Of a DNA stretch of 64,000 nucleotides, positions 1 to 64,000 are shown one piece after another. A model generated the notes under the pieces. It was not told the origin of the DNA. It searched no databases and saw only the letters and a list, made by a program, of their open reading frames with translations. This stretch comes from Oikopleura dioica (lineage: Eukaryota; Animalia; Chordata). How positions within the stretch are numbered: the stretch's first letter is position 1; every line of letters starts with the position of its first letter. The position numbers and the translations under genes were made by a program. The stretch spans positions 4,340,001 through 4,404,000 of the forward strand of contig OU015566.1 of assembly GCA_907165135.1 (NCBI GenBank), read 5' to 3'.

Positions 1-135
1 CGACATTTCACTACATTCTGCGACATTTTGCGACGCTCGGCGACATTTGCGATGCTTTGCGATATTCGGCGACATTTAGCTATATTTTGCGACATTTTGC
101 GACATTTCGAGGAAAAAATCGATTTTTGCGACATT
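1..135. repeat. Degenerate tandem repeat of CGACATTT-like units
   Basis: Repeated cgacattt/cgacattttg/cgatattcgg units from the window start. Confidence 0.7.
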
Positions 136-493
136 TTTTCTATCGAAATCTGATTGGCCTACTCGCAAAATGCCCTTATTTGATTGGCTTAAAATTAAAG
201 GAAATTTCAATTCGAAATTTTTTTCGATTCGAACCAAAGTGCAAATATCAACCTTTCTCCCATTCGCCCAGTTATCACCGTTAGTCAGCGCTTAATTTTC
301 AGACAGTTTCTAGCGCCGCTTTCGATCTAGCGCGCGCCGGCCTAGATGGCGCTCACGCTCGGCGATTCGCGCGTTTTCACGATAATAAAAGCGCGCGTTT
401 TGCGCTTCTTCTGCATATCCAAATCCGCAAAAATCGAAATACTCGAAAACTTGTTCTTTTGAAAGCGAAGAAAAAAGCCAAGAACTGAGAAAA

Positions 494-1627
494 ATGAAAA
501 TCTTCAACTTTTTGACTCTTGGAGCTTTTGCCAGTGAACTCGCCACTCCACACAGGTAAAGTCTTTTCCTCATTTCTAGTGATAAATCCAGCTCTAGAAA
601 TCGACGAGAAGTTTCTCAGTCCTTCACCGGAGAAGAAGATTTGGATGTTTACAACGAATTTTTGGCTGGTCTTGCCGGTAAGTCCTTTTTTCTCCCAAAT
701 TTTTTGTCTCGAATCGCGATTTTCGAGCTTTTTTTATTCAAAATTCTTCTTTAGGCGGAGAAGTTGACGACCTCGAGCAGCTGATCATGGATCTCATGGC
801 TCAAGGAGGCAGCGAAAACGAACGATTCATCCAGGAACCGACCGAGCTTGAAGTCCGAAAATTCCGACAACTCAAGATCATCGTCCTTTGGCTCCAAGCT
901 GAGCAGAAGTTTGGTCGATACTGCTACTACGGATGCTATTGGTGAGACTTAAAACCTCCCTCTAAGGGTCTTGACTGTTCTTTCTAGCCTTCCAGAGGGT
1001 TCGCACAACATCGCATCCGGCGGCTACGGTCGACCAGTCGACAACATCGATCAATCCTGCTTCGACTTCAAGCAGTGCTACAGATGCCTCGTCGAAGAAT
1101 ACGACGGCGAGCGAGAGTGCAAAGGCGAAGAAGTCGGCTACCGATTCGATCTTCTCACCAACGACGATGGCAGCAAAGATGTCGTCTGCACCAACACTCC
1201 CGGCAGCTGTCGATACAACATTTGCCAGTGCGATCTTCAGCTCGCCAGGGATTGGCCAAATACGAATCTGAGTGGGATGTTTCTTACCACTCTGCCAAGG
1301 TAAAAATAAATATTTTCAAAAAATTCAGCAGCCAATCAAAAGCCAGGATTTGTCTTCTTAGCCAATTAGAAGGCAGTTTTTTCTTAGCCAATCAAAACCA
1401 CCAGCTATGAGTCATTAAAAATGACTCATTTTCAACATTTTTTCACCCATTTTTCAACCCTTTTTCAGGGCGGTTTCGTCCGAGAAGACTACTGCCGAAA
1501 AGGAGCTCCAGCCGGAAACCCCATCGAAGAATGCTGTGGAGACAAGACCACTTTCCCACTGAACAAACCCCGCCGAAGCAACCAATGCTGCGACGGACCA
1601 ACTGCCAAGCCAGCTGGTCAATGTTAA
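494..1627 (+). CDS. Secreted phospholipase A2-like protein, catalytically degenerate (5 exons, apparent 1-nt frameshift near 1245)
   Basis: Exons about 494-555, 598-~678, 755-~941, 990-1299 and 1469-1627, with GT-AG introns. Signal peptide MKIFNFLTLGAFA, RNRR site, YCYYGCYC Ca-loop motif, PVDNIDQSCFDFKQCY (His-Asp positions read Phe-Lys), CQCD motif and Cys-rich tail. One extra C at 1245-1246 is needed to reach the GLAKYESEW frame and the 1300 donor. Confidence 0.85.
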
Positions 1628-2758
1628 TTTTAAGCTCTTCTTCTTGTTTTTGACGAAAAAGGAACAAAAATGCCTGAAAACGGTGATTTTTTCCTTGAGT
1701 TTCAAATATTTGAAACGCGAACTTTTTGCTTGTTCTCTTTCTTTCTTTTGTATCACTGTACATATACAAACAAACTACACTGCAACTTGCGATTTGTAAG
1801 AAATCTTAAATAAATAAAAATCTCAAAAATAATCTCCAAATGTTTCTTCCTCTAAAATTCAGCCGCAGAAAGTGATTGTTATTTACTCAAGAACTTTGGT
1901 TATTGACGCCCTTATTTCATTTTTAGAAGAAAAAAAAATAAGGGGGTAACCATAGCAAATTGAGACGAAAATCGTCGAGAAAATCCAATAAGCGATGTCT
2001 ACCCCCTTAATTTATCAAATTGTTCTTTTGGTCAAACAACTTGAAAAAGCAATCAACTTGAAAAGAAAAGGAGGGGAAATCACGTGTTCACAAAAATAAG
2101 CCACGCAGCTCCTTTCTTTCGCGTGCCGATGACTTTTGCGGGCTACCATCTTAAGAATTCCAGCGGTGGAGTCGGTTTTGTTGAACCTTCTTCACCAGCT
2201 TTGATTTTCAGTTACCAACGCGTTGATATTTCTTCTCAAATTGAGCAGATTCGCGATTAAAAAGGAGAGCTCTGGACTTCGCCAACGTGAAAATAGATTG
2301 AGCACGAAAAAGAAATATGTCAGGTGCACTCATTCTGCCACATTTTCCGACGTCTCAAGGTCGCACCCCCTGCCGAAAATTCCGATGAAATTATATCATC
2401 TCAACCGTCTCCTACCGTAATCCCCCTTCCGTGACCTTCGCTACAGTTCCACATCTGCAGAACTTGATCTTCTCGGTTTAACAAAAACCTGCAAAGTAAA
2501 TTCTAGCGTTAAGAAGTTTAAGAAAGTTAAGCTCCAGCAAGGCGGAAAATTTTCTGACACAATTGGCGAACCACAAAATCAACTTGAAGCAAGCATTCTT
2601 TCGACGAATTTCATAAAGAAAGAAGGGCTCGTGGAAGAGGGCAAAACAGGAATCGGGAATATTGAAACAAGCGCGTTCAGAAAATAATTCAACATAGCAA
2701 AAATGAGTCAGAGTTCGTCTGATCTTGATTGAAAAATCGGTCAGTACTGAAGATGTCC

Positions 2759-2895
2759 AATTGTCACGAATGTCACAAAAGTCACGAATGTCACGATTTT
2801 GCTGAAAATGTCACGAAAACCCGTGACATTCATGACATTCGTTACATCCGTGACATTCGTGACATTCGTTACATTTGTGACATTCGTGACATTTT
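2759..2895. repeat. Inverted pair of 9-bp tandem arrays (TGTCACGAA)n / (GTGACATTC)n
   Basis: Left array tgtcacgaa followed by its reverse complement gtgacattc, forming a foldback. Confidence 0.8.
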
Positions 2896-3214
2896 TAGCA
2901 CTGTCGGGAAGATCCCTGATTTTCAGCAAAAGAGCTTTGATTTTCGACCTAATTAACTCGTGACAAGATGTCATAAGACCGGTTTTAGAGCGAAAGAATG
3001 TCTCTGCTCTAAATTCTCAATGTGACAAAAATTTTGTAAAAGGAGATTCTCCTAATTCTAGCGAAGCAACATTCCGTACTGTGCGATGAAGACCGCCGGC
3101 GTTCCGAAAATTCAGTGAGCTTTTGTCGGAAGGGATAAGAAAGGATTAATCAATTCAGGGCTTGATGAGAGAATTGACGCGGTAGGAATATTTCGGAGAT
3201 GGGAAAACCAAGAA

Positions 3215-3530
3215 ATCGGTCATATCATATGAGTCATATCATATCATCAAATCATAAATAATGACTCAAATAATATGAGTCATATGATATATCATCGACA
3301 TATCATACTGTATAATTCATACAACATATGATTTGATATGACTCACATTATGATTCATAACATGAGTCAAATGATATGACTCATATATCATGTGACTCAT
3401 ATAAGTCATATAATATGATATTAAGATGACATATCAAATAATATGATTCATCTGACTCATATTATATGAATCACAAATGATAGATAATTTGAGTCATATC
3501 ATAATGACATATTATTAATGACTCATAGAG
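3215..3530. repeat. AT-rich low-complexity array rich in TGA(C/G)TCA palindromes
   Basis: About ten tgactca/tgagtca words embedded in atatcat/atatgat repeats. Confidence 0.7.
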
Positions 3531-4059
3531 TCCTTTTTCTGCGAAAATCAACAATTTCGGACAGTAGAAAACGAAACTTCTGGGAAACTCACTTTCTTCT
3601 TTGATCGTGTTATTCCGGTCTTAATTCCGACAGTCGCTAATAGTTTCGTTTCTGTTGAATTTCTTCGGACAGGCGTTTATAATCACCTGTCGGAGGTGCA
3701 AGCACGATCACTGCCCAATTAAACAAAAAAGCGCTAATTAAATAAGCACGAAATCCGGCTATGACGACTTTAATCCCAAATAAGAGGAAATATAGTTTTC
3801 AAACGATTAACGCGAGAAAACTTTTTGGATACGTTTCTTGTTTTCTGGGAAAATGACTTTGAGCCTTTCCTTTTACAAGACAGAATGTCAAGTGAAATTC
3901 CCGCATCCGGACGAAAATTCTTCCGGCTTTACATCAAGCCACGTGATGAATAGTCGAGCAGACTTTTATTTATGGTCAACAATTATTTTTAGAGAAAAAT
4001 CAGAATTTTTATAAGAAATTCAAATTTCTCAGCATGCTTTTTAATTCTTAAGGATCCCT

Positions 4060-4215
4060 ATCGACGTGGTAGCCATTTTCAAACAGCGTTTTCTCCCCAT
4101 ACACCCTTAAGATTCCATAAGGTTTTATTTTCAAAATTAAGCTTATGAAGAGTTTTAGAGTAAAAATGAGTTAACGTCTAGATACCCTTAAGTTATCACC
4201 ATCAAATCGTCGAAT
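4060..4215. repeat. Dispersed repeat, second copy at about 46030-46200
   Basis: Both copies share aaacagcgtttt...tacccttaa...gaagagtt(t/c)tagagtaaaaatgagttaac...gatacccttaagt...tcaaatcgtc. Confidence 0.75.
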
Positions 4216-4583
4216 TAACTCACTACGCGGATTTTCATCCGAGCTCTTGAGTACCTAACTCAGGTTTCCGAGTTCAGGGCTCAACTAGATCAGTTTTTGT
4301 CATTTATGCTCCAAAATGTCCACAAAAAGTCTTTGACCTCGAATACTTTATACTTAATTAAAGCATCGCCTTTCCTTTTTTCAATACTTTATTGGCAAAT
4401 TTTAAATGAACTGATCGAAATCGACACTGAAAGACTGTTCTCGAAAATGAATTCATGTTTTTAGCAAAAGAGGACTGAAGCATTTAATATTAGATTAGTT
4501 CCTAACAATGTTCAAATAAATAAAACAGACAGTAAAGACAGTCCTTATAGCCAATTTTCATCGCTGCGTCTGTTGATTCAAAA

Positions 4584-4970
4584 ATGAGACTGACACTTTT
4601 AATGTCGATTTTTTTATACTTTGGTTTTGCTAAGAAGACCGGAGAAACGTAAGAGTAGATTTTGAGGATTTCTGATGGGAAACCAATAAAAAATTTCGAC
4701 AAATTTTGTACGGGCGGCCACTCAGCGGCTGATTCGCCGGTTTGCCGAAAATAGGCTTCTGATTGGTCGAAAATTTCAACGAAAAATTTGTCGAAATTTT
4801 TCTGTCGGTTCCAGACAGCTCTCTTTCTGATGATGACTTTTAGGAAAGAAGCGCAAATCGAAAGATTTAAAAAACTTATTCACGAGGCAAAGATCCGTTA
4901 TCTAAGACGAATGCTCATGGAAACATTGGATTCAACTGGTGGATACGGAATTCTAGCTGACTATTTCTGA
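4584..4970 (+). CDS. Small secreted cationic peptide, copy A (63 aa, 2 exons)
   Basis: Exons 4584-4648 and 4844-4970 with a phase-2 GT-AG intron containing a MITE. MRLTLLMSIFLYFGFAKKTGETKEAQIERFKKLIHEAKIRYLRRMLMETLDSTGGYGILADYF*. Paralogous to B and C. Confidence 0.8.
4670..4817. mobile_element. MITE family A copy (in the intron of peptide gene A)
   Basis: aaaaatttcgacaaatttt...ctgattgg...aaatttgtcgaaattttt(c)tgtcggttccagac. Matches copies at about 10031, 15735, 28645, 32175, 35781, 38535 and 48235. Confidence 0.8.
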
Positions 4971-5215
4971 CTCTTTCCCCTTTTTGTTTAAGAAAGAGTT
5001 GATTCTGAACCTCTGCTTTTTCTCGCCTTGCTAATTTCAAACAAGCACTTGAATAAATGATAAGAAAAAAACAATTGAACAATTGAAGAATGATGTAAAC
5101 GTTTTTTAAACAGTTGATTGCCTTAACAGTCGTCTTATGAATTAAAAATTGCCGAAAACTCGTGACATACAAAAAACAGATGAACTCGGGACTTCAGAGT
5201 TCAAAAAAAGATTTG

Positions 5216-5447
5216 ATGAGACTTGCATTTTTTCTTTTCTTTTTCATTTTATTTGTTTTTGCTGAGACCGATGCTGAATGGTAAAAAAGAGCTTTTTGTA
5301 AATTAGATCCATTGTTTTAGGAGAGCAAGGCGTCTTGAATATTTCAAGCGGCAAATACACTTGGCGAAAATTCGGATTATTTACCGAATGTTGAGGGAGA
5401 GATTGGACGAGATTGGGGGTTATGGAATACTTGCTGGTTATTTCTGA
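5216..5447 (+). CDS. Small secreted cationic peptide, copy B (63 aa, 2 exons)
   Basis: Exons 5216-5280 and 5321-5447 with a 40-nt phase-2 GT-AG intron. MRLAFFLFFFILFVFAETDAEWRARRLEYFKRQIHLAKIRIIYRMLRERLDEIGGYGILAGYF*. Confidence 0.85.
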
Positions 5448-5686
5448 CTGAAATTTACTCGAAAATAAAAGACGCATAACTATTTTAAAATGATGATTTT
5501 TTAATTTTTATTTTTTGATTGAAAATAAATTTATATTATATTTGCAACGCCGGACTTCTCTTAAATATGACGTCATTTTCTACTTTATTTTACCGAGAAG
5601 CCATTTAATGGTTAATGGTTATTAATAATAGAAATCAAGGATCTCCCTAATAAGTTGCTAAAGAGCTGTTGTCATAAGTTAAAAAA

Positions 5687-5931
5687 ATGAGACTGACACT
5701 ATTTTCGTTCATTTTTCTTGTCTTTTTTCGCGCGAATTGAAGGTGACCTGTAAGAGCTTGTATAAAATAAGATAGAATAGTGATTGATGAAATTGAAGGA
5801 GTTTGGCGCTGCTGGAAAAGTTTCACCGGCGAATTCACAATACGAAAATTCGCTACATTCGAAGAATGCTTGTGGAAAGACATCACAGAAAAGAGCATTT
5901 TGGAATTCTTGCCGATTTTGTTTCAGTCTGA
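5687..5931 (+). CDS. Small secreted cationic peptide, copy C (frameshift in T-run 5723-5728: assembly error or pseudogene)
   Basis: Exons 5687-5749 and 5799-5931. With the T-run corrected it reads MRLTLFSFIFLVFFARIEGDLSLALLEKFHRRIHNTKIRYIRRMLVERHHRKEHFGILADFVSV*. As written there is a TGA at 5738-5740. Confidence 0.7.
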
Positions 5932-6349
5932 GTTTTTTCAATAAAAAAGTCGGAAAAACCAACGTGAATTTCAAAAGAACTGAGTTGAGTTGGTACCCTT
6001 TACAACAAGAGAGCGCCAAGTGCACCCTGAATAAAGCGCCAAAATTTCCATAAATAACCATTCTCGTGGTAAAAGCACTATTCTTCGTACTAAGCCAAGG
6101 ACACCCTTAACCAATATAATATTTGCCACGTCGGATCAAACAACCCGAGAAATATTCAAAGAAGTCCACAAGTAAAAAAATCTGCCGCGCCGCATCAAAA
6201 ATGATTGAGTTTTCTACATCTGACAGGGCCTGTCTCATCCAGCATAGACCCAATTGTGGTTCTGACGCACTTGAAATTTTCCGGAAGCGGAGATTAATCA
6301 GTTTTTCTTTTTTTTTTCTTTTCAAGAAGTTTATTTTGTTCAGAAATTA

Positions 6350-9300
6350 CTATTGAGAAATTTCAAAAGGAATCTTTTCGACGCCGATTTTCTCCGCAAG
6401 TTCGTTGTAGTGCTCGATAATTTGCTTGTGGTACTGAAAAAGAATTGTTTATTATTGAGCAATATTTAGGTCTAGGGTCGGCAAGCTCGGTATGTAAAAA
6501 ACCTCAGACTGGGTCTGAAAGATATTTAATAAAAAGCCGCACAGCGCCTTTTTTGAAAACGAAGCCGCGAAGCGGCTTCGCAGAACTATTATTTAAGGGA
6601 TCCCCCAGAAGTTTTGAAAATCGGGGGTGATCCCTTAAATCCATTTGTTTATTTTGAAAAAGCCACAAAGCGGCTTTTTGTAAAGCCGCTGCGCGGCGTT
6701 TCTTTGACGATATTTTGGACCCTGACTCAGGTTTTCTTCACAGGCTGCCGACCCAAGCATTAGGTATCCTACCTTGATTCCTCCTTGTTCATCAGTTTGC
6801 TTCATATGAATCCTCTCCGGATCTCCCGCGACCAGGACCGGTCCCTTGGCGCTTGGGGACGGCTCCAAATCGCGATGCATTTTCATCAAATCTGACATTC
6901 GACCTTCAAAGCCCGGAGCAAAAGAGCTAGAAATTCACTCAATATAAGTGTATTCACGAATTTAGACGACAAACACGGGGGCCCTTTTTTAGAGCAAGGC
7001 TCTTGCATTTTGAAACCAGACTTAACCTACTTTTTAAGACAACGGATATGACTTTAGAGGGCCCGTAATGTTTTGTGTCGAACATGGGCTTAAGGTAACG
7101 ACACGTGTTTCTTTTCCAAAATATGGGTCAACGATTTCGATAATTTTCTTTCAAAAACGCTTGTTTTTGTTTTTACCTTGGATCAATTGCCATAAAACAT
7201 TGCCCCAAATTCGCTTCCTCGTCGTTTTCCCCGTGAAAACCCCATCTTCTCACATTCGATCCATATTTCCCATCCGCCAGGATTCCGCAAAGCACCTCGA
7301 CCATCATGCACAAGCCAAAGCCTTTGTAGCCCCCTGTCTCTTCAGTTCCGCCAAGGGGAAGGAGCCCGCCTTCTTTCATGCACAGATTTGCGTCGTTTGT
7401 CACGTCGCCGACTTTGTTCGTTCCCCAACCGTCTTTAAAGATTTTGCAAAATTGAAAATTTTGAAGATGATGAAAATACGTGTTATCCGAAAAGAGACAT
7501 GAGTTGGTAACATGAAAATTTCACGTGTTTTGGAAACATGGATATCTGATCATACAATTTCGAGTCGAAAATTTCGACGTTTTGGAAGGTCCCAAAGAAT
7601 AAAGACTAGGGTGTGAAATCTTCGAAGGTTTTTTCGGCTCGTTTTTTCTCAACAAATCAGAAGCAAGTATTTTTTCTCTCAGCCAATCACAGTCGAGCAA
7701 ATCCCTCAAGAGCCCCGAATCCCCCTTAGCCTACCCTAGCCAATATGACTCATTAAATAAGGGTGTCACTATTGAAAGCTTTATATATAAACTAGGGTAG
7801 GCGAAGGGGGATTCGGGGCTCTTGAGGGATTTGCTCGACTGTGATTGGCTGAGAGAAAAAATACTTGCTTCTGATTGACCGAGAAGAAAACGAGCCGAAA
7901 AAACTTTCGAGGATTTTATAATTGTTTTCGATAAAAATCTTTCCTGGAATTGGGATGCCTCTTCGTTGATTAACTTCAATTTTCCCAAGCGCAACTTTTT
8001 TCCCGGTTACTCATTTTTCCCCTTTTTTCTTATAAAATGATAGGTTTTTACCGGTTTTCCTGTTGTCGTCGCCATATCCAGACCAAAGTAATCATCTCCC
8101 TCCGCCGGAGCAAAGAAAGAAATCGGGTTGGTTCCCAAAGACGGGGCCGAACCACGAGTTGGATATGTTTTGGGAGAGGTGTTGGTGAAGGACATTCCGA
8201 TGAGTCCTTCTTTTTCCGCTTTTGCTGGTTCAATAATGCTGTTTTATGAAACGTGGTTGGAGTGTTGTTTCACGGCCGCGGTAAAAAAATGCACTTTGAA
8301 GTGACCATCGATCAGAATTGGGATGGTTTGATAAAACAGGGGAGACAACTGATGAGTCATTTTTAAAACTTGATTATTGAAAATTTTTCGAAAATAATAA
8401 AAATTTCCGTGCATGGCAAATTAAGTCTAAACAAGCCCCGTCTCTTAAAAAAATGCAAAACGGTCGGACTCCGCCTTAACCACATTCCTCGCTAGAATCA
8501 ATTTCTTGAACCTGACCCCATCAGAGCCCAGTGCCCCGCGATTGAATAATGATTTGCTCCTTTTGCAACGACCATTCCGATGCCGGATTCTTTCGCTTTC
8601 TTGATCGCCAATTTCATCGAAAAATCAGCAGTAACTTTTTGCCGGAATCGAGAAGAGCTCGCTGCGGATTTGTTTGCCCGAAGGAGGAAATTGAAGGGTT
8701 TCAAAACCGCTTAGAAAATGAGTTGATTCCGCTTTCCTGTTCCGAGAACGCCATTTCCATCGACCCAAGCAGTTGCTGCATTTTCCTGTTTTCATGATTT
8801 CTATTTTGAAATTTTTATCGACAATCAGCTATTTTTTAATATAACGCTTTTAAGTTATGAATATGTAGAAAGACAAATGCTCGATAAGATCAAGATATAT
8901 TGGACCCCCCCCCCGTCAGTTTTTTTTTGAAAATTCAAATTTCGTAATATCAAAATTTTGACTCTAGAAATGGACGTAGTATGGTCTCAAAATTCGGCGA
9001 CCCTCATTTAAGGTTAGTGTTAGGGGGGTTCCAAGGGGGCGAAGCCCCCTAGGTTAGGCCTTAGGGTTAGGAACTACGTACTTTTACCCAGGGGGGTCCC
9101 GGGGGCGAAGCCCACGGATTAGGAGTAGGGTTAGGAAAAATTAAAAAATCAAATTATACTTGGCCGAATTTTGAGGTCATACTACTGAAATGGATTCTAC
9201 GGGTCAAAAAACGATTTTGAGGCTTCATTTTTGGGGTTCTATCTCGACTCTAATACCCTTAAAATCGCGTTTGAAAATTGGGCTTTTCGCCAAAAATTGA

Positions 9301-10922
9301 CCTTTTTGCCCTAATTATGGCGAAAGTTTCGCCGCGAAACTATTGATTTTTCTTGGTAAAAATTACTCATATCAAGTTTTTGAAGCAATTTTAACCATAG
9401 GACGCATGAAAGAACCAAAAATATGGTGTTTTTTAAAATTTCCGTTTTTCGAAGGGATGAGCTGACGTGGGGGTCCTTAAATAATTATATTATTATTTAA
9501 AATCGACGTGGGCATTTTATGATGAATCTCGCATTAAAAATTGGTAAAATCATGGCTTGAGGATTTCTGGTTTGATTCCGGATGAGCTTTTGATGACGCC
9601 AACTTTCATATCTAAAAAATGATCCTCCTGGCGGTTGGAAATTGTGGCTGATTAGAAACGCGAATCATAATATTTTTTTTCTGAGCTTTCTTTTTGGAGC
9701 AGTCCGGAGAAAAATTGGACTGTTATTTTTCCACCGAAAAAAGTGATTTTCTTACCGTTGTGGTACATTTCCAGTCGATTGAGGCCGTGAGAAAAGTGTC
9801 CCCTGTAATCGGCATGCGCAAGTACTTCCCCCATTTGTAACGATTCCGCTTTTCAGAGGTTTTTTGATGTCATAAATTAGCTTTTTAAAATGTCCAACAG
9901 GATATTTTCTAGCCACGTGGATAAAAAAGGTCTCTTGATCGAAATCTCAATTCGATCCAAAAATTCAAGAGCGCTACGTGTTTTTGAATTTTTTTCCGCT
10001 AGAATTTGGACTACAGTAATTTTTAGGCCGGCATCTGGAAACGACAAAAATTTCGACAAATTTAGCTTTGAAATTTTCAACCAATCAGGACCCTGAATTC
10101 GGCAAACCAACCAATCAGCAGCCGAGAAGCCGCCCACGCAAAATTTGTCGACAATTTTTTGTCGGTTCCAGATGCTATCCCCTAATTTTTTCTTTTGAGT
10201 CGAAAGTGACTGTCATTTTCGTTTTCTAACCCGCGTCAGAGATGTTCCGGGACTGGCCGGATTAGGTCCAACGTGTTATCCCATTTGCAAGTCAGGGCCG
10301 GTAGCTGCCCGCCCAAATAAATAAAAAGTCAAAAGCCCGATTGATCCCCTTTCTCACATTGAGTCGAGAATGGAGCGGGATTTGTTTTGACGGACGGGAT
10401 ATATTTTCATTTTTATCCGAGTCAGGGAGATAAACCCGTGCCGTTAATAACGGTCCGTTATTTTAAACTGCTCAATTTGAAAAAAAATGGCAAGCTCCCT
10501 TATTTTCTCCAACCCAAGAAAATCTGACTTAGGGTGTGAAAAGAGCTAAAATGAACAGCCGCGTAGCGGCTTTTTTGAAAACGAAGCCGCGAAGCGGCTT
10601 CGCAAAAACTCTCAAATAGATCTAAAATTAAGTAATATTTTATCTTAATTTAAGATCTATTTGAAATTTTTGGCGAAGCCGCTTTGCGGCTTCGTATTCA
10701 GAAAAGCCGCTACGCGGCTTTTCATTTTAGGTTTTTTCCCACCCTACGTCGTATTTTCGAGCCCAGCCATTCTGACTCAAAAAACCTTTCCTTCATTAGC
10801 TCCAGCATTCCGAAGAACCCTAGAAATTCATTCTTTGATTTTTCTATTTTCAATAAAAAAAACATGACTCACCTAGTGACAAAGTTCACAATTTCCTTGC
10901 GCTTGACCAGTACTTGCGCCAT
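6350..10922 (-). CDS. Type-2 malate/L-lactate dehydrogenase (Ldh_2; YiaK/AllD/DpkA-like) family oxidoreductase, 11 exons
   Basis: Exons 10922-10873, 10819-10791, 9848-9756, 9611-~9560, 8785-8737, 8634-~8515, ~8225-8060, 7994-7944, 7432-7177, 6926-6773 and 6433-6350. Family motifs: [100 protein letters not shown]. Confidence 0.92.
6475..6754. mobile_element. MITE family B copy (palindromic, AAGCCGC...GCGGCTT core)
   Basis: Terminal inverted repeats gggtcggca...ctgccgaccc, with aaaacct(c/g)ag...gggtctgaaag / ccctgactcaggtttt and internal aagccgc/gcggctt palindromes. Other copies at about 10545, 18865, 19845, 22404, 31435, 33250, 38505 and 40007. Confidence 0.85.
7616..7917. mobile_element. Near-perfect foldback element (about 125-bp arms, about 52-bp spacer) in an Ldh_2 intron
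   Basis: 7616-7739 is the reverse complement of 7792-7917 with few mismatches. Confidence 0.9.
8890..9485. repeat. Dispersed repeat (other copy about 43270-43555) carrying a nested insertion at 8976-9185
   Basis: Both copies share ttctac(g/a)ggtcaa..aacgattttgaggct...tacccttaaaat...ggacgcat...accaaaaatatggtgtttt...gctgacg..gggggtccttaa. Confidence 0.8.
8976..9185. mobile_element. Small TIR element containing TTAGGG-like repeats
   Basis: 24-bp inverted repeats gtagtatggtctcaaaattcggcg / ggccgaattttgaggtcatactac, internal ggttagg/ttagggttagg, and a flanking direct repeat gaaatgga. Confidence 0.7.
10031..10182. mobile_element. MITE family A copy
   Basis: gcatctggaaacgacaaaaatttcgac...tttgtcggttccagatgc inverted termini with internal ccaatcag motifs. 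Confidence 0.8.
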
Positions 10923-11431
10923 TATTTCCTCTCTGTTTTTTTTTGAAGATGCCCGAGGGTAGAGAGTTTCTCCTTTTGATTGTGTCTGGTAGTCTTTCGT
11001 TTGCTTAGGGCGAAGCAAAATTTCAAAATGCTCAGATGAGTAATAACGATTTCAAATTGCTCTTGAGCCAAGGGCCCTCTTCATTTTATGGGAGAGAAGA
11101 TGAGATTTCAAATATTGTTCTAGAAAAATTGATAGAAAATAAGGAGAAATTGTATCTTGCTCAACCGTGTAGTGGTTCATAGATTCCTTGATCACCTAGT
11201 CAATAAAAAGTCAATAAGAAAGTCAATAAATTACGAATTCAAAAATTTCTGTTTCCTAAAATTTTTCATTAAATTATGGTCTTTTCAAATTCATCGCTTT
11301 TTAGTTATTTCTTAAAATATCAAATTTTTACATAAAAATCGATATTCATGGGTATTTTGTCTTGTAAATGACCCTTTCACGCTTGAATCAATTTTTTAGA
11401 ATATTCAAATACTCCTTTATTCAATCATTTT

Positions 11432-12616
11432 TTAATTGTAAAACAAGCCAATCATCACGACAAGAAGAGTCGCAGAAATTTGAGTGACAGAAAATCCACC
11501 TGGCAGGAAATCCTCGTTGCACAAGTCGTATTGGCACATAATGCTCGCGTCCGCCTTCTGGTGGTGGAATTCGTTCAAATGTGTGTCTGAAAAAGTGATG
11601 AAAAGATGACATGAGGATTTTCATTCTTTTACTTTTCTGAGTGTTGCTTCCTTCAGTTCCATTGTTGCAGAATCGATGAACTTCTCGGCTCATTTCTTGG
11701 CCTTTGTACTAAAATTTTCGTTGATGAAATAACAACTTGAGATGAATTTACTGCAAATGATTGTCGAGAAACTTCGCAAGTTCCCCAGCAGTCGGTGATA
11801 TTGTTTTGCATATTTGTTGCAGCTTCGCAAAATCGGAAATCTTGAAAAAATTTTTTCTGAATTTCGATAATAAAAACTCCGTTTACCTTCGCTGGGAACC
11901 CATTGTTGAGAATCTTCTTCAAAGTGTGACCATCCTTCGCACTAAAGAAGATGAAGAAACACAAAAGAAAAGCTGAACTCACTTTGTAACAAGGCTGACC
12001 ATGGGGATCAGAAGGGGTTGGTGGCGCGGCAAAATCGAATGATTCTGGCTCTTGGATCGGAAAAGTCACCATTTTGGAGCATTCATCAACGTCAGAACCG
12101 CAAGAATGAAGCTCAAGAGTGTGAAGAGCTCCGTCGACTTTTCCCTCGTAATCGTATCCTGAAAAATGAAAGTGAAGAAATCAAGGAAGAGAAAACCAAA
12201 CCTGGCGCGCCCTGGAGATACTCAAAATGCCCTCGCTCGACGAATGTAAAGTGATTCCATCCCGGCTCTCCGTTTGGCAGAATCACTTCTTCGTAACCAG
12301 TTCCTTTGACTGCTTGACAATCGGTTCGCAAAGTGTAGACTTTTCCAGTACTTTGGCTGGTGTGCGTCTTGTATCGCAACTTTTCGGACACTTTTGTGCT
12401 AAAAATTTAATTTCAATTGAAAAAATTTAATAACTTATTTTTTAATAATTCAATTTTGCCTTTTTCACGCAAAACTTACTTTTCATCGGGATTCAAACAA
12501 TCAGCCGATCCGACCTCCATTCCGCTCTCAAACAGCTGGTGAAAGCACTCGTAGCATTTGATAAATTCCTTGTCACTTGCTGTCAAAAGCGGGATCAATC
12601 CTGCGATCAGCTTCAT
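11432..12616 (-). CDS. GPI-anchored Ly6/uPAR (three-finger)-like protein, multi-exon
   Basis: Signal-like N-terminus MKLIAGLIPLLTAS, CYECFHQ...DCLNP start motif, second unit PCYKCEGWSH, C-terminal CQYDLCN LU motif followed by a hydrophobic GPI-type tail. One GC-AG intron (CAG G|gcgcg...tttcag|GA TAC). Confidence 0.7.
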
Positions 12617-12963
12617 TTTCGCCTTTTTTCTTTTTCTGATTTGAGGCGAAAAAGATATCGCACTTTGGGGTTATTGGAATTCTATTGACATTTTGCACCT
12701 ATGACTTTTGTAATTACAGCGTCAGATTGCAAGGAAGCATGTGAGTTTATTGCTCTTCTCGAAGATTTTTTTCAATGGGATCGGGAAAGCTAGAAATGTA
12801 AATAGCGACTTTGAGCACTTTGAAAGTCGACCATTTGTCAAATATTCTGATTCCGCTGAGAAGAATAAGTCGACTAAAGAAACATCCGCATTCAATCAAC
12901 TTACAATTGTCGCCACAGTAGATAATTTTAATTGAGAAAAGCGGCCTCAGCTCGATCGAAAAA

Positions 12964-13439
12964 ATGATGAAAATTCTACTTATTTTTCTCTTTTCTGTTT
13001 CTTTCGCAGATACAACGACGTCGACGACAACGACGACCACAACTTCGACAACTACAACTACAACAACAACCACAACGATGAGAACAACAACAACAGCAAC
13101 GAAAATAACCTCTCAAACGCTATTTTCGACATCCTCGACATCTTCGATTCTAGAGACAACTTTGCCAACAGAAAGCATTACTCAAGCCGATTCGTTGACA
13201 ACAACAAGGAAAACCACAGAAGCAGAGATTTCAACTTCCCCATTAGGTAAATAAAAACAATAGTGAAATCGCTTTTTATGTCAGTTACAGCGACAAACGG
13301 TCGAGTTGACGAATCAACAACTCAATTTAATCCGTCTACAAAAACAACCCCTGAAACTACAACATTTTCCAATGCAACTTCAAACTATTCTGTATACTCT
13401 TGTCTTGTCATTTCTTTGTTTAGCAATCATTTCTTGTAG
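12964..13439 (+). CDS. Small Thr/Ser-rich mucin-like protein with signal peptide and probable GPI signal (2 exons)
   Basis: Exons 12964-13246 and 13285-13439. MMKILLIFLFSVSFA followed by poly-Thr; ends SNATSNYSVYSCLVISLFSNHFL*. Confidence 0.8.
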
Positions 13440-15642
13440 TAATATACCCTAAGAACAATAATTAACACTGTTCATTGCATGTTTTGAGCAATCAAAGACT
13501 TACTTTAAATACGAATATGAGACATGCTTATTTACCATTTTGTCAGTTCTGTCGTCGAAAATGAAAATCCAGTTTGTTCATTTTTTCAAAATATTATGGT
13601 CTTTCTTTAAAAATCTATAAAAAGCTTTCTTCTCTTAAATTTCGAAACTCTTCCTTGATTTCGCTCTCGATCGAAAATCTGATCATTATTTATTCACGCA
13701 TACATTTAAACGAGCAGTTAAATCGGCAGGAAAATTCAAACAAGCTCTGCATTTTCTGTCTTTCCACTTGAAGCCTTTCGCTTCTTCTAGGACTTCGACG
13801 ATATCTTCTTCACTTTTGCAGAGTAAGAGTATCGACCCCATCGGCCTCCGGTTCTGGACAAAACTGTCGACTAATCGCACTGCAATCTTTTTCTGTCAAT
13901 TTTTTCATGTAAGACAAATCATCAGCAAAGAGCCTCATTAGCAAGTCCCGTCAGATTTGTGTCTCTTTTTGCAACAACTGTAACCTGAAAAGTCTTTGGC
14001 TCACGGATGCGCAAGGCCAAGCGTGGTAATCACTGTTGGTCCGGAGCTGGCTTATCCGCGCCTGAGAAAATATCGAATGTCTACGTCAAGGTCTGTTGCC
14101 AGCTTCTTTATCCTCCACTCACGGCTAATCCAATTTCCAATTATTTCTGGAGACCATTTTTAGAGCCCGTTTCTGTCGCGACAACTCAGCTTTTTCCGAG
14201 TCAAAATATCAAAATGTCAGAAAAAAAATTTGAAAAGACCCTTTTAGGAGAAAAATTTTGCTTTTTCATTTATTTTTCCTCATTCTCGATAAAAAAGAGC
14301 CACGCAAACAAAGACATTGTTTGAATTTTCGCGGCTCGATAATGGCCAGTGGACATGCGATTCTGACCGCAGGAAGGGATAAACGGGATAATACCAAAGC
14401 ACGGATCAGCTGAAATAAGTGGTTGGTGCGTCCAACGGGTCTTATCCGATCCAAGATGACAGGGAAACTGTAAAATTGGCAACTTGAAATGAAAGTTTTT
14501 TTTTAATTCATTTAAAAAAATTATATTAAAATTCTTAAGATTATTTTAATAAATTTTAAATTTCGAAATTTTTTATTTTTGTAAAAATTTTATTCAAAAA
14601 ATCTTTAAAGTCTTTAAAAACTAGTAAGTAGCTAACTAGTCGAAATTCCATGTTCTTGTCTCCTACAAACTCGTGTTTTACGTGAGAAGAATCTGCCATC
14701 AATCAATATTAATTCATGTTCCTTCGTGTCAAAATGCTGGTCAAAAAGGGGCCGCGCTTTTTCTCGCTGATAAATGAGCTCATTGAGTTGGGTTTGTTTA
14801 AATTGAAAACGAGCGATACATATCAGTTTATTATACCAAGTAACTTTTACTTTTTGGAGCGTGTAAAACAAAATCGTTAATATTTTTTCCCGATTTTTTT
14901 AGCGAAAAAAACATGATTTTGCGAAACACAGATTTCCGAAAAATTCAAATTTGATTGGGGTGGAGAAAATTGATCGGAATTTTTCGGAGCAGCTGCTGAT
15001 TTCGCCGGTTATTTATTCGCCCAAGCAGGTTTTTTCGGTAAACAAATATTTCTAGAGCCATGGAGCGCGGGCGGAAGTATCTGGTTAGCAAGAGAATTTT
15101 ACATACGATTGAATTTGCTTGGCTAGAGTTTTAGATGATCAGGAAGGCGAATTGAGCGGCAATTTTTTATGCATTGGAATGCTTCCTTTTTGGTCTGGTC
15201 GCTAGAATTTCAAGAAAAAGGAAAAAAGAATGAGATTTGGCTTTTTTGATCGATCGAATCGATGAACCACAAATGAAAAATGGATCGTAACCAGTCGCGG
15301 ATTCAAGTTTCGACCCGACACTGAAAGAGTCTTTTTGAGTCTGATAAATCTACTTCGCGGTACTCGAAAAAAAAAGTGAATCAATTCTGTGGGCGCACGT
15401 TGCTATCGGCGACAAATTGGCTTGTTCGAAAATCTTTTTTTTTTTCTAAAAATGGTTGCTTCTTGAGACATTATTTTCAGGAAGTTGGTGACCTGGTACA
15501 GTATGACTAAAATTGTCATCACGTTAAAATAGGTATAAAGCTGTCAAATGAATAGAAAATGGTAGACAGATGTCGATTCCGATGGCTTGAGGCTATTTAA
15601 ACCGACTTTACTGAAGAATTTTTATACAGTCATTTTTGAAAA

Positions 15643-16076
15643 ATGAGAGTTTTCGGGCTCTATTTCGTTCTTTTTCCTCAAATATTCGGATACAGAGTTA
15701 TGAGGTGAGACCCTTAAAGAAAGAGGTTATTTTATACCGACAAAAATTTTGCGTGGGCGATTTTTGGCTGCTGATTGGGCAGTTGGCCAAATCAAGGCTT
15801 CTTATTGGTTGAAAATTTCAGCGAAAAAATTTTTTGAAATTTGATAGAATTTTGTTATTCTTCATTTTTAGGAATGAAATCAAGGATATCCTGAAAGTCA
15901 TCTCCCTCGATGAGCAAAAAAACATCGAACAACTTGGTCGACATTTGATGAAAGAACAACACGACCACGAAGCACCCAAGTCAGATCACAAAATTCAGAG
16001 CATTTGGAAAACTGGCTCTCCAGAAATTCTCGTGAACCGATTCGGTTTACCAGTTGAGCTGTACAGAATTGTTTGA
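15643..16076 (+). CDS. Small secreted orphan protein (about 88 aa, 2 exons)
   Basis: Exons 15643-15704 and 15872-16076 with a phase-2 GT-AG intron holding a MITE A fragment. MRVFGLYFVLFPQIFGYRVMRNEIKDILKVISLDEQKNIEQLGRHLMKEQHDHEAPK...LPVELYRIV*. Confidence 0.7.
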
Positions 16077-16404
16077 ATAAAATGACATTTACATGTGACG
16101 CAACGACATTTGACATGCTTGTCAAGGTGAATGATAATTATGAGAAAGAGTGATAATCGCAAGATGCAAAAGCTTATCCAGGATCAGCGCGTCTGCGTGG
16201 CAACATAATTCTAGAAAGCCTCGGAATGCGCAAAGGTCAAAAATGAGGGAGATGTTTTCAGACCACGAAACGGTGTTTTGCACCTTTACTTTTAAGCTAA
16301 ATATCTTGTATTACAATTAAGTAGCATCACAAGAGCAAAAACTGAAGGATTCAAGATGCGATAAAATTATAAAGGAAAATTTTATTGTACAATATGTAAA
16401 TCAT

Positions 16405-17950
16405 GCAGAAATATGTAAATTTATCTTGCTCTTTGTGGGACAGGTCCCCTTCGTTGTTCTGTTTCTCGAGTAAGAAAGTCGTCTGCTTGAAGCTCGTTAA
16501 TTTCCTGAGCGAGATCACGGTTCAGATCGCCGATAAAATTCAATGCTGGAAATTGTCTTAAAACATTAAAGAAACGGCCATCTGCAGATACATGAGGGCA
16601 AAGGTCGAATCGAAAGCATCTTCTTTCTGTTTCCCATGAGTATTCTTAATTATTGTTAAAGAGTTAACTTTTGAATTCATACCTTCTTCATAATTTTCGA
16701 ACAAAATTAATTTAATTATGGGGTCGAGAAAAATCTTCATCACAAGAAAAAAGAAACCTTTAAAAAAAATCCAAAATATTGTAGAATTCGTCTAAAACAT
16801 CGTTCAGCTCCATTAGTGAGTCCATTATCTCCATCATAGATTTAAATAGAAGTTCCATTTTTCGGTAAATTTCAGTGAGCGAAGATCCAAAACTTTCTTG
16901 TTTTTCCCATGTTTCTAAATAATTGTCAGAAAATTCATGACTAAATGATTAACCTTTATCTCTTTCTGTAATTGAAGTATCCATTTTCTTACTATGAAAT
17001 TGTTTTTTTTTATTTAAAAAATCGATATTTTCTCTAAAAATGATCGCTGTTGAAGCTTTGAGAAAAGAAAAAGAGAATGGCGCCATGACCAGAGCCTCAT
17101 AAAATGGGAAAATGAATTGCATTTGTATCCTTTTCTCTGAGTCTTCAGAGAATCTTTACTTTGGAATCCCGCCCATCCATCGAAAAATCCAGCGTCTTTA
17201 GAAACTAGAAGGTGCAACTGTAATTATCCCATCGCTTCGGAATTTTTTCCCTCATTCTTGAGAAACTGGTTTCTGGAATCCAAGGAATACAAAAAAATAG
17301 CACACTGCCATCTTGAATCGATTTATCTTCCAGCTCATTCAACGGAAGTGTAGCGCAGCCAAAAAAAAAACGAAAAAATGAGCGATGAAGAAAGTTTTGA
17401 AGCAAAAAAGTAGTTTTGTTGTTTTCTTGCTGACTGAGTCAGATAATACCGAGTTAAAACGTGATAACCGACCGTACATCTTCTTCTAACACTGCTTCGG
17501 ATCCACTTTAAAAAGCCACGCCGCGGTGGGCGATTACTTTCTAAGCCCTTTATTTTAAAATCTTTAATCTATTATGGTTAGCCCTTTTTTGAGGGTAAAA
17601 CCTGTTTGGTAATAAGATTTTAAGGTAGATTTTCAGAAAAAAAATCAAAAAAATCGATTATTTTTTTTAATAAATATCTAAAAAAATATTTTTAACAAAA
17701 AATTTTAATCAAAAAATAATTTTTTTTGAGAAAAATAATTTTCTTTGTGATTAGTTCAATAAACAATTTTTCATCGGAACAAGCTGGCCAAATCTTGGAG
17801 TCATTTTCTGAACGTCTTGATTAAAATACCAGTCGCGAGAGCAGCGTTTTTGTGAACACGTCTCGAACAAGCGCGGCGTGGTTTTTGCTCGCACAGAATT
17901 TCTCGGTCGCGGCTTCCTCGAATCCCAAAAGGCAAGATATTTTTCCATCG
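16405..17950 (-). CDS. Probable multi-exon gene of unknown function (incomplete model)
   Basis: Spliceable coding-like segments, e.g. GYFNYRERDK|ETWEKQESFGSSLTEIYRKMELLFKSMMEIMDSLMELNDVLDEF and ALNFIGDLNRDLAQEINELQADDFLTRETEQRRGPVPQRAR*. Several junctions are unresolved. Confidence 0.35.
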
Positions 17951-20062
17951 ATGCTTGATTCCATAATAGGCGGTTACAAAAAATGCTTGGTTTCGCAGAC
18001 AGGTGGGGAGCGGTTTTGGATTATCTTGGGAATAAAAATATTCAAAAAGGAAAAATGACTTTTTTCGTTACTGGTAATTATGCGATTTTTCAGAAAAAAA
18101 ATTTTCCGTCTTGTTCAATTTTTTCATTAAAAATTGTCGATAAATACATTTCTGGGTCTCGAAATGATGTCGATAATATAATCTAAGAGCTACAGTAAGT
18201 TCCAATTATTTCATCCCTCCGCGCGATAGGAAACGAAACTACCTCAAAGAGATCAAAGAAACCTGCAATTTTCGAAAATTGCCCCTGATAAGAAGCTTAT
18301 CCAGTATGCATAAACCGCACAATGTGAGCAAATACTCCCCACAGACTGCACTTGACGCGGTTTCCGAATTTCAAACAAAAAGTCAACTTTCTCTCTCTTT
18401 TTTCAAAGTTTTGACTTTTTGTGCTTTGATTTTTGAGTCAAAAATGATCTTGAGCTTTTTCATGAAAACTCACGAAATTGATTTTTTTTTGAAATATTTC
18501 CAGCTTTGTCGCCACTTATGACCCCAGTTATTTGACAAATGCCTCGATTATGACGACGGGCATTTCAAATTTGTCACAATTACGAGCCTTTCTTTTTTCT
18601 GAATTTTCTAAATCCGAACTTGCCATTCTTTGAGTAAGCAAAATTTTGTTTGGAGGATGAAAAGAGCTTAGCTCGTTGCTGGCCCGTTCTTTCTAAACGA
18701 AAAGTCCTCGCAAATTGAACCGGATTTGAGCTAGCCAGATCAAATTTAATTCACTTTATCGGCTTTTTTCTTATTCTTACGTCATCGAAAAAAATGGCTA
18801 GATAAAGGGTTTTAACGAAGGGGGGCACCTTAAAAGAAACGATGACTCATCTACTTTTTTCCTCAAAAAAAAAGCCGCGAAGCGGCTTCGCCAAAATTCG
18901 AGTCGAAATTAGGGGTCAATTTTGGCGAAGCCGCTTCGGGTTTTTCTCAAAAAGCCGCTTTTCGGCTTTTTTCTTAAGAATCCTGACTTTGATTTTTCGC
19001 TTCGGATTATTCCGCTAGAAAATCAAATTCTGAAGAAAAAAACCATTTTGTTGATTTGAATTTCTTCGAATCGAAACGGGAAAAGGTTGCTCTTTTTACG
19101 GAAATGTTTGGGTAGAACGTTACGATTGCGGTTCACGATAGTATCGCCCGGGTCAACCTTAGCGCTCTATTTTTAGAATGATCGCCAGAATAAGTCACCT
19201 ACGATAATAAAGGCTTTTTTCTTTTCTTACATCGGAATGCGAGAAAGTAAAATTTCAAGTCGATTTTGTGAAAATGACATGAGCCCGAGTGACCCAAGAA
19301 TTTGACTCTTTGGAGAGGGTCGCCCAGCTGCACGTTTCAGAAAGAAAGAGTGTTCTTCTTAAAGTCATTTTTGCATTTTTATCTTTTTTTTTTTTAGACA
19401 GAAAGATTTGGGAAGATTTGATGAACGAGAATTTTAAAAGAATTTCGCGCGAAAAAAAGAGCAGAAAATCTGGTGGTGACAAAGTGTTCAAGTGCTCGAA
19501 GCAGCTTATTTGAAATTTTCTCGCGAGTTCATTTCTCTGATAGAAAAAATGATGATTCTGTAGTTTATTTTTTTACGAAAATAAAATTTTTGTCAGGAAA
19601 CGGGAAGAGAGAGATAAATGGTCAAAAAATGAATTTCTCATTCATTTCATTTTCAGAATTTGGACTAAAGAATGATGCATTTTTCGTTTGATTTTGATTC
19701 TGGCATTTGTTCGATGTCTCCAGCAATGTCTTGAGTAACTTCGTCTAAATAACTGGGCTCGCCAACCTGAGTCGAAAACATGAATCTTGGTCTGAAAGAT
19801 CAAAACGGCCAGAAATTTTAAAAAAGATTGAATAATAGTTTTCGGAAGCCGCTTCGCGGCTTTAGTTTTAAAAAGCCGCTACTCGGCTTTTCATTTTTGA
19901 TCTTTCAGACCCTGACTCAGGTTTTCTTTTCAGGTTGCCGAGCCTAGCTATATAATCAAGCCCTTCATTCACGAAACCAGGTGGTTCAGGCTTTTTCTGG
20001 GAATCAAGCCGGATTTTGTCAATATTGGCTTTTTTTTTGCGATGATAGCATTTATGCCATAA

Positions 20063-20365
20063 TCATAAATATTTTTCTCTCGATCGCATTCCTGGATCGT
20101 CAAAAGAACTCACAGTCGATTCCTCTGAATTGCATCTTTCTCTACAACTACTTGAAGGAATCTCGCAAGTTGGCCTGTTGCAAGTTATTTCTTGGCATTT
20201 AATATTTTCCCTGCAGCTAGAAAGTCTCTCTCCACATGATGAAAAACAATTTTCGACGTTTTCTCGGCAACTTGAATTTCCCATTTCTCTACTATTATGG
20301 AATGTACTCGGCTTGCGTTTTTGTTGACCTTGGCGAAAAAAACGGCAATACTGTTTACCCTGCAA
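20063..20365 (-). CDS. Cys-rich ORF with repeated SSCRE/SSCGE motif
   Basis: 100-aa ORF containing SSCRENVENC, SSCGERL, SSCRENIKC and SSSCRERC. May be an exon of a larger gene. Confidence 0.4.
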   Translation of the reverse strand: MQGKQYCRFFRQGQQKRKPSTFHNSREMGNSSCRENVENCFSSCGERLSSCRENIKCQEITCNRPTCEIPSSSCRERCNSEESTVSSFDDPGMRSREKYL

Positions 20366-20467
20366 TTACGCTCAGGTGGCTTTTGGGCTTGTAAATAGCA
20401 CTTTTTTTCACTCAAAAATATTTTTTTCGCTTCTATGATTTATTGAGGAAATACACATATTGTTGTA

Positions 20468-21157
20468 TTACATTCTCAATTTTTCTAAAACATTTCTAGC
20501 TCCATTTCTTATCCTTTGAAAGATATTTTGTGAGAAGTTAGTATCGTGTTCTTCTTCTTCTGTTAATTCTTCTTGTAAGGGAGATGGTTCGGGCAATGAT
20601 GAATCAACTCTGTTAATTGACTCTGCGGCTCTAAATGGAGGAGGTGGAATTAAAGGCGGTCGTGGTCGAATTCTAGGTGGAGATGGTGGCGGTGGTCCGG
20701 GAAGGTCGAGAATTTCTTCGGCAAGATGCTGGTTTACGTCGCTTATGTTCTCAATTTCTGCTCGTTGTTCGGGTGATAAAAATGGTGAGGGAGGAAGTCG
20801 ACCAGCGCAGGGAGGTTTTGGAGGTTTTGGAGTCAATTTAGTACAATTTCGTAGGTGTAGTCTTATCTGCATATTACTAAATTCTTTTCGTTTACGCGGG
20901 CCACTGTGTTGAGCAGCTGGTAGCGGCGGCGAAATCCGATGATTTAGGATTGCATTTGGAACTTTTCTCAAAATTATATTGTTCAAACTTTGAATTAGTG
21001 GTGGAGCTCCCGGTTGCGATGATCTTGCTGATAGTGAAGGAGGTGGAGGCGGCGGAGGAACTCTTGTTGGAGGATGTGTTGGTGGTCGAGTTTCTCGAAG
21101 GTTACGAATTTCTTCGATTTTTAAAAAACCTTCATCTTGGAAATTCGGCTTCTCCAT
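20468..21157 (-). CDS. Intronless 229-aa proline-rich protein with a WH2-like motif
   Basis: ATG start, poly-Pro tracts, PLIQSLNNIILRKV (WH2-like), PRKRK basic patch and acidic EELTEEEEHD. Confidence 0.65.
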   Translation of the reverse strand: MEKPNFQDEGFLKIEEIRNLRETRPPTHPPTRVPPPPPPPSLSARSSQPGAPPLIQSLNNIILRKVPNAILNHRISPPLPAAQHSGPRKRKEFSNMQIRLHLRNCTKLTPKPPKPPCAGRLPPSPFLSPEQRAEIENISDVNQHLAEEILDLPGPPPPSPPRIRPRPPLIPPPPFRAAESINRVDSSLPEPSPLQEELTEEEEHDTNFSQNIFQRIRNGARNVLEKLRM

Positions 21158-22403
21158 ATTTCAATTTTTTCTCTGTTTCTTTCAGCATTAATGAAAAGAA
21201 TCGACTATTCTGAATAGTGCTGCATTCACAAAAGTCTATTCCCATTATTTTTATCCCCATAAAATCTTAATCATCCAATCTTTAGTACAACGCTGAATCA
21301 ATGCAAATAGAGCTCAGATTCTCTAAAGCGCGTCGTAAACCAATTATAACTCAGGGCGACCGTTTGTCAAAAATTCACGTCACAATGTCCAATAATCTAT
21401 GGAGAGAAGCCTTCTTTTTCCAACTTTCCCGGGCGATGAAGATTTTTTCACACATTTTTTCATGACACTTTCGAGCGAATTCACTTCCCTTTTCCTTTCA
21501 GCTGCGAAAACGTCCACTCAAAGTGATCCCTTCTTGATTCCCATTGGATCAAGCTATGCGACCTCTCTCGAGTCCGAGGGATCAATCTCTCGGCTCATTC
21601 GGATTACGAGCCAATCAGCGGATTAATGGCCACGTTCCCGGCTTCGCTGATTTTGTTACGTTTCGGCGAAAAGGGCTTTTGCCTCCAAAAGATTGACGAT
21701 TATGAATAACTGACGCGATAATAAGCAAGAAAGGTTCTAAAAAACGCTGATAAGAAAAACTTTCAATCTAAAAATTCGTCATAAAAACGTCGAATTGACC
21801 GATAACAGAAGCTAGAAAGAAGATTTTTGAGCAGAAAAGTCATCTTCTTGGAAAATTCCGGCAACGCGAAATTTAGGAAATATAAATATTCACGAAAATT
21901 TGTCTTAATCCGTGTTCTAAGCGGCTCCGAGCTTGATACAAACATCGATATTATGACTTCTTCCGCTCCGCAAGTTTTGCTATTTATTTTGGCGAAAAAT
22001 TGAAAGTGAGAAAATTTTAATCCAAAATAAAATAAAGCCCAGAAAGCCCTTTTTTCTGAAAATTCCGTTCTCCTCAAAATGTTATCCTTTTCCCGGTTTC
22101 TTTTATTTATGTCGACAAAACTAGAATTTTCAACCACTGTGATTCAATTCTCCTAGCCGCTGTTCATGTTCAACTGGCCGCAGTTGAACACTTCAGTTCT
22201 CAGGAAAATCAAAGAACGGGGACACGTACTAGGAGAGCGTTAGAAAGACCTCGGCGGAGGAAAGAATGACAAGTTATTTGTTGAAAGAAACGGCAGATGA
22301 TGGAACTAGAAGTGACATGATTTGTCAAATAACGGGGCGATCAAATTAATCCAACGAGGAACGATTGTTTTGAATGATAAGGAAGAATCAATGCTAAAAT
22401 TTT

Positions 22404-22586
22404 GGCTCGGCAAGCTGTGTAGAAAACCTGAGTCAGGTTCTGACCAGCTCAAATGAAAAGCGGCGTAGCGGCTTTTTTTAAGATGAAAGCCGCGGAGCTG
22501 CTTCGTCATCAAAAAAAGCCGACATGCGGCTATTTAATTGAGCTCTTCAGAACCTGACTCAGGTTTTCTACACAGCTTGCCGAGCC
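22404..22586. mobile_element. MITE family B, full-length copy
   Basis: Perfect termini ggctcggcaagctgtgtagaaaacctgagtcaggttctga ... tcagaacctgactcaggttttctacacagcttgccgagcc. Confidence 0.9.
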
Positions 22587-23357
22587 GAAAAGAGGACCCG
22601 AAATGATAATAAGACAATTTTTAGTAAGAAATCGTACTCCATCTGTTTTTCTTTTTCTAAAACTCGAATCTGTATATTTTGTCAAAGCTGTCTGAAGCTC
22701 GCAATATAATCCAGCTGAAACTTTCTCAAAAAACATTCGCTGGAAAAAGTGTGTTTGTGCTTATCTGAACCACGTTTTTGATGCCAGGGCGATTAGGGGC
22801 TCATCTTGAGCACGAAAGTTAAGTAAGCGTTTTTCGCGAGTAGATCCGGCCGCTCTTGAAAATATACCCAAATTATCCGTAACAGAAGCACCTACCCGTA
22901 CTTGACGCAAGGTGACTTCTTTTTAGACTCAAAAAAAAGCTTGATTGATAATTTTTTTGATAAATTTTTCAGGAAAATATTGAAAAATTTAAGATTTTGA
23001 AAAATATTTTTTCAGAAATTTAAATGTAGATACCCTTAAGTTTTTCTCAAAAGATAACATCAGCCCGTTATGAGCAATTATTTGAAGAAATAAGGGTGTC
23101 AAAAGGAAATTTTGAAGAATCTTTCTTTCAAAATCGATTATTTTGAACATGAATTATTGCCAAATTTTTCAGTATAGAAATTCGAAAACGAAAATTTCTC
23201 GGTTTTCGGGTTTGGTCAACCACGGAACCCTTCCATTGGATATTCACGTGACCGCAGCTTTGGCAGGCTGCACGTCAACCGAGAGATTTTCGTGGCCAAA
23301 TGGAGCCAAAAAACTCGAACTTTTGAAAAATACTTTCGTGAATTTCACAGATCCTTT

Positions 23358-24953
23358 TTATTCAAACGCAGCGATGGTATAGTTAATCATGGCAATAAGA
23401 AGTCCCATGACACCTCTCGTAAAAAGCGATTTCTTTCTGTTCTGCATCTTTTCCTCCTGTTCTTCTTCCGTCAAATCATGTTTCGCGTCTTCTTTTGTTC
23501 AATGAGCAGTGAAATTTCGATCATTCCAAAAAGAATTTGCAGCAAAATCGAGACCGAAGCCAGAACCAATTTCAGCAATCTTGGGTAGAAGACACAAAAT
23601 TCTAAAAAAAAATTTTTTTCGAGCCAATGAGCGAGAGGATCCAAAACACGCGCTAAAAGTACCTTTGCTTCGTTCTTGATCTCTGAGCATGTCCATGCAT
23701 TCTTTCGAAGTATCAATTTTGCAGTAGTAGCTGCAAAACACCATCTTCTCGATTTCGCCCCTAAAGCCATCTTGCCATCTTTTTGGTTCAACAAGCAACA
23801 TACTTAACTGTAATGAAATTTCCAACAATCAGGGCAGAATTCAACGCTTGGCTATTGAGAGTATTGACTCTATTTCCGTGCTTGCGATTTTGATCTGTCG
23901 TGTTTTCGCTGTACTCCCCTCTAGAATTGAGAGTGTTCATGCTCTTAGTTCTGTACGGTTCGTTCGGGTTGCGATCTGGCGGCCCGTCGAAATCGTGAAG
24001 TCTCTGGCGCATGGACGAGTTTTGCGAATTTCGTCCATCGCGATAATCTAAAAAGCTTTAGAAAAATTCTAGAGCCCGTGATTTTACCTGAGTCTCGGCC
24101 AGAATCTCGATTGAATCTGTCTTTCAGTCCAGAAGTAGCTCTTGACGCCAAATCTTGGGCCATATCTCCATATTTGCCTACAATGGGGATCATCCCGTTT
24201 CTCTCAAAATTGATCGATTACCAGTATCAGGATGAAGATTCCCCATTTTATCCTTCAATCCAGCGGCTGCTTCTGCCGCTGATCCTGGTAGCTGACCGAA
24301 TTTGTCCTGAAGGTTTCCAGCCATTTCCCCAAATTTATCTTCGGAAATTTTAAGAAGAAAAAATCAGGAGGAACTTACTCATTCCAGGTATTCCACTCAT
24401 CTTATCCTGAAGTCCAGCAGCAGCTTGAGCAGCAGAACTAGGTAGTTGACCGAATTTATCCTGAAGACCTCCAGCAATATCCCCAAATTTATCTAAAGAA
24501 AAATTTCTTCATTCTTTTGAAAAACCTACCCATTCCAGGGATTCCGCTCATTTTATCCTGCAGTCCTGCCGCCGCTTGAGCAGCGCTCCCAGGGAATTGC
24601 CCAAGTTTGTCCTGAAGACCTCCAGCAAGATTTCCAAATTTATCTAAAAGTGGCAAAAACAAACAAGAAAGCGCTCTTACCTGCTCCTGGAATGCCGCTC
24701 AACTTATCACTCGCTCCTTTCGCAAGATCTCCCATTTGGTCAAAATCCGGTATTTTTGGGAACTTACTCCTCATTCCCGAAAACATTTCCTCTCCATCCG
24801 AGCTCGAGTTGTTATTTTTTGACATGAGCCTCTGCTTTTCGGGATCGTGAGTTTGCTTTTTTGGTATCAAAGGAGGCCCTGGCAAATCATCTTGAAATAA
24901 CTAACGAATCAAAAATGTGCTTTACCTTCATTTTGCCACCTAGATCTGTTCAT
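23358..24953 (-). CDS. Ninjurin-like protein X with repetitive Gly/Ala-rich N-terminus (about 9 exons; 1-nt frameshift in the run at 23493-23496)
   Basis: Start MNRSRWQNE|DDLPGPP, exon-encoded DKFGxxAGGLQDK repeats, NTLNSQALNSALIVGNFITVK, a Cys-rich insert, TM1 LKLVLASVSILLQILFGMIEISLL and TM2 GVMGLLIAMINYTIAAFE*. Confidence 0.75.
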
Positions 24954-25354
24954 TTCTTGTCTCTGAATGATCGTTTCTCGGATGTTTTTACTTTCCCTTT
25001 CGTATTTTTAATAAAGCGCGTTACGAGTTCTTTGAATCATAAGAACGATTTTGGGCAGCAGTCAACAGCAAAAAGGGCCATATAAAAACGTGTAATAAAA
25101 AGTAGAGACGACGATGAATTCTTTTTTTAATATCACTCTGATTTTTCCCGCGCTTAATTATATTTCAATGAATCAAGAAAAATAGCATTGTACGGATTAA
25201 TTCATATCGTAAAGCTCATTGTAAAGATATTTGTATGTTTTTTGTTCCATTTTTAAATTCATTCAAAATGTAAATAAAGTAATAAAATATTCAAATATTT
25301 GCTTCTCTGGATGCTGCTGGGCTATTATTGCAAACAGATCCATAGAAAAGAGAT

Positions 25355-26558
25355 ATGTCGAGCCCGCGTTCGACAATCATCTTTAGTGAATTAACCGATA
25401 CGACACCGGTCGACCCTGATGAAGGACCTTCTAAAGCAGGTTAATATTCATCGAAAATATAAGTCCCTTATTGCTTCTGGTAAGAGCCTTAAACGGTGAA
25501 AATTTAAATTTAAGATCATATTAAGATGAATCGCTGAAAACTTTAAGATAAAGCCAAATGACAAGTCATTTTCATAGGTGTATCAATATCCGAGATTGAT
25601 AAAATGATCGCACAAGAAACCGCTCCTCTTTGGAAATTATACGGAAACATGCAAGCAACGATTCAGAAGCAGCACTTTGAATTTGAAAACACCATAAAAA
25701 ACCTGAAAGATGAAGTGAAGACTCTTCAGGATGAGAAAAAAGAAATGGCGGATAAAATTGATAATCTTCAATTGAACAATAACCACTTAAAAGACAATAT
25801 AAAATTAATGAAAATGGAAAATGAAAAGCTCATGGTGAAGTTAAAAAGAGATTGGAGAAACTCGAAAACTCAAGAAGAGATTAATAAAATACAAATTGAT
25901 CTATTTGAGATGAAGGTCGAATTAAAGTCGGAAATCCAAAAGAATCGATGGGCAATAGCTGGGAATGGACATTATTATGGTCCGGACCCCTTGGAAAAAT
26001 TCGACGGAATTCGTAATGGAACCATAATGGAGCTTAAAATTGTACTAGAACTTATCGCTCGGGGAGCTAAAGCAGTAAATTTTAAGAGAATAAGTCTTTA
26101 ATATTGTTTTTTATCCATTTTTAATTGAAAAAATTATGACTTACCAAAGCTATCACGAGACTATCACGAATTTGTCATTACTGAAGCAGACTGGGAAATC
26201 GAAAAATTCATTGTAGGAGATGAGTCGTTAGATGTCAAAGAGTTTCCTATCTCTGAGCATTTAATGATAAAGAAAAAAGGTTTTTGTTCTTTTTTCTTTT
26301 ATTATTCTGTAATATACAAAATATCTGTTAGGGCAAATTACACGATTTCGAGTGAAATGCGAAGATATTGACCGCGAGACTGGTGAAAGCTCGATCAATA
26401 AAGATGTTCATGGAATAATGGAGACTGAATATGGTGACATCGAAGATGTTCCTTGGCAAAAGCTTCCTTTGATAGAGGAATCATTTCAATTCTTTCATTC
26501 CTCTCTTTATCGCGCGAAAGCACCTTCTGATTTGCGATTTAATATACTTTTTGAATAA
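25355..26558 (+). CDS. Orphan coiled-coil protein with a C-terminal globular domain (paralog of 36302-37374)
   Basis: Exon 25355-25439 splices in phase 1 to 25578, giving a long heptad-rich region. It probably continues via GCA|gtaaat...caaag|CTA and AAA G|gtttt...ttag|GG to the stop at 26558. If not, the large exon stops at 26101. Confidence 0.65.
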
Positions 26559-27294
26559 AGGAACGAATTGAATAAGACTCTTGGATATATTATGTTTAAA
26601 ATTCGTCATATAAGAATCTCTAGAATTTCTTTAAAAGAAGTGACGGTCGACACTGACTATGTGACATAGTCTATGTCACTTTGCCCGCGCTTTTTCTATT
26701 GTTCCTTTTTAGACTCGCTCATAGTGATTGCAGGATTGGTTGACCCTTCACCCGCTCTTTAGGGGGCAAGTACCTGCGCAACCCACTGTACAATGAATGA
26801 GCTTCGGCAGTTTTTTAACAAACTGAAATCGTTTGGTAATTGGCAAAAACAACAAAATTGTTTATCTGCTCGTCCATTTTAAAATGAGTGGTGCTCTAGG
26901 CTTAAACCCGTCTGAGCTCCTTACAAATTTCTTGAGCTCTATAATTTCCTCTCGAAAAAGAGCCTCATTTCTAAACGTGAGGTCACAAAATAATACTTTT
27001 CCCTCGTCTTCTCTGACTGACCTTTTTTGAGATTATTTTTTGAGTTTTGTTATTTTACCCGAAATCGTTTAAAAAACAACTATGTCGAGAAATATTGGAG
27101 GAATAAATAATCATATGGCGAAAAAAGGGTGAGTACCGTAAAAACGCTATTTTGCGAAAAACGGTAAAACAAAAAGAAAGGTGATAAAAACCTGGGCAGG
27201 AAAAAACGCGTAAAAGTTCTGAGCAGCTAATTAAAATGGAACAATAAACTTGAAACCTTAGATTTCGCGTCCTAAACACCGTAGTTGTTTTACT

Positions 27295-30200
27295 ATGATC
27301 GAGAAGAAAATAAAAAGCCTGACAGGGCAGCTGCCTAAAATGCCAAAAACAGGGTAAGTTCTTAAAAATGTCAAATAATCATTCTTTTTGACAGTTTTTT
27401 TTGTATATATGAATTTGTAGACGTAGTCAATATTTTATGAGAAATCATAAACTAACTTTCGTACTTTTAGTTATTGCATTCTTCAAATTGCCATAGTCAA
27501 AAATATTTTGAAAACCAAATTGATCATTTTCAGGCTTTTTGAAGAGAAAAAACAGCAAGAAGTAGAAATGAAAAAGGATAAACCAAAAGATGAAAAGAAA
27601 AATCCAAGCGCTGCGCTTTCCAAGTTTCAGGAAATGTCACAAATAGAAGCTGCCGATACAGAGTTTTTCACTGTAACTTACATGAAGAGCGATCCGAAAA
27701 GGAAGCAGAGGGGCCCAGGGAATCATCTGAAATTCGACCTGAAAAACACCAAGTAAGTTTTTTCGATTTTTTGACCAAATTTTGACCAAATTTTGGCGAA
27801 ATTTTTGGCAATTTGGTCATTGATCAAATTTTCAGCATTTTGGTCCAAATGAGCGAGGAAATAATGCGAACCAATTCCGGTTTTCCGATGGAAAAATTGA
27901 AAAAATTCTCTCAAGGAAAAACAGACGACGCCGAATTTTTCACATCTAGTTATTTGAAAAACGGGCAAAAGACCAAATTTGGCACCCCAAACTCCGTCGA
28001 AGTCGAACAAGTGAATTGGTTCAGAAGCGGGTTGAAAAAGCCGAATCAGGTTCAGAAGGCTCCAATCATCGACGAAGAAGAGGAGGAGAGTGTTGATTCA
28101 AGAGATCGGATTCAGAAAAATTATTACAGTAACTTCGCGAATTCTTCTGATACTGATGATTCCCGGAGCTTGATTCCTCGAGGTTAGGATTTTGAGATTC
28201 TTCTTTTTATCCGTTTCTAGCGCGAAGTAAGAGCAAACTTGGCTACCCGATTTCTTCCCACGGTCGGTTCAAAAATCAGCGTTCTGAGTCAAACAGTAAG
28301 TCAAGATCTTAAAATTTTTTTTCCAAATTTTTTGTCCAATCATCAAATTTAAGACTTTCAAAAATCCGCGAGAGACGATGCAATCGAAGCTGTAACACAA
28401 CTTGAACCACTGAGAATCGACGACCCTCCTTTCGATTTTCAGAAAAACCCAAATTTGAGAATTTCGACTGTTTCCATCGAAAGCGAAGTGGACCTGCCCA
28501 AGTTTGGTGAAGAAAAGAATCTGGCCAAGCAGCTGCAATCAATGCATGGGAACGGATTCAAGAAGCAATTTCCGCACCTTCCACCGCCTTATGTTTCAAT
28601 GAGGGGCGAATTTGAATCTGACTATCAAAGAGGTAAAAAAATCTGAAAAAAAATTTGCGTGGGCGGCTACTTGGCTGCTTATTGGCCGGATGGCCAAATC
28701 AAGGCTTCTGATTGGCCAAAGATTTTCACAGAAAATTTGATCAAATTTTTTTTTTCGATTCGAAAAATTTGATTAAATTTTTTGTTCGACTCGGCCCATT
28801 TTTTAACCCAAATTTTCCGAAAATTAAGTTTGCTATGAGTCATCAATTTCGACAAAAAAAGCAAAAATACGATACTTGTGACATTTTCACTATTTTTGCT
28901 CTTTTTGATCGGTGCAAGGGGCGATAACAAGCGATTATTTTTATCAGTCCAAAAAAGTGAACTCCCCACTTCGAGTTTTGTTATTTTGGAATCAGCGAAC
29001 TTGCGTGGCGGCGCCAACATCTGTGAAATAATTCAATCTTGCGTTATTTCAGATTTGCGAAAACGTCCGTCCGCGACGAGGAAGAAAAGCTTTGGAAGCG
29101 ATTACGCGAGCGATGAACCTCTTCTTAACTTTGAACGAGAACGAAACGTCAACGCGGATTATCCAAAATATGGTGAGTTGGGCAACTCTTTTGTTAGGAA
29201 AATTAAATTTTTATGACATTTTTCATTGTTACGCCGTTTATTTCTTTCATTTTTTTTTAATTCAAAAAAAAATCATCTTTTTGATCGCAAAAATGTCATT
29301 TTTCAAGAAAAAAATTAATTATTTTTTGAATTATTTTTTGTGCCCAAATCTTGCTCAAATATCTCCAGGTACAAAAAGTAAAAATTTAGAATTGATTAAT
29401 TACTTTGAAATCTAATTTTTGATCTTTAGAGAGCCTTGATCGAAAAAGAAGAAGTTCGAGAGACGATCGAGATCGAAGATCACGTGATCGAGAGCGCGAT
29501 CGTGATCGAAACCGACGAAGAAGAAGAGAAAGATCCTACAGTGACTACGAAACCTCATCCGATGAAGAAAACGACTGGAACGACAACCATTCAAAAACGG
29601 CCAATAAAATTAACACTTTGAACAGCCAGGCGCTCAATTCCGCCTTGATTGTTGGAAATTTCATCACCGTCAAGTAAGTTCGAAATGATTTTTTGATTAT
29701 ATGAATTTTGAAGGACTGAGATTGAAAGGCTGCAGTTTTGCTACAATCACTGTATTGATATGGATTCTGAGAATTGTTTTGAGATTCTAAGAGAGCAAGA
29801 AAGAAGCAAAGGAAAGGGTTGAAAACTTATATCGAGAAGTGATCAAGACTTTTGATTCGTCGAAAAACAAAAAAGAGCCTTCTGATTGGCCAATCAACAA
29901 AAATCAGCTTTCTGATTGGCTTATCCACTAAAATCAGCTTTCTGATTGGCTAATCCATTGGAATCAGTTTTTTGATTAGCTGATCCTTTGAAATCGGCTT
30001 TCTGATCGGCTTGGCCACTTAAATCAGCTCTCTGATTGGCTAAAGTTGAAAATCTCTTTTTTATCCTTATTTTTCACCTTTTGAAAAGATTTCTGCATGC
30101 TGTACATTCGCTATCTGAAAATGGTTCTTGCCTCCACGAGCATTGTTCTTCAGATTATTTACGGGATGATGGATATCTCTCTCGTCGTGGAACGAAAAGA

Positions 30201-30333
30201 AGACGCGAACGACGATTTGACCGAAGAGGAGCAAGAAATCAAGATGGACAACAGGAGAAACTTCACGTTTGGGCTCGGAGTAGTGGGACTATTCATTGCT
30301 CTTGTGAATTATGTTATTACTGCTTTTGAATAA
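27295..30333 (+). CDS. Ninjurin-like protein Y with long charged N-terminus (multi-exon)
   Basis: MIEKKIKS...MPKTG|LFEEKKQQ start; C-terminal INTLNSQALNSALIVGNFITVK|TEIERLQFCYNHCIDMDSENCFEILREQERSK|DFCMLYIRYLKMVLASTSIVLQIIYGMMDISL...GVVGLFIALVNYVITAFE*. Colinear with protein X. Confidence 0.78.
29870..30040. repeat. About 30-bp tandem repeat (TTCTGATTGGC...AATCAGCT) x6 inside a ninjurin-Y intron
   Basis: Directly visible repeated ttctgattggc/aaatcagct units, related to the MITE A internal motif. Confidence 0.8.
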
Positions 30334-32399
30334 AACACAATTTTTCCATCAAAAAAGGGGGATTTGACTTGAAAAGACAAAAATTAGCGCATGATTTTTT
30401 CGATTTTTTTTTCTAAAATCTGATTGGCCATCCGCTCGAATAAGCAATTCTGATTGGTTGGAAATTAAAAATAAAAAAATTGCAGAAATAATTGGATTTT
30501 TGTGTCGGAACGAGTCGATTTTTTTATATAAATGATGAATTTTTACTGTCTTTCTTTTTATTTCTGGAGTTCTTCTGGCAAAAATGAACAGTCAGATTGG
30601 ATATTTAGTCAATAATTTCGGGAAGATCTCCCCCTTTCCCGTATTTAATTATATATTTTGTCACGAAATATATAAATGGCTCTATTTTGATATTTATACT
30701 ACCATCTCTGCCCAAGAATCAGAAGTAAAAAGCCCGGAAAAGCTCTTCCGCCGCACCAAAACAGTTTTCATTGCAAGTTCAAGAAAATAATTAAAGCACG
30801 GATCGTGTTTGGAGTAATCTGGCAACGGGAGGATTTCTTCCGGCGGCGCAAGAAATTGATTTCATCAAAATTAATCTTTCTTTGATTAGATTGCACATTT
30901 TCGAAACAAAACAGAAACTTGCTGGAAAAAACGAATCAAACTTGATTTTCGGAAAAGTAAACTTACGGTAACAGTTGTCTTAAAAGCTCCAAAATTCTGA
31001 GCCTTTTCAAGTATCATGAACCGTGTTTTTGCATCCTGCACGTGTACTGAATTACACTCTCTCCCCTTTTACAGTATTCCCGCCTCCCGCGAACCACGAA
31101 ATTGATGTTTTATGTTTCGGATTTTCAACTCTTTTAATCCACTTTGAATCTTGTCACTTATCCCTTCCCCCTTGTGACAAGGAGCACGTTTTCAATAGCG
31201 CAAATTTCATCGAAAAAAAGAGAACAGGGGACATTTTAGACTGCAGCTTTTGCGAAAATTCAAAATTGTTGAATGAGGGATTGCGGCTTTTTCGTTATTA
31301 CCAGTGCGGAAATTCAACATTTTGAAGTACACGAATTTCAACATACAATTTTAAGGGGAGCACCAATGAATTCGATTTTCTTTTTTTCGACCAAAAAACA
31401 AGGCTTAGCAGCCTATGAAGGAAGCCCAACTAAGATTCTGAAGACCATAAATGAAAAGCCGCGTAGCGGCTTTTTTTATAACCGAAGCCGTAAAGCGGCT
31501 TCGCCAGTATTAAAAAAAGGAGTTATGGTTATACTGGCGAAGCCGCTTCGCGGCTTCGATTATAAAAAAGCCGCTGCGCGGCTTTTGATTTATGGTCTTC
31601 AAAACCTGAGTCAGGTTTTCTACTCTGCCAAAATAGACAGTGAATTGCTTTGAACATTTCAGAGGCCACAAATTGATTCCGTTTGTTTTCGAAAAGCACG
31701 TGCGTAGGGTCATTTCCAAGTGATTATTCGCTCTTTTCGGAAATCAAAAGTTTATAGAAATTATCGCAATTAAGCGGTTAGTAATCTCGCGGCCGCGGCA
31801 GCATAATGACACGATAAATGACTCCGAATGGGCGATAAAAAGAGAGTTTCAGAAAAAAGCTCTAAATAATCTGTTTTTCTTCTTATTCCGGGGGTTGACC
31901 TTTCGTTACTAGCTCCGGAAGCAGAAAGTAAAACAAAAAAAGCTCTGAAACGTGTCATTTTCGACTCGAGCTTTTCTGGTGAAAAATGAAGAATTGTTAT
32001 AATTGCGTCTTTTTACTCTGCATAAAAGACTGATACCCTTATTCAAATAGAGCTGATTTTTCCCTGAAAAAATTAAGAAAGGTCTAATCTTTTATATTTT
32101 AAATTCAAATAAGGGTGTCACTATGTAAACTTTAGACAAAAAAGCTGCAGCGAAATAGCGATTCTGGATATCTACCCCCTTAAAATTTCGATAAATTTTG
32201 CGTCGAAATTTTCAACCAATCTGAAGCCTTGAGTCGACCGACCGGCCAATCAGCAACCGAATACCTGCCTACGCAAAATAAGTCGAAATTTTTTTGTCGT
32301 TTCTTGACATCTACCCCCTTAAAGAAATCCACTTCATAATGATTTTTTTTCTGAAAAAGTTTATCAAAGTTCATGTTCAAAATTGGTCCTCTTTTCTTT

Positions 32400-33240
32400 T
32401 CTTCGCCAAATGTGCTCTTGAAAGAAAAATCATTAAGCGGTTTCTTGAGTAAAGAAAAACAGCATTTTCTTGTGTCAGCAGAACATCACTTTGAGCAAGT
32501 TCTATCTCGCAAGAAAATTCGAAAATCATAATTATTAGCGAAAAAACGGTGCTGCCCACACACGTCACCAGGCAGATTGCTTATTAGAAAATAGCCCAGA
32601 ATTAAAATGCTTTTGGCTAAACAGCTTTTTTTTCTCCCCCCTCGACGAATGTATAGCTACAGATTAAAGAAAACTAGATTTCAAGTTGAAATTTTTTTTG
32701 CTAAGTGATTTTTGAATGACCGACTTTTTGAAAGATTGTCTAAATATTATTATTGACAGAAAAATAAGGGAACCGCAATGATAACTTTTGGCTAGAAAAT
32801 CGTGTTTAGAAGAAAATGCAGGAGCAGTTTTTTCATGTTGATGTGGCAGTTTCCTCCAGATTTGGCTGGGAATTCTCGCTCACGATGAAAAATGGGCGAG
32901 AATATCCGCTTGATTCAAGAGTTTTTAAGGGCCTCTCTGCAGCAAAAAAATGCAACAAATGCAATTTTCTTTTGAAAAATTGATTTTTGGGATTCCTGCT
33001 ATTTTAATTTTAGTTTTTGATGATTTCGCTGGATAACCCATGTTTTGAGAAAAAAATACCCTGGAATCGTATTTTACGATCTTTCCCGTTTCTAAACGTA
33101 ATTGGAAAACTCACGCTGGACATAATAATAAGCATAACGGGGAATGAGCTTTTGAGCTGGCTGATAAGCACCGCGAAAATCGCAGTTGGGAGATTCTAAA
33201 GAACACCCCTCAATTGATTTAAGAACTCTCTCATGCTGAT
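32400..33240 (-). CDS. Possible exons of an unknown gene
   Basis: QHERVLKSIEGCSLESPNCDFRGAYQPAQKLIPRYAYYYVQ|QTGKIVKYDS splices with gtgag...ttag. The rest is unresolved. Confidence 0.25.
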
Positions 33241-33989
33241 GCCAGCTTTCCGGGCTCGGAAACCTGTTCAGAAAACCTGAGTCAGGGTCTGAAGAGCTTA
33301 CATGAAAAGCCGCGTAGCGGCTTTTTTTTAAATAAAGCCGCGAAGCGGCTTCGTTTTTAGAAAAGCCGCTACGCGGCTTTTGATTACTGCTCTTTAGATC
33401 CTGACTCAGGTTTTCTAGGCAGCTTTAATTTTCCTTATTCTTCCCAATCAGCTGTTTCAACCCTTAGCGCTTCCAGAATTGCTTATCAATGTTTTCTTAA
33501 AAAATAATATTCAAGAAGCGGAAACAGCCGTTACATCTCAAAACTAGTATCAAGTGTATTTTCGAATGGCTTGCATCTTGCAGGGGCACTTGTAAATTCT
33601 TACAAAATTGAATAAATGGGTACTCAGAACGGAATCTTATCGCCGGTGAAGTTTCAGGAACTCTAAACGGCGGCGCAATACTATCTTATCGACGAATTAT
33701 TCGCGGTCCTAAAATTTACAAAGGCTTCTAATGAGAAAACCAACTACAATTTATGATTCCAAAATTTACCATCATAAACGGTATTTGGAAAGATGAAAAT
33801 TCCATTTAGAAAAAATGGTTGGGAAAAAATTTTAATCCAGCTGCCAAGTTTTTGCAAATATGCTAATACTTGCCTTCTGAGTATCTAAGAACGCAGCCTG
33901 TCTTATTTTTGACAAGATAAATATTTTTCTCCTCTGCACGGCGCTGATAAAAGCTTCTTACGAGCAAAATAAATTCAGAAAATATCAGA

Positions 33990-34502
33990 ATGATGAAAAC
34001 TTTCCTTTTTCTTTTTTTCGGATTGGCAGCGGCCCACGACGTTCCGGTTCCCGCTTGGAAGCTAGAGCGAGTCCGAGATTTGTCGAGGTCCATGTCGACG
34101 AATAATGTTGGAACCACTCTACTCCTCAATGCCCTTCAAATCGCTGATTTTAACGCTGTGCCATCATTCAAAGCGGAACAACTTGAATTTCCCGGAGCTC
34201 GAATTCTCATCCAACGCGCTGCTGACATTGGCGAAGAACTCAAAATAACCCTGGCTGAAGCTGATTTCTCCGATGAAGATTTAATTATTCAGGAAATCGA
34301 ACGAGCCGGCTCGGAATTCTACGAAGCTGCTGAAGAAATGGTTTCTCAAGACGAAGGGCTTTCCCGAATGAAGCGATTCACTGGACTCGAAGTTGTTGTC
34401 GTTGGCATCGTTGCCGGTGCAGTCACATGTATCAGTACTGCCATTTTTACAGGCAGCTCATGCGTTAGCGTCAGGGACATCAATGTCAATCTCCCCGGCT
34501 AG
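33990..34502 (+). CDS. Intronless 170-aa secreted prepro-protein (acidic pro-region, RMKR site, hydrophobic C-terminal peptide)
   Basis: Signal MMKTFLFLFFGLAAA, Glu/Asp-rich middle, then SRMKR|FTGLEVVVVGIVAGAVTCISTAIFTGSSCVSVRDINVNLPG*. Confidence 0.85.
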   Translation: MMKTFLFLFFGLAAAHDVPVPAWKLERVRDLSRSMSTNNVGTTLLLNALQIADFNAVPSFKAEQLEFPGARILIQRAADIGEELKITLAEADFSDEDLIIQEIERAGSEFYEAAEEMVSQDEGLSRMKRFTGLEVVVVGIVAGAVTCISTAIFTGSSCVSVRDINVNLPG

Positions 34503-34769
34503 GCAGATTTTATACAATATCTGAATCTTTATTCCTGACTTTTCCTCTATCTCTGACTGATTCAATTTCTCCTTCTGATCAATACATGTTTAAATCTCAA
34601 ATCAATTTTGAAGAACGAAAATCGTTTTATTTTCCCCCGAAGAAATCCGACTCTCCTCCTCATCCCTCTAATCATCTCATTATTCCGTTAAAAATGTTAT
34701 CCTTCAAGAACCAGCAAGGCCGTGGAATTCGCCTCAGTCATTCTTTGAATTATCATTTTTGAAATCAAA

Positions 34770-34975
34770 AATACAGACGAGTCATTTTTAAAAGAGTCGT
34801 TTTAAAGAAGTCGTTTTCAAAAGAGTCGTTTTTTAAAAAGAGTCGTTTTCAAAAGAGTCGTTTTTAAAAGAGTCGTTTTCAAAAGAGTCGTTTTCAAAAG
34901 AGTCGTTTTAAAAAAAGTCGTTTTTAAAAGAGTCGTTAAAAAATCGTTCTTTTAAAGAGTCGTTTTGAAAAAGTC
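34770..34975. repeat. Minisatellite, about 15-16-bp unit AAAAGAGTCGTTTT(C/T), about 13 copies
   Basis: Directly visible tandem array. Confidence 0.9.
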
Positions 34976-35780
34976 ATTTTAATTCTTGCTGAAAAATGAA
35001 GACTTCTTTCAGGGGTGATCGTAATTTCTCTTGTACACATAGTCTGGCTATGAAACTTATATTTTTGGAATTGTCAGATCCTCCCGAATTAGTTAAGCCT
35101 AAAAACATTTGATAAAAATGAGATTTAGGGGTGAAATTATGAAAAATGTAAAAAGAATGGCCATTTTTGGTGCATTTTCGCGAAAATGCCCCTACTTTGA
35201 GGGGATTTTTGACCAATTTTTCTGGCGAAAATTTTTCTAGTTTTCGCCGCCTGATTTTTTCAACCCTTTTCTATCCACCAGTATACTCAGATTTTCCCTA
35301 TCTTATCCGGTTTTCCCGCATTTTTGGTCACGGAAATCCCGATTCTCGTCGACCCCCTTAAAATCGACAGTAACCGGATTTAAAAAATTTTATCAAAAAA
35401 CGTGGTTTGTTTTCGTCTCGGATTTGCCAAGTGCTTTTTCTACTGATAACAAAAAGAGCGATAATGTGGATTTGGCAAGTTTCGGGCTTTAATTTAAAAT
35501 TCCTGTGTGAATTTTGCGTGAGCTGAATATTCTAGTCTATGCAAGAGGTTCCTAAGAGCGCCGGATTCTTGCTAAATTGCAAATTGAATTTTTCCGAATT
35601 CAAATTTGGCCCGTAATAAGGGCACTTCCTACTCATGGATCAGCCTAAAAATGTCGACAGGAATTTTTTGGTTCAAGATGGCCAGACTAAGATGCGCAAT
35701 AAAATCTCTCGGGTAATGTTTTTGACCAAAATCGTGACCCTCGCGCGAATAACTGTAAGTTACAGATCATAAGAGCATAA

Positions 35781-36028
35781 GGGGAGGTGTCTGGAACCAA
35801 CAAAAATTTTGACAAATTTTGCGTAGGCGGCTACTCAGCTGCTGATTGGCTGGTTAGCCGTATCCAGGCTTCTGATTGTTTGAAAATTTCCATCAATTTT
35901 TAGGAATTTTTTGTGCAAATTTCCAACCAATCAGAAGCCTTGATTCGGCTTTCCGGCCAATCAGCAGCCTAGAAGCCACCTAAACAAAATTTGTCGAAAT
36001 TTTTTCGTCAGTTCCAGACACCAACCCC
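35781..36028. mobile_element. MITE family A, full palindromic copy
   Basis: gggg(a)ggtgtctggaaccaacaaaaattttgacaaatttt ... aaaatttgtcgaaattttttcgtcagttccagacaccaacccc, with mirrored ctgattgg/ccaatcag interior. Confidence 0.85.
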
Positions 36029-36301
36029 GTTACAGATCCAAAGATCACCCATTCAAAGATGTGACCTTCTTTTTTTGATTCGAATCCAGATTCAAGCTTT
36101 TTCATCAAAATATCGAATAAAAAATTTTTCTTCTACGAAAATCCTATCAAATTTATTTCAAAATATTCTCCCTGGGTTTCCCCGAAGCGTTCATCAAGAC
36201 AAATATTTTGCGGCATTTTAAGGATATAATTTGCGCCGCGGTTGTGTGTTGCATGTTGTCCGGCCTAACGTGGGAAATACGAAAAGGCACCACCCTTAGT
36301 C

Positions 36302-37374
36302 TCAATTTTGCGGGCTGGCTATTATCCTGACACTCTTCTCTCTTCTCTTATCAGTGGGAAAATTAGCGCTTGTCGCGGTCGAGAATCTCGCGAAGGATTT
36401 TGAGCAAAGAACTTTGCCGGACTTATTAAACATAAAAGATAAAATTTTGACTGTTTCTAAAGAAGTTTTCTTTTCAATTTTTAATGAGAGGAGAGTGATG
36501 TTGAGTCGGATAAAACAGGAAATTTGCTTGCCAAGCTCGAATTTGATGAAATCAGAATCAGGAGAACTTCGAATTTCTTTTGTTGAAAATATTTCTCCAG
36601 AAAACGGATCAATTTCTTCGACGATCCCCTGAAATCGTCGGGTACGACCTTAGTTTATGCCTGTTGGTAGTCTTGACTTTTGTTTTACCTATGACATTGT
36701 TCTTATTTGTCAGCTTAAGTATGAAGCTCTCGTCGCTTTTATCTTCAAGAGCAGATTGAAATTGCATCGTCCATTTTTCGCCAATGACGTTCCAGCAATC
36801 AGAGGAGAAAAACATAAGAAAAGGCTTTGAAAAGTTTTTTCTTTCAAACAAGTCATTCAAAAGCCTTTCTTGAAGTTTATACTCTGTCCACCAAGGCCAA
36901 GAAAGCGCAGAATATCATTGATATCATTCTCTTTCATTCGATCTCTTGGGCCTCCATTTCCAACTCGCCGATCATTCTCAAAATAGTGGCCTGCTCCGCC
37001 GACTGGGCCAAGTTTTTCTCCAAATTTTTAAGCTCTTTGTTTTTATTTTGTCTTGCCTTCATAAAGGCAGAAATAGGGATAATACTATAAATTACAATTT
37101 TTAATTTTCTGTATTTATTTAATAGTAAGCTGGTCATCCCTTTCCTGGTTTAGTAGATGGCCATTTATTTTCCAAATAAGTTGCTTTCTTTTTATAATTA
37201 TCCCTTTCTAGTTTGAGCAAGGAAAGTTCTTTTCTCAGCTTTTTGACCTCATTTCTCTGTTCTTCGTATTTCTTTGAAAGAAAATATAGATTTGATAAAA
37301 TGATAGTCTTACTTTTTGAAATCATCAAGTTCTACTTGTATATTTTTGTCTTCTGTTTCTCTGTTTTCATCCAT
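36302..37374 (-). CDS. Orphan coiled-coil protein, paralog of 25355-26558 (model has frame problems)
   Basis: MDENRETEDK... start and heptads KKYEEQRNEVKKLRKELSLLKLERD. Shared segments GGQSINFKK (vs GAKAVNFKR) and EEIDPFSGEIFSTKEI (vs EDIDRETGESSINKDV). Confidence 0.5.
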
Positions 37375-39469
37375 CTTTAAAAATGAAGGAAAAAGAGCGG
37401 CTTAGATTCTCATTCAGCCCATTAATACCTGGCTAAAAGAAAACAATACGCTCGTAAATATTTTCATCTCAGATTCTCCTTCAATCATTGCTTTAGAGAT
37501 ACAAGTCCAAAGTGCTGTGAACTCAACCGCAAGATGAACATTTCATCATCAGAAAAAAGTATCGCGTGACATAATTTCCCATGTTCTTTCCCGTCTTTCC
37601 CATGCTCATGCTTCATCTTTTTTCTCTTGGTGAAATATGTGCTCTGGAATTTTATTAAATTCTGACTAGAAAGTTATAATTTGTCATTTTTACGTTTGGA
37701 ATTTCAGAATTCTCATATCGACTGAAGGGAAGTTTAAAATTAAAATTTTTGTTTAAAAATTTAAATATTTAATGATCGTACAATTTCAATTCGCCAATTT
37801 CGGGGAAAAAGATGTATTTGGAAGAAGAGGGATAAAAATTGTATTCTGCGCCTTTTTCTCGCGAAAAAGTGATAAGTATTCATTTTTCGTCGTTTTCTTC
37901 CCCGGAAAAGTGACGCTCCACCGGGTGCCCTAACGAATATCACCTTAAATCTACGACATCATAGCTTGAAAAAGAAAAAATCAGCAAAACTTCGCCTTTT
38001 CATTAATTTTGAACAGGTTAATGAATTAGCAATAAGTCGAATGACGTGTGAAAGTTTCATCAACAAAACGAATAATTCAATCAAAACTTCATGTACCGTT
38101 TTTTTCTAGAGCCCTTCCTGTTTGAATCCTCAACACGAAGAACACGATTTGAGACTCATCCAAGTTCCTGTTTGTTCTCGTCATTTTTCTTCTTCCGAGA
38201 AAAACCAAAGCAAGAGGCTTTTTAACCCCTCACCGCTAGGATAGTATTTGTTGTGTCAAGGAAAAAATTGAGCTGTGAAAGGTGTCGCCCATTAAATGGA
38301 GTAAAGAGGTGTTTTGTAAACTGGCACTTTCGTTTGCCATTACGGGGAATCTGGTTCGATGAAGAGGGAAAAATCCGGTTCAGGATGGCGCTGAAGTTGA
38401 TGCAGGTTGTTTTGCTGAGATAGCGGCTCTGCAAGGGTTCATGCAATTGACAGCTTTTTTGTGGAGCCGAGAATTTCACCAACAAATTTTGCTCAAAAAA
38501 GAATGCTAAAAACCTGAGTCAAGGTCTGAAAGATGATACCGACAAAAATATTGACAATTTTCGCGTGGAAATTTTCTACCAATCAGAAGCCTGGATTTGG
38601 CTTACCGGCCAATCAGCAGCAGGATAGCCGCCCACGCAAAATTTATCGATTTTTTGTCGATTTCTCAATCTTTAGACCCTGACTCAGGTTTTAAAAACAG
38701 GTTTTTGAGCCAAGAAAAAATCTTTTGTCTCAAAAGTTTATTTAAAAGAACTCTTATTTGAGCCGAATAATAAGTCGCAATACGCGTGGCCATGTAAAAT
38801 GACGCCAAAAGAACAAGCAAATTGGGTGGATAATTTTCCGCAGACTCAGAATTGAGAATGGCGATTGTTGTTTTGGGCACTTGAGCATGTGGAAATTCGA
38901 TGCGCTCCGGGTTTATGCGGATGCGTTTTCTTGCGACTCTTTCAGAATGTTTCCTAGGCAGAGAGATAACAAACGGATCAGGATACTGATGGCCACTCGG
39001 AAATCAGACTCTTCACGTTGCCATAACCCCTTTCTTACGAGGAAAGATTTCGGGGGTCCTTATGAAATCCGAGGAATAAAGAAAAGACCGAAAAATACTT
39101 TTGACAGTTGAAAAATAAAATCAATATCCATATTATAATATATAATTATAATTAATAAAATAATAAATTTATAAAATAATAATTAATAAAAAATAATTCC
39201 ATATTAATCAAAAATAATATGGATTTCGAGCCAAAAATCATCGGAAAAACTTTCTTGTTCTTTGAAAATGGAAAAATAATTCGATGTAATTTTGAGTCGA
39301 TTACGGGCAAATTGTCATTTCCTGTTATGAAATAATAATCTCCGGAAAAAATGGCAACAGGAAATCGTTTGTCATGTTGCAACTAGCAAGATGAAGGATT
39401 CATGACGTACTTGTACGCTGCCCAATCAACGAAGATGCATATAACGAGGAAACCAAAAGAACACCAAAA

Positions 39470-39907
39470 GAAGTGATATTTTTCGGAGCCAATAAAATTG
39501 CTGCATTTGGCCTACCGGCCAATCAAAACCCATTCCATCAAAGCCGTTCCTTTGGTGTTTGATACTTTTTTGCTTGCTCGTTTGGGGTCTCGTCCTATCT
39601 GAATTGTTCTTTATCTTTGTTAAGGGTGTCAACATCGATTGAGTGAGGGTATCTCTCGTGAGTCGAACAATTAAAATCTCGTTTTACAGTTAACGCAGGT
39701 TCCAAAAACAAAAAAGAAGACACAAAAACGTGCCACAATCGATGTTGACACCCTTAACAAAGATAAACAACAATTCAGATAGGACGAGACACCAAACGAG
39801 CAAGCAAAAAAGTATCAAACACCAAAGGAACTGATTTGATGGAATGGGTTTTGATTGGCCGGTAGGCCAAATGCAGCAATTTTATTGGCTCCGAAAAATA
39901 TCACTTC
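39470..39907. mobile_element. Large near-perfect inverted repeat (about 172-bp arms, about 94-bp spacer)
   Basis: 39470-39641 is the reverse complement of 39736-39907. The inner part reads TTAA|GGGTGTCAACATCGATTG...CAATCGATGTTGACACCC|TTAA. Confidence 0.9.
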
Positions 39908-40006
39908 CTTATGTGTATGATACTTTCTTACTTCCTCCTTTGGTGTCTCGTTCTTTCTTAATTATTTTTTATCTTGGTTAGATTGGAAAAAAAACTTCCT
40001 GTTTCT

Positions 40007-40090
40007 TGGCTCGGCAACCTGTGAAAAAAACCTGAGTCAGGTCTTTTGCTCAGGTTGACTGACTCAGGTTTTCTACACAGGTTGCCGAGC
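40007..40090. mobile_element. Internally deleted MITE family B (termini only)
   Basis: ggctcggcaacctgtgaaaaaaacctgagtcagg ... ctgactcaggttttctacacaggttgccgagcc. Confidence 0.85.
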
Positions 40091-40708
40091 CGAAGCCTTA
40101 TCCTTTATTTCGGGGATATTTGAAAAAGCAGAAATAGTGTCAGAAATGGAAGAATTTCCGCCTTCCAAATAACAATTCCTCCATCTTTTTTTCTAGTATT
40201 ATTCGAAAAAGACTTGCATCTACGCGTGCTGATCGAATTATCCTCTCCCGAATACCAAAAATATACAACACTACGAAATCGTCTTCTGGTGCTAATAACA
40301 AATAAACCCGTCCCAAGTCAAAATAATCTTTATTTATTATTGTCAGCATTCCAGTTTTTTTTCATCAATTCTGTCGTAAGAGATTTGGCGCAAGAATTGA
40401 TCCCGTGACCTTTTTGGCCAGTTTTTCTGAGAGAGCAAAGAATGGACGATTTGATTTGTTTTCGTTGTTTTTTGGTAAACAAGTGGCCATTTCGGGGAAT
40501 AAAAATGGGTGGAACAGGACCTTCGCGGCAGGTCCGCTGTTTTTGACCAGTTTTAACGAGCGCGTGAGTGAAGCGAACTCCAACCACCTGATTGCCATAA
40601 AGACTTATATAAGAAAAGCGACGGTCCCAATTTGATTTCTGAAGAAAACTAAAGAAAGAGAGCGAAAAAAAGATGACCATTGGTAAGAAAATGATGATTT
40701 TTTGGTAA

Positions 40709-41195
40709 CCGGTGCAAATAATTCGTTAGAACGAATAATTCGTTTTCCTTACGAATAATTCGTTACATACCGAATAATTCGTTGTTTCCAACGAATAATT
40801 CGTTTTTTTAAAACGAATAATTCGTTTGTTTTTGTTTTCAAGCCTAACCCTCACCCTAACCCATAAACCTAACCCTAACCCTAACCTAGCATAACTACTA
40901 CCCAACTACATAAATCAGGGTATATATGCGCTCCGCGCCTGATTACAGAGATAAATAAAGAGCTGTCTTTCTTTCAGCCGCACCTTTAGTCAGTTCTTTA
41001 TGAAAAATTGAGTTGTGAACCAAGCGGGAGAACCGCCTTTCAAAACGAATAATTCTGTAACCCTAACGAATTATTCGGTAACCCTAACGAATTATTCGTT
41101 TTAAACGAATTATTTTTACGAAAAATAGCTGTTTTCCCTTGAAAATAATTCGTTAGGGCAACGAATAATTCGTTGCAACGAATTATTTTCACCGG
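40709..41195. mobile_element. Foldback element with (AACGAATAATTCGTT)n arms and internal telomere-like (TAACCC)n
   Basis: TIR ccggtgcaaataattcgtt / aacgaattattttcaccgg (18/19 match); cctaaccc repeats at 40843-40887 and taaccctaacgaattattcg units at about 41057-41090. Confidence 0.8.
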
Positions 41196-44100
41196 CGACG
41201 GATTTTTTCAGCGAAAGGTGGAATTTCAAGGGGTTTTTTTTTCAAAATGACATTATGTACAGATACCCTTAAGGTTTTGACTTAGATTTTAGTTTTAATA
41301 ATTAAAGATAAATAATAATAATAAAATTTAAAATAGTTTTTGATGAACTTTTTTTTGAAATTTATATATTTCAAAACGGGCTTAAAAATGAACTAAAACT
41401 TAAGGGTATCACTGTAATTAATCAATGTTACTCAATTTTTTGCAAATAACTTGAAAATAATTTTTATTTTATTGCAGATTTTAGCATCATTTTCGAGAAG
41501 AGAAAGCTTATGTGAACTAGCGCGCTAGAAAATAGCAATGATTAGTTTTGTTTGACCCTTATCTTTTAGAATTCTTGTCGGCGACGAGACGCACTTGCGA
41601 CGCGCTGCAAATTACACAAAAGGGTTCTTCCGGCGCCGCAGCTAAAGAAAGAGAAGAAGCATTCATGACGACGAGTTTTGAGAAGATCGAATATCTTCGG
41701 AATATTCATCCGACTCTTGGCTGCTCGATTTAAAAACTGCAGAAAAAAATTCCTGCTTTTTTGATAAGCAATAAATTCGAATAATTTCAAAATTGACACC
41801 CTTTACTTCGGTCTGATAAAATAATTGTTATTTTATAAGGTTTAAATTATATAAATTTTAATTCATTGATAATTCTCCGACCCCAAATTAAAAACGAAAA
41901 ACCATCACTCCCTCCTCTCATCCTGCAAAAACCAAGCTCAGTAGCGCGATCCAGATCTGAGCGCAAAGGAGTGCGAGCGCCCTCTGAGCGACGCGCGATA
42001 ATGCGCAAAACGCAAAATGAGAGGAAAAAACTTTGCATGATTTTTTCTACGCCTTGTTTTAAATATATTTCTTTGAGAGAGATTTTCACACAAGAGATTA
42101 CCGAAAAATAAGAAAATTTGATTATCTGTAAGTTATCAATAAAAAAAATATTTATCCTAAAATTTTTAAAAAATATTTTTTTTTTCAATTTTATGATTTT
42201 TTATCATACAAAATATTAAATTTTTATTTTAAAAGAATTGAAAATAATTTGTTCGCAAAATAAATTCGAGCATGAATAGTCATTTCGGTATTTTAGAAAT
42301 AAGAAAGGTCAAATTTGTTCATTAAAAAATTTCTAAAAATTGCCCTCTCGTCAATTTTCGTGAGGCGCTCGTTCCGAAAATTTTAGAAACGCCGATTCTT
42401 GTCGAGCATTGAGCGAGTGCGTTTTCGCTAAAATAATTCTAGAGAGAGAGAGAGAGAGAGAATTTTGCGTTTGTCCAACTTGGCAAAACATGGAACTGTC
42501 TAACACGGAATAATCTCGCTAAATATTTGGATCAAGAAGGCGCAACAGGCTGAGATTACGTCAATTATCGGCTTTAATTTTTCGACTTCACGGATTTTTT
42601 TCTTAATAGGGACTTTTATCGATAAAAGGAAATAATGGCAGTTTTTAGCAAGAAGATGTCGTAGATTAAAGATGCTTTATTTATCTAAAAAATAGCTTCA
42701 AAAGGTCGAGTTATGTAAGCTTGGTATGTAAACGGGTTTAATGAACGGCTTCAAAAATATTCGAGCATAACTCAGGGCAGCTTTTAGTCGTTCCTCGTAG
42801 GATTTTTTTGGTTTTTTTTTCATTTTTATTATTTTAATTTGAATGGACGCTAGGGTTATTCTTGGTGGGTATTATTATTGTATTATTTACAGTCTGCCAT
42901 TAGATTCACAGTTCCCATAACAATGTTTATCAAACTAAAAACACTAAGAAAGTATTCGATAATTAAGGCTTTCAAAACACATTATTTCGGATAAATTAAT
43001 TGTTATTTAATTCTGTTGGATGCAAATATTCTCCAAAAGATAGTGTTTTTTGATAATAGAGGTCCTTTATATGATGATGGTACTTTGAATGAGGTAATCA
43101 TTTGAATCAATGTCACTCCTTATTTGTCAACCAAATCCTTAGTCTTCCCCTCTTCCATACCGTTTTTCGGGTAATATGATCAAGCCACATTTCGCCCTTT
43201 TTTATTTCAAAATTTTATAGATATCAAATTATTTTAAGTAAAAATTGTCAAATTTTGTGAAAAAGGACCATTTTAAGGACAACCCCCACCTCCGTCTTTT
43301 TTCAAAAATTAATTTTCGGATTCTAAAAATTTTCAATCCGGAAATCGTTCTACAGGTCAAGAAACGATTTTGAGGCTCGGTTTTTGGGCGTTTATCTCGA
43401 CCCTTTTACCCTTAAAATTGACTTTGAAAATTGGACTTTTCGCCGAGTTAATGAAGCAAGTTTAACCTGAGGACGCATTATCAACCAAAAATATGGTGTT
43501 TTAAAAATTCCCATTTTTCGAAGGAAAAAGCTGACGGTGGGGGGTCCTTAAGCGTCAAATATTCGAAATTGAGTTCAATTGAATTAACCCGCTACTTAGC
43601 CCAAATAAGCCACGGAAATTAATACTTTATTTAACACTCTAAAAATCCTAACTGTTTTATATTCAGCTCTCCACCTGTTCTCTGCAAAAAATGAATCTGT
43701 GCTCAATTCTTCGGCAGCTGCATCGGCTCGTCTTAAATGATTGAATTTAACCGTCCTTTTTGTTTAGAAGCTGATAACGCGCGCTGTTATTATCGATTAA
43801 ACTCGGCGGGAGACCAAAATTTTCGCCGACTATTTTGAAGATCTAAAATTTTTGAAACGAATTCGAGTGACTCTCGAATCGGACTTGAATTTTGTTTTTG
43901 TAAGAATTTCTTTTCTAAAAAATGATTAAATAATTTGAACAATTTTATTGAAAATGATGATTTCGAAAAACTGCTGATTTTGCTTCTTCGTGGATTTTTT
44001 CGACACAAAAGAGTAGGCCCTTATTTTTTGAGAAATAATTTTTAAGATAAAAAGGGCGAGTTTTGAGCTAAAAAATAGGAACGGTAAAAATTTTCCTCTT

Positions 44101-45849
44101 TTTGATTTTTATTTTGACAATGATTTTTGAGACGAAAATGCATTGGGATGAGTCATTTTTAAAATTGTCAAAAATAAAAATGATTTTTTTACCCACAAAG
44201 AAGGGTGTTGAAATTGACTTTGAATTAATTTTTTATTGATTTTTTTATATTTTTTTTTATGAAAATTAAATATATAAATTTCATTTTTGCATCCGTCAAA
44301 GGACTGGATCATCAATTATTTCTAAATAATTTTAATTATAAATAATAATTATATTTTAAATAATTTATTTTTAAATAATTTTTAAATTTTTAATTTTTAA
44401 TTTATTAAAAAAAAATTTGGAATTTTTTTGATGAAACCATAAAGGAAACGTGATTAAATTTTCTATTTCTAAAATTGCAAAATATGCATTTCGCGAAACT
44501 CTGCATTTTGCAATGTCTAAATAACAAATTCTGTTTTCGGATTTTGAGTTATTTTTCTTCAAATCCGGAATGTAGAATTTTTTACGTCAGACGTTCTCCG
44601 GCGGACGCATAATCCAGATTTGGTTTCAACTAATCACCTCCTGTCTAAATATATCATTTTTTTGCTTTTAAAATTTTTTTGATGATAAAAAAGAGAAAGA
44701 GGAAAATTTGTATTGAAACCATTGTGGCCTAAGTCATGGATTTAAAAATTAATTTTTATAATAAAATATCATTTTTATAAAATTAAAATGAATAATTCTT
44801 AAATAATTTATAAAATAATTAATTCTACGAAAAATATAAAAATCGATTTTTTATATTTAAATTATCAAATATTTAATTGTTTCTTTTTATAATTATCTAT
44901 TTAATTTTTTGATAGAAAATTATTGTTTTTGATGAAAAAGCAGATTTTTGAATCCTTCCATTCTGAGTATGTATCGGTTGAGTAATATTTCATTATATAA
45001 AAACGATCAAGCTAGCCAGAACCCCTTATTTCGAATCCGTCCGTTTTCTACTTATTGCATTTAAATTGCCAGATTTCGCAAATTTCAAAATTTTGGACAT
45101 CAGAAAAAATGACTTTCAATTTTCGACTTTTTAGAAAATCAACCTTTTTTCTTGAAATTTATTGATAAATAATTCGGACGAAAAGGGCCTTATAATAAGC
45201 CTTAATTATTGAAAATCGCGACTTCGAAAAGTTAAGACTTTGAAATCAGGGGTTCTTAGCTGCTGATCTTTGATGATATAAGTTTATATGAAAAACGATC
45301 GGGCACAACCTGATCCGCGATCTGATGAGAATCAAGTCTAATTGAAATCTTTTGAAGGATAATCGGCGCGGTTCTAAAAGATAAATAGTAATTTGATTTT
45401 TCCATTGCCGTTTTTTGCAATGTGAGTTTCAAAATTATTGAAGAAAAAATTCCCTTTTGAACCGTTTTGAAAGACATTTAATCATCACAACCAGGCTGGT
45501 GTACACACACGTTGGAAACTTAACCCGCTGACAGGTTTGGGCCGAACAGGGCCACGTGACTCCATCTGGACTCTTCGCGCAAAAAAGCACTTCGCCACTA
45601 ACGCCCTTAATCTTTTCTTCTCACTAACTCTCTTTTAAGCCCTCTTTCGCTTTCTTTCGAAACAGCAGGAACGATGTGTATACCCTTAATGCATCCCTCT
45701 ATCCATCTCCATCGCGACCGCCCAATCAAAACGCGCCCCTCCCTCGTTCAACCAATCAGAAGCCCGAAAATCGACAAGAATGAAGGACATAGAACAGGAA
45801 CCCCTCCAGGCCCAAAACAAAATTTTGAAATCGAAAATTCCAAATTATT

Positions 45850-48800
45850 AGAAAAGGGGAAACGAAGAGCGTTTTGAAAGATATGGACGTGACGAAAAAG
45901 AAGGATGAGACGATGATGGTAATAACGAGGGAGGAGAAGAACGATGATTCGGATTCTGGACTTGATAGCTGCTCAATTGGTAAGTCCAATGCAAAAGGGG
46001 AAAGCTGAAAACTTAAGGATACCCCGTCGAATTGTCAAAATTTTCAAACAGCGTTTTCGGCCTCTATACCCTTAAAAGTCCGGAAGATTTTCTTATCAAA
46101 ATGTAGCTAGGGAAGAGTTCTAGAGTAAAAATGAGTTAACTTATTGATACCCTTAAGTAATCACTGTCAAATCGTCAAAATAAGGTTTCAAACAGTGATT
46201 TTGCACAGATACCCTTAAAAATTTAGAAGAAAAATTGACGATTGTTTTTTTGAAAAAGCCTCCTGAAACCGCTGTGCAGTATTTTTGTGATGTGGGTTCT
46301 TTGAATATCGTAAAAAGCGGGTCGGGCGCGGATGGAACCGCATGATGTAAAATTTTATTAAACAAATCATATCAACTACTTTTTTCTCAAGCTGCTCTGC
46401 GGAATTTTCCTGTTTTACAAATTTTCCCGTTTCGAAAAAGTTGAATGTTGAGCAAATTTTCTAAAAATAAATTCATTGCGCTAAAAATTTTCAATCAGAA
46501 AAAAATGGTTAAAGTGGAAACAAAGGTCGGTGAGTTCCACCCTTCCGGTCGTCACGTGGTCTCTCCACACGGATATCCCTCAAGCCGACATTTTGGTATT
46601 AAATCGCGGATTTTGAACCTCAACCCGCGTCGGGCTGATGGATTACCACGTATGGAAAGACAGTGATGACAAATTCTGTGGCCAACGATTTTCGGGATTA
46701 AAAAAACCTAAAAAAATATTTTTTTCTAATTTTTCTTTTCAGACTCCCAGAGAAATTCCTCGGAAGAATCATCGCCGGCTCAGGAAAAGGTCGGAATAAA
46801 AATAATTTTCGCAAAAAAATCGCAAAAAAATTTCGCAGAAAAATTGCAAAAAAAAATTCGCAAGAAAAACTTTGGTCAAAAAATTTCGCGGAAAAAATTT
46901 CGTTAAAAAAATTTCGCAAAAAAATTCCGCAAAAAATTCGCAAAAATATTTCGCAAAAAATTAACCTTGATAAGTCACCGAAGCTGTCCGAAAAGAAAGA
47001 AGTGCTCACACAAGCGCCCGTGAAACTAATCAAGCAAAGTGTGAAACTTGAAGAAATCAGGAGCACGTGGACTGGACGACGGCGACGGGTCCCACGCCTC
47101 GGCGTCTCCGCCCTAAGTTCTAAGCCAAAGATGGGCGCTGAGAATTTTTCAAACAAAAAATTATTTCATATTTCTTCCAAAGAAAAGCAGTACAAGTCTA
47201 ATTGAACGTAAATCTCTCAAGAACATAAATTCGCAAGATACGTAAGTCGGAAAGAACGATAAGCGCTCCCTCGAAATCGAAAAACCGCGAATAGAGAGTT
47301 GACCAAAACAGGGGCCAGATAGTTGCGGTATCAACACGCTCAAAATTCCTCCTTTCAGTTTCCGATACGTAGCATCCCAGATGCAGAATTTATTTATAAA
47401 TTAACATGAGCAAGAGAAAAATTTCACGAAAAAATCATTTTTGAAAGAAAAAATCAGAAATTTTTTTTGGAGAAAAAAATGCTTAGAGAATTTTTTTGAG
47501 AAAAAAATTTTGAGAATTTTTTTGAGAAAAAATATTTTGAGAATTATTTTTCAGAAAAAAGATATTTGAGAAAAATATTTACATAAAAAAGCGCGGCTTT
47601 TCAATCATTTTTTTCAAAAGCCGCAAAATCTTCCTATTTGCAAGAGTCACTTTTTCCTCGGAAATAGGAGAACTGAGGTTGAACCGTTTAGCACTCGGAA
47701 AAGTGATAAGATCTTGAGCTCCAAGCGAAACACTAGAATCTGGACACTTACCGCTTCTTAGGCCAGATAACTGCGGATTAGACCTTCTGAAGCGCGGGAA
47801 AAAAGCTGGCGCAAAAAACGAGGAGATACCACTTTCTTTAAAATACTCTTTTTATGTTGCTAAAACGGAATTATCTCTCAGCCCCTGGTAGACTATCACC
47901 GCGCTGCGGGAAGCCACCCAGCTGAGTTGTGTCGCCTGCTCTGGGCCGCTCATTAGAAGTTATGAGTTTGAAAAATGAAAAATGAAAGACCAATTTGCTC
48001 TTTGAATTTTCACGGGATTTTTCTCAAACTCGGAAAAAGACAGCCACTGATAAAGACGAATGGAATACTCTTCCTGAAAACGCGGGAGAAAGAAGAATTG
48101 AGGCAAAGAGGAAAGCCTTATCAAGATGTCAAGGATTGCGCAATGACAAGGTCGAATGTCGTGGCTGATTGGACGCTTGATCTTAAAGATCATCAGGTAA
48201 AATTTGAATTAGCATCTTGACGCCCATATTTTGGGCAGAAAAAAATTTCGACAACTTTTGCGTGGAAATTTTTAGCCAACCAGAAGCCTGGATTCGGCGA
48301 ACCGGCCAATAAGGAGCCGAGTAGCCGCCTACGAAAAATTTGTCGAAATTTTTTTGTCGGTTCAAGCCACCACCCCCTTATTTTCTTTTTTAGGACTATT
48401 GCGATCAGGAAATCGAATCAAATTTACACAAAAAACTCCAACTCCAAAACTCGAAAATCGTTTCAGAAGATTCGCTCTCGACTTCTGGAATCTCCGAAAT
48501 CTCATCGAGCTCGAACCAGAATTCCGACTCAAATTCCTCGAGCAGCTCTTTTTCAAAAAGCGATTCTTCGCGCGCCTCGACAAGATTTCAAAAAGTCGCT
48601 GAAAAAGTCAACTTTTCGGAAAAATTGAAAAAGATGAAGCAAAAGTTTTCGAAGCAATCCTCGCCGAAAAATCCGTTTGAAATCAAGGAGGACTTTACTC
48701 CACCGCCAAGCGCTGCGCCAAAGCCCCAGCTGCCAATCAAAAAGGAGGAGAATAAAGAAGGATTGAAGCTTTCTGTAGGGCAACAGCAATCCAAAATTTT

Positions 48801-48963
48801 GGTAATTTTTTCCCAAAAGCCATTTTTAGCAATTTTTCTAGCGACTTCATTGCGAACAATGCGTTTTAAAAGACAAGCCGCAGGACTTCCAAAGCGTTCT
48901 TTTCGTTTGTCAACTGTGAATATTTCCATGAGACGTTTTTTGAAAAACAATTTCTGTAAATAA
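45850..48963 (+). CDS. Probable multi-exon Ser/Lys-rich protein(s) of unknown function
   Basis: Phase-compatible exons: ...DDSDSGLDSCSI G|, |DSQRNSSEESSPAQEK|, |SPKLSEKKEVLTQAPVKL..., and a large exon from 48393 (DYCDQEIESNL...QQQSKIL). The start and some junctions are unresolved. Confidence 0.45.
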
Positions 48964-49380
48964 ACATTTCTGTGCATTATAAACTCTGAATTTAGCGGCC
49001 CAAATCTGTCTGATATTAGCAAATTGTGGTCAAAGTTCGAATTTTTAATCGCGGGTTATGTTTATTTGCAAGGGCAAAATAGGGCAAATTATGTAATTTT
49101 AGCAAGAAAAATCACGAAAAAGAGCCCAAAAATGCAATTTTACGATAAAATTTGGGTCGAAAAACGCGAAAAAATTGCGATTTTTTGAGCTTCATTTTGA
49201 ATTTTTTTTTCCTTTTCGCCATTTTTTCCCGGGGAAAAATCTAAGGTGTGGCCAGTCATTGCAAATCTAAGCAAATTTGCTCTTTTCGTTGCATAACTTC
49301 GACAAATACTGATGTTCCTCGTGAGAACTTTGTTTGTCAGAAGAGAAAAATACCATTGAATAATCCGCGTAAATTTCGAA

Positions 49381-49972
49381 ATGGTCAATTTTCTACCGAC
49401 TTTTCTCTTTTTCATCGAAGCTTATCATACTTTTGCTCACTCGTTGATCCTTTTTGGAGTGAGGACGATTCCGCTGAAAGATTTGAATAATGTCGGGTAA
49501 GAGCTTTTATCCAAGCCGCCTTTTCCTATCTCCAACCAAGAAATTTGTAGTTTATACTTCCTTATCGATGCTCTTTCGGTCCTCGCCTCGTATCTCTTCC
49601 ACGGCCGATTCACCTACATCGTCCTTTTCCAGCAGATTCAACACTACTACTACGTCCTTACCTGGAACAAAAGCTACTGGTCCAAACGAGTCGCCTACTG
49701 GGTATGACTTTTATTCTTTCAAACCACTCTTTATTCATCTAGAGCTCGCTGGACTGGCATATTAATGGAGGAAAAAGCCGGGCAATGGAATGGATTGGCA
49801 CTTTTTACGATGTTTCTACTCATGTCTTGATGATGTACGCCCTAAGCGAGGTAGAAATCAACGAAGATATCTTCGAATTCATACTTTTCAGTACATTGGC
49901 ACGATTGACTACTTGATCGCTTTCCTACTTTTCATGGCTGGATCAAAAGCTGTCCTTTTCAATTCAAAGTAA
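49381..49972 (+). CDS. Small multipass membrane protein of unknown family (4 exons, about 150 aa)
   Basis: All GT-AG introns are in frame: MVNFLPTFLFFIEAYHTFAHSLILFGVRTIPLKDLNNVG|LYFLIDALSVLASYLFHGRFTYIVLFQQIQHYYYVLTWNKSYWSKRVAYW|SSLDWHINGGKSRAMEWIGTFYDVSTHVLMMYALSE|YIGTIDYLIAFLLFMAGSKAVLFNSK*. Confidence 0.75.
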
Positions 49973-50342
49973 AACGCAAAAAATTGACATAAAATGGACC
50001 TGAAATTCTAGATTTGCCTGGTCCTCGCCTTCAAATCCGCCAAACTGGGTCAAAAAACGGGCTACCGAGACAGATGTCTACTAAAGTTTAGACAAAACGA
50101 TTATTTCTTTTGCTGGCTGATAAAAAAGACCCTTATTTTTGAAAACGGTCCTGTCAATAAAAAATATTATTCAGAAATTCATAACGCGCATAGTTTCAAA
50201 AGGGTTGAAGCGTCATGCCCTCGGGGCGATCTTCGATTCTTGAATCACCGAGTTTTTTTTTTCTTCAGCGCAGAAAATTTAAACACTGAGAAGCGAAAAA
50301 AATGTTTTGAGAAAAAGAATAGAGAGCGTTAAATAAAAGAAA

Positions 50343-53312
50343 ATGAAGCTTCTCGTGGGATTTTTACAGTCGGGCACTGTAATTGCCCAGCTTCAGCGAG
50401 GGCCTGAACAAGGTAAGGAAGAAATTGAAAGATGAGTTCTTCAATTTGGTTTTTCAGCTATTCTGGCTTCTTCGGAGGAGATCGCAAAAAGAGAAGATTG
50501 GAAGCTGGATCCGTTGGTCCAAGTTCGTTGGGATTTCGGCGACTGCGGAAAAACAGGGATGAATGGCCCGACGGTTGAAGAATGCAACGAGTACTACTTC
50601 GACAGTAATCTTGAGGGAAGTGTCCGAGTCGAAGAAGGCGTTCAACAGTGGGTCGTCCCTGCCGATGGTTTGTATCTCGTGACAGCTGGTGGACCCGCAG
50701 GATCATCAGTCTCCGCCGGTGGTCGAGGAAGAGGAGCCATTCTCGAAGGCAATTTTCATCTTATGAAGGGAGAGATCATCGACATCGTCGTCGGCCAAAT
50801 CACCGACTACAACCTCAGCGCCGACCCGAATTCTCGCCGGGGTCTTGGCGGCTCTGGCGGAACCTTCGTCGTAAGAAACCAGGATAACAAAATTCTCATG
50901 GCAGCTGGTGGCGGTGGAGGCGGCGCGGGAAGGAAAGCTAATGTCGGTCTCACGAGAAATGTCAACGACGCGACTGAGTATCCATACGGGCAAAATGCCT
51001 CCATCCCGCTTTCTGGAAAAGGAGGAAGGGATGATCTCGGCGTAGGCGGACAAGGAGGACTGGGCGGCTCGTACGGACCAAGTATCATCGGTTTCGACGG
51101 GACACGCAAATTCGGTGGCGGTGGCGGCGCTGGTTTCGGCAATATGACCGGCGGAACTGAAGATGGCGGCGGAGCAGCACATCCGTCCGAGCTTGGAATC
51201 GATTCTAGAGGCGCAATAAATTTTCTGAGCGTAAATAGAGGAATGAACTCAAAGGGCACAGGTGGATTCATTCAATTCAAACCAAAAGGCTCGAGATTAC
51301 TAATAACCAACAATGGTGGCTTTGGGGGCGGTGGGTATGGCAGCGAAGATGGCGGTGCTGGCGGCGGGGGAGGATATTCGGGTGGCGCTGGTGGTCCGCC
51401 AGATGGATATTCTGGCGGTGGAGGAAGTTTGAACAACGGGCTGAGGCAACGAAATGATCGGCTTAACGATGGCAGGGGGTTCGTAACAATCTCCTTTATC
51501 GGAAAACAATGCTGCGGCCCTCGAGATGTCTATGTAGCCATGGCTTTTATCGCTGGAATTCTTGCTAAACTTCTTGTCACGTATTTTGCTTACTGGGCCT
51601 GGAGAACTGCGAAACGAATGCACACCTCTTACGTCATCATCAACCACCTGAAAGAGCTCAGACGAGAAAACCAAAAGCTAGACGCTGATGAAACTCTTCT
51701 CATCGGCAGAATTCTCGAGCAAGAAGAAGATTTGAAGAGCCGAATAGGCGCGAGCCGCCCAGATTTGAGAAGGCGTCTTTCAGGAAGAAAACGAACCCAT
51801 TACGACTCTGAGAGCTACACAACTACGGATCAGACGAGCAATCAATATACAGATAGATCGAGGACTGTAATGTCTGCGTCGCAATCTGAATCCGGAACTG
51901 TGATCACAGGTGATTGATAGAGAACTATTTATGATGATATCACTCGAAAAATTTCCGAGTCGAAATCTGATTTTTATTCAAAATTCTAGCGCGCCGATTG
52001 TCATCAGAGTCAGACAGCTCAGCTTCAACAGTTGTCAAGCAGCCAGTAACACAATCCATGGCAGCGTCTCAGGTTATTATGAAAACATTTCATTTTTCCT
52101 CATTTTTGATCATTTTTCTAGGCGTTCACAAATGTGACTCAAATGTCAAAAATCTCCAACCCGGGCAAAACTGAGGCAGATTCGGTCCTTGGTGGCGCAA
52201 CTTTCAAATCTAGGTCGAAATTGGATGGAGTAAACAAATCTACTCGCTCTGGAATCTATGTAAGTTTGTTCTTGCAGTATTTTTTCTTACAGTAAATCTA
52301 GTCAACTATCGGAAGAAACGCAGTGATGCCAGAAGAAGACGAAGAATTCAGCGATGAAGATGAAAACATTGAAAATGACGAAGAAGAAGACGAGCTTTCT
52401 GAACGATCTTCTCCAATCAAATCTCTTGCAAAGTCAAACATGAGCTTGGCGAAATCGCAACGAAGCGCTGCTTCTGGCTTCCAGAGCCGACTCAGTAGAC
52501 CTGGAACGACAATTGTTTCTGCAGCGAGATCTGCTCGATCCGTCGCGACTTCAGAAGCGCCGCACTCAAGTCGGGCGAGAACTCCTGCGCCAATGGATGA
52601 GTCGATCGGAAGATCTTATGGAAACTCAATTTCAAAGGTAGAAAATTATTTTACCACTAGAATCTGAAACGAAAAACTCAAGAATTTTATGCTTGAATCA
52701 AAAATTAAAAACATTTTTGTAGATTTTTAAATCTCTGTCCGAGCTGAGCTCCGAATTTATTGACCCGAAAAAGTCAAAAGATCGGCGAGTGAGCTTTTTG
52801 GACTTGACATCCACAAGCGCGAGTTCGAGCTCGTATTCCACCTCAATTTCGCCCCGCGTCATTTCTGATAGCATTTCCGATTCATCTCGGACAACGTTGG
52901 TATTGCATGATTGAAAACTTTGAAAACTTTGTGTTTTCGATTTTTTTTTTCATTTGCCTTTTTTCAAATGAGATTTTTTTCGGCATTTTTTCGAGATAAG
53001 GGGCGCTTATCTTTTTTCTTTCGCAATATATTTTTATTTTCTTATTTAAACCAAAATATATTGTTTGAAAATACCATTTTTCAGGAGCTCGATTTATCCA
53101 TGAGCAAGAGTCAAATGACCCTGACAGAAGACGATCCCTCAGGTAAGACAAATATTGAGTCCGCGAACTTAAAATTTTCAGTCTCACAACTATCGATTTC
53201 CGAGTCGCAGTATTCAAGAGCATATCAATCGGGGAGCGAGGAGGATGGTTCGTACTCTGAATCCTACCGCAGCCAAAGTGAATATACTGAGAACAGCCAT
53301 TACCGCGTCTAA
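50343..53312 (+). CDS. Type I membrane protein with an ALK/LTK-type glycine-rich ectodomain and a long Ser-rich tail without a kinase domain
   Basis: Signal exon from 50343; large exon with FGDCGKTGMNGPTVEECNEYY...GVQQWVVPADGLY...GRGAILEGNFHLMKGEIIDIVVGQ and poly-Gly segments; TM VYVAMAFIAGILAKLLVTYFAYWAW. Phase-compatible downstream exons end at SHYRV* (53312). Confidence 0.8.
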
Positions 53313-53360
53313 TCTTTTCTGTCCACCTATGCCTTCAAAAACACTCCATTCTCACTAACA

Positions 53361-54103
53361 TACCGTGGTTTTCCATTTTAAGAGCGTTTTTTGGATGACA
53401 GGCCTCGCTCAAATCGCTCTTAGATTGGAAATTTTTCAATCAAGGTAGGATGACAGTGGGATTTTCAATTTTTCCGTTTGACAAATTCTAAATATCGCTC
53501 GGTCATTTTCAATCCTGTGACAACCTTGTGTTCTGCAATTACAAAAAAAAAAAAGATCCGATGTTTTCTTGACGATTTCATCGTCGATCATGATCATCTG
53601 AACATCAAGGAGGAAGATCTAGTGAACAAAGCGAACGAAATCTTCATGAACATGAATCCAGCAATCTTCAAGCGCTCTTGGATCAATACTGGGCTGATCA
53701 AGGAGGAAGAATTCGAAGGAGCTGTTGAAGATTTTGAGGACTTGGATGTTTTGGAAAGTGTGCTGGAGAAAGAAGACGAGGAAGAGCTGGTCGAGCATTT
53801 TCTGGCGCTTCAAATCGATGAAACACGAGTCGCAACCCCGATGGAGATTGAAAAGGAACCTCAAGTTCAAGTGATAGAGAGTGCCGACACTGCGAAGCCT
53901 TCGACTTCAAAATGGCCAGAAAAGCAGTCGAGGATTACAAAATTTTTTAATAAATGATTCACTGTAAGTCTGAAAATTTTTTGATTTTTAATAAAAATCA
54001 TAAAAAACGCTCCTAAACTGGAATTTCGGCAGATGACAACATTTTCAAAATATACGCAAAAACGCTCTTAAAGTGGGCGCTCTTAAAATGGAAAACCACG
54101 GTA
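53361..54103 (+). mobile_element. Internally deleted pogo/Tigger-like DNA transposon with perfect TIRs and TA target duplication
   Basis: ta|ccgtggttttccattttaagagcg (53361-53386) and cgctcttaaaatggaaaaccacgg|ta (54078-54103). The internal ORF 53478-53957 resembles a pogo transposase C-terminus (IFKRSWINTGL, acidic tail, KQSRITKFFNK). Confidence 0.85.
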
Positions 54104-54394
54104 TTCTTTCAAATATAAAAAGAAACAAAAAAAATTAATAAATTTTTTTTTAAAAGTTCATTTTGGATCGCATTAGAAATCGTTTTTCTGGACATAATCT
54201 TACAAGAAAACATATCTGGCTGTGGAAAGGCAGCACTTTTCTTTGAGATTTGTTTAGACGAGCTAATCAAATTAATCCGTATTCGTTTTCGCGGCGTAAC
54301 TCGCCGAGGATAAACCTATCACGAAAATTTTCTCTTCTATTTTTTTCTCAAAACCGAATCAGAACGAAAGAAGCCGGGCTAGCTTTCGTTCGAA

Positions 54395-57300
54395 ATGAGA
54401 AAATTTCTCTTTTCCTTTTTTGCTGCGGGTTTCGCAGAACAGGAACTACCGGTTCCCCCGACAAGAGCTCCCCGTGACTGGCACAATGGTCCTCACGGCG
54501 ATTTGATTTTGACCGATTGGCAGAAAGAGATTCTAGAGAACAGCGGCTTCGACACTTCTACTTACAATGTTGACCCGAATGTGCCCACGCCAAAGGGTCT
54601 TCAAGAAGAGGCGTATTTCAATAAATGGAATGTTTTGAACGCGGCGGGCAAAATTGTCGTTCCTTACTTTTTTCACGAAACGGTAACTGAGAGCTTCCGG
54701 CAGCAGATCCACGATGAACTTGTCGATTTTACCAACTCGCTTGGCTGCATCGAAATGGTCCACGATCCGGACCTGACGTACGCGAATGGAGTCTACGTCA
54801 TCGGCGAAACTTCAAACAAAGAAGATGGTTCAGAAGGATCCGGCTGCTGGTCCTACGTTGGCCGAGCTCCAGGAGGATATAATGGATACGGACACCTTAT
54901 CAATCCGGGCTGGCAAGCGCTAAGATTGCCTGATTGGTGCATCCAACAAGGCGGTGTCCATCACGAATTTCTCCATGCTCTTGGTTTGCTTCACGAACAA
55001 GACCGACCAGATTTCGAGGAGCATTTCGAGCCACATGCTGATGGTGGAGAACTTACGGGCACTGGAAAATGGTTCGATACTGGACATGTTCTCGAACCAA
55101 GCTCGAATTTGATGTATTCAGGTTAGTTTTTCTCAGATTTGAAAAAAAAAAAATTTTTCAAAACGTCTTCAGGCTTCACCCTCAAAAACGGTGGATCATA
55201 CTCTTCCCATGATCTATTAACCACGACGGATGCTATCCAAGTCTGGAAGCAATACTGCGAAGCGAATTTCCCTCAATTTCCTCTTCCCGCTATGACCACC
55301 TGCCCTTCGCCAGACGTTGTCGGCGCCATTCGACCAGTTTTCCACCATCGATTGTGCGATAGTTTCAATAACTGTCTCGGAGGCGAGGATGAAGGAAGCG
55401 AGATTGTGAGATGCGAAACTGACTTGAATGAAAATGGATGCTGCGCGTCCATCTATTCAAGTCTCTTTGGACAGACTTGTGTGTCGAATGGACTTGTCAA
55501 CGATAAGCAGAGCTATCTCTGCCCGAATGGTCATTCACTCAGATGGAGCACAAGCGGCGGTTGGACATATTAGTGAGTTAGAATTTCAAGCAGTAAAGAT
55601 ATTGATTTGTTTTTTTAGTTCCACCGAAACAGGCTTTAGCCGCTACTCATACTCAGGAATCTCTTTTGGCGACACATCAGGAACTTGCGTTCATTCGGAA
55701 GTTCTAGAGGCTACTTTTGTTTGGCAATTGAACAATATGCAGTTGAGCTGCCTTAGGAACGGCGAAAAAACACTGCTGCCGTGCGCAAACAGCACATGCA
55801 ATTTTGAAGTGGCAACCTGCGAGAACAATGCCGAAGAAACTGGATTCACGTGTATTTGTAAAGATGAATTTCCGGGCTGCGATTCTGGAAACCCGAACAC
55901 AACAACAACAACGACGACTACTACAACAACCGCTTCGACAACTACTCTTGGAAGCGGCTCGATGACCAACACAGGCAACATCGACATCTACACTCACGAT
56001 TGGATCAATACCCCGACCATCTATCCCGACTGTCCAACCAACCATAACAATGACAGTATAGTTGATCCATGGGAGACTGTTGAATCCGAATGGATTCCAG
56101 CACCTTCAAACGGATTCATGAACTTACTGAACACGGCAGCTGCAGATGGCGTTTGTGGAGCAGTAAGAGAGGAAATGTTGCCACAAGATCTAGCAAGAAG
56201 ATTCACGAGCAGATCGCTGATTCCGGCGACTTTTGGAGTCAAATGCAGCTTAGTAATTGATGGCATGTGTTCTGAAGCTCACGTGAAATTTTGCTGCTTT
56301 GCAACCGACCCAACTACGACAACAACGACGACAACTACTACGATTTCAACTACAACAACAACTTCATCCACGTCCACCAGCACCAGCACCACCAGTACCA
56401 CCAGCACCACAAGTACCACCACCACCACCACCTCGACCACAACCACAACAACAACAACAACAACCACGACAACATCTACTACGACCACTACAACAACAAC
56501 ACTCGGTGACTTCGATCCTCTAACTGATACCATTCAGTCAGGTCTTTCCGGCTGCACACGAGAAGAAAATTACCCTGGTGCCTTCTTGGCTCGACGAAGA
56601 AACCGGAAAAATAAGCGAAAAAACAAAGGAAAAATGGATGACAAAATTGTGGGAGGAGTCACTGCCGAAGAAAATCAGTGGCCTTGGATAGCGAGACTGT
56701 CGCTTCGAGACGCGAGCGGCGCTACATATTTGTGTGGCGGAACTGTTATCGACAATAACTGGGTCTTGAGCGCCGCTCACTGTTGTCAAGGAATGTCCAC
56801 AATCACTGCCACTTTCAGTGATCTTACTAAATCTACCAGCGAGACGAATGAATTCACCTTAGTTGCGCATCATTTCGAAATCCATCCAGAATATTCTGGA
56901 AGCGGATATGATCTGTGTCTTATTCATTTCATGGAAGACATCGTTTCAGAAGACGTCGATGGTGACGTCGAGCTCGCATGCATTACTGATGCTCTTCCTG
57001 AGCACGGATCAGCCTGTTGGGTTGCTGGATGGGGAACAACTTCTTTCGGTGGCAACACTTCAAACAATCTTTTGCAAGCTGGCGTAAACATCTTCAGCAA
57101 TGAATACTGTCTTGCGAATTCTGCCATCAATTCACTCGAGCCTGATGACATTTGCGCTGGTGTCCCTGACTTAAATGGGGATGGACAAACCGATGGAGGT
57201 GTTGATGCTTGCCAAGGAGACTCAGGAGGTCCTTTGATCTGCAATTATAACGGAAAAGCAACACTCGTTGGAGCAGTCTCTCGAGGAACTGGGTGCGCGT

Positions 57301-60038
57301 ATCAGAATTTCCCTGGTTTGTATTCGTCTATAAACGGATCATACAATTGGATTCAAACGAGAATACAATCGTTTATTACAACAACGACCACAACGACAAC
57401 TACTACAACTACTTCAACAACAACTACAACAACAACCACTACAACAACGACGACGACTCTTGGAACTGGCTCAATCATTAATAACGGGACAATCAGCCTC
57501 TTTACTCATGACTGGATCAATACACCAATTATTTACCCTGATTGCCCAACAAACTACGATAGCGACAACGTTATTGAAGATTGGGAGACTGTTGAGAGTG
57601 AATGGATTCCAGCTCCAAAGGATGGCGTGGTCAATTTACTTAACACTGTGGTAGCCGAATCAGTTTGTGGTTCAATTAGAGCAGGCGATATGGAATTTGA
57701 TGTCACAAGAGGATTTATGAGCAGATCACTCATTCCTTCCTCATTTGGAGTGAAATGCAATCGTGTGATTGATGGACTGTGTTCAGAAGCCGATGTCAAA
57801 TTTTGTTGCTTTGCACCTAATCCAACAACAACAACATCAACTACTACAACAATCACAACCACGACAACTTCCACAACTACCAGTTCTACTACAACTACAA
57901 CTTCTACAACAACGGTAATGAAAGGAGAGCTTTCGTCTCCAAAATGAACAGGAATTTTTCCTATGTTTTCAAAAGAAACTTGCGCATATTTTATAAATAT
58001 TTCAGACAACCACGACAACAACTACCACTACCGAAACAACGACGACAACGAAAACAACAACATCTACAACTTCCACCACAACCACATCAACGACTACCAC
58101 CTCGACGACTACAACAACCACATCAACGACTACAACATCAACGACTACCACTTCAACGACTACAACAACCACATCAACGACTACAACAACTACATCAACG
58201 ACTACCACATCAACGACTACCACTTCAATGACTACAACAACCACATCAACGACTACCACATCAACGACTACAACAACTACATCAACGACTACCACAACTA
58301 CATCAACAACAACCACATCAACGACTACAACATCAACGACTACCACTTCAACGACTACAACAACCACATCAACGACTACAACAACTACATCAACGACTAC
58401 CACATCAACGACTACCACTTCAACGACTACAACAACCACATCAACGACTACAACAACTACATCAACGACTACCACATCAACGACTACCACTTCAATGACT
58501 ACAACAACCACATCAACGACTACCACATCAACGACTACAACAACTACATCAACGACTACCACAACTACATCAACGACTACCACATCAACGACTACAACAA
58601 CTACATCAACGACTACCACAACTACATCAACGACTACCACATCAACGACTACAACAACTACATCAACGACTACCACAACTACATCAACGACTACCACAAC
58701 TACATCAACGACTACCACATCAACGACTACAACAACTACATCAACGACTACCACAACTACATCAACGACTACCACATCAACGACTACAACAACCACATCA
58801 ACGACTACAACAACTACATCAACGACTACCACATCAACGACTACAACAACTACATCAACGACTACCACATCAACGACTACAACAACCACATCAACGACTA
58901 CAACAACTACATCAACGACTACCACATCAACGACTACAACAACTACATCCACGACTACCACATCAACGACTACCACTTCGACGACTACAACAACCACATC
59001 AACGACTACCACATCAACGACAACAACAACTACATCAACGACTACCACATCAACGACTACCACTTCAACGACTACGACGAACACATCAACGACTGCCACT
59101 TCGACGACTACAACAACCACATCAACGACTACAACATCAACGACTACCACATCAACGACTACAACAACCACATCAACGACTACAACATCAACGACTACAA
59201 CAACTACATCAACGACTACCACAACTACATCAACGACAACCACATCAACGACTACAACATCAACGACTACAACAACTACATCAACGACTACCACATCAAC
59301 GACTACCACTTCAACGACTACAACAACCACAACAAGAACTACAACGACGACCACAACAACAACGACAACTACCACTACAACTACTACCACAACCACGATC
59401 AGTTCGACTCCTGCTCCTTGTCTCTTGTCCGACATTTTTGGCAAGGTCGATCTGGCTCGTCTATCATCCTCGACAGCTCCGACGCTCTTCTGATTTCTAG
59501 TAAATTCAAAAGCCAACTTCAGGGTAAATCCCCCGATACACGATCCGCACAATACGTTGGCTTCCTCGCTTTCCAAAGGTTCGTTTATTCTGAAACCATC
59601 AAAAAATTCCCTTTTTAGATCCGCTTGCGGAGATGACTTTATGTTCAAACTCGTTAATGGTGACCTGAGCATCACTATCGTCGATTTCGAACCCGTCTAT
59701 GAGATCCTCAGTTATGGCACTAAATCTGACGGTAGTGCCGCTGGATTTTCTTTCCATCTTACCGAAGTCACTGAGACAAACTATCCTTTCACCGTGAACA
59801 AGCGTGGAGACAGTGGGTTGAAATTTAAAAGGACATCAATCTATTGCTATTTTAAGTCCGAAAGAATATGAAATACGATCAAGTAAACGTCCTGTTTAAC
59901 AATCTGACTGGTATTGCCTGGGCGACCAACCGCGAAGACTGCCTTTTGACCGCTGTCAAAGCTACTGCAGAAACATGGGACAACCAATTCGACCAAAACT
60001 CGATGCAATGCGTCCTCGATGCGAAAACATTCATTTAA
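54395..60038 (+). CDS. Mosaic secreted protease: astacin + LDLa + EGF-like + WxxW + trypsin-like serine protease + WxxW + Thr mucin array + C-terminal domain
   Basis: HEFLHALGLLHEQDRPD zinc motif and SNLMY Met-turn; LCDSFNNCLGGEDE; CENNAEETGFTCIC; two THDWINTP...CSEA(H/D)VKFCC repeats; K|IVGG, SAAHC, DLCLI and GDSGGP. Introns at 55573-55618 and 57915-58005. Probable 1-nt frameshift near 59435; final exon ends DAKTFI* at 60038. Confidence 0.88.
58006..59400 (+). repeat. Coding tandem array of S(T)4-6 units (TCAACGACTAC...), about 1.4 kb
   Basis: 15-21-nt units translate to STTTT/STTTTT/STTTTTT within the protease exon. Confidence 0.95.
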
Positions 60039-60105
60039 GAAGCGGAGAATATTTTTTTCAAAAATAGTTTTATTTATACAAATAAAATTATATTCTGGAA
60101 TAAAC

Positions 60106-63100
60106 CTAAAACTCGCATTCAAACTCATCGTCTTCCTTCTTTTCTTCCATCGATATTTCCGACATTCGGATTGATTTTTTCGACTTTCTCGATTTTCTCG
60201 AGCTCTTTGAAATTGAAGAGCGATTTGACTTGTTTATGCTTGCTTTTTCGTCGTCTGATTCGTCGTCAACAGCTTCGTCGAAGATTGCAGGATCGACGTA
60301 TTCGTAGTAAAAGATGGAAAGAAGGATGAAAATTGAAGTCGTTCCCAACATGATAATCGCGAGGTAAAAATATTCTTGAGCCTTAAATTCATGTTGATTT
60401 TTGAATAGACAAGTGAATCTACCTGATTGTCTCCCATTTGCGCAGCAACCAAGAAAATATCAATGATATTTCCAAAGCAAGTGGTCAGCAGCCAAAAAGA
60501 CTGGATGACTGCTTTCATCGTCTTAGGCGCCTGATTGTAGGCGAATTCCAAGCCTGTGACGGAAACAAGGACTTCAGAAATCGTGATGACAAAGTACTGC
60601 GGAAGAAGTAGAGCGATATTGACAGTGTTTGGATTCGAATCTCGATAGACCGAGACCTTGCATTCGTTTCCATTTGCGACGACCATGACGGTCCAAATCG
60701 AGCCTCCGGAAAGACCGTCTTCGTCCTTGGAGGTTGGATGTAAGATCCTTGAGTATTTGGATATTTCAAACCTGCAAAAAAGTTTCCTCCGATCTGCATC
60801 TCATAATTGGCTCGAGCTGGTCTTCCTTGAATTTATCGCTTAATTGTGACTCATAAGTATTGTCGTCAATCGCTATTAGATCGTCAACAATGACGTCGGC
60901 AGAATCGTAAAGAAACACGTCAAATCCATATGCTCCGCCTTCATTATCTTAAGAAAAATTTTAAATTGATCATCAACGGATGACAGCTACCTTGTTCAAA
61001 CTCCGCAGCATTTCCTGTATTAGCACAGTATGGTCCAGTATGCGTATCGTTTGACTTATCTGTCCTTTCATAAAAATATTCGAATTCGTCTTCTAACATG
61101 TTTTCCTTATACAATCGAGTCTGAATGGGGTTAAGAATTGATATAAAAGAGGATTTCTTACTCTCATGAAGTATTTCGTCGGGTTGACACTGATGACTTT
61201 GACTTGGAGATTTTGAGATTTTTCGTAAGAAGATGGGTACTGGAAATAATCGATTTCCTTCGTGTCTTCATTTCTGTAGACAACGAGGTTGGTAATTTGA
61301 TTTTCGTGGACTTCTACTCCGTTATTTTGGCATTTTGAACAACTAGTAAAAAATTAACGTGAGTTTTTTTCATGAAAGAAACCTGAGAGAAGTCGACTGA
61401 TTCGGAGCGTCACAGGATGATCCTCCTCCTCCACCTCCACCGGAAGTTGTTCCTGTTGTGTTCTTCAGATTTATTGTATATTCGTCATCGTTAATCATCA
61501 AACTAGAAGAATCAGCCTTCTATTCTGTGGATCACTTTTTACCTGAGATTTTCAGGCACCGTTTCATGAAGCCAAGCATGAGTTGGAGTTCTGGCAATTT
61601 TCTCCGATCCAAAAATTTTGTCCAAATCTTCAAGATCAATTGGGAGCGTGAATTCACAAACGTCATCCTCTTTGCAGAACTCTTCGTGATTATCCTCTTG
61701 TTCTTCTTTATACTTAGTGTTCTTCCAGTACTCGCTTGAAACTGTCATTTCTTCTTCCCAAAGAGCATTTGTGACGACAAGAGCATTGTCTGAGCCGAAA
61801 TCGGGGACGAGGGTTAGGTCAGATTGGATAGCCAGCTGGACGAAACCGGAAATGACGAAGGCGAGGGCGGCGATGACTTGACCTGCACACATTCTCTAGA
61901 AAGAAGAATAAGAAGAGTGAAACTTTCAAAAAAAAAATCTAGTCGAATAAGTCGAAAATCTAGTCGAATAAGTGGAAAAAAATCACTATCACTACGACTA
62001 AATTTCGAATTTTCGACTAATTTTCGACTTTTCCACTAATTTTCGACTTTTTCGACTAATTTTCGACTTTTTCGACTTATTTTCGATTTTCTCGATTAAT
62101 TTTCGACTTTCGACTAATTTTCGACTTTTCGACTATTTCGACTAATTTTCGACTCTTCGACTATAAATCGATTAAGTCGACTCGACTCGACTAGCGATTT
62201 TCAAAAACGCTTTCGAGTCGACACGACTCGACTTCTGATTTTCAGCTGTGATTTAGAACCCTGAGTGAAAGAAGAGGAAAGCCTTACTTACCCTCAGTGG
62301 CGTCATCTTGACAAAAATATTCAAGCAAGGGTAGATAAACAACTCAAAGCAGGGCAAAAGAAGTAGGATGAAAACCGAGTTGAAAAGTTGAACTTGATCT
62401 GGCCGCATTTTGAAGCTCTTCCCCCAGTACCCGTCCATCTGAGTAGCTGTCAGTGTCCAGCGGCTGCCTTGCATGTCAAACAGCGCCCAGAACATGATAA
62501 TGGGAAGGTACATGACGACAATCGGCCACACCCACTTTGCATCTCGGATCATCCAACTTGGATACTTGCTCTTGTCGGCGTAGGACATCAAATCTGCATC
62601 TGGATCTCGCTCTTTTTTGTCAGTTTTGCAGCGATTTCGGAGCGCGTTCCAAGTAGCGCCGAGAAATAGGGAAAAGACATTTTGCCCCGTTGGAGGTTTT
62701 CGAATGTAGTACGGAGTTCCAACGAGGAAAAGAACGAGAGCAACCGCCATCAAAATCGATGGAACGGCAAAAGCAAGGACGTAGCTCAAGTCGCGAAGAA
62801 TGGGAGTTATGAAGGTGGAGCAAAGACTTCCAGCGTTGATGGCGAAGTAGAAGACGGTGAAAAAGGAGGCGATGTGTTTTCGGCCCCGCTCAGTGGAATC
62901 ATCGAACTGATCACCTCCAAGAGTCGACACACAAGGCTTGATTCCTCCCGTTCCGCAGGCAATGATGAAAAGAGCCGCCAATGCGAGTCCCATATTCACG
63001 GCTTGTCCAACTCCCGAATCGTCAAATTCCACCGCCGAAACGGCCATCAGCGCCATTCCAGCACAGTAAACAATCGAAAGGTAGAAGATGGTTTTGTACT

Positions 63101-63945
63101 TGCCCCAGTAAGAATCAGCCAGCATCGCGCCGAAAAGAGGGGTGAAATAACACTTTTGCGGGTTTTTCTTTTTCTCGATTTTCAAGGTCAAATATGAGAA
63201 AAGAGCAACCCTGTCAGAGCGGCAAAAGCGTGGTAAATCTCAACGGAGACGTCGTTACTGAAGCCAATAAAATAAGTCAAGTAGAGGACGAGAATTGAAC
63301 GCATGCCATAGTAAGCATATCTCTCGCAAAATTCGTTTCCAAGAATGAAAGCCACCCACCAAGGGTATCCTGAGCAGCACCCATCCCTCTGAAGAATTTT
63401 TTTGAAAAACCTTAATTGCAAATCGAGTTCAAAAGGACTGTAATATTTTGGGTCTCGAAGTGTTTGATATTTTATGCTAATTGAATTTATCGTGATTCCG
63501 CTCGGAGGCCGTTTATTATTATTAACGTTCACTAATATACAACTCATGAAATGAACTCACCAATGAATCATCGAAATCAGGGATCTTTTTATATTTTGGT
63601 TCATATAATTTTCTTGATATGTAATTTCTCAAAAGCGTTGCATATCTCATCATAATATCATTTCAAATATTTTTCTGTGAAACTTTTTTTTTGTTGTATG
63701 GTGCCTCAAGGCTATTCGAGCCGAAATTGATGAGCTAGAATGATTCATCTTTGTACTTAAAAATTCCACTCTCTTGCTAATTTTACCCCGAAAATTATGC
63801 CCGTTTTTGAAAATTTTAATAATTTCATTTTTGAGTCAAAAATTTTCACCCGTCAAGACTAACCCTAACTTTTCAAAACTCGACTTACTTCAACCTCTGT
63901 CTGATCCTCCACCACAAGCTCCTCCTCTTTTTTCTCCTCTCCCAT
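60106..63945 (-). CDS. SLC15A1/2: Proton-coupled oligopeptide transporter (POT/PTR2 family, PEPT1/2-like)
   Basis: MGEEKKEEE...|RDGCCSGYPWWVAFILGNEFCERYAYYGMRSIL (ExxERxxYYG), YFTPLFGAMLADSYWGKYKTI, GTGGIKPCVSTLGGDQF, FYFAINAGSL, FDMQGSRW, PQYFVITISEVLVSVTGLEFAYNQAP; stop at 60106. Confidence 0.95.
61940..62235. repeat. Intronic inverted/tandem array of AGTCGAAAA / TTTTCGACT(AA) units
   Basis: A short tagtcgaa run followed by many ttttcgact units, inside an SLC15 intron. Confidence 0.85.
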
Positions 63946-64000
63946 TTTCTTCAGTCAAAAAATTTCAGAAAAAACTAGATCTTTCCCGATTTTCCGTAGC

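Follow-up and report, generated by a model that had tools for sequence, protein, structure and literature searches.

Does the segment at positions 4584–5931 of the window (the whole analyzed stretch of 64,000 nt from Oikopleura dioica, contig OU015566.1, positions 4,340,001–4,404,000) encode small secreted peptides, and what could such peptides do? A preliminary description had proposed three consecutive two-exon genes here, each with a signal peptide separated from the second exon by a phase-2 intron. Its boundaries are exact, with the ATG of gene 1 at 4584 and the stop codon of gene 3 at 5929–5931, and the list of open reading frames indeed shows this region as fragments only. The proposed exon structure has been recovered for genes 1 and 2, and is not confirmed for gene 3. 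The features of the two former genes are:

4584..4648, plus strand: exon 1 of gene 1, 65 nt, encoding the signal peptide and a short charged tail; the ATG is at 4584
4649..4843, plus strand: intron of gene 1, GTAAGA...ttttag, 195 nt, phase 2
4844..4970, plus strand: exon 2 of gene 1, encoding a 41-residue domain with a helix, a hinge and an aromatic tail, ending in Y-F-stop (TGA)
5052..5057, plus strand: AATAAA, a polyadenylation-type signal 82 nt 3′ of the gene 1 stop codon
5216..5280, plus strand: exon 1 of gene 2, 65 nt, encoding a signal peptide to V-F-A, then an acidic tail
5281..5320, plus strand: intron of gene 2, GTAAAA...ttttag, 40 nt, phase 2
5321..5447, plus strand: exon 2 of gene 2, encoding a 41-residue domain ending in Y-F-stop
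5464..5469, plus strand: AATAAA, 17 nt 3′ of the gene 2 stop codon

The intron of gene 1 is in phase 2 because exon 1 has 65 nt, and the same phase is seen in gene 2; both genes total 63 codons. The signal peptide of gene 1 is composed of M-R, a 14-residue uncharged core, and G-F-A. The intron of gene 1 has been made larger by a MITE of approximately 135 nt with 30-nt inverted ends at 4678–4707 and 4783–4812, which lies entirely within the intron. At least 478 candidate copies of this MITE are present genome-wide, and the 40 copies that were scored are 83–88% identical. Judging from the sequence, genes 1 and 2 are intact, clean two-exon genes with GT–AG introns.

The third unit has the following features:

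5687..5749, plus strand: exon 1 of gene 3, 63 nt when it ends at the canonical donor; the ATG is at 5687
5750..5798, plus strand: intron of gene 3 in the model with the canonical GTAAGA donor; acceptor attgaag
5799..5931, plus strand: exon 2 of gene 3, encoding an open 43-residue domain; stop codon at 5929–5931
5940..5945, plus strand: AATAAA, 9 nt 3′ of the gene 3 stop codon

Over its first 43 nt, gene 3 shares 77% identity with the beginning of gene 1. The frame opened by its ATG runs into TGA at codon 18 (5738–5740), and the family-like tail (FA followed by charged residues) is found in the +1 frame. Measured to the canonical GTAAGA donor (5750), exon 1 is 63 nt long, not 3n+2; the frame stays open only in a model with a non-canonical GA donor at 5734. 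A likely cause of the frame break is one surplus T in the T6 run at 5723–5728. Exon 2 of gene 3 keeps the helix motif, has lost the Gly–Gly hinge, and ends in D-F-V-S-V-stop, as opposed to Y-F-stop. On balance, gene 3 is probably a decaying copy, unless its frame is restored by a GA–AG intron or the T run has been misassembled. The 120-codon open reading frame that overlaps gene 3 on the minus strand (5699–6061) is unsupported. The possibility that the three units are alternative exons of a single gene was considered and rejected, since an ATG, a signal-peptide exon, a stop codon and AATAAA recur in every unit.

The exon-2 peptides of genes 1–3 align without gaps over 41 columns, and the 15 invariant columns reproduce exactly the shared motif put forward in the preliminary description. 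Across the family alignment, M23 and G35 are invariant, while R22, E26, F8, L28, L37 and A38 are nearly invariant, and K16 and R18 are conserved less strictly. Among 15 sequences, position 22 is occupied by R in 13 and K in two, and position 26 by E in 13 and D in two; hence R or K at position 22 is universal, and the pair [KR]-[KR] at positions 21–22 is observed in 11 of the 15. The stop codon falls at a common aligned position in 12/15 sequences, and a [YFSKL]-F-stop C-terminus is likewise found in 12/15. AlphaFold2 predicts a helix over residues 2–31, with pLDDT of approximately 94 for residues 1–20; the peptides contain no Cys, with the mature length predicted to be 40–46 residues. The description of the peptides as helical and Cys-free agrees with these predictions.

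The term “cationic”, applied earlier to the peptides, suits the copies in the window, where the net charge over the exon-2 domain is +2, +6, and +6, and does not suit the family: across the 15 sequences the domain charge varies from –3 to +7, being zero or negative in 4 out of 13 genomic paralogues. The hydrophobic moment of the whole helix is 0.04–0.31 and in no case exceeds that of shuffled sequences; a fraction of 0.29–0.97 of the shuffles attain the observed moment over the whole helix, and 0.06–0.84 do so over the best 18-residue window.

The resemblance is well above what chance would give: when all six frames of the 64-Mb genome were searched with the exon of gene 1, gene 2 came up at E = 1.3e-8 and gene 3 at E = 2.7e-5. 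In the genome as a whole, at least 13 genes of the family are present at seven loci, four of the genes being intronless. The earlier word “triplet” thus holds for the three neighboring units and understates the family, the trio being just one tandem cluster; another cluster holds four genes. In the four intronless members the signal peptide and the helix domain are contiguous, so that the join is seen directly, and these naturally intronless paralogues served as whole-precursor queries. In all eight intact intron-bearing copies a GT donor in phase 2 is present at the equivalent spot (of the GTAA type in seven), and the intron length varies from 37 to 195 nt. In most members the phase-2 intron lies a few codons past the predicted cleavage site.

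The N-termini of all 13 genes have a 10–15-residue uncharged core, and in 11 of them K or R is present among the first five residues. Small residues at –1 and –3 follow the core, and a signal peptide is called in 13/13 by a heuristic that considers the core, the basic n-region, and the –1/–3 residues. A core of just 10–15 residues with small residues behind it at –1 and –3 speaks against a signal-anchor membrane protein, and a hydrophobic stretch of only some eight residues at the C-terminus against GPI anchoring; both possibilities were rejected on these grounds. AAAA is observed immediately upstream of the ATG in 10 of 13 genes, and exact TATAAA at –58 to –35 in six (P ~2e-7, with a background of 2.2% per 50 nt); AATAAA or ATTAAA is found within 32 nt past the stop codon in eight. 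With high confidence, the gene model comprises an own start in an A-rich context, a signal-peptide exon, in most members a short phase-2 intron, a second exon of approximately 41 residues, and AATAAA. Also with little doubt, the product of the second exon in this model is predicted to consist of a helix (residues 2–31), a Gly-rich hinge, and a tail, G-[GD]-[FY]-G-I-L-A-G-[YF]-F.

The mature part of the peptides is, as judged from codon comparisons, under purifying selection. The dN/dS ratio, obtained with saturated synonymous sites, is 0.14–0.31 among genes 1, 2 and orthologous copies; the C5 orthologue pair gives 0.24, and for gene 3 compared with other copies it is raised to 0.46–0.73. This comparison among paralogues had been suggested as a check of the motif being maintained by selection, and for the intact copies it bears the claim out. 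The mean pairwise difference at the first, second and third codon positions is 0.46, 0.41, and 0.59, respectively.

A colinear orthologue of the window cluster has been found on a marine plankton metagenome contig (L012). Exon 2 sequences are 69–83% identical to it and gapless (83% for exon 2 of gene 2), compared to 56% identity in the intergenic region and 50% in the intron of gene 2, both gapped. The third copy on this contig is also interrupted, like gene 3. One block stands out in the 56%-identical, gap-filled intergenic region:

5122..5170, plus strand: conserved block upstream of gene 2, shared with contig L012

This block is likely to be a promoter element. All matches beyond this genome come from marine plankton metagenomes, and two of the matching contigs derive from runs that fall in the range of the Daya Bay cellular libraries.

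No known relatives have been identified in databases. Ten family sequences yield nothing relevant in Pfam at E up to 10; the matches to DUF1827, DciA, GMT-wHTH, and SpoIIIAH were dismissed as sub-threshold noise (E ≥0.12). Sequence searches of PDB, with a single sequence and with a profile, give no relevant match, and ESM Atlas no usable one. A word-based protein search produces no match with an intronless member and one unnamed 37-residue fragment with a profile, and a HMMER profile search of 1.84 billion representatives, three matches only, all of them unnamed metagenome fragments. The AlphaFold2 model has no Foldseek match in PDB, as expected of a single helix. Scanning of metagenomes with the C-terminal motif gave 422 stretches matching the pattern and zero relatives among them, and a second metagenome scan, the L006-type orthologue only, on two contigs. 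The family has not been found described in the literature on Oikopleura antimicrobial peptides, neuropeptides, oikosins, and small ORFs. Its motif is also absent from 11 supplementary files of a study of house proteins (PMC3390340), a weak test, as the spectra there were searched against the annotated proteome. The statement of the preliminary description that the family is not recognizable agrees with the Pfam, PDB, Atlas, and 1.84-billion-protein profile searches, and the match to an already described family such as an oikosin, named there as grounds for refutation, has not been found in these searches. The precursors are shorter than 100 residues, several paralogues are under purifying selection, and in the searches made relatives are found solely in Oikopleura-type DNA; on this sequence evidence, we have here a taxonomically restricted family of small secreted peptides, undescribed in the databases and literature searched.

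As to function, we favor, tentatively and as somewhat short of probable, a secreted peptide that binds a specific protein partner, acting as a ligand-type signal or recognition peptide. Removal of the signal peptide would release the 40–46-residue peptide outside the cell, where it would bind its partner. The putative binding surface would comprise the helix face with F8, L/I12, K16, R18, Y19, R22, M23, L24, E26, and L28, and, as its second part, the fixed free C-terminal aromatic tail, with partner specificity possibly arising from the variable positions and the 13 paralogues. We prefer partner binding over membrane attack because polar residues are conserved and charge is not, the hydrophobic moment does not exceed that of shuffles, and the C-terminus is fixed. 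The preliminary description had also leaned toward a specific partner, and this appears to fit the conservation of R22 and E26 against the variable charge and unremarkable moment.

The dibasic [KR]-R at positions 21–22 may double as a convertase site, which would free a 19-residue C-terminal peptide; however, it is present in just 11/15 sequences, inside the confidently predicted helix. A set of 13 paralogues, in tandem arrays with gain and loss of copies, also fits defense or structural products better than classical hormones, and self-assembly or binding of matrix components could equally explain the conserved polar residues. The earlier suggestion of a peptide hormone or neuropeptide family stands as far as the signal peptide is concerned, but typical neuropeptide marks are lacking at the ends of the peptide. 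It is not flanked by dibasic sites, as it begins at the cleavage site of the signal peptide and continues to the stop codon, none of the 15 sequences ends in Gly as a C-terminal amidation signal, and no homology to hormone families (CRF, PTH, calcitonin, secretin, etc.) is seen in Pfam, the 1.84-billion-protein profile search, and Atlas.

Hormones of class B receptors, such as CRF/urocortin, PTH, calcitonin, and secretin/glucagon, have 30–45 residues. The family resembles them in size, the single long helix, the conserved core with variable flanks, and secretion. It differs in having a minimal precursor, where the signal peptide is directly followed by the peptide up to the stop codon, without flanking dibasic sites or the Gly-Lys/Arg amidation signal, and a relevant Pfam match is lacking. 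The number and arrangement of genes differ as well, 13 paralogues in tandem arrays versus one or few hormone genes. By analogy, the family may be compared to ELABELA/Toddler, with its precursor of approximately 55–70 residues composed of a signal peptide and a short mature peptide, a type of gene that gene finders and ORF lists readily overlook; the sequences are unrelated, and the family described here is multi-gene and lineage-restricted.

In the second reading, the products are host-defense peptides, membrane-active and cecropin-like, with the helix–hinge–tail structure inserting into microbial membranes; we consider it unlikely. Many genes of the classical immune set are missing from O. 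dioica, and the peptides are short and secreted, have no Cys, and combine a helix with a Gly hinge and a hydrophobic tail; the window copies have net charge of +2 to +6, tandem arrays contain damaged copies in two lineages, and the family is confined to one lineage. However, this reading, also offered as an alternative in the preliminary description, is weakened because charge varies across the family, with four paralogues neutral or anionic, and amphipathicity is low and matches that of shuffles. Further, no Pfam antimicrobial family matches, and the mature part with its invariant polar residues is under purifying selection, whereas in many families of antimicrobial peptides the prepro region is conserved and the mature peptide diversifies. 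Cecropin-type helical peptides are known from insects and Ascaris, the tunicate styelins and clavanins being unrelated. The likeness to cecropins involves the signal peptide, a Cys-free product of approximately 35–45 residues, the N-terminal helix, the Gly-containing hinge, the hydrophobic C-terminus, and multi-copy tandem genes. The differences are the lack of a sequence or profile match, the charge ranging from –3 to +7, unremarkable amphipathicity, the invariant polar core, purifying selection on the mature peptide, and the free aromatic C-terminus without amidation. One more observation in favor of host defense is that both multi-gene clusters lie approximately 3 kb from a gene of secreted phospholipase A2 (PLA2), a class proposed to provide house-borne innate defense in O. 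dioica (PMC3390340).

The same linkage is relevant for the third reading, similarly doubtful, in which the peptides are structural, assembly, or enzyme-partner accessories of the extracellular matrix or the house, produced by the house-building epithelium and possibly acting with the neighboring PLA2. Out of 80 known house proteins, about half are orphans, almost a third are derived by duplication, and four have PLA2 domains (PMC3390340). One PLA2 gene is localized 3.3 kb upstream of the window cluster (window positions 971–1303; Pfam PF00068, E = 1.8e-7), and another one 2.8 kb from the four-gene cluster. Thus, PLA2 is present within 5 kb at two of the seven family loci, with the chance probability of approximately 0.2–0.4%, a post-hoc estimate that assumes about 60–90 PLA2 loci in 64 Mb. 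Still, the linkage may be due to chance, as the two adjoining PLA2 genes are not mutual closest paralogues (31–36% identity, rank 12 of 61) and no PLA2 is found near the other five loci. A shared segmental duplication as the source of the linkage was rejected on the same grounds, the two PLA2 genes not being closest paralogues.

Membership in oikosins is defined by detection in the house (PMC3390340). Like oikosins, which are often orphan and duplicated, the family is Oikopleura-specific and secreted, and the window cluster is linked to a gene with a PLA2 domain of the type found among oikosins. On the other hand, the oikosins for which domain schemas are given in that study are multi-domain, none is reported with the family motif, and the supplementary files, weak as this test is, do not contain it (PMC3390340).

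A more specific scheme, which we regard as improbable, would make the peptides activators, inhibitors, or targeting subunits of the expanded family of secreted PLA2, forming a two-component larvacean-specific extracellular system of defense or house processing. If true, it would explain both the PLA2 proximity of about 3 kb and a core conserved for protein binding and not for charge.

Finally, it is very improbable that the units are non-functional, be it chance ORFs, repeat relics, or parts of a longer gene on one strand or the other: the reading frames are very short, the third copy is interrupted both here and on the orthologous contig, a MITE resides within gene 1, and the 1.84-billion-protein profile search retrieves no annotated protein, but 13 copies keep the reading frame and the intron phase and position, four intronless ORFs are intact, dN/dS is far below 1 with saturated synonymous sites, exons are gapless relative to an orthologue whose non-coding DNA is only 50–56% identical, the MITE is confined to the intron, and each unit has a start, a stop codon and AATAAA of its own.

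The family illustrates a blind spot, as two-exon genes with approximately 190 coding bases escape annotation, and standard ORF lists and protein databases miss it. Orphan families of small secreted proteins are common in fast-evolving animals, and hence we consider the finding useful and not startling, pending functional demonstration. The family is easy to test, since Cys-free peptides of this length can be synthesized, and knock-down tools and single-cell atlases are available for O. dioica. The genome of O. dioica is among the smallest and fastest-evolving in chordates and has lost many conserved signaling and immune genes. Against this background, a multi-copy conserved peptide family points to compensating lineage-specific extracellular biology, which may involve signaling, defense, or house building.

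Thirteen loci of a family of small, predicted secreted peptides have been identified in the Oikopleura dioica genome, by a search with a gene 1 exon followed by a profile search. The searched genome comprises 64,281,565 bases in 19 contigs; the Okinawan O. dioica assembly OKI2018_I69, obtained from Nanopore reads polished with Illumina, has 64.3 Mbp in 19 scaffolds (PMC8008620). The loci are distributed as follows.

Window 4584-5931, + strand: three genes (genes 1-3)
C4:1.5346-1.5362 Mb: tandem array of four
C5 8.366-8.368 Mb: tandem pair
C1:0.56 Mb: single copy
C1:3.40 Mb: single copy
C4:1.74 Mb: single copy
C4:3.10 Mb: single copy, intronless

The four-gene array is adjoined by a 323-codon ORF (1948-2919 on L029, the genome stretch around this array; G000:C4:1529948-1530919) that encodes a long mucin-like repeat rich in Thr and, C-terminal to it, a domain containing Cys; its product, too, may be secreted or of the house type.

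The three window genes have the same sense, with stop-to-next-ATG spacing of 217 and 240 nt. When the whole genome was searched in six frames, the gene 1 exon retrieved gene 2 with E = 1.3e-8 and gene 3 with E = 2.7e-5, hence the similarity within the trio is not due to chance. Their elements are listed below.

4584-4648, + strand: gene 1 exon 1, 65 nt, signal-peptide-like start, donor GTAAGA
195 nt, + strand: gene 1 intron, GTAAGA donor, ttttag acceptor, phase 2
4844-4970, + strand: gene 1 exon 2, one split codon, 41 codons and stop
5216-5280, + strand: gene 2 exon 1, plan as in gene 1
40 nt, + strand: gene 2 intron, phase 2
5321-5447, + strand: gene 2 exon 2, plan as in gene 1
5799-5931, + strand: gene 3 exon 2, open frame

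Genes 1 and 2 thus have the phase-2 intron and the 63-residue product of the preliminary description, and the three exon 2 peptides align over 41 columns without gaps, the 15 invariant columns reproducing the motif reported there. The gene 1 intron is longer than the other family introns solely due to an inserted MITE of ~135 nt (4678-4812) with 30-nt inverted ends (4678-4707 and 4783-4812), for which at least 478 candidate copies are found genome-wide (40 scored copies are 83-88% identical). Elsewhere in the window, a short tandem repeat at 2729-2974 can be translated as (D-I-R-Y/D-I-R) or, from the opposite strand, as (V-T-N/F-V-T); it is probably non-coding, an array of microsatellite type.

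Four copies out of 13 are intronless, single ORFs of 58-68 codons where the signal peptide is continuous with the conserved domain, and provide natural controls for the spliced gene models; exons were queried singly, whole precursors being represented by these paralogues. All eight intact intron-bearing copies have a phase-2 GT donor a few codons past the predicted cleavage site (GTAA-type in seven) and a T-rich AG acceptor, with introns of 37-79 nt except for the MITE-bearing one. An uncharged core of 10-15 residues is present at the N-terminus of every copy, and AAAA immediately precedes the ATG in 10 of the 13. An exact TATAAA 35-58 nt upstream is seen in six copies (P ~2e-7 against the window background), none of them among the three window genes. 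AATAAA or ATTAAA occurs within 32 nt past the stop in 8/13 copies; in genes 1, 2 and 3 a polyadenylation-type signal is located at +82, +17 and +9, respectively. On metagenome contig L027 (JGI contig Ga0209092_10192183) the intronless C4:3.10 Mb copy has an orthologue, its TGA stop read through by the gene caller, that does contain an intron; gain or loss of the intron at this spot has thus occurred within the family. It lies where the signal peptide meets the domain (L027 540-650, L028 120-235, from an environmental Oikopleura-type genome) and carries a MITE-like insert with inverted ends, different from the gene 1 MITE.

The mean pairwise difference by codon position is 0.46, 0.41 and 0.59. 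Synonymous sites of paralogue pairs are saturated (pS 0.55-0.87, with pN 0.12-0.38); dN/dS among intact copies is 0.14-0.31, that is, purifying selection (the preliminary description had supposed selection), and 0.24 for the C5 copy and its orthologue on Logan contig L026. A colinear orthologue of the trio is found on contig L012 from Logan run SRR23998797, an accession within the range used for the Daya Bay cellular plankton metagenomes (PMC13392252). Over window positions 4878-5447 the identity is 68%; it amounts to 69% and 83% in the exon 2 sequences, with zero gaps, compared to 56% with 37 gap columns in the intergenic region and 50%, also gapped, in the intron. A non-coding block at 5122-5170, ~45-95 nt upstream of gene 2, is conserved with L012 and stands out from this intergenic level; AATTA and CGTGACA elements are present in the block, a candidate promoter or enhancer and probably the former.

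Gene 3, originally presented as a two-exon gene like the other two, appears to be damaged: the frame starting at ATG 5687 hits TGA at codon 18 (5738-5740), and the "F-A plus charged tail" resembling other copies is read in frame +1. Measured to GTAAGA (5750), a strong canonical donor, exon 1 is 63 nt long, whereas the family pattern and the exon 2 frame require 3n+2, and an in-frame model is obtained only with a non-canonical GA donor at 5734. One surplus T in the T6 run 5723-5728 would explain the frame break. The Gly-Gly hinge is lost as well, the C-terminus is D-F-V-S-V-stop instead of Y-F-stop, and dN/dS against other copies rises to 0.46-0.73. Gene 3 is probably decaying, an assembly error in the T run or rescue through the GA donor being possible alternatives. 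In L012, exon 1 of the third copy is intact, but the third codon of its exon 2 is an in-frame TGA (L012 870-1091). As the lesion sites differ, exon 1 in the window and exon 2 in L012, the same positional copy has been lesioned independently in two lineages.

The family had not been recognised initially, and no described relative has been found: there is no match in Pfam, in PDB sequences (single sequence or profile) or, for the predicted model, in Foldseek, and no usable match in the ESM Atlas. A word-index protein search yielded one unnamed fragment, and a profile search of 1.84 billion representatives, three proteins, all unnamed plankton-metagenome ORF fragments; the fragments come from two Logan runs with accessions in the Daya Bay range and from one record each of ENA and JGI, and a DNA-pattern scan added one further JGI contig. 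No ascidian, vertebrate or other animal proteins were found in the profile and database searches. As for known oikosins, the motif is absent from the supplements of the house-proteome paper, a weak check, as that study could identify annotated proteins only. The family is real, conserved and apparently undescribed, with no named or annotated member retrievable in these searches, while families of this general type, whose small secreted peptides are taxonomically restricted and encoded in tandem arrays, are familiar.

The genes encode minimal precursors, consisting of a signal peptide and, immediately after it, a conserved peptide of ~41 residues that extends to the stop. Based on an alignment of 15 family sequences, AlphaFold2 predicts one helix at residues 2-31 (pLDDT ~94 for residues 1-20 and 73 for 21-30) and a low-confidence turn at 35-38. 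In this alignment M23 and G35 are invariant, and F8, R22 (13 R, 2 K), E26 (13 E, 2 D), L28, L37 and A38 nearly so; position 12 is always L or I, there is a strong preference for K16, R18, Y19, G32 and F/Y34, and F followed by the stop occurs at the same aligned position in 12 of 15. The net charge of the domain varies from -3 to +7, and the helical hydrophobic moment, computed over the whole helix and for the best window of 18 residues, never exceeds that of shuffled versions. Hence "cationic amphipathic" loosely describes the three window copies, called cationic in the preliminary description, and does not describe the family.

Removal of the signal peptide would release a peptide of 40-46 residues built from a helix, a Gly hinge and an aromatic tail. 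We tentatively favour its action via a specific protein partner, as a ligand or recognition peptide: conservation covers polar residues and the precise C-terminus but not charge, amphipathicity does not stand out, purifying selection extends across the entire mature part, and variable positions might match the 13 paralogues with different partners. Cleavage by a convertase at the conserved [KR]-R of positions 21-22 might free a 19-residue C-terminal peptide; however, these positions are dibasic in only 11/15 sequences and are located inside the predicted helix.

A cecropin-like defence peptide would fit the architecture, tandem arrays and copy turnover, but is an unlikely explanation given the non-conserved charge, the unremarkable amphipathicity and the selection pattern. 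We also consider improbable a house or matrix accessory role, perhaps together with secreted phospholipase A2 (PLA2), a gene for which is located 3.3 kb upstream of the trio.

787-1303, + strand: secreted phospholipase A2 gene; ORF 971-1303 matches Pfam PF00068 (Phospholip_A2_1)

This match has E = 1.8e-7, exactly at the 32.1-bit cut-off, and the upstream ORF 787-945 ends in a Y-G-C-Y-type motif. A second PLA2 gene (C4:1.5316 Mb) is 2.8 kb from the four-gene cluster, on the opposite strand. PLA2 genes are expanded in the genome (at least 55-90 loci). With some 60-90 loci, their presence within 5 kb of two of seven family loci is a ~0.2-0.4% event by chance, estimated post hoc; none is near the remaining five. 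The two PLA2 genes are 31-36% identical and not closest paralogues, so that the pairing is not accounted for by a single shared duplication. We regard this linkage as a lead, not evidence. That the family is non-functional sequence is hardly credible; the remaining probability is reserved for other roles.

The family is easy to test, and bears on signalling or defence in a gene-poor chordate.

What the first reader, a model, noticed from the sequence alone, without database searches (positions are those of the whole stretch)
54395..60038. Single polypeptide joining an astacin metalloprotease and a trypsin-like serine protease on a mucin scaffold
Seen: one spliceable frame has signal/pro region, astacin with intact HExxHxxGxxH and Met-turn, LDLa, EGF-like, Thr linker, WxxW-type domain, Thr linker, a polybasic RRRNRKNKRKNK..DDK|IVGG activation segment, trypsin with an intact His/Asp/Ser triad and Asp at S1 (DACQGDSGGP), a second WxxW, ~460 aa of Thr/Ser, and a C-terminal domain. 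Established: astacins and trypsins normally occur in separate proteins, and both classes act as hatching or matrix-remodelling enzymes. Inference: a two-mechanism protease cassette, possibly self-activating or split by furin at the polybasic site, tethered in mucous or cellulose matrix (house turnover, hatching or digestion). It lies tail-to-tail with a peptide transporter.
Basis: partly seen in the sequence, partly recalled or inferred. Interest (0 to 1): 0.76.

Follow-up and report, generated by a model that had tools for sequence, protein, structure and literature searches.

The report
Oikopleura house-type astacin–trypsin mosaic protease
This is a real gene of the tunicate Oikopleura dioica that puts a zinc protease (astacin) and a trypsin-like protease on one secreted, mucin-like protein, but it belongs to a published family of "house" proteins (oikosin 24) in which the same pairing is already on record, so it is a new family member, not a new kind of enzyme.

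Summary
Window 54395-60038 (+) is one gene with short GT..AG introns. It encodes about 1,790 aa: signal peptide, pro-astacin, Cys-rich and EGF-like modules, Thr linkers, two copies of an unassigned 6-Cys domain, a trypsin zymogen (K|IVGG, His/Asp/Ser, Asp189), a Thr/Ser tract of about 480 aa and an unassigned C-terminal domain.

The key doubt was whether the TAG at 55571-55573 ends an astacin-only gene. This is settled for the ortholog. The North-Atlantic O. dioica locus (L001) has an intron at the same codon position and phase. An intron-less environmental transcript contig (L003) reads through it in one ORF from the start Met, through astacin and trypsin, into the Thr run.

The N-terminal 370 aa are 65-75% identical to oikosin 24g (UniProt E4XR50), which carries astacin, CUB, trypsin and ZP domains. 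Hosp et al. [quoted passage not shown] Astacin-trypsin fusions are also noted in cnidarians, helminths and a rotifer.

- The "WxxW" label is unsupported.
- The Met-turn is LMYS, not SIMHY.
- A pro-segment cysteine argues against furin splitting the halves.
- A 1-nt frame break at 59435-59439 precedes the C-terminal domain.

No reads from this lineage covered the gene. Verdict: new member of a known kind.

The parts
54395..60038 (+). Whole coding span of the gene. Six exons: 54395-55121, 55173-55572, 55619-57914, 58006-59578, 59619-59812, 59857-60038. About 1,790 aa and about 190 kDa unglycosylated.
   Evidence: Reading of splice sites. Every exon piece has a counterpart in the same order in the Bergen locus L001, at 57-74% aa identity. 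Mass summed from the separate pieces.
54395..54436 (+). Signal peptide (MRKFLFSFFAAGFA).
   Evidence: Hydrophobic N-terminus read. The equivalent N-termini in L003, Oik24g and L005 align. No predictor was run.
54491..54511 (+). Astacin pro-peptide motif PHGDLIL, the counterpart of the FxGD zinc-blocking aspartate.
   Evidence: Aligns with NTFEGDM of the canonical rotifer astacin P0038 and is invariant in all Oik24-type sequences.
54593..54598 (+). Predicted maturation site of the astacin (K|G of PK|GLQEE). The basic residue is conserved in the homologues (K or R, then GL).
   Evidence: Alignment A5 gives K|GL in L003 and Oik24g, R|GL in L005 and R|GV in P0038. The cleavage itself is inferred.
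54596..55258 (+). Astacin catalytic domain, interrupted by intron 55122-55172. Zinc motif at 54962-55012; variant Met-turn SSNLMYS at 55100-55120; closing Cys of KQYC at 55256-55258.
   Evidence: Pfam PF01400, E 8e-13. PDB astacin 1AST, E 7e-6, with GSGCWSYVGR and HExxHxxGxxHE aligned. All four canonical Cys are present. Intron 1 is absent in L001 and L003, where MYSGFSLKNGG is continuous.
55355..55570 (+). LDLa-like half-motif (55355-55414) and a Cys-rich stretch ending in GGWTY.
   Evidence: 73-75% identical to L001 and Oik24g. No Pfam hit at E<=10. The LDLa label rests on the call made for the family by Hosp et al..
55573..55618 (+). Junction intron between the astacin half and the trypsin half. 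46 nt, GTGAGT..TTTTTAG, phase 2. If retained, TAG at 55571-55573 ends an astacin-only product.
   Evidence: The same position and phase occur in L001 (9915-9963) and in the Oik24g gene L002. Transcript contig L003 has it removed exactly.
55782..55880 (+). EGF-like module.
   Evidence: Pfam EGF_3, E 0.014, below the cut-off. Homologous to the EGF-like module of Oik24g.
55950..56312 (+). Unassigned 6-Cys domain, copy A, flanked by Thr linkers 55896-55946 and 56313-~56500.
   Evidence: Alignment A1, with 6 invariant Cys. No Pfam, hhalign, atlas or usable AF2 result. A marine metatranscriptome contig covers 55765-56101 at about 97% identity.
56547..56645 (+). Trypsin pro-segment: conserved Cys (SGCTREENYP), polybasic run 56592-56633, and the activation bond K|I at 56643-56648.
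   Evidence: The motif is conserved in L001 (with RRNR), Oik24g and P0002.
56646..57374 (+). Trypsin-like S1 domain. His57 at 56778-56780, Asp102 at 56910-56912, Asp189 at 57204-57206, Ser195 at 57222-57224.
   Evidence: Pfam PF00089, E 4e-44, full length. PDB plasma kallikrein E 2e-39 with the alignment shown. Coordinates.
57462..57824 (+). Unassigned 6-Cys domain, copy B. It is absent from the Bergen ortholog.
   Evidence: 63% identical to copy A. L001 and L003 pass from trypsin straight into the Thr run.
57825..59412 (+). Mucin-like Thr/Ser tract, interrupted by intron 57915-58005. Built of imperfect repeats with a 36-nt period.
   Evidence: 97% T+S over 476 aa.
59435..59439 (+). T5 homopolymer where the reading frame shifts by one base relative to the ortholog (..SDIF in frame 1, WQGR.. 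in frame 0).
   Evidence: The downstream pieces remain open and 62-63% identical to L001. Not checked with reads.
59413..60035 (+). Unassigned C-terminal domain, about 175 aa with 4 Cys, spread over three exons.
   Evidence: Conserved in L001. No Pfam hit. Never joined, so never folded.

Best explanation
This is one protein-coding gene of Oikopleura dioica. It belongs to the oikosin 24 family of secreted house proteins.

Shown. A single mRNA encodes, in order: signal peptide, pro-astacin, LDLa-like, Cys-rich and EGF-like modules, a Thr linker, a 6-Cys domain, a second Thr linker, a trypsin zymogen, a third Thr linker, a second 6-Cys domain, a mucin tract of about 500 aa, and a C-terminal domain. 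Single-mRNA status is demonstrated only for the ortholog.

Inferred mechanism:
1. The protein is secreted as a doubly latent zymogen. It is held in an extracellular matrix by its heavily O-glycosylated stalk and its terminal domain. By family analogy that matrix is most likely the house rudiment or inlet filter made by the giant Eisen cells.
2. The trypsin domain (Asp189) is activated by cleavage after Lys at DDK|IVGG. This bond is itself a tryptic site, so activation can spread from molecule to molecule.
3. After activation the trypsin domain stays disulfide-tethered to the N-terminal part through the pro-segment cysteine.
4. Active trypsin then removes the astacin pro-peptide at the conserved K|GL site, as trypsin does for meprins.
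5. The result is two proteases of different specificity fixed at one spot in the matrix.
For: One gene, one ORF:
- All introns are canonical and restore the reading frame.
- The junction intron keeps the same codon position and phase in L001 and in the Oik24g gene L002.
- L003 lacks all four 5' introns of L001. It reads as one ORF of more than 1,080 codons, from Met through astacin and trypsin.
- Downstream of the junction the first Met is not conserved between the window and L001 and is not followed by a signal-like sequence, so a separate secreted trypsin gene is implausible.

Family:
- Exons 1 and 2 are 65% and 75% identical to Oik24g. The trypsin domain is 59% identical.
- Oik24g has Astacin, three CUB matches, Trypsin and ZP and is named Oikosin 24g in UniProt.
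[quoted passage not shown] Oik24g and Oik24h give serine-protease best hits.

Catalytic residues are intact in both domains.

Activation logic:
- The [KR]|GL site and the HGD motif are conserved across paralogues.
- K|IVGG or R|IIGG is present in all trypsin-bearing members.
- The family-specific Glu that binds the new astacin N-terminus is present (for the rule).

Transcription in nature: a 343-nt marine metatranscriptome contig matches exon 3 at about 97%.
Against: - There is no transcript evidence from the window's own lineage. Three bulk RNA-seq runs gave no unique coverage. This may reflect stage or lineage divergence and is uninformative.
- The Met-turn has Tyr at +1, not +2. The EXXRXDRD motif is only partly kept (EQDRPDFE). 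Pfam aligns only the first half of the astacin model, and the AF2 model was too poor to judge. Astacin activity is therefore not assured.
- The 1-nt frame break at 59435-59439 would remove the C-terminal domain if it is real.
- Tissue of expression, matrix tethering, the disulfide link and the order of activation are all inferred.
- Whether this gene's product was among the eight published Oik24 proteins could not be settled. By the assembly the Bergen ortholog is about 161 kDa. The published masses are 149 kDa for Oik24g and 172 kDa for Oik24h.
Confidence: 0.8

Rival explanations
1. Two genes. An astacin gene ends at the TAG 55571-55573. A separate downstream trypsin gene follows, perhaps as an operon partner that receives a spliced leader at the 55618 acceptor.
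For: An in-frame TAG sits at the exon-intron boundary. O. dioica uses operons and trans-splicing (general knowledge). The public Bergen annotation calls only a 432-aa trypsin protein, P0001, that starts just after the junction.
Against: Transcript contig L003 joins the two halves precisely at the predicted splice in the ortholog. The downstream part has no conserved start codon and no signal peptide, yet it is a disulfide-rich, mucin-linked extracellular protein. Oik24g has the same donor and a continuous published model. P0001 is plainly a truncated model, because it also skips the Thr linkers.
Confidence: 0.04
2. In this lineage the gene is decaying or C-terminally truncated. The 1-nt frameshift at 59435-59439 is real, so the protein ends 18 codons later (TGA 59491-59493) and lacks the C-terminal domain, or the locus is an unexpressed pseudogene.
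For: The frame break relative to L001. No unique RNA-seq coverage in three runs.
Against: About 5.6 kb of otherwise intact ORF, with all catalytic residues and splice sites in place. The three downstream exon pieces remain open and are as conserved as the rest of the gene, 62-63% against 57-74%. The break lies in a homopolymer, a typical consensus error of long-read assemblies. A near-identical sequence is transcribed in a marine sample.
Confidence: 0.1
3. It is a digestive or gut-mucus enzyme, not a house protein: a mucin-anchored pair of digestive proteases secreted by the gut or endostyle.
For: Trypsins and astacins are classic digestive enzymes. The DDK|IVGG site resembles the trypsinogen activation peptide. 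Mucin stalks are typical of gut surfaces. Trypsins and metallopeptidases rise in gut cell clusters after tailshift.
Against: The closest relatives are oikosin 24 proteins found in the house proteome and expressed in Eisen giant cells. Paralogues carry ZP domains typical of matrix assembly.
Confidence: 0.15

Closest known systems
Oikosin 24g of O. dioica (UniProt E4XR50; CBY12286.1 / CCG47863.1; Hosp et al. 2012, PMC3390340)
   Same: The same N-terminal module: signal peptide, pro-astacin with HGD, HEFLHAxGLLHEQDRPD, the LMYS Met-turn, and the LDLa-like, Cys-rich and EGF-like parts. It is 65-75% identical. The phase-2 intron after GW.Y is the same. The trypsin pro-segment with its conserved Cys is the same, and the Asp189 trypsin is 59% identical.
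   Different: Oik24g places CUB domains around the trypsin and ends in a ZP domain. The window gene has two unassigned 6-Cys domains, long Thr linkers, a mucin tract of about 500 aa and a different C-terminal domain. Oik24g activates at R|IIGG without a polybasic run.
Oik24a-f type paralogues (for example the environmental locus L005)
   Same: The same astacin, LDLa-like and EGF-like module, the same junction intron, and the same [KR]|GL maturation site.
   Different: No trypsin domain. A short linker is followed by a ZP-like C-terminus.
Adineta ricciae predicted protein P0038 (astacin - mucin linker - WxxW - mucin linker - trypsin)
   Same: The same order of two protease classes, separated by Thr-rich linkers and a small Cys domain.
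   Different: Its astacin is canonical (full Pfam match, SVMHY) and its WxxW domain is genuine. Only 27-38% identical, so probably an independent fusion.
Cnidarian and helminth astacins with trypsin-like domains (Babonis et al. 2019, bioRxiv 645952; Gomis-Rüth and Stöcker 2023, PMC9848320)
   Same: The published record shows that astacin catalytic domains can be followed by a trypsin-like serine peptidase domain.
   Different: Different phyla and different accessory domains. No sequences were compared here.
Meprins and crayfish astacin; mosaic S1 proteases (enteropeptidase, TMPRSS, plasma kallikrein)
   Same: Meprin and astacin zymogens are matured by tryptic cleavage (my knowledge). Mosaic S1 proteases stay disulfide-linked to their stem after activation. 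Kallikrein, factor XI and enteropeptidase are the best PDB matches.
   Different: In those systems the astacin and its activating trypsin are separate gene products, and the S1 stems are membrane-anchored or apple/SEA/LDLa/SRCR-type.

Membership tests
Astacin metallopeptidases (MEROPS M12A, Pfam PF01400) | Profile match above the curated threshold | tested here: met
   48.9 bits against a cut-off of 22.5, E 8e-13. Only profile positions 6-105 of 189 align. PDB astacin E 7e-6.
Astacin metallopeptidases (MEROPS M12A, Pfam PF01400) | Zinc motif HEXXHXXGXXH followed by the family-specific Glu and XXRXDRD | tested here: met
   HEFLHALGLLH-E-QDRPDFE at 54962-55012. The three His, the catalytic Glu and the family Glu are present. 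The tail is RPDFE instead of RxDRD.
Astacin metallopeptidases (MEROPS M12A, Pfam PF01400) | SIMHY Met-turn with the zinc-binding Tyr two residues after Met | tested here: not met
   The sequence is S-N-L-M-Y-S. Met is present but Tyr is at +1. The variant is conserved in every Oik24-type sequence (rule). The AF2 model was too poor to see where the Tyr lies.
Astacin metallopeptidases (MEROPS M12A, Pfam PF01400) | Pro-peptide with the zinc-blocking Asp (FxGD), and two conserved disulfides (C42-C198, C64-C84) | tested here: met
   PHGD aligns with FEGD of a canonical astacin. All four Cys are present at the expected motifs.
Trypsin-like serine proteases (S1A, Pfam PF00089) | Full-length profile match, the His57/Asp102/Ser195 triad, an IVGG N-terminus and Asp189 | tested here: met
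   151 bits over profile positions 1-220 of 220. The residue-by-residue alignment to kallikrein shows AAHC, D-L-C-L-I, DACQGDSGGP and SRGTGCA.
Oikosin 24 family (Hosp et al. 2012) | Shared ZnMc-LDLa-EGF-like N-terminal module homologous to named members | tested here: met
   65% identity over 228 aa and 75% over 132 aa to Oikosin 24g. Shared intron position. The Oik24a probe primer encodes WIDTGHPF at the site of the window's WFDTGHVL.
Oikosin 24 family (Hosp et al. 2012) | [quoted passage not shown] | not testable with these tools
   No expression data for this gene. The reads laid gave no unique coverage.
Mucin-2 WxxW / CysD domain (Pfam PF13330) | Profile match and a WxxW motif | tested here: not met
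   No hit at E<=10. hhalign against the rotifer WxxW domain gives probability 1.6%. No WxxW in alignment A1.
LDL-receptor class A (Pfam PF00057) | Profile match with six Cys and the DxSDE calcium cage | tested here: not met
   No Pfam hit at E<=10. Only the half-motif CDSFNNCLGGEDEGSE is present. Hosp et al. label the family LDLa using SMART.
EGF-like (Pfam PF12947 / PF00008) | Profile match above threshold | tested here: inconclusive
   EGF_3 scores 16.1 bits against a cut-off of 28.5, E 0.014. The Cys pattern is compatible.

The most novel reading that the evidence does not exclude
The trypsin-bearing Oik24 members (this gene, Oik24g and Oik24h) are the built-in activators of the whole oikosin-24 astacin family. 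All members are secreted together as latent zymogens into the folded house rudiment. Tryptic auto-activation at K/R|I(V/I)GG spreads and then cuts the conserved [KR]|GL bond of every astacin pro-peptide. A burst of matrix proteolysis is thereby triggered locally, timed to inlet-filter unfolding or house inflation. In this gene the mucin stalk, the two 6-Cys domains and the orphan C-terminal domain fix the activator at a defined place in the cellulose/glycoprotein mesh.
Probability: 0.2. Interest if true: 0.6.

Novelty: new member of a known kind. Interest (0 to 1): 0.32.

Why it matters
The find corrects public annotation. The North-Atlantic ortholog is deposited only as a 432-aa trypsin fragment (CBY06791.1). 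In the searches whose length window would have admitted a full-length model, none turned up.

It adds a distinct architecture to the oikosin 24 family: 6-Cys domains, a giant mucin stalk and a new C-terminal domain in place of CUB and ZP domains. This shows that one conserved pro-astacin module has been combined with different matrix-anchoring tails in larvaceans.

It also offers a concrete, testable idea for how latent house proteases could be switched on: tryptic sites at both activation bonds. House inflation is the defining innovation of larvaceans, and its biochemistry is almost unknown.

It does not reveal a new enzyme class or a new principle.

Tried and rejected
1. Reads. Three bulk oligo-dT RNA-seq runs labelled with the species gave only cross-mapping on Thr-codon repeats and no unique coverage. 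One marine metatranscriptome gave a 343-nt exon-3 contig. This says nothing about the junction.

2. My first model put an intron at 59446-59522 with a 56-nt exon. I rejected it when the Bergen ortholog read the same residues continuously. A 1-nt break at a T5 run explains the data better.

3. WxxW/CysD identity of the 6-Cys domain. Pfam at E<=10, hhalign, AF2 (pLDDT 44) and the ESM atlas (best score 0.85, to bacterial TraN, below the useful range) all failed. I ran no fold search on so poor a model.

4. AF2 on the pro-astacin module of L003 with a 7-row alignment gave pLDDT 43.5. It is unusable for the Met-turn question.

5. The exhaustive HMMER search with exon 3 returned multi-trypsin proteins and P0001 but no full-length model. 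None of the eight top hits I scanned had an astacin domain.

6. A word-index search with the Oik24g astacin module (candidates of 747-2,378 aa) found only Oik24g itself.

7. The first metagenome scan, with the single exon-2 sequence, found nothing. The second, with a three-sequence alignment, found L003-L007.

8. I could not decide whether the Bergen ortholog is the published Oik24h. HE774621 was not retrievable, and P0056, a five-trypsin O. dioica protein, shares no astacin module.

9. So the complete protein and the three-exon C-terminal domain were neither searched nor folded as a whole.

Full report
**What is in the window**

ORF listing and direct reading of 54200-60300 show a plus-strand gene starting at ATG 54395 and ending at TAA 60036-60038. 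The open frames are linked by short introns with GT..AG ends, as is typical of Oikopleura:
- 55122-55172 (51 nt)
- 55573-55618 (46 nt, GTGAGT..TTTTTAG)
- 57915-58005 (91 nt)
- 59579-59618 (40 nt)
- 59813-59856 (44 nt)

Pfam finds Astacin in exon 1 (E 8e-13) and a full-length Trypsin domain in exon 3 (E 4e-44). The astacin piece aligns to crayfish astacin across GSGCWSYVGR and HExxHxxGxxHE. The trypsin piece aligns end to end with plasma kallikrein, factor XI and enteropeptidase. That alignment shows the IVGG N-terminus, the His/Asp/Ser triad and Asp189. Exon 4 is a 476-aa tract that is 97% Thr+Ser, built of degenerate 36-nt repeats. On the minus strand, tail-to-tail, lies a POT-family peptide transporter.

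**Organism and ortholog**

The best protein hits are from Oikopleura dioica. An earlier scan note calls this genome the Okinawan lineage; I did not test that. The closest hit is CBY06791.1 (P0001), a 432-aa 'trypsin' model from the North-Atlantic (Bergen) assembly. Its locus L001 contains unannotated counterparts of every exon piece of the window gene, in the same order, at 57-74% amino-acid identity. P0001 is a truncated model that starts just after the junction and skips the Thr linkers.

**Is it one polypeptide?**

Three lines of evidence answer it.

1. In L001 the astacin half ends ..GWYY(A), followed by GTGAGT. A 49-nt intron (9915-9963) is in the same codon position and phase as the window's 46-nt intron. 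The frame then continues into a homologous Ser/Tyr-rich segment before the EGF-like module. The intron sequences themselves share little beyond the splice-site ends and one short T-rich block.

2. The gene for oikosin 24g (L002) has the same phase-2 donor after GWLY(A).

3. A second metagenome scan, with an alignment of exon-2 homologues, retrieved JGI contig Ga0314683_10009675 (L003, 3,265 nt). It is collinear with L001 at 98-100% identity outside the Thr repeats, but it lacks all four 5' introns. These include 9915-9963, removed exactly at the predicted bond (..tattacgc|cgtaagc..). Its translation is a single ORF of more than 1,080 codons. It runs from MRKFWF.. through the astacin, EGF-like module, 6-Cys domain, RRNR..DDAK|IVGG and trypsin into the Thr run.

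So for the ortholog, one processed mRNA carries both proteases. For the window gene the same conclusion rests on strict conservation of the exon-intron structure. It also rests on the lack of a conserved start codon or signal peptide downstream of the junction. Reads from the window's own lineage did not help. Three bulk RNA-seq runs gave only cross-mapping on Thr repeats. One marine metatranscriptome gave a 343-nt contig on exon 3 at about 97% identity.

**Family**

The first about 370 residues are 65% (exon 1) and 75% (exon 2) identical to P0047. P0047 is CBY12286.1 / CCG47863.1, named Oikosin 24g in UniProt as E4XR50. Pfam on P0047 gives Astacin, three CUB matches, Trypsin and a ZP-C domain.

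Hosp et al. 2012 (PMC3390340) describe eight paralogues, Oik24a-h:
- All have a Zn-metalloprotease domain of astacin type plus LDLa and EGF-like modules.
- Table S4 lists serine-protease best hits for Oik24g (149 kDa) and Oik24h (172 kDa).
- The legend of Fig. S4 lists Tryp_SPc and CUB.

An environmental paralogue, L005, shows the trypsin-less form with a ZP-like tail.

The pairing is also recorded outside tunicates:
- A review of astacins notes trypsin-like serine peptidase domains downstream of the catalytic domain in helminths and cnidarians (PMC9848320).
- Babonis et al. date a trypsin-astacin association to Cnidaria (bioRxiv 645952).
- A bdelloid rotifer protein has canonical astacin - WxxW - trypsin.

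The architecture is therefore already known. What is new is this member, with 6-Cys domains, a long mucin stalk and an unassigned C-terminal domain in place of CUB and ZP. In the one search whose length window could have admitted a full-length model (query up to 1,780 aa), none appeared. One search (747-2,378 aa) found only Oik24g. Searches also gave none.

**Corrections to the anatomy**

- *6-Cys domains.* The two 'WxxW-type' domains are duplicates of a 120-aa module with six invariant Cys. The module also occurs in an Okinawan paralogue, P0004. It has no WxxW motif and no Pfam hit. It does not resemble a true WxxW domain by hhalign, gives no confident AF2 model and has no atlas neighbour. 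I call it unassigned. Copy B is missing from the Bergen ortholog.
- *LDLa and EGF.* LDLa is only a half-motif and EGF is sub-threshold.
- *Astacin domain.* It keeps the zinc motif, the family Glu, all four Cys and a pro-peptide HGD that aligns with FEGD. Its Met-turn is LMYS, with Tyr one residue after Met instead of two (rule). Only the N-terminal half matches the Pfam profile. This variant is shared by all Oik24-type sequences. Activity is plausible but unproven.
- *Frame break.* Relative to L001, which reads ..GIFWQGRFGSS.. in one frame, the window changes frame between ..SDIF and WQGRSGSS.. at a run of five T (59435-59439). The downstream pieces are open and as conserved as the rest of the gene. 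I therefore favour a homopolymer error in the assembly over a real truncation, but I could not check it.

**Mechanism (inferred)**

- Both activation bonds follow a basic residue. One is K|IVGG (R|IIGG in Oik24g). The other is the bond before the predicted mature astacin N-terminus: K|GL here, K|GL or R|GL in paralogues, and R|GV in the rotifer astacin.
- With Asp189 in the S1 pocket, the trypsin domain could activate its neighbours and then the astacin, as trypsin does for meprins (my knowledge).
- A conserved Cys (SGCTREENYP) lies upstream of the polybasic run. The S1 domain has eleven Cys, eight of them in the four standard disulfides. One of the three extra Cys sits at or near position 122. 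This suggests the two-chain, disulfide-tethered arrangement of kallikrein and TMPRSS-type enzymes.
- Cleavage at the conserved RRNR and at K|I would then release only a short basic peptide.
- The mucin stalk and the terminal domain would hold the enzyme in a matrix. Family membership points to the house inlet filter, where Hosp et al. suggested proteoglycan shedding during inflation. A gut role is not excluded.

**Limits**

So the whole protein and the three-exon C-terminal domain were not searched or folded. Whether the Bergen ortholog (about 161 kDa from the assembly) is the published Oik24h could not be decided.

**Verdict**

The gene is real and correctly described, and its single-mRNA status is shown in the ortholog. 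It is a new, unannotated member of the known oikosin 24 family, whose astacin-trypsin pairing is already on record. Interest is moderate to low.

Noticed in passing
window 54230-54394; L001 8352-8516: The 161 nt upstream of the start codon are 68% identical between the window and the Bergen ortholog, about as conserved as the coding DNA. A perfect 17-nt block, GCTAGCTTTCGTTCGAA, abuts the ATG. The Oik24g upstream region does not share it. It is possibly a conserved promoter or 5'UTR element.
   Followed up: partly
L002 4215-4445 (Bergen Oik24g gene): The deposited Oik24g model uses a 230-nt (4215-4444) intron after GWLY(A). An upstream acceptor (..TTATTACAG) would instead give a 53-nt (4215-4267) intron and keep an open, in-frame 59-codon segment. 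That segment is homologous to the window's exon-3 start (..SGVCVHQALSDPNFVW..). The published model may therefore miss a coding segment, or the gene may be alternatively spliced.
   Followed up: partly
window 55571-55573; L001 9916-9918; L002 ~4216-4218: In all three genes, retention of the junction intron would end translation at once or after one more codon (TAG, TGA, TAA), giving an astacin-only protein. This may simply follow from a phase-2 GTGA/GTAA donor, but it is a ready-made switch between one-protease and two-protease products.
   Followed up: no
P0004 (CAG5094194.1, OKI2018_I69 XSR g13334): An Okinawan paralogue pairs the same 6-Cys domain with a trypsin-like domain. That domain seems to lack the IVGG N-terminus and the GDSGGP serine motif (it reads ..TEHGSPVF..). 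It is possibly a dead-protease relative.
   Followed up: no
window 53478-53957 (+): An acidic 159-aa ORF just upstream of the gene has no Pfam match. I did not examine it further.
   Followed up: no
window 57462-57824 versus L001/L003: The second 6-Cys domain, after the trypsin domain, is present in the window gene but absent from the Bergen ortholog's genome and transcript. This is a lineage difference in domain content within one orthologous gene.
   Followed up: partly
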